A stretch of 10,698 bases of DNA from an uncultured archaeon (GTDB lineage Archaea > Asgardarchaeota > Jordiarchaeia > Jordiarchaeales > Jordiarchaeaceae), in assembly GCA_964510585.1 (NCBI GenBank), contig CAZECW010000016.1, forward strand, positions 1 through 10,698, written 5' to 3'. Made by a program: the position numbers and the translations under genes. Under the pieces are notes generated by a model. It saw nothing but the letters and a program-made list of their open reading frames with translations, made no database searches and had not been told where the DNA came from. Shown here piece by piece: positions 1-10,698 of the stretch; position 1 is the first letter of the stretch, and every line of letters starts with the position of its first letter.

Positions 1-136
1 GGGATGGAACCTGGTCTGAGATGAGGACTATTAGGGGGGTGTTTCCCAGGCTGTATAGGGTGAATCTTCTCACGTCGAGCAGTTTTACTGCGTATTTGTA
101 GGGCACAGGCTTCCTACGCATAACTGCCTTACCCAT
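1..136 (-). CDS. Hypothetical protein, 5' portion only (runs off the window start): MGKAVMRRKPVPYKYAVKLLDVRRFTLYSLGNTPLIVLISDQVPS...
   Basis: ATG at 136-134 with an in-frame stop shortly upstream (154-152); the frame stays open to the window edge; divergent from the tRNA. Family not recognised. Confidence 0.5.
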   Translation of the reverse strand, partial: MGKAVMRRKPVPYKYAVKLLDVRRFTLYSLGNTPLIVLISDQVPS

Positions 137-202
137 AGCATAAGTATAATACTACCCAAAAATAGAAGAATTTTTGGACGTGCTCAATCAGACCACTAAT
201 AA

Positions 203-222
203 TAAAAGTAACCTTTTTATAG
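203..222 (+). promoter_or_regulatory. Probable BRE/TATA promoter of tRNA-Pro
   Basis: Purine-rich TAAAAGTA followed by TTTTTATA (214-221), about 40 nt upstream of the tRNA 5' end. Confidence 0.4.
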
Positions 223-274
223 ACTTCAAATAGAATAAAAATACACAACGAAAAACATTGGGAAGGTGGTCTAG

Positions 275-294
275 AGCTACCCACTAGCGGAAAA
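275..294 (+). other. tRNA intron 1 (20 nt), D-loop position 15/16, relaxed BHB
   Basis: Bulge AG|A (273-275); intron helix GCTA/TAGC (276-279/285-288); imperfect central helix GTCT/GGAA (3 of 4 pairs); second bulge AA|C (293-295). Excision restores a normal D-loop AGCTTGGTA. Confidence 0.72.
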
Positions 295-328
295 CTTGGT
301 ATGATTCCTGACTTGGGCTCAGGAGGTC

Positions 329-355
329 AAACACATAACCTTATGTGTTCCTTAA
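329..355 (+). other. tRNA intron 2 (27 nt), position 48/49 (variable loop/T-stem junction), BHB
   Basis: Central helix GAGG(323-326)/CCTT(350-353); bulge TC|A (327-329); intron helix AACACATA/TATGTGTT; bulge AA|A (354-356). Excision joins AGGTC to the AGGGG T-stem. Confidence 0.85.
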
Positions 356-420
356 AGGGGTTCAAATCCTCTCCTTCCCACCAATTAGAAATTTAATTTT
401 TCGATTCAATTTTTCTGTTC

Positions 421-1071
421 GTGGTTGAAATGTTGGTTATTGATGGTGAGGTTCGGGTTAGGTTTCCTGACTTGAATGCAAAAGTTGCTGTTGTGGATGG
501 GGTTCGGGTGAAGGGGGAGGATGCCGGGCTTGAGGAGTTTAAAGGGAAGGTTTTTGCAGAGGTAAGGATGAGGTATGATCTTGATGGTTTGAAAAATGAT
601 GAGAGGATGCGCAAGTACCGGGACTTTTTTTGGAGGATTGGAATAGATCCCACGAAAATTCGTCCTGCTTCCGAGGCTTTGATTAGGAGGGTTCTTCAGG
701 GGAAGCCTCTTCCGAAAATAAATTCTGCTGTTGATGCTTATAATCTGGCTTCGATGATTAGTGGTGTGCCTCTAGCGGCGTTTGATATGGATACTATTGT
801 TGGTAAGTTGTATATGAGGTTTTCTAGGAGAGGTGAATTGTTTTTGGGTATAGGCATGGAGGCTCCTAAGAGCCTTAATGGCGGGGAGATAGTGGTTTCT
901 GATGATGTTAAGCTTGTGGCAATTTATCCTTATAGGGATTCTAAGGACACCAAAATAACTCTGAAAACAAAGAAAATAATTGTTATGGCATGTGGAGTTC
1001 CTGGGATAAGCGATAATGATTTAGATCAGGCTCTGGGATATGCTGTTGAATATATTCGGAGATTCTGTTAA
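421..1071 (+). CDS. Free-standing B3/B4-domain protein (PheRS beta-subunit editing-domain-like); start may be ATG 430
   Basis: Motifs YRDFFWRIGIDPTKIRPASEALIRRV, INSAVDAYNLAS, AFDMD and YPYRDSKDTKI are typical of stand-alone B3/4 proteins. Confidence 0.9.
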   Translation: MVEMLVIDGEVRVRFPDLNAKVAVVDGVRVKGEDAGLEEFKGKVFAEVRMRYDLDGLKNDERMRKYRDFFWRIGIDPTKIRPASEALIRRVLQGKPLPKINSAVDAYNLASMISGVPLAAFDMDTIVGKLYMRFSRRGELFLGIGMEAPKSLNGGEIVVSDDVKLVAIYPYRDSKDTKITLKTKKIIVMACGVPGISDNDLDQALGYAVEYIRRFC

Positions 1072-1118
1072 GAAAAATAGTTATATTAAGAATTCGTAAT
1101 TAACATGGTGAATTCTCT

Positions 1119-1655
1119 ATGAAGGTAACCGCCCTTGTAGGAAGTCCTAGGAAGAGGGGTAATACTGACGTGCTGATTGATAAAATTCTTGAGGGGGCGA
1201 GCCAAGTTGGAGCTCTTACTAGTAAACTCTACCTGTATGATTTGACACTATTGCCGTGTGCGGATTGTAGAAAATGTTACAAGACTTTGGAATGCGCAGA
1301 AAATGATGATATGCAAAAGGTTTACAAAGAGTTAGAGAGTGGCGATGTAATAGTGTTTGGTACACCTCTCTATTGGAATACTATGACTGCCAAGATGAAA
1401 CTGCTGGTTGATCGGCTTAGGCCCTATACCTTGAATAATAAACTTAGAGGGAAGAAGGCTGTTCTAGTTGTTCCAAGCGATGAAGGAGAAGAAGCTTGCG
1501 TAGATTTAATAAAACTTTTCGCCAGTATTATAGATACCTTAGGAATGCAATTTGTACATATTCTTTGTGTAAAGGCACACGAGAAAGGTGAAGTGAAAAA
1601 CCAACCCCAATCGCTTGAAAAAGCTTACAAGATTGGAGAGTCGATTGGCAAATAA
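1119..1655 (+). CDS. Iron-sulfur flavoprotein (Isf-like) / flavodoxin-family FMN reductase
   Basis: N-terminal GSPRKRGNT FMN-binding loop, compact Cx2Cx2Cx5C cluster motif (CADCRKCYKTLEC), DVIVFGTPLYW; GGTGA RBS-like element upstream. Confidence 0.9.
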   Translation: MKVTALVGSPRKRGNTDVLIDKILEGASQVGALTSKLYLYDLTLLPCADCRKCYKTLECAENDDMQKVYKELESGDVIVFGTPLYWNTMTAKMKLLVDRLRPYTLNNKLRGKKAVLVVPSDEGEEACVDLIKLFASIIDTLGMQFVHILCVKAHEKGEVKNQPQSLEKAYKIGESIGK

Positions 1656-1665
1656 TTCCCATACC

Positions 1666-1672
1666 TTTTTTT
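1666..1672 (+). terminator. Possible oligo-T terminator after the Isf gene
   Basis: T7 tract 11 nt after the stop codon; archaeal terminators are often oligo-U. Confidence 0.35.
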
Positions 1673-2093
1673 AAACTAATTAAACAATCTAGGATTTTTG
1701 TGATTAGTATTTTTTGCTCCATTAAGTAGTTTCATATTCTAATTTAAATGGGGGGCTTTTGAGGGGCAAAAATATTGTTCTTTGCTCCGGTAGAGATCGA
1801 AGAAGCTTTTTGGACTGTGGGAATTATGAATGTAAAAAGTTTCCTAATGTTGCTTTTAAGTAGAATGAGGTTCAAGGGACAGCGTGTCCAGAAGGGATAG
1901 AAATTTAACATATGGAAATGTTTGGTCAAGAATTGTAAAGTTTTAGGGTTTTAGGGATAGAATATACTGGATTTGGGTAGTCTCTGATCTTTGTCTTTTT
2001 TGGATGGCATGGGAGAGATGCGGAGTTTTTGAGATATTACTATACTTTAAATTCAGTGTGTACAAAATGAAAAATGTATGCAATAGGTGGTGA

Positions 2094-2445
2094 TTGGAAT
2101 TGACGAGCTTCGAAAAATTATTCACTCGTTTGAAGGAGGTTCTTGAGGATCAGAATCTTTACGAGATTTGGCCTGATTTTGAGAGTAAATTTGATGAGAA
2201 TGAATATTTTCGGATAGAGATTGGCGAAAATTTGCCTGTTTTGATGATTCACTGCGCTTCCTGTGAGGGGCCACACAGCTCCTAGCTAGGCTGGGTCAGT
2301 CGATCCGAGACATCCTCGGTGTAGGGAGTGCATTGAGTATAGAGAAGAAAAGGCTAAAAAGGAGTATCAAAATAAGTATGGGTTATTGGACCCTTGGAAG
2401 GCCGTAGCTTTGTGCAGAATTTACGAGTTTCCAATAAAGGTATAA
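2094..2445 (+). CDS. Small Cys-rich hypothetical protein, two exons: join(2094..2274,2300..2445), 108 aa (106 aa if the start is TTG 2100)
   Basis: GGTGGTGA RBS upstream. Exon 1 frame ends ...IHCASCEGP then hits TAG 2283. The +1 frame encodes DPRHPRCRECIEYREEKAKKEYQNKYGLLDPWKAVALCRIYEFPIKV* (stop 2443-2445). Removing the 25-nt BHB intron gives a continuous ...CASCEGPLDPRHPRCREC... Confidence 0.8.
2275..2299 (+). other. Candidate BHB intron (25 nt) in a protein-coding gene
   Basis: Central helix GGCC(2269-2272)/GGTC(2294-2297); bulge AC|A (2273-2275); intron helix CAGC(2276-2279)/GCTG(2290-2293); bulge AG|T (2298-2300); outer pair G2268-C2301. Canonical cleavage after the second bulge nucleotide removes 25 nt, deleting the stop and correcting the frame. 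Confidence 0.8.
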
Positions 2446-2554
2446 TAAAAATATATTTGTGCGTCCCTTTTAGAGCAAGAACTTAAATGTGGATATGTAA
2501 ACTGCACCACATCTTAGGGATAAATCCTTATTTTATGAATGGAAAGGTGGTCAG

Positions 2555-2986
2555 TTACTTTTCTGTCTTTTGCTCTAAGATGTATTTGTCGTATACTTGT
2601 CTTATCCTATCCGCTAATGGTCCTTCTCCTTCGACTCCGTCTTCGGTTACTCTCACCTTCTTTAGGACAAGTATTATCCGGCTATCTTCAAAAAATTCTA
2701 CTTCGCCTGGGGGGAAAATTTTTTGTAGCTCATGGTAGAGCCCCTTTATGTCAAATGGTTCCTCGGCTTTTACTATTTCATTTATTTTCTCGCCCCGTAT
2801 GAATATGCGATGATAGAAGTTTCCTTGGTTATCTTTAGCTTCCGCTAGGACTATGCTGAGAGTATTTCTATCAAACCCTTTAAGTATGCCTGTGTAAGAT
2901 TTTCCAATATCTGTGTTAACTTCAATACGTGATCCAAGAAGAGCTGAGAGCTCCTTGAAAAATTCACCTATTGCAATGCTGCTCAA
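2555..2986 (-). CDS. Lsm/Sm-like RNA-binding protein with C-terminal extension (SmAP3-type)
   Basis: Sm1 (LLGSRIEVNTDIGKSYTGILKGFD...LSIVLAEA) and Sm2 (RIFIRGEKI) motifs plus ~70 extra C-terminal residues; TTG start with GGAGG RBS (complement of 2995-2999). Confidence 0.87.
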   Translation of the reverse strand: MSSIAIGEFFKELSALLGSRIEVNTDIGKSYTGILKGFDRNTLSIVLAEAKDNQGNFYHRIFIRGEKINEIVKAEEPFDIKGLYHELQKIFPPGEVEFFEDSRIILVLKKVRVTEDGVEGEGPLADRIRQVYDKYILEQKTEK

Positions 2987-3368
2987 TTATACATCCTCCA
3001 TAACTATTTTTGATCTGCTAAGTTAAGAGTTAATACATATTAGACTATAAATTAATTTGGATTATGTATAAAAAAGTCTTTGGTGTGTTTCTGTTTCATC
3101 AGTTTATTTCGACTAGCTGGCACCCTGACTATGGGTTAACGTTTTCTTCTGATAAGAGTCTTTTAAGAAGCTTTTTTGGGGAAAAGAGGAGAAAATAGGG
3201 TGTAGGGAAGAATCATTTGTAAAATGAATCCTCTAGTTGGAGAGGTTCCCCGTTATGCCATTAATTCTAGAAAGTCTATTTTTTGGATTTAGTAACTATG
3301 CTAAATTGGGTTCTGAAAAGTAAGTTTTATGCATAAAAAGCTTGTATTAACTGAATCGTATTAGTAAT

Positions 3369-3610
3369 TATGAAAATGTTTTTCATGGGAAGGTTCATAT
3401 GCTAACGTGGTTCAGATAAAGTATGAAAAAAGCTATTTCATGGGAACCCGTATACGCTTACGCGTTTCAGACAAATTATGAAATAAGTTTTTCATGGGAA
3501 CCCGTATACGCTTAAAGCGTCTTAGACAAAGTATGAAAAATGTTTTTCATGGTAAACCACCATACGCTTACGCGTTTTAGACAAATTATGAAAAATGTTT
3601 TTCATGGGAA
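3369..3610. repeat. Tandem array of ~55-bp units (4 full + 1 partial), each built of short dyads
   Basis: Units start at 3369, 3422, 3477, 3532 and 3587 (spacing 53, 55, 55, 55). Consensus approximately TATGAAAAATGTTTTTCATGGGAACCCGTATACGCTTACGCGTTTTAGACAAA(T/G). Unit length is not a multiple of 3. Confidence 0.95.
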
Positions 3611-3674
3611 TATGGGTGAGGAAATTGGGGTTAACTTTTAAAACCCGAATTTTGTAACGTATCTAACTGTTAAA

Positions 3675-3694
3675 GAGCAAAATGTTTTTATACG
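3675..3694 (+). promoter_or_regulatory. Possible BRE/TATA promoter of the ribosomal protein operon
   Basis: GAGCAAAATG followed by TTTTTATAC, about 50 nt upstream of rpl22; a second TTTTAAAA lies near 3636-3643. Confidence 0.35.
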
Positions 3695-3741
3695 TATCTT
3701 AATTTGGTAATAACTCACATAAAATAAAGTTTATAGGACGT

Positions 3742-4224
3742 GTGCAGATGCCCAACTTTGGATATTCAGTGTTTGGACTGGATCCTGCGCGTACTGCGAA
3801 GGCCAGTGGGCGTGATCTTAGAATTTCACCAAAACATGCACGTGAGATTTGTCATAGTATAAAAGGAAAGATGCTATACGAAGCCAAGGAGTTTCTAGAA
3901 GCCGTCATAGACATGAAGCAGATGGTTCCCTATAAGAGGCATAATAAACTTAGAGCGCACCATAAGGGTCTTCACAAATGGCATAGTGGTGGCTATCCGG
4001 TAAAGGCAGCTCGCGCCATATTAAAAGTTCTTGATAATGTTGAGGCTACCGCTACCTACAAAGGTATGGATGCTGATAGTTTACGCATAATTCATGCAGC
4101 AGCCCAACGTGGACGCATAATTAAGCGGGCTATGCCGCGTGCTTTTGGAAGATCCTCAGCAAAATATAGAAATTTAACCCATGTGGAAATTGTTGTCGAA
4201 GAAGAAAGGATATCTGCGGAGTAA
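3742..4224 (+). CDS. rpl22: 50S ribosomal protein uL22 (archaeal L22); start may be ATG 3748
   Basis: AKASGRDLRISPKHAREIC, GGYPVKAARAIL, PRAFGRSS...LTHVEIVVEE. Confidence 0.97.
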   Translation: MQMPNFGYSVFGLDPARTAKASGRDLRISPKHAREICHSIKGKMLYEAKEFLEAVIDMKQMVPYKRHNKLRAHHKGLHKWHSGGYPVKAARAILKVLDNVEATATYKGMDADSLRIIHAAAQRGRIIKRAMPRAFGRSSAKYRNLTHVEIVVEEERISAE

Positions 4225-4245
4225 AGAAACGGAAGGAGTGTATAA

Positions 4246-4899
4246 ATGCCAGCAAAGGATCAATTTATTGAAAAGGGAATAAGAAGGGCCGAAATAGATG
4301 ACTATTTAGCTGAGGAGCTCAAGAAGGCAGGTTACGAAAAGGTTGATATCCAAAAAACCGCACTTGGAACTAGAGTAATAATTTATGCAGCGCGCCCAGG
4401 TTTAGTTATTGGAAAAAGGGGACGCACTGTGAGGGATCTTACTGAAGCTTTGGAAACTAGATTTGGGCTGGATAATCCCCAGATTGAAGTCAACGAGATT
4501 GAAACTCCAGAGCTTAGTGCCCGTGTGATGGCGTCGCGTTTAGCATCTGCACTTGAGAGGGGGATTCACTTTAGGAGGGCTGCGTATTCTATTATGAGGA
4601 GAGTTATGGCGGCTGGTGCAAAGGGCGTCGAAATAAAGATTAGTGGAAAACTCACAAGCCAACGTGCAAAATATCAAAAGTTCAGAGACGGATTTGTCTC
4701 AAAAACAGGAGAGCCTGCAGTTCAATTCGTCGATGATGCCGTGGCTCACTCTCTGAGTAAGCCGGGAATAACCGGAGTGCATGTTAAGATAATGCTTCCT
4801 AATGCGCGCCTCCCTGATGACATAGAAATCTTGGAGCCAGAGTCCCAAGATGTCAGTCTAAAAGAGGAAAAGGAAGGGGGGGAGAAAGAGGAGGCTTAA
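4246..4899 (+). CDS. rps3: 30S ribosomal protein uS3
   Basis: KH domain (IIYAARPGLVIGKRG), GIHFRRAAY, GVEIKISGKL. Confidence 0.97.
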   Translation: MPAKDQFIEKGIRRAEIDDYLAEELKKAGYEKVDIQKTALGTRVIIYAARPGLVIGKRGRTVRDLTEALETRFGLDNPQIEVNEIETPELSARVMASRLASALERGIHFRRAAYSIMRRVMAAGAKGVEIKISGKLTSQRAKYQKFRDGFVSKTGEPAVQFVDDAVAHSLSKPGITGVHVKIMLPNARLPDDIEILEPESQDVSLKEEKEGGEKEEA

Positions 4900-4931
4900 A
4901 GACCACCTAAAATGAAAGTTGGGAGAAGGTT

Positions 4932-5150
4932 ATGCCTATAGTTAGAATAAAGGATATAAGAAAATGGAATATGGAAGAGATGGAAAAAAAATTGGAAGAG
5001 TATAGATCAGAGCTATTAGAACAGAGGGCTTTACAAGCCTCAGGCGGGGCTATTGAAAATCCCGGCAGAATTAAAGAAATTAGAAAAACAATAGCAAGAA
5101 TTCTTACTGTCATTAATGAACGTAAAAAAGGTTCTAAAACAGAAGAATAG
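4932..5150 (+). CDS. rpl29: 50S ribosomal protein uL29
   Basis: ENPGRIKEIRKTIARILTVINE; conserved operon position. Confidence 0.95.
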   Translation: MPIVRIKDIRKWNMEEMEKKLEEYRSELLEQRALQASGGAIENPGRIKEIRKTIARILTVINERKKGSKTEE

Positions 5151-5186
5151 CTACTGTTATAAATGTAACACGTTAAACAAAAAAAT

Positions 5187-5504
5187 ATGAAACTTACTAG
5201 AAATAGAATGAAAATAACTAAGGAAAACATAATATGCCATGAATTAATAGGGTTGCCAGTCAAAGTCACTAAAAGTGCACATAAAGGTTACCTAATAAGC
5301 GGAACGGTGATAGATGAAACAAAGAATATGATTATAATTGAAGGTAATGGAATCAAAAAAATTCCGAAAAATGTGTCCACATTTGAATTCACATCCCCCA
5401 ATGGTGTTAAAGTAGAGGTTGAAGGCAAAGAAATAATCGGACGACCTGAAGATCGCATTAAAAATGTTTATAAAATTAAAAAAATACGCAAATCTTTTAA
5501 ATAG
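5187..5504 (+). CDS. rnp1: RNase P protein component 1 (Rpp29/Pop4); likely start ATG 5208
   Basis: ITKENIICHELIGLPVKV, GTVIDETKNM, KIPKNVSTFEF, IIGRPEDRIK. Confidence 0.93.
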   Translation: MKLTRNRMKITKENIICHELIGLPVKVTKSAHKGYLISGTVIDETKNMIIIEGNGIKKIPKNVSTFEFTSPNGVKVEVEGKEIIGRPEDRIKNVYKIKKIRKSFK

Positions 5505-5603
5505 TCTCGAAAAATTTGTTCACCTGTAAAAGAAACAAATGTTAAACTATTATGTTATTTATGATGCTACAAAAAAGAGAATTCCGAATAGAGAGGAACA
5601 ATA

Positions 5604-5933
5604 ATGACTAGAAATATTGGAGTCGAAGTTACTCCCCCCAAAACTAAATGTGAGGATAAACTTTGCCCCTTCCACGGGAACTTGCCAGTCCGTGGAAGGA
5701 TATTTGAGGGCGTAGTCACAAGCAATAAGATGGAAAATACAGCAATAGTTAGACGTGATTATCTTTGGTATGTTAAAAAATATAAGAGATATGAACGTAG
5801 ACACTCGTTAACTCCTGCTCATAATCCTCCCTGTATCGATGCTCAGGTCGGGGATTTGGTTAAAATTATGGAGTGTCGTCGATTAAGTAAAACAGTAGCA
5901 TTTGTAATTATAGAAAAAAAGAAGGGAAAATAA
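5604..5933 (+). CDS. rps17: 30S ribosomal protein uS17
   Basis: RNIGVEV.PP...CEDKLCPFHGNLPVRGR, KRYERRHS...AHNPPCI. Confidence 0.97.
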   Translation: MTRNIGVEVTPPKTKCEDKLCPFHGNLPVRGRIFEGVVTSNKMENTAIVRRDYLWYVKKYKRYERRHSLTPAHNPPCIDAQVGDLVKIMECRRLSKTVAFVIIEKKKGK

Positions 5934-6359
5934 ATGCCTAAAAGAGGTCGCGGGAAAGTAGGTGCATTATTTATTCCAAAAATGTCCAGAGGACTAAATG
6001 TGGGTGCCAAGGTAGCGTGTACCGACAACTCTGGTGCAAAAATAGTGGAGATAGTCTCGGTAATTGGGTATAAGGGGCGACTTAATAGACTGGCTTCCGC
6101 AACAGTTGGAGACATGGCAGTGGTTTCGGTAAAGTCTGGAACTCCCGAAATGCGGAGGCAAGTGCTAAGAGCAATAATTGTGAGACAGAAGAAACCTTTC
6201 CGTAGACCTAACGGTTACTGGATCCAATTCGAAGATAACGCAGCTGTGATAACTAATCCAGAAGGGCAGCCTAAGGGAACAGAAATTAGAGGACCGATTG
6301 CAAAAGAAGCTGCTGAACGTTGGTCACGATTGGCTAGCGTTGCAACAACCATTATTTAA
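5934..6359 (+). CDS. rpl14: 50S ribosomal protein uL14
   Basis: [19 protein letters not shown]...[25 protein letters not shown]. Confidence 0.97.
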
Positions 6360-6377
6360 ATTTTAGGAAGTAGGACT

Positions 6378-6752
6378 ATGAAATCGACAAAACCCAGAAC
6401 TCAAAGAAAAAGAATGTATACAGCGCCGTTACATAGGAGAAGAAAAATGATTAGTGCAGCCTTAACTCCGGATTTGAAAGCTAAATACGGGATAAGATCT
6501 ATGCCTATTCGTAAAGGAGACGAAGTTGTGGTTATAACTGGTTCATTCTCTGGTTTGGAAGGTAAAGTGGAAAAAGTGGACACCAAAAACTACGTTTTAC
6601 ATGTGGAAAATGCCACTGTAGAAAAGGCTGATGGTACCACAGTATTTTATCCCATACATCCTTCTAATGTGATGATTGGCAAACTTAAACTCGACGACAA
6701 AAGGCGAAAAGAGATTATTAAGAGAAAAACGGGAGCTGCGGAGGTCGATTAA
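6378..6752 (+). CDS. rpl24: 50S ribosomal protein uL24
   Basis: KPRTQRKRMYTAPLHRRRK, KOW motif PIRKGDEVVVITG, IHPSNVMI. Confidence 0.97.
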   Translation: MKSTKPRTQRKRMYTAPLHRRRKMISAALTPDLKAKYGIRSMPIRKGDEVVVITGSFSGLEGKVEKVDTKNYVLHVENATVEKADGTTVFYPIHPSNVMIGKLKLDDKRRKEIIKRKTGAAEVD

Positions 6753-6754
6753 CT

Positions 6755-7525
6755 TTGGGTAAAATGGGAGAAAGAAAACAGATCAAAAGAATATCTGCGC
6801 CAAAAATTTGGCCAATTCCCAGAAAGGAATATAAGTGGACTGTTAAACCTAGGCCTGGCCCACATGGCACTGAAGAGAGTTTACCACTTCTATTACTCAT
6901 ACGCGATATTCTAAAATATAGTTACACCACCCGTGAAACGAAACACATCCTCTCAGAGGGAAACGTTAAAGTCGATGGGGTGGTCAGAACCGACTACAAG
7001 TTTCCCGTGGGCTTAATGGATGTCGTCGAAATTTCAAAAGTAAACCAGTTTTATCGTATACTACCCATACCCAGAAAAGGGTTGAAACCCATACCCATCA
7101 AAAAAGAGGAAGCCTCCTATAAACTGTGCCAAATAAAAAATAAAGTGTCAGTAAAGGGGGGCCATCTGCAAATAAACTTACATGATGGAAGAAATATTTT
7201 ATTCCGAATCGAAGATCCTAAAATTTCCCCGAAGGAAATTGTTCCCTATAATACTAAAGATACGTTGAAGATATCTATCCCAAATCAAGAAATATTGGGG
7301 CATATTCCTTTCAAGGAGAATAACTTGGCTATAGTCATCGATGGCAAGAATATGGGGTTTTATGGTAAAATTAGGGAAATTATACCGCGTTTCGGGCCTC
7401 ACGCAAGTGTGGTTTCACTTGAAGCTCCTGACGGTACCATCTTCGAAACCGCTTTGGAGTACGTCTTTCCCATAGGACAAAACGAACCTGAAATCCAACT
7501 TGAGGAAAAAGTATTGGAGAGTTGA
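6755..7525 (+). CDS. rps4e: 30S ribosomal protein eS4 (S4e)
   Basis: KRISAPKIW...KWTVKPRPGPH, VKVDGVVRTDYKFPVGLMDV, QINLHDGRNIL. Confidence 0.97.
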   Translation: MGKMGERKQIKRISAPKIWPIPRKEYKWTVKPRPGPHGTEESLPLLLLIRDILKYSYTTRETKHILSEGNVKVDGVVRTDYKFPVGLMDVVEISKVNQFYRILPIPRKGLKPIPIKKEEASYKLCQIKNKVSVKGGHLQINLHDGRNILFRIEDPKISPKEIVPYNTKDTLKISIPNQEILGHIPFKENNLAIVIDGKNMGFYGKIREIIPRFGPHASVVSLEAPDGTIFETALEYVFPIGQNEPEIQLEEKVLES

Positions 7526-7529
7526 TTCT

Positions 7530-8099
7530 TTGAGTAGCGAGTCAATCGATAAAGAATACTATCTAAATTATTGGAATGAAAACCCTATGAGAAGACCCCG
7601 AATTGAGAAAGTAGTGGTCAATTTCGGCGTCGGTGCAAGCGGGGAAAAACTAGTGAAGGCCATGAATGTATTGGAAAGCTTAACTGGGCAGAAACCGGTT
7701 CAAGGCATTTCTAAGAGGACTATTCGTGACTGGGGGATAAGGAAGGGGGAACCCATATCTTGTAAAGTGACTCTTAGAGGAGAAAAGGCTCACGACTTTT
7801 TAAGAAGAGCTTTAGAGGTTGTTGAAATGCGGCTTGACCCCGATTCAATAGATGAGCGTGGAAATTTCTCGTTTGGGATTCGGGAACACATAGAGATTCC
7901 AGGGGTTCGTTATGATCCGCAACTAGGTATTTTTGGTATGGATGTCTGTGTCACAATGGAGCGCCCCGGGTATAGAATCAGGAGGAGAAGAAAGGCGCGT
8001 AAAAGTATACCCCGTTCGCATCAAATTACAAAAGAAGAAACAATAGTTTTTATGGAAGAGGAGTTTGGTGTGTCATTTAAAAAAGAAGTAGAGGAGTGA
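7530..8099 (+). CDS. rpl5: 50S ribosomal protein uL5 (start placed at TTG 7530 rather than 7500)
   Basis: [47 protein letters not shown]; GGAGAG RBS-like element at 7516-7521. Confidence 0.95.
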
Positions 8100-8109
8100 C
8101 AATCACTAT

Positions 8110-8256
8110 ATGTCAAAGAAAAAATTTGGTAAAGGTAGCCGAAGTTGTAAGGTTTGTGGTACCCATAGGGCAGTTATAAGACGCTATAACTTGTACATCT
8201 GCAGAAGATGTTTCAGAGAGAAGGCGGCGAAAATTGGTTTCAAGAAATATAATTAA
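8110..8256 (+). CDS. rps14: 30S ribosomal protein uS14, zinc-binding type (48 aa; absent from the ORF track)
   Basis: [48 protein letters not shown], with two CxxC motifs, between rpl5 and rps8. Confidence 0.96.
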
Positions 8257-8273
8257 ATATTGAGGTGGGAATC

Positions 8274-8666
8274 TTGGCTAGGAATGATCCACTTGCTGAC
8301 GCCCTCTGCAGTATAAATAACAGTGAGAATGTGGGTAAGAGAGAAGTAATTATTAATATCGCTTCTAAACTTATTGGGAATATCCTTAGAGTGATGCAAA
8401 AGCATGGATACATAGGGGAGTTTGAATACATAGACGATGGGCGTGCAGGTAAATTTAGAGTGCAATTGCTTGGAAGAATAAACAAGTGTGGAGTAATAAA
8501 ACCGCGATATCCTGTTAAAAACAAAAACTTCGAAGAAGTTGAGAAACAGTATCTACCCGCCCCAGACTTCGGGGTATTGATAGTTTCAACTCCCTATGGT
8601 GTGATATCTCATCACGAGGCAAAAGCTAAAAAAACAGGCGGTAGACTAATAGCGTACGTGTATTAG
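8274..8666 (+). CDS. rps8: 30S ribosomal protein uS8 (start placed at TTG 8274)
   Basis: [45 protein letters not shown]; GAGGTG RBS at 8262-8267. Confidence 0.96.
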
Positions 8667-8880
8667 AGAGAAAATCAAGTGTAGGGTTATTTGGTTTTTG
8701 AATCCCTTTCTAGAAAAATTTATACAGGATAACTTTTTCATAATGAACAATCAATATGGAAAAGGGTTAAGTTGTTTTTATGCTCCCTTTAGCTTGTTCT
8801 TTCTTTCACATCATAGATGGCAGTTTTCCCTGATGTTTTAGTAATAATTGAGATAGTAAACAGTGTGACAACTTTTTGAA

Positions 8881-9456
8881 TTAAAGTATTTTCCACAGAA
8901 GCTCGTCGCCAAGATATTTTCTGTACACGTAGATACCGTCACCGAAAACCCTAGGATCCTTTTTCTTGATTTTGGTTGCTTTTTGAATTCTAGCCGCAGC
9001 TTGACCCACCTTTTCTTTGTCTACGCTTTCTAGAATAACATTGTCTCCCTTAATTTGGACATCTACTCCTGAGGGGATCTCTGCTTTTCGGGCGCTTCTT
9101 TCACCTAAAAAGTTTTTTATGAGCAGTATCTTTTTAGCTGGGTCGTACTCTACGGATATTGGGAAGTGGGCATATACGATTTTCATTTCGTACCTAAATT
9201 TGCGTGTAACCCCCTCTATCATATTTGTTATGTGGCTCTTTAATGTGCCAAGTAGTGACAATTTCTTCTTGTCTGGGTAGTACGTGTCCAAAATAATCCT
9301 ATTATTCGTTTTAGAAATTCTGATATTTTTGGCATGTGAAAAATCTTTGCTAAGAGAACCCAATGGACCACTTACATCCACAACCATGCCTTTTACTTCG
9401 ACTTGAACGTTATCCGGAATTTTTACTTCCAGCTTTGAGTAAGCCGTTTTGGCCAT
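8881..9456 (-). CDS. rpl6: 50S ribosomal protein uL6, convergent with rps8
   Basis: SGPLGSLSKDF, YAHFPISV, NFLGERSAR, VGQAAARIQKATKIKKKDPRVFGDGIYV. Confidence 0.96.
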   Translation of the reverse strand: MAKTAYSKLEVKIPDNVQVEVKGMVVDVSGPLGSLSKDFSHAKNIRISKTNNRIILDTYYPDKKKLSLLGTLKSHITNMIEGVTRKFRYEMKIVYAHFPISVEYDPAKKILLIKNFLGERSARKAEIPSGVDVQIKGDNVILESVDKEKVGQAAARIQKATKIKKKDPRVFGDGIYVYRKYLGDELLWKIL

Positions 9457-9720
9457 ATTTTTTCCTTCCTTGGATTTTTATGGAAATCATCTGTGATGAT
9501 TTTCCTATTATTAACCCAATTGTTGGTTCCTGGCTTTAAGACCGCCGAGTAATTGTAATAATAGACAAAAAGCCTACAACGTTTAAATTAATATTTGTTA
9601 CGGATAATAAAAGACATTTAAAGTATGGGCTCCTTAGGTTTTCAATAAAAACTTGCATATAGACTTCATTAGAAGTTGACCTTCGAATTTACAGTATTTA
9701 GTATTTGTTTAAGATTGATG

Positions 9721-10314
9721 TTACTTAACTATTCTTTCACTCCACTCCTCAGCCATTCTAATAAGCTCATTTGTTGCGCTTCGATCTAGTTTGGCGCTCC
9801 CCTTACCCCTTAATTGTTTTGCAATCTTCGTCATTTCATAAAAGGCAGGATTGGAAGGATAACGGGCTTGCAGTGTATCTCTCACCTCTTCTAGTTTGCT
9901 TGCAATGTCTGCCGCAGTTGATCTTTTCTCTAAGGCTTCAATCAGGGGTGAGAACGCGCTTGCAGGGCCTCTCAACCCCGCTCTTGCGTGAACGACAGCG
10001 GGTGATGCTACATCTTGCTCAGCTGGAGCTGCGAAGGCTGGCGAAGTAGCTGCAACTCCTGCTGGTATAGATTGAATGGCCTCCTTCAAACTCTTTAGGT
10101 CTTCTTGTAAGAGACTTCGTAATTGCTGTGGGACTGCGGCTTGTAGGTTTTGGATGCTTGTTTGTATAGCTTGTATGTTTGCTTGAATACTTGAAATATT
10201 ATTTTTAACTTCGTTGAAAACAGAGGCTACAACTTTTGCAAAATCATCCATTATACTTTTGAGTGCAGACAGTTCTTCGTAAATTCTCAAGGTATTAACC
10301 TTTTCTTCTCCCAT
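9721..10314 (-). CDS. Hypothetical protein: N-terminal coiled coil, Ala/Pro linker, C-terminal helical domain
   Basis: 197-aa ORF with GGAGG RBS (complement of 10323-10327); heptad-like ISSIQANIQAIQTSIQNLQ segment; no family recognised. Confidence 0.85.
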   Translation of the reverse strand: MGEEKVNTLRIYEELSALKSIMDDFAKVVASVFNEVKNNISSIQANIQAIQTSIQNLQAAVPQQLRSLLQEDLKSLKEAIQSIPAGVAATSPAFAAPAEQDVASPAVVHARAGLRGPASAFSPLIEALEKRSTAADIASKLEEVRDTLQARYPSNPAFYEMTKIAKQLRGKGSAKLDRSATNELIRMAEEWSERIVK

Positions 10315-10343
10315 GACCGGGCCTCCTAAACTTAGGATATACT

Positions 10344-10415
10344 CTCTTCAATAAATTCCATTAGGTAAATGGTCTAAACTCCTTTTTCAGGTTTCCTAAT
10401 GGACTTTGGAAAGAG
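10344..10415 (-). promoter_or_regulatory. Long imperfect hairpin in the predicted 5' leader of the 9721-10314 gene
   Basis: TCCATTAGG(10357-10365)/CCTAATGGA(10395-10403), extendable by AAA/TTT inside and CTCTT(10344-10348)/AAGAG(10411-10415) outside; TATA-like TATATAAA at 10444-10451. Confidence 0.4.
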
Positions 10416-10574
10416 TAATTTGCTTTATTTATTGATTTCGAAGTATATAAATTGTGTATTTCAGTAACACAGTGTGAGTACTTGAATTGCATATTATCCA
10501 CATTTGTGGTGAGAAATCGACAGGGGGAACTGTCTCATATCTGATAAGGCTTATGGGAGACACTATGTTCCTCG

Positions 10575-10698
10575 TTAGTGAATGGGGGTGATTAGGGTTA
10601 TGCGGTCTAGTCTGAAGGTTCGCTTCCTGTTCTTCAGGTAGCAGTAGGCTTCAACGTACTGTTCCCTACGTCTTCTGCCGAATCTGTGGATTTTGAGA
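10575..10698 (-). CDS. C-terminal end of a WYL-domain protein (partial; absent from the ORF track)
   Basis: Frame from 10697 downward reads LKIHRFGRRRREQYVEAYCYLKNRKRTFRLDRITLITPIH*. YVEAYC...RTFRLDRI matches the WYL-domain R-x-F-R-L-D-R-I signature. Confidence 0.8.
   Translation of the reverse strand, partial: LKIHRFGRRRREQYVEAYCYLKNRKRTFRLDRITLITPIH

What the first reader, a model, noticed from the sequence alone, without database searches (positions are those of the whole stretch)
2253..2332. Candidate bulge-helix-bulge intron inside a protein-coding mRNA (not cbf5)
Seen: the ORF from 2094 stops at TAG 2283, while a protein-like continuation lies in the +1 frame. The segment around the break folds as a BHB: 4-bp central helix GGCC/GGUC, two 3-nt bulges (AC|A, AG|U) and an intron helix CAGC/GCUG. 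Cutting after the second nucleotide of each bulge removes exactly 25 nt (2275-2299), deleting the stop and restoring the frame (junction CCA C|TC GAT = P-L-D). Flanking exon sequence can form a further 10-bp helix (2253-2262 with 2323-2332, two G-U pairs). The outer helix next to the motif is only 1 bp, so it is a relaxed form like the tRNA introns in this window. Established: archaeal splicing endonuclease (EndA) plus RNA ligase remove BHB introns from tRNA and rRNA, and the classic mRNA case is cbf5 in some Thermoproteota. Inference: this organism splices an unrelated mRNA with its tRNA machinery; such genes would be annotated as pseudogenes, so more may be hidden genome-wide.
Basis: partly seen in the sequence, partly recalled or inferred. 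Interest (0 to 1): 0.92.

Follow-up and report, generated by a model that had tools for sequence, protein, structure and literature searches.

The report
Spliced tRNA-type intron in Asgard protein gene
A small zinc-binding protein gene of an Asgard archaeon (Freyarchaeia/Jordarchaeia) is interrupted by a 25-base intron of the kind normally cut out of tRNAs. A public RNA data set contains the exactly spliced message, so I found only one other archaeal gene family (cbf5) in print whose coding sequence is spliced this way.

Summary

- **The break.** The gene at 2100-2445 (+) is broken at 2275-2299. Frame 0 stops at TAG 2283 and the continuing frame has TAG 2287, so no single indel can repair it.
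- **The repair.** Removing exactly 2275-2299 gives HCASCEGP-L-DPRHPRCREC. More than 60 uninterrupted homologues (Jordarchaeum, Odinarchaeia-like genomes, Bathyarchaeia) align across this joint without a gap.
- **The structure.** The break folds as a relaxed bulge-helix-bulge motif. The same intron (25 or 20 nt) sits at the same codon in five related genomes. All 60 base-pair cells are kept, and one pair appears as U-G, C-G, A-U and U-A.
- **Selection.** Both exons are under purifying selection (dN/dS 0.04-0.2).
- **RNA.** An RNA-Seq metatranscriptome contig from a sister species lacks exactly these 25 nt. DNA contigs with identical exons keep them.
- **Machinery.** The genome has two EndA paralogues and RtcB.
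- **Other genes.** cbf5, rtcB and gatE in the same genome carry 30-31-nt inserts of the same kind.

This scan had already flagged such mRNA introns in other genes of this genome and in other archaea. In print I found only cbf5 (Crenarchaeota) and one Haloferax 5'UTR case. The host protein's function is unknown.

The parts
2086..2093 (+). Shine-Dalgarno-like GGTGGTGA in front of the start codon
   Evidence: Read directly from the sequence. Its function is inferred.
2100..2274 (+). Exon 1. It starts at TTG 2100 (alternative TTG 2094) and encodes MTSFEKLF...IHCASCEGP plus the first base (C2274) of the split Leu codon.
   Evidence: It aligns to residues 1-57 of uninterrupted homologues. dN/dS is 0.07-0.2 among intron-bearing genomes.
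2275..2299 (+). 25-nt BHB-type intron (ACAGCUCCUAGCUAGGCUGGGUCAG). It carries TAG in two frames.
   Evidence: It is missing exactly from the RNA-Seq contig of run X11 and present in the DNA contigs of X1, X2 and X5.
2300..2445 (+). Exon 2. It holds the last two bases of the Leu codon, then DPRHPRCRECIEY...EFPIKV and the stop TAA at 2443-2445.
   Evidence: It aligns to the C-terminal half of homologues. dN/dS is 0.04-0.12.
2269..2272 (+). 5' strand of the 4-bp central helix (GGCC, exon 1). It pairs with 2294-2297.
   Evidence: 4 pairs, 24 of 24 cells paired in 6 genomes, with G-C/G-U variation in two pairs.
2273..2275 (+). 5' three-base bulge AC|A. The cut falls after 2274.
   Evidence: Invariant in 6 genomes. 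The joint in the RNA contig begins at 2275.
2276..2280 (+). 5' strand of the intron helix h' (CAGCU). It pairs with 2289-2293.
   Evidence: 5 pairs, all cells paired. The last pair is U-G, C-G, A-U or U-A in different genomes.
2289..2293 (+). 3' strand of the intron helix h' (GGCUG).
2294..2297 (+). 3' strand of the central helix (GGUC, intron).
2298..2300 (+). 3' three-base bulge AG|U. The cut falls after 2299.
2253..2262 (+). 5' strand of a possible long-range exon-exon helix. It pairs with 2323-2332 (10 bp, two G-U).
   Evidence: It is in the MFE fold. 92% of cells are paired in 6 genomes, with one double change. By eye, one intron-less homologue (G008) keeps 8 of 10 pairs, so coding constraints of the two CxxC motifs may explain it.
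2323..2332 (+). 3' strand of the possible exon-exon helix.

Best explanation
The stretch 2275-2299 is a genuine archaeal bulge-helix-bulge (BHB) intron inside the coding sequence of a conserved gene. The gene encodes a ~106-aa protein with two CxxC motifs.

Proposed mechanism:
1. The gene is transcribed with the intron.
2. The pre-mRNA forms a 4-bp helix (GGCC/GGUC) flanked by two 3-base bulges and a 5-bp intron hairpin.
3. The tRNA-splicing endonuclease cuts after the second base of each bulge.
4. The RNA ligase RtcB joins the exons.

The genome encodes two EndA paralogues, one with and one without the catalytic His. This is the make-up of the broad-specificity (alpha-beta)2 enzymes.

Splicing removes two stop codons and shifts the frame by +1. 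It recreates codon C|UC (Leu) and yields the full protein, in which the two CxxC motifs keep the spacing that is invariant across the family.

What is shown and what is inferred:
- Shown: the motif, its conservation with compensating changes, the gap-free fit to intron-less homologues, purifying selection on both exons, and a spliced RNA contig.
- Inferred: the identity of the enzymes, the cyclic-phosphate chemistry, circularisation of the intron, and whether splicing is constitutive or regulated.
For: - **The break needs a two-stop excision.**
- **Intron-less homologues fit without a gap.** Four Jordarchaeum genomes read HCASC[DE]GPLDPRH. Four genomes that I take to be Odinarchaeia read HCC[NS]CDGPSDPRH. 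Fifty-one distinct Bathyarchaeia sequences carry C..C[DE]GPSD.RH..C..C with the same 10-residue spacing. The window's exons flank exactly one alignment column.
- **The intron recurs at the same codon.** It is 25 nt in G001 and G004, and 20 nt in G005 (a closed 3.58-Mb genome), G002 and G009 (another family). All 60 pair cells of the BHB are standard pairs, against 12-57% when the partner is slid. There are 7 further pair types and one pair with four types.
- **Both exons are under purifying selection.** dN/dS is 0.04-0.2 in both exons, while synonymous sites are near saturation between G000 and G005/G002. The BHB core stays invariant.
- **A spliced RNA exists.** RNA-Seq run X11 holds a 251-nt contig (depth 26) covering 2087-2348 with exactly 25 letters left out at 2275. 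It shares all 8 exon variants of the strain in X1/X2, whose 2.5-3.3-kb contigs keep the 25 nt. Run X5 (DNA, over 99% identical) also keeps them.
- **The machinery is present.** There are two EndA genes. One is most similar to crenarchaeal catalytic subunits (3p1z_B, 2cv8, 2zyz_B); by my reading of its sequence the other lacks the His. RtcB is also present.
- **The context fits.** A doubly interrupted tRNA-Pro lies in the window. In the same genome cbf5, rtcB and gatE carry 30-31-nt BHB-flanked inserts. For this class, 92-95% of tRNA genes are reported to be interrupted (PMC11291895).
Against: - The RNA evidence is a single assembled contig from a sister species (about 94% protein identity), not raw split reads from this strain. 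An RNA library can contain DNA, so an intron-less DNA allele in that sample is not formally excluded.
- The outer exon helix next to the motif is only 1 bp, so the motif is not the canonical hBHBh'.
- The thermodynamic fold of the isolated RNA prefers another structure and is not unusually stable.
- With six related sequences the covariation statistics are weak: 62 of 500 shuffles reach the observed score.
- No enzyme assay exists.
Confidence: 0.9

Rival explanations
1. The gene is a decaying pseudogene, and the BHB-like fold at the break is fortuitous.
For: The gene reads as two short out-of-frame ORFs. The isolated RNA fold is not unusually stable.
Against: Both halves evolve with dN/dS of 0.04-0.2 in the joined frame. 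The interruption is kept at the same codon in six genomes of two families, with compensating changes. A motif at the exact joint has a chance of about 4e-4. A spliced RNA contig exists.
Confidence: 0.03
2. The 25 nt stay in the mRNA and the ribosome skips them by translational bypassing or programmed frameshifting, as in phage T4 gene 60.
For: A stop-containing structured insert inside a conserved gene is also what bypass elements look like. According to Yokobori 2009 (PMC2738675), cbf5 introns were once mistaken for frameshift sites.
Against: The RNA contig itself lacks the 25 nt. The insert has the exact geometry of the splicing-endonuclease substrate, with cuts two bases into each bulge. 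I saw no matched take-off and landing codons. The 20-nt and 25-nt versions differ in their frame effect but share the BHB.
Confidence: 0.02
3. The intron is real, but splicing is partial and acts as a switch. Unspliced mRNA would give a 63-aa one-CxxC product, and the level of full-length protein would then depend on EndA/RtcB capacity.
For: The upstream ORF ends cleanly inside the intron in the 25-nt versions. The rtcB gene of the same genome itself carries a BHB-flanked 30-nt insert, so splicing capacity could feed back on itself. In Haloferax, removal of a 5'UTR BHB intron affects expression of HVO_1309 (PMC7714728).
Against: Nothing here measures splicing efficiency. In X11 only the spliced form was assembled. 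Assembled contigs drop rare variants, so that is weak evidence. In the 20-nt versions the unspliced reading frames differ, so a conserved truncated product is not evident.
Confidence: 0.15
4. The 25 nt are an assembly or sequencing artefact of this metagenome-assembled genome.
For: The genome is a 217-contig MAG.
Against: The insert is present in independent assemblies of five other genomes, including a closed one. It is also present in contigs of other public runs from different studies (X5 at over 99% identity, X1 and X2).
Confidence: 0.01

Closest known systems
cbf5 pre-mRNA BHB intron of Crenarchaeota (Watanabe 2002; Yoshinari 2006; Yokobori 2009, PMC2738675)
   Same: Both are short BHB-type introns inside a protein-coding sequence (16-44 bp in cbf5, 20-25 nt here). 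Both often change the frame and must be removed to make the protein. Both occur in organisms with a two-subunit splicing endonuclease and many non-canonical tRNA introns. Both are patchily distributed among relatives, which implies gain and loss.
   Different: The host gene is unrelated: a ~106-aa double-CxxC protein with no Pfam or NCBIfam family. The phylum is different (Asgard, class Freyarchaeia/Jordarchaeia). The motif is relaxed, with a 1-bp outer helix. The cbf5 gene of this same genome also has a 31-nt canonical BHB intron, at the catalytic Asp codon.
BHB intron in the 5'UTR of HVO_1309 mRNA, Haloferax volcanii (Schwarz 2020, PMC7714728)
   Same: In both cases the splicing endonuclease acts on an mRNA.
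   Different: That intron lies in the untranslated leader and does not interrupt codons. Haloferax has a homodimeric EndA. That case has in vivo and in vitro enzyme data, which are missing here.
Non-canonical tRNA introns of Freyarchaeia and Atabeyarchaeia (Valentin-Alvarado 2024, PMC11291895; bioRxiv 10.64898/2026.10.13.758758)
   Same: Same organisms, the same presumed enzymes, similar lengths, and relaxed motifs at unusual positions. The window itself holds a tRNA-Pro with two such introns.
   Different: The substrate is an mRNA coding sequence. My term searches of the two papers' text found no mention of introns in protein-coding genes or mRNAs.

Membership tests
Archaeal BHB (splicing-endonuclease) intron | A 4-bp central helix flanked by two 3-nt bulges on opposite strands, each bulge lying 3' of its central-helix strand | tested here: met
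   GGCC/GGUC with bulges ACA and AGU. The topology was checked against the tRNA 37/38 geometry. The feature is conserved in 6 genomes.
Archaeal BHB (splicing-endonuclease) intron | Flanking helices h (exon-exon) and h' (intron) of at least 2 bp each (strict hBHBh') | tested here: not met
   h' is 5 bp, but h is a single G-C or G-U pair. It is therefore the relaxed HBh' form. A 10-bp exon helix lies 6 nt (5' side) and 21 nt (3' side) further out. Relaxed forms are accepted by (alpha-beta)2 and epsilon2 enzymes (PMC5829648).
Archaeal BHB (splicing-endonuclease) intron | Excision between the 2nd and 3rd base of each bulge, with exons joined in the RNA | tested here: met
   The RNA-Seq contig lacks exactly 2275-2299. 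The placement is unambiguous because the flanking bases differ. It comes from a sister species and is one contig.
Archaeal BHB (splicing-endonuclease) intron | Splicing endonuclease and RtcB ligase are encoded by the organism | tested here: met
   Two PF01974 genes over the cut-off. One PF01139 gene scores 578 bits, though it carries a 30-nt insert with a TGA.
Archaeal BHB (splicing-endonuclease) intron | 2',3'-cyclic phosphate and 5'-OH ends, and a circularised intron | not testable with these tools
   This needs raw reads or biochemistry.
Archaeal BHB (splicing-endonuclease) intron | The spliced product is the functional molecule | tested here: met
   The joined ORF aligns gap-free to more than 60 uninterrupted homologues, with the invariant CxxC-10-CxxC spacing. 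dN/dS is 0.04-0.2.
cbf5 intron family | The host gene is cbf5, and the intron interrupts the catalytic Asp codon | tested here: not met
   The host has no TruB/PUA domains and no Pfam or NCBIfam hit. The genome's cbf5 lies elsewhere, on contig C18.

The most novel reading that the evidence does not exclude
BHB splicing of messenger RNAs may be a genome-wide feature of Freyarchaeia/Jordarchaeia rather than a one-gene curiosity. On this reading ten or more protein-coding genes need the tRNA-splicing machinery. They would include housekeeping genes, cbf5 (at the same catalytic-Asp codon as in Crenarchaeota) and the splicing ligase gene rtcB itself. Asgard archaea, the closest known relatives of eukaryotes, would then have a protein-enzyme-based pre-mRNA splicing programme, with a possible feedback loop through rtcB.
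Probability: 0.6. Interest if true: 0.88.

Novelty: new member of a known kind. Interest (0 to 1): 0.75.

Why it matters
In the literature I could search, endonuclease-mediated splicing of an archaeal coding sequence is documented for one gene family only: cbf5 in Crenarchaeota. There is also one 5'UTR case in Haloferax.

This finding adds an unrelated gene, in a different phylum, with comparative evidence and public-RNA evidence for the exact joint.

- **Annotation.** Such genes are called as two short ORFs or as pseudogenes, including in the published complete Freyarchaeum genome. Gene catalogues of intron-rich archaea are therefore systematically incomplete.
- **Biology.** The tRNA-splicing machinery appears to process mRNAs routinely in a lineage close to the ancestor of eukaryotes. 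This bears on how tolerance for interrupted protein genes could arise before spliceosomes.

Tried and rejected
- **Genome-wide scan.** I scanned G000 for strict BHB motifs (4-bp H, at least 4-bp h', at most 1 G-U, 16-100 nt) whose excision joins two ORFs of at least 40 codons. This gave 1808 hits, against 1849 for a mirrored decoy motif. Filtering by length, ORF size or helix length produced no enrichment. The scan recovers this intron, cbf5 and gatE but misses rtcB, whose h' is only 2 bp. It has no power to count introns, and homology is needed.
- **tRNA and RNA-family searches.** ARAGORN and Rfam (gathering and E<=1) on the raw window found nothing.
- **Host protein.** There was no Pfam hit, and NCBIfam gave only non-significant hits (E 0.08-0.1). 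The AlphaFold2 model is of moderate quality (pLDDT 71). Foldseek found no significant PDB match. The only AlphaFold DB cluster match is an unnamed 103-aa protein.
- **Synteny.** The Sm-like gene (Lsm + Lsm_C, 2555-2986 on the minus strand) is a neighbour only within this class. It is not next to the Odin-like or Bathyarchaeia homologues, so it gives no functional inference.
- **First run search.** The 3.2-kb stretch listed no holder on record as RNA. The second, narrower search found X11.
- **First related-loci scan.** It failed because the alignment was too diverse and worked with four Jordarchaeum sequences.
- **Alternative 20-nt register in the 25-nt version.** GGCC can also pair with GGCU at 2289-2292. 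This has no h' helix and gives a nonsense product, so I rejected it.
- **G003.** This genome (same genus, 97% complete) gave no match with any query. The gene was not found there, for an unknown reason.
- **Pyrrolysine read-through of TAG 2283.** I rejected it because that frame runs into another TAG and does not encode the conserved DPRH..CxxC.

Full report
**What is in the sequence**

The window is contig C16 of a 3.78-Mb, 217-contig archaeal genome. It carries a ribosomal-protein cluster. On the + strand an ORF starts at TTG 2094 or, more likely, TTG 2100, preceded by GGTGGTGA. It reads MTSFEKLF...IHCASCEGPHSS and stops at TAG 2283-2285. The protein-like continuation DPRHPRCRECIEY...EFPIKV lies in the +1 frame and ends at TAA 2443-2445. 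That frame is closed upstream by TAG 2287-2289. The two open frames do not overlap, so no single indel or simple ribosomal frameshift can join them. Both stops have to be removed.

**The motif**

The topology is the one known from tRNA introns. On each strand the order is outer helix, 4-bp central helix, 3-nt bulge, inner helix.

- The central helix is GGCC (2269-2272) with GGUC (2294-2297).
- The bulges are ACA (2273-2275) and AGU (2298-2300).
- The intron hairpin is CAGCU/GGCUG (2276-2280 with 2289-2293), with an 8-nt loop.
- The outer exon helix next to the motif is one pair (G2268-C2301), so this is a relaxed HBh' form.
- A 10-bp exon-exon helix (2253-2262 with 2323-2332) lies further out and is part of the MFE fold.

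Cutting after the second base of each bulge removes 2275-2299 (25 nt) and gives CCA C|TC GAT, which reads P-L-D. The MFE fold of the isolated RNA is not the BHB and is not unusually stable. Energy models penalise bulges, so I give this little weight.

In this genome strict motifs of this type occur at about 1e-4 per position and length. The protein alignment allows only four cut-site pairs, so a chance motif at the right place has a probability of roughly 4e-4.

**Homologues**

Searching relatives with exon 2, with a full-length homologue and with a family profile gave a clear split.

- Four genomes of genus g2, whose record titles name Candidatus Jordarchaeum/Jordarchaeia, have an uninterrupted gene of 102 aa reading HCASC[DE]GPLDPRH.
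- Four genomes of family f3 have HCC[NS]CDGPSDPRH. They are about 1.4 Mb and one is closed. I take them to be Odinarchaeia, which is an inference.
- One more Asgard genome (G014) has a divergent intact copy.
- Fifty-one distinct Bathyarchaeia sequences all carry C..C[DE]GPSD.RH..C..C with the same spacing.

In the alignment the window's exon 1 ends and exon 2 begins on either side of exactly one column, the split Leu codon.

**The intron in relatives**

Five other genomes have the gene in two frames at the same codon.

- G001 and G004 have a 25-nt intron.
- G005 and G002 (same genus) and G009 (a different family) have a 20-nt intron with a 3-nt loop.
- G005 is a closed genome of 3,576,204 bp. 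This matches the 3.58-Mbp complete Freyarchaeum genome of PMC11291895. I therefore infer that the genus is Freyarchaeum (Freyarchaeia, which others call Jordarchaeia).

On the alignment (A3) all 60 pair cells of the BHB are standard pairs, against 12-57% when partners are slid by 1-3 columns. There are seven further pair types. The closing pair of h' is U-G, C-G, A-U or U-A in different genomes. With six related sequences the shuffle test is weak (62 of 500), so this is supporting evidence rather than proof on its own.

The distal exon helix is 92% paired, with one double change. By eye, an intron-less homologue (G008) keeps 8 of 10 of these pairs. They may follow from the codons of the two CxxC motifs.

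**Selection**

In the joined frame, dN/dS between intron-bearing genomes is 0.04-0.2 in each exon separately. Synonymous sites are close to saturation between G000 and G005/G002, while the BHB core stays invariant. This is not a pseudogene.

**RNA**

Two run searches listed several hot-spring metagenomes that hold the gene, plus one RNA-Seq metatranscriptome (X11, a sediment sample). I laid four runs on 1950-2550.

- X5 (DNA, over 99% identical, another study) keeps the 25 nt.
- X1 and X2 hold 2.5-3.3-kb contigs of a sister strain with the G001/G004 variants, and they also keep them.
- The X11 contig (251 nt, depth 26) covers 2087-2348 with exactly 25 letters left out at 2275.
- The X11 contig shares all eight exon variants of the X1/X2 strain. 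Its loose 3' end matches the G001-type exon 2.
- The deletion placement is unambiguous because the bases flanking the two cut sites differ.

So an RNA library contains the precise spliced form of the orthologous gene, and DNA with identical exons keeps the intron. The limits are these: it is one assembled contig, from a sister species, and an RNA library can carry DNA.

**Machinery and context**

- The genome has two EndA-domain genes over the Pfam cut-off.
- One (192 aa) is most similar to the catalytic subunits of crenarchaeal heterotetramers (3p1z_B, 3ajv_B, 2cv8, 2zyz_B). It keeps Tyr, His and Lys in the expected motifs.
- The other (198 aa) lacks the His by my reading of the sequence. This fits an (alpha-beta)2 enzyme, the type that accepts relaxed motifs (PMC5829648). 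That assignment is an inference.
- RtcB is present.
- The window also contains a tRNA-Pro(UGG) that ARAGORN finds only after a 20-nt and a 27-nt segment are removed.

**Other mRNA introns in the same genome**

- **cbf5** is split at GHAGTL|D|PKVTG, the catalytic Asp codon, by 31 nt. These form a perfect hBHBh' motif: h is GGGA/UCCC, H is CACU/AGUG, and h' is 7 bp.
- **rtcB** has a 30-nt insert with an in-frame TGA between PD and AHQGYGFPIGG. It is flanked by CCCG/CGGG and bulges ACA/AAG.
- **gatE** has a 30-nt insert. Exon 1 matches GatB_N profile positions 2-40 and exon 2 matches positions 47-276.
- **An aconitase-family gene** with a 33-nt insert is likely a further case.

Earlier notes of this scan list further candidates in this genome (pcm, moaE, ahcY and others). 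I did not test them.

**Host protein**

The protein has no Pfam hit and only non-significant NCBIfam hits. The AlphaFold2 model is of moderate quality (pLDDT 71): helix, beta-hairpin, zinc knuckle, helix, strand. Foldseek found no significant match in the PDB, and in AlphaFold DB only an unnamed 103-aa protein.

The invariant residues include the four Cys, GP, D, RH and two Trp, so I read it as a small Cys4 metal-binding protein of unknown function. The convergent Sm-like neighbour (Lsm + Lsm_C) is syntenic only within the class.

**Evolution**

- Within the class, the intron is in all five g1 genomes that have the gene and in g3. It is absent from the four g2 genomes.
- It is also absent from every outgroup copy found.
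- G009 (g3) groups with g2 by protein sequence and by the tool's taxonomy, yet it has the intron.
- One gain in the class ancestor followed by precise loss in Jordarchaeum (g2) is therefore the most economical reading. This matches what was proposed for cbf5 (PMC2738675).
- Independent gain at the same site is not excluded.
- Intron-less genes read GGCCCAC^TTGA at the site, which shows how little the exon context differs.

**Comparison with what is known**

Six library searches and a reading of the key papers turned up the following.

- Splicing of a coding sequence by the BHB pathway is reported only for cbf5 in Crenarchaeota (Watanabe 2002; Yokobori 2009).
- One 5'UTR intron is reported in Haloferax (PMC7714728). 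That paper states cbf5 was the only other mRNA case.
- Yokobori 2009 notes that introns in other protein genes were predicted but never confirmed.
- My term searches of the papers on Freyarchaeia tRNA introns (PMC11291895; bioRxiv 10.64898/2026.10.13.758758) found no mention of mRNA introns.
- The library does not hold most subscription-journal papers, so a prior report cannot be excluded.

Within this scan, the same kind of intron has already been followed up in other genes of this genome and in DPANN, ammonia-oxidising and other Asgard archaea.

I therefore file this as a new member of a known kind. It is well supported, and it has the added value of a public RNA contig showing the exact joint.

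Noticed in passing
L075:1790-1850 (-), which is G000 contig C18 at about 27680-27740: The cbf5 gene of this Asgard genome is split at the catalytic Asp codon (GHAGTL|D|PKVTG) by a 31-nt insert containing TAG. The insert forms a perfect hBHBh' motif (h GGGA/UCCC, H CACU/AGUG, h' 7 bp). By Yokobori 2009's description this is the same site as the classic crenarchaeal cbf5 intron.
   Followed up: partly
L074, G000 contig C58 at about 3755-3795 (+): The splicing-ligase gene rtcB has a 30-nt insert with an in-frame TGA between PD and AHQGYGFPIGG. The insert is flanked by CCCG/CGGG and the 3-nt bulges ACA/AAG. The ligase mRNA itself would therefore need BHB splicing.
   Followed up: partly
L111 (G000:C18:14597-16576, minus strand): gatE is interrupted by a 30-nt BHB insert with a stop (h' 9 bp). 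Exon 1 matches GatB_N profile positions 2-40 and exon 2 matches positions 47-276.
   Followed up: partly
L110 (G000:C181:3020-4327, minus strand): An aconitase-family gene (LeuC/HacA-like) appears to be split after ...RVMVHEMLG by a 33-nt BHB insert (h' 9 bp, h 4 bp). The 46-aa first exon is too short for a Pfam hit.
   Followed up: partly
L112 (G000:C180:296-1694, plus strand): Two long ORFs (283 and 173 aa, no Pfam hit) would be joined at ...EVDPAYG|K|YHFDGHR by removing a 28-nt BHB candidate. I did not verify this by homology.
   Followed up: no
window 260-383 (+): A tRNA-Pro(UGG) is invisible to ARAGORN and Rfam on the raw sequence. ARAGORN calls it once a 20-nt and a 27-nt segment are removed, so it has two introns outside the canonical 37/38 site.
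   Followed up: partly
window 8881-9456 (-): The ribosomal protein L6 gene lies on the opposite strand to the rest of the S8/L5/S4e/L24/L14 cluster, which looks like a local inversion of the conserved operon order.
   Followed up: no
window 3000-3740: A stretch of about 700 bp without ORFs lies between the Sm-like gene and the L22 gene. Another first-stage note reports phased 55-bp dyad repeats at 3325-3633. I did not examine it.
   Followed up: no
window 2286-2292 versus relatives (alignment A3, columns 24-28): The 25-nt and 20-nt versions of the intron differ by 5 nt in the loop. The longer loop reads CUAGCUAG, which looks like a tandem CUAG duplication and supplies stops in two frames.
   Followed up: no
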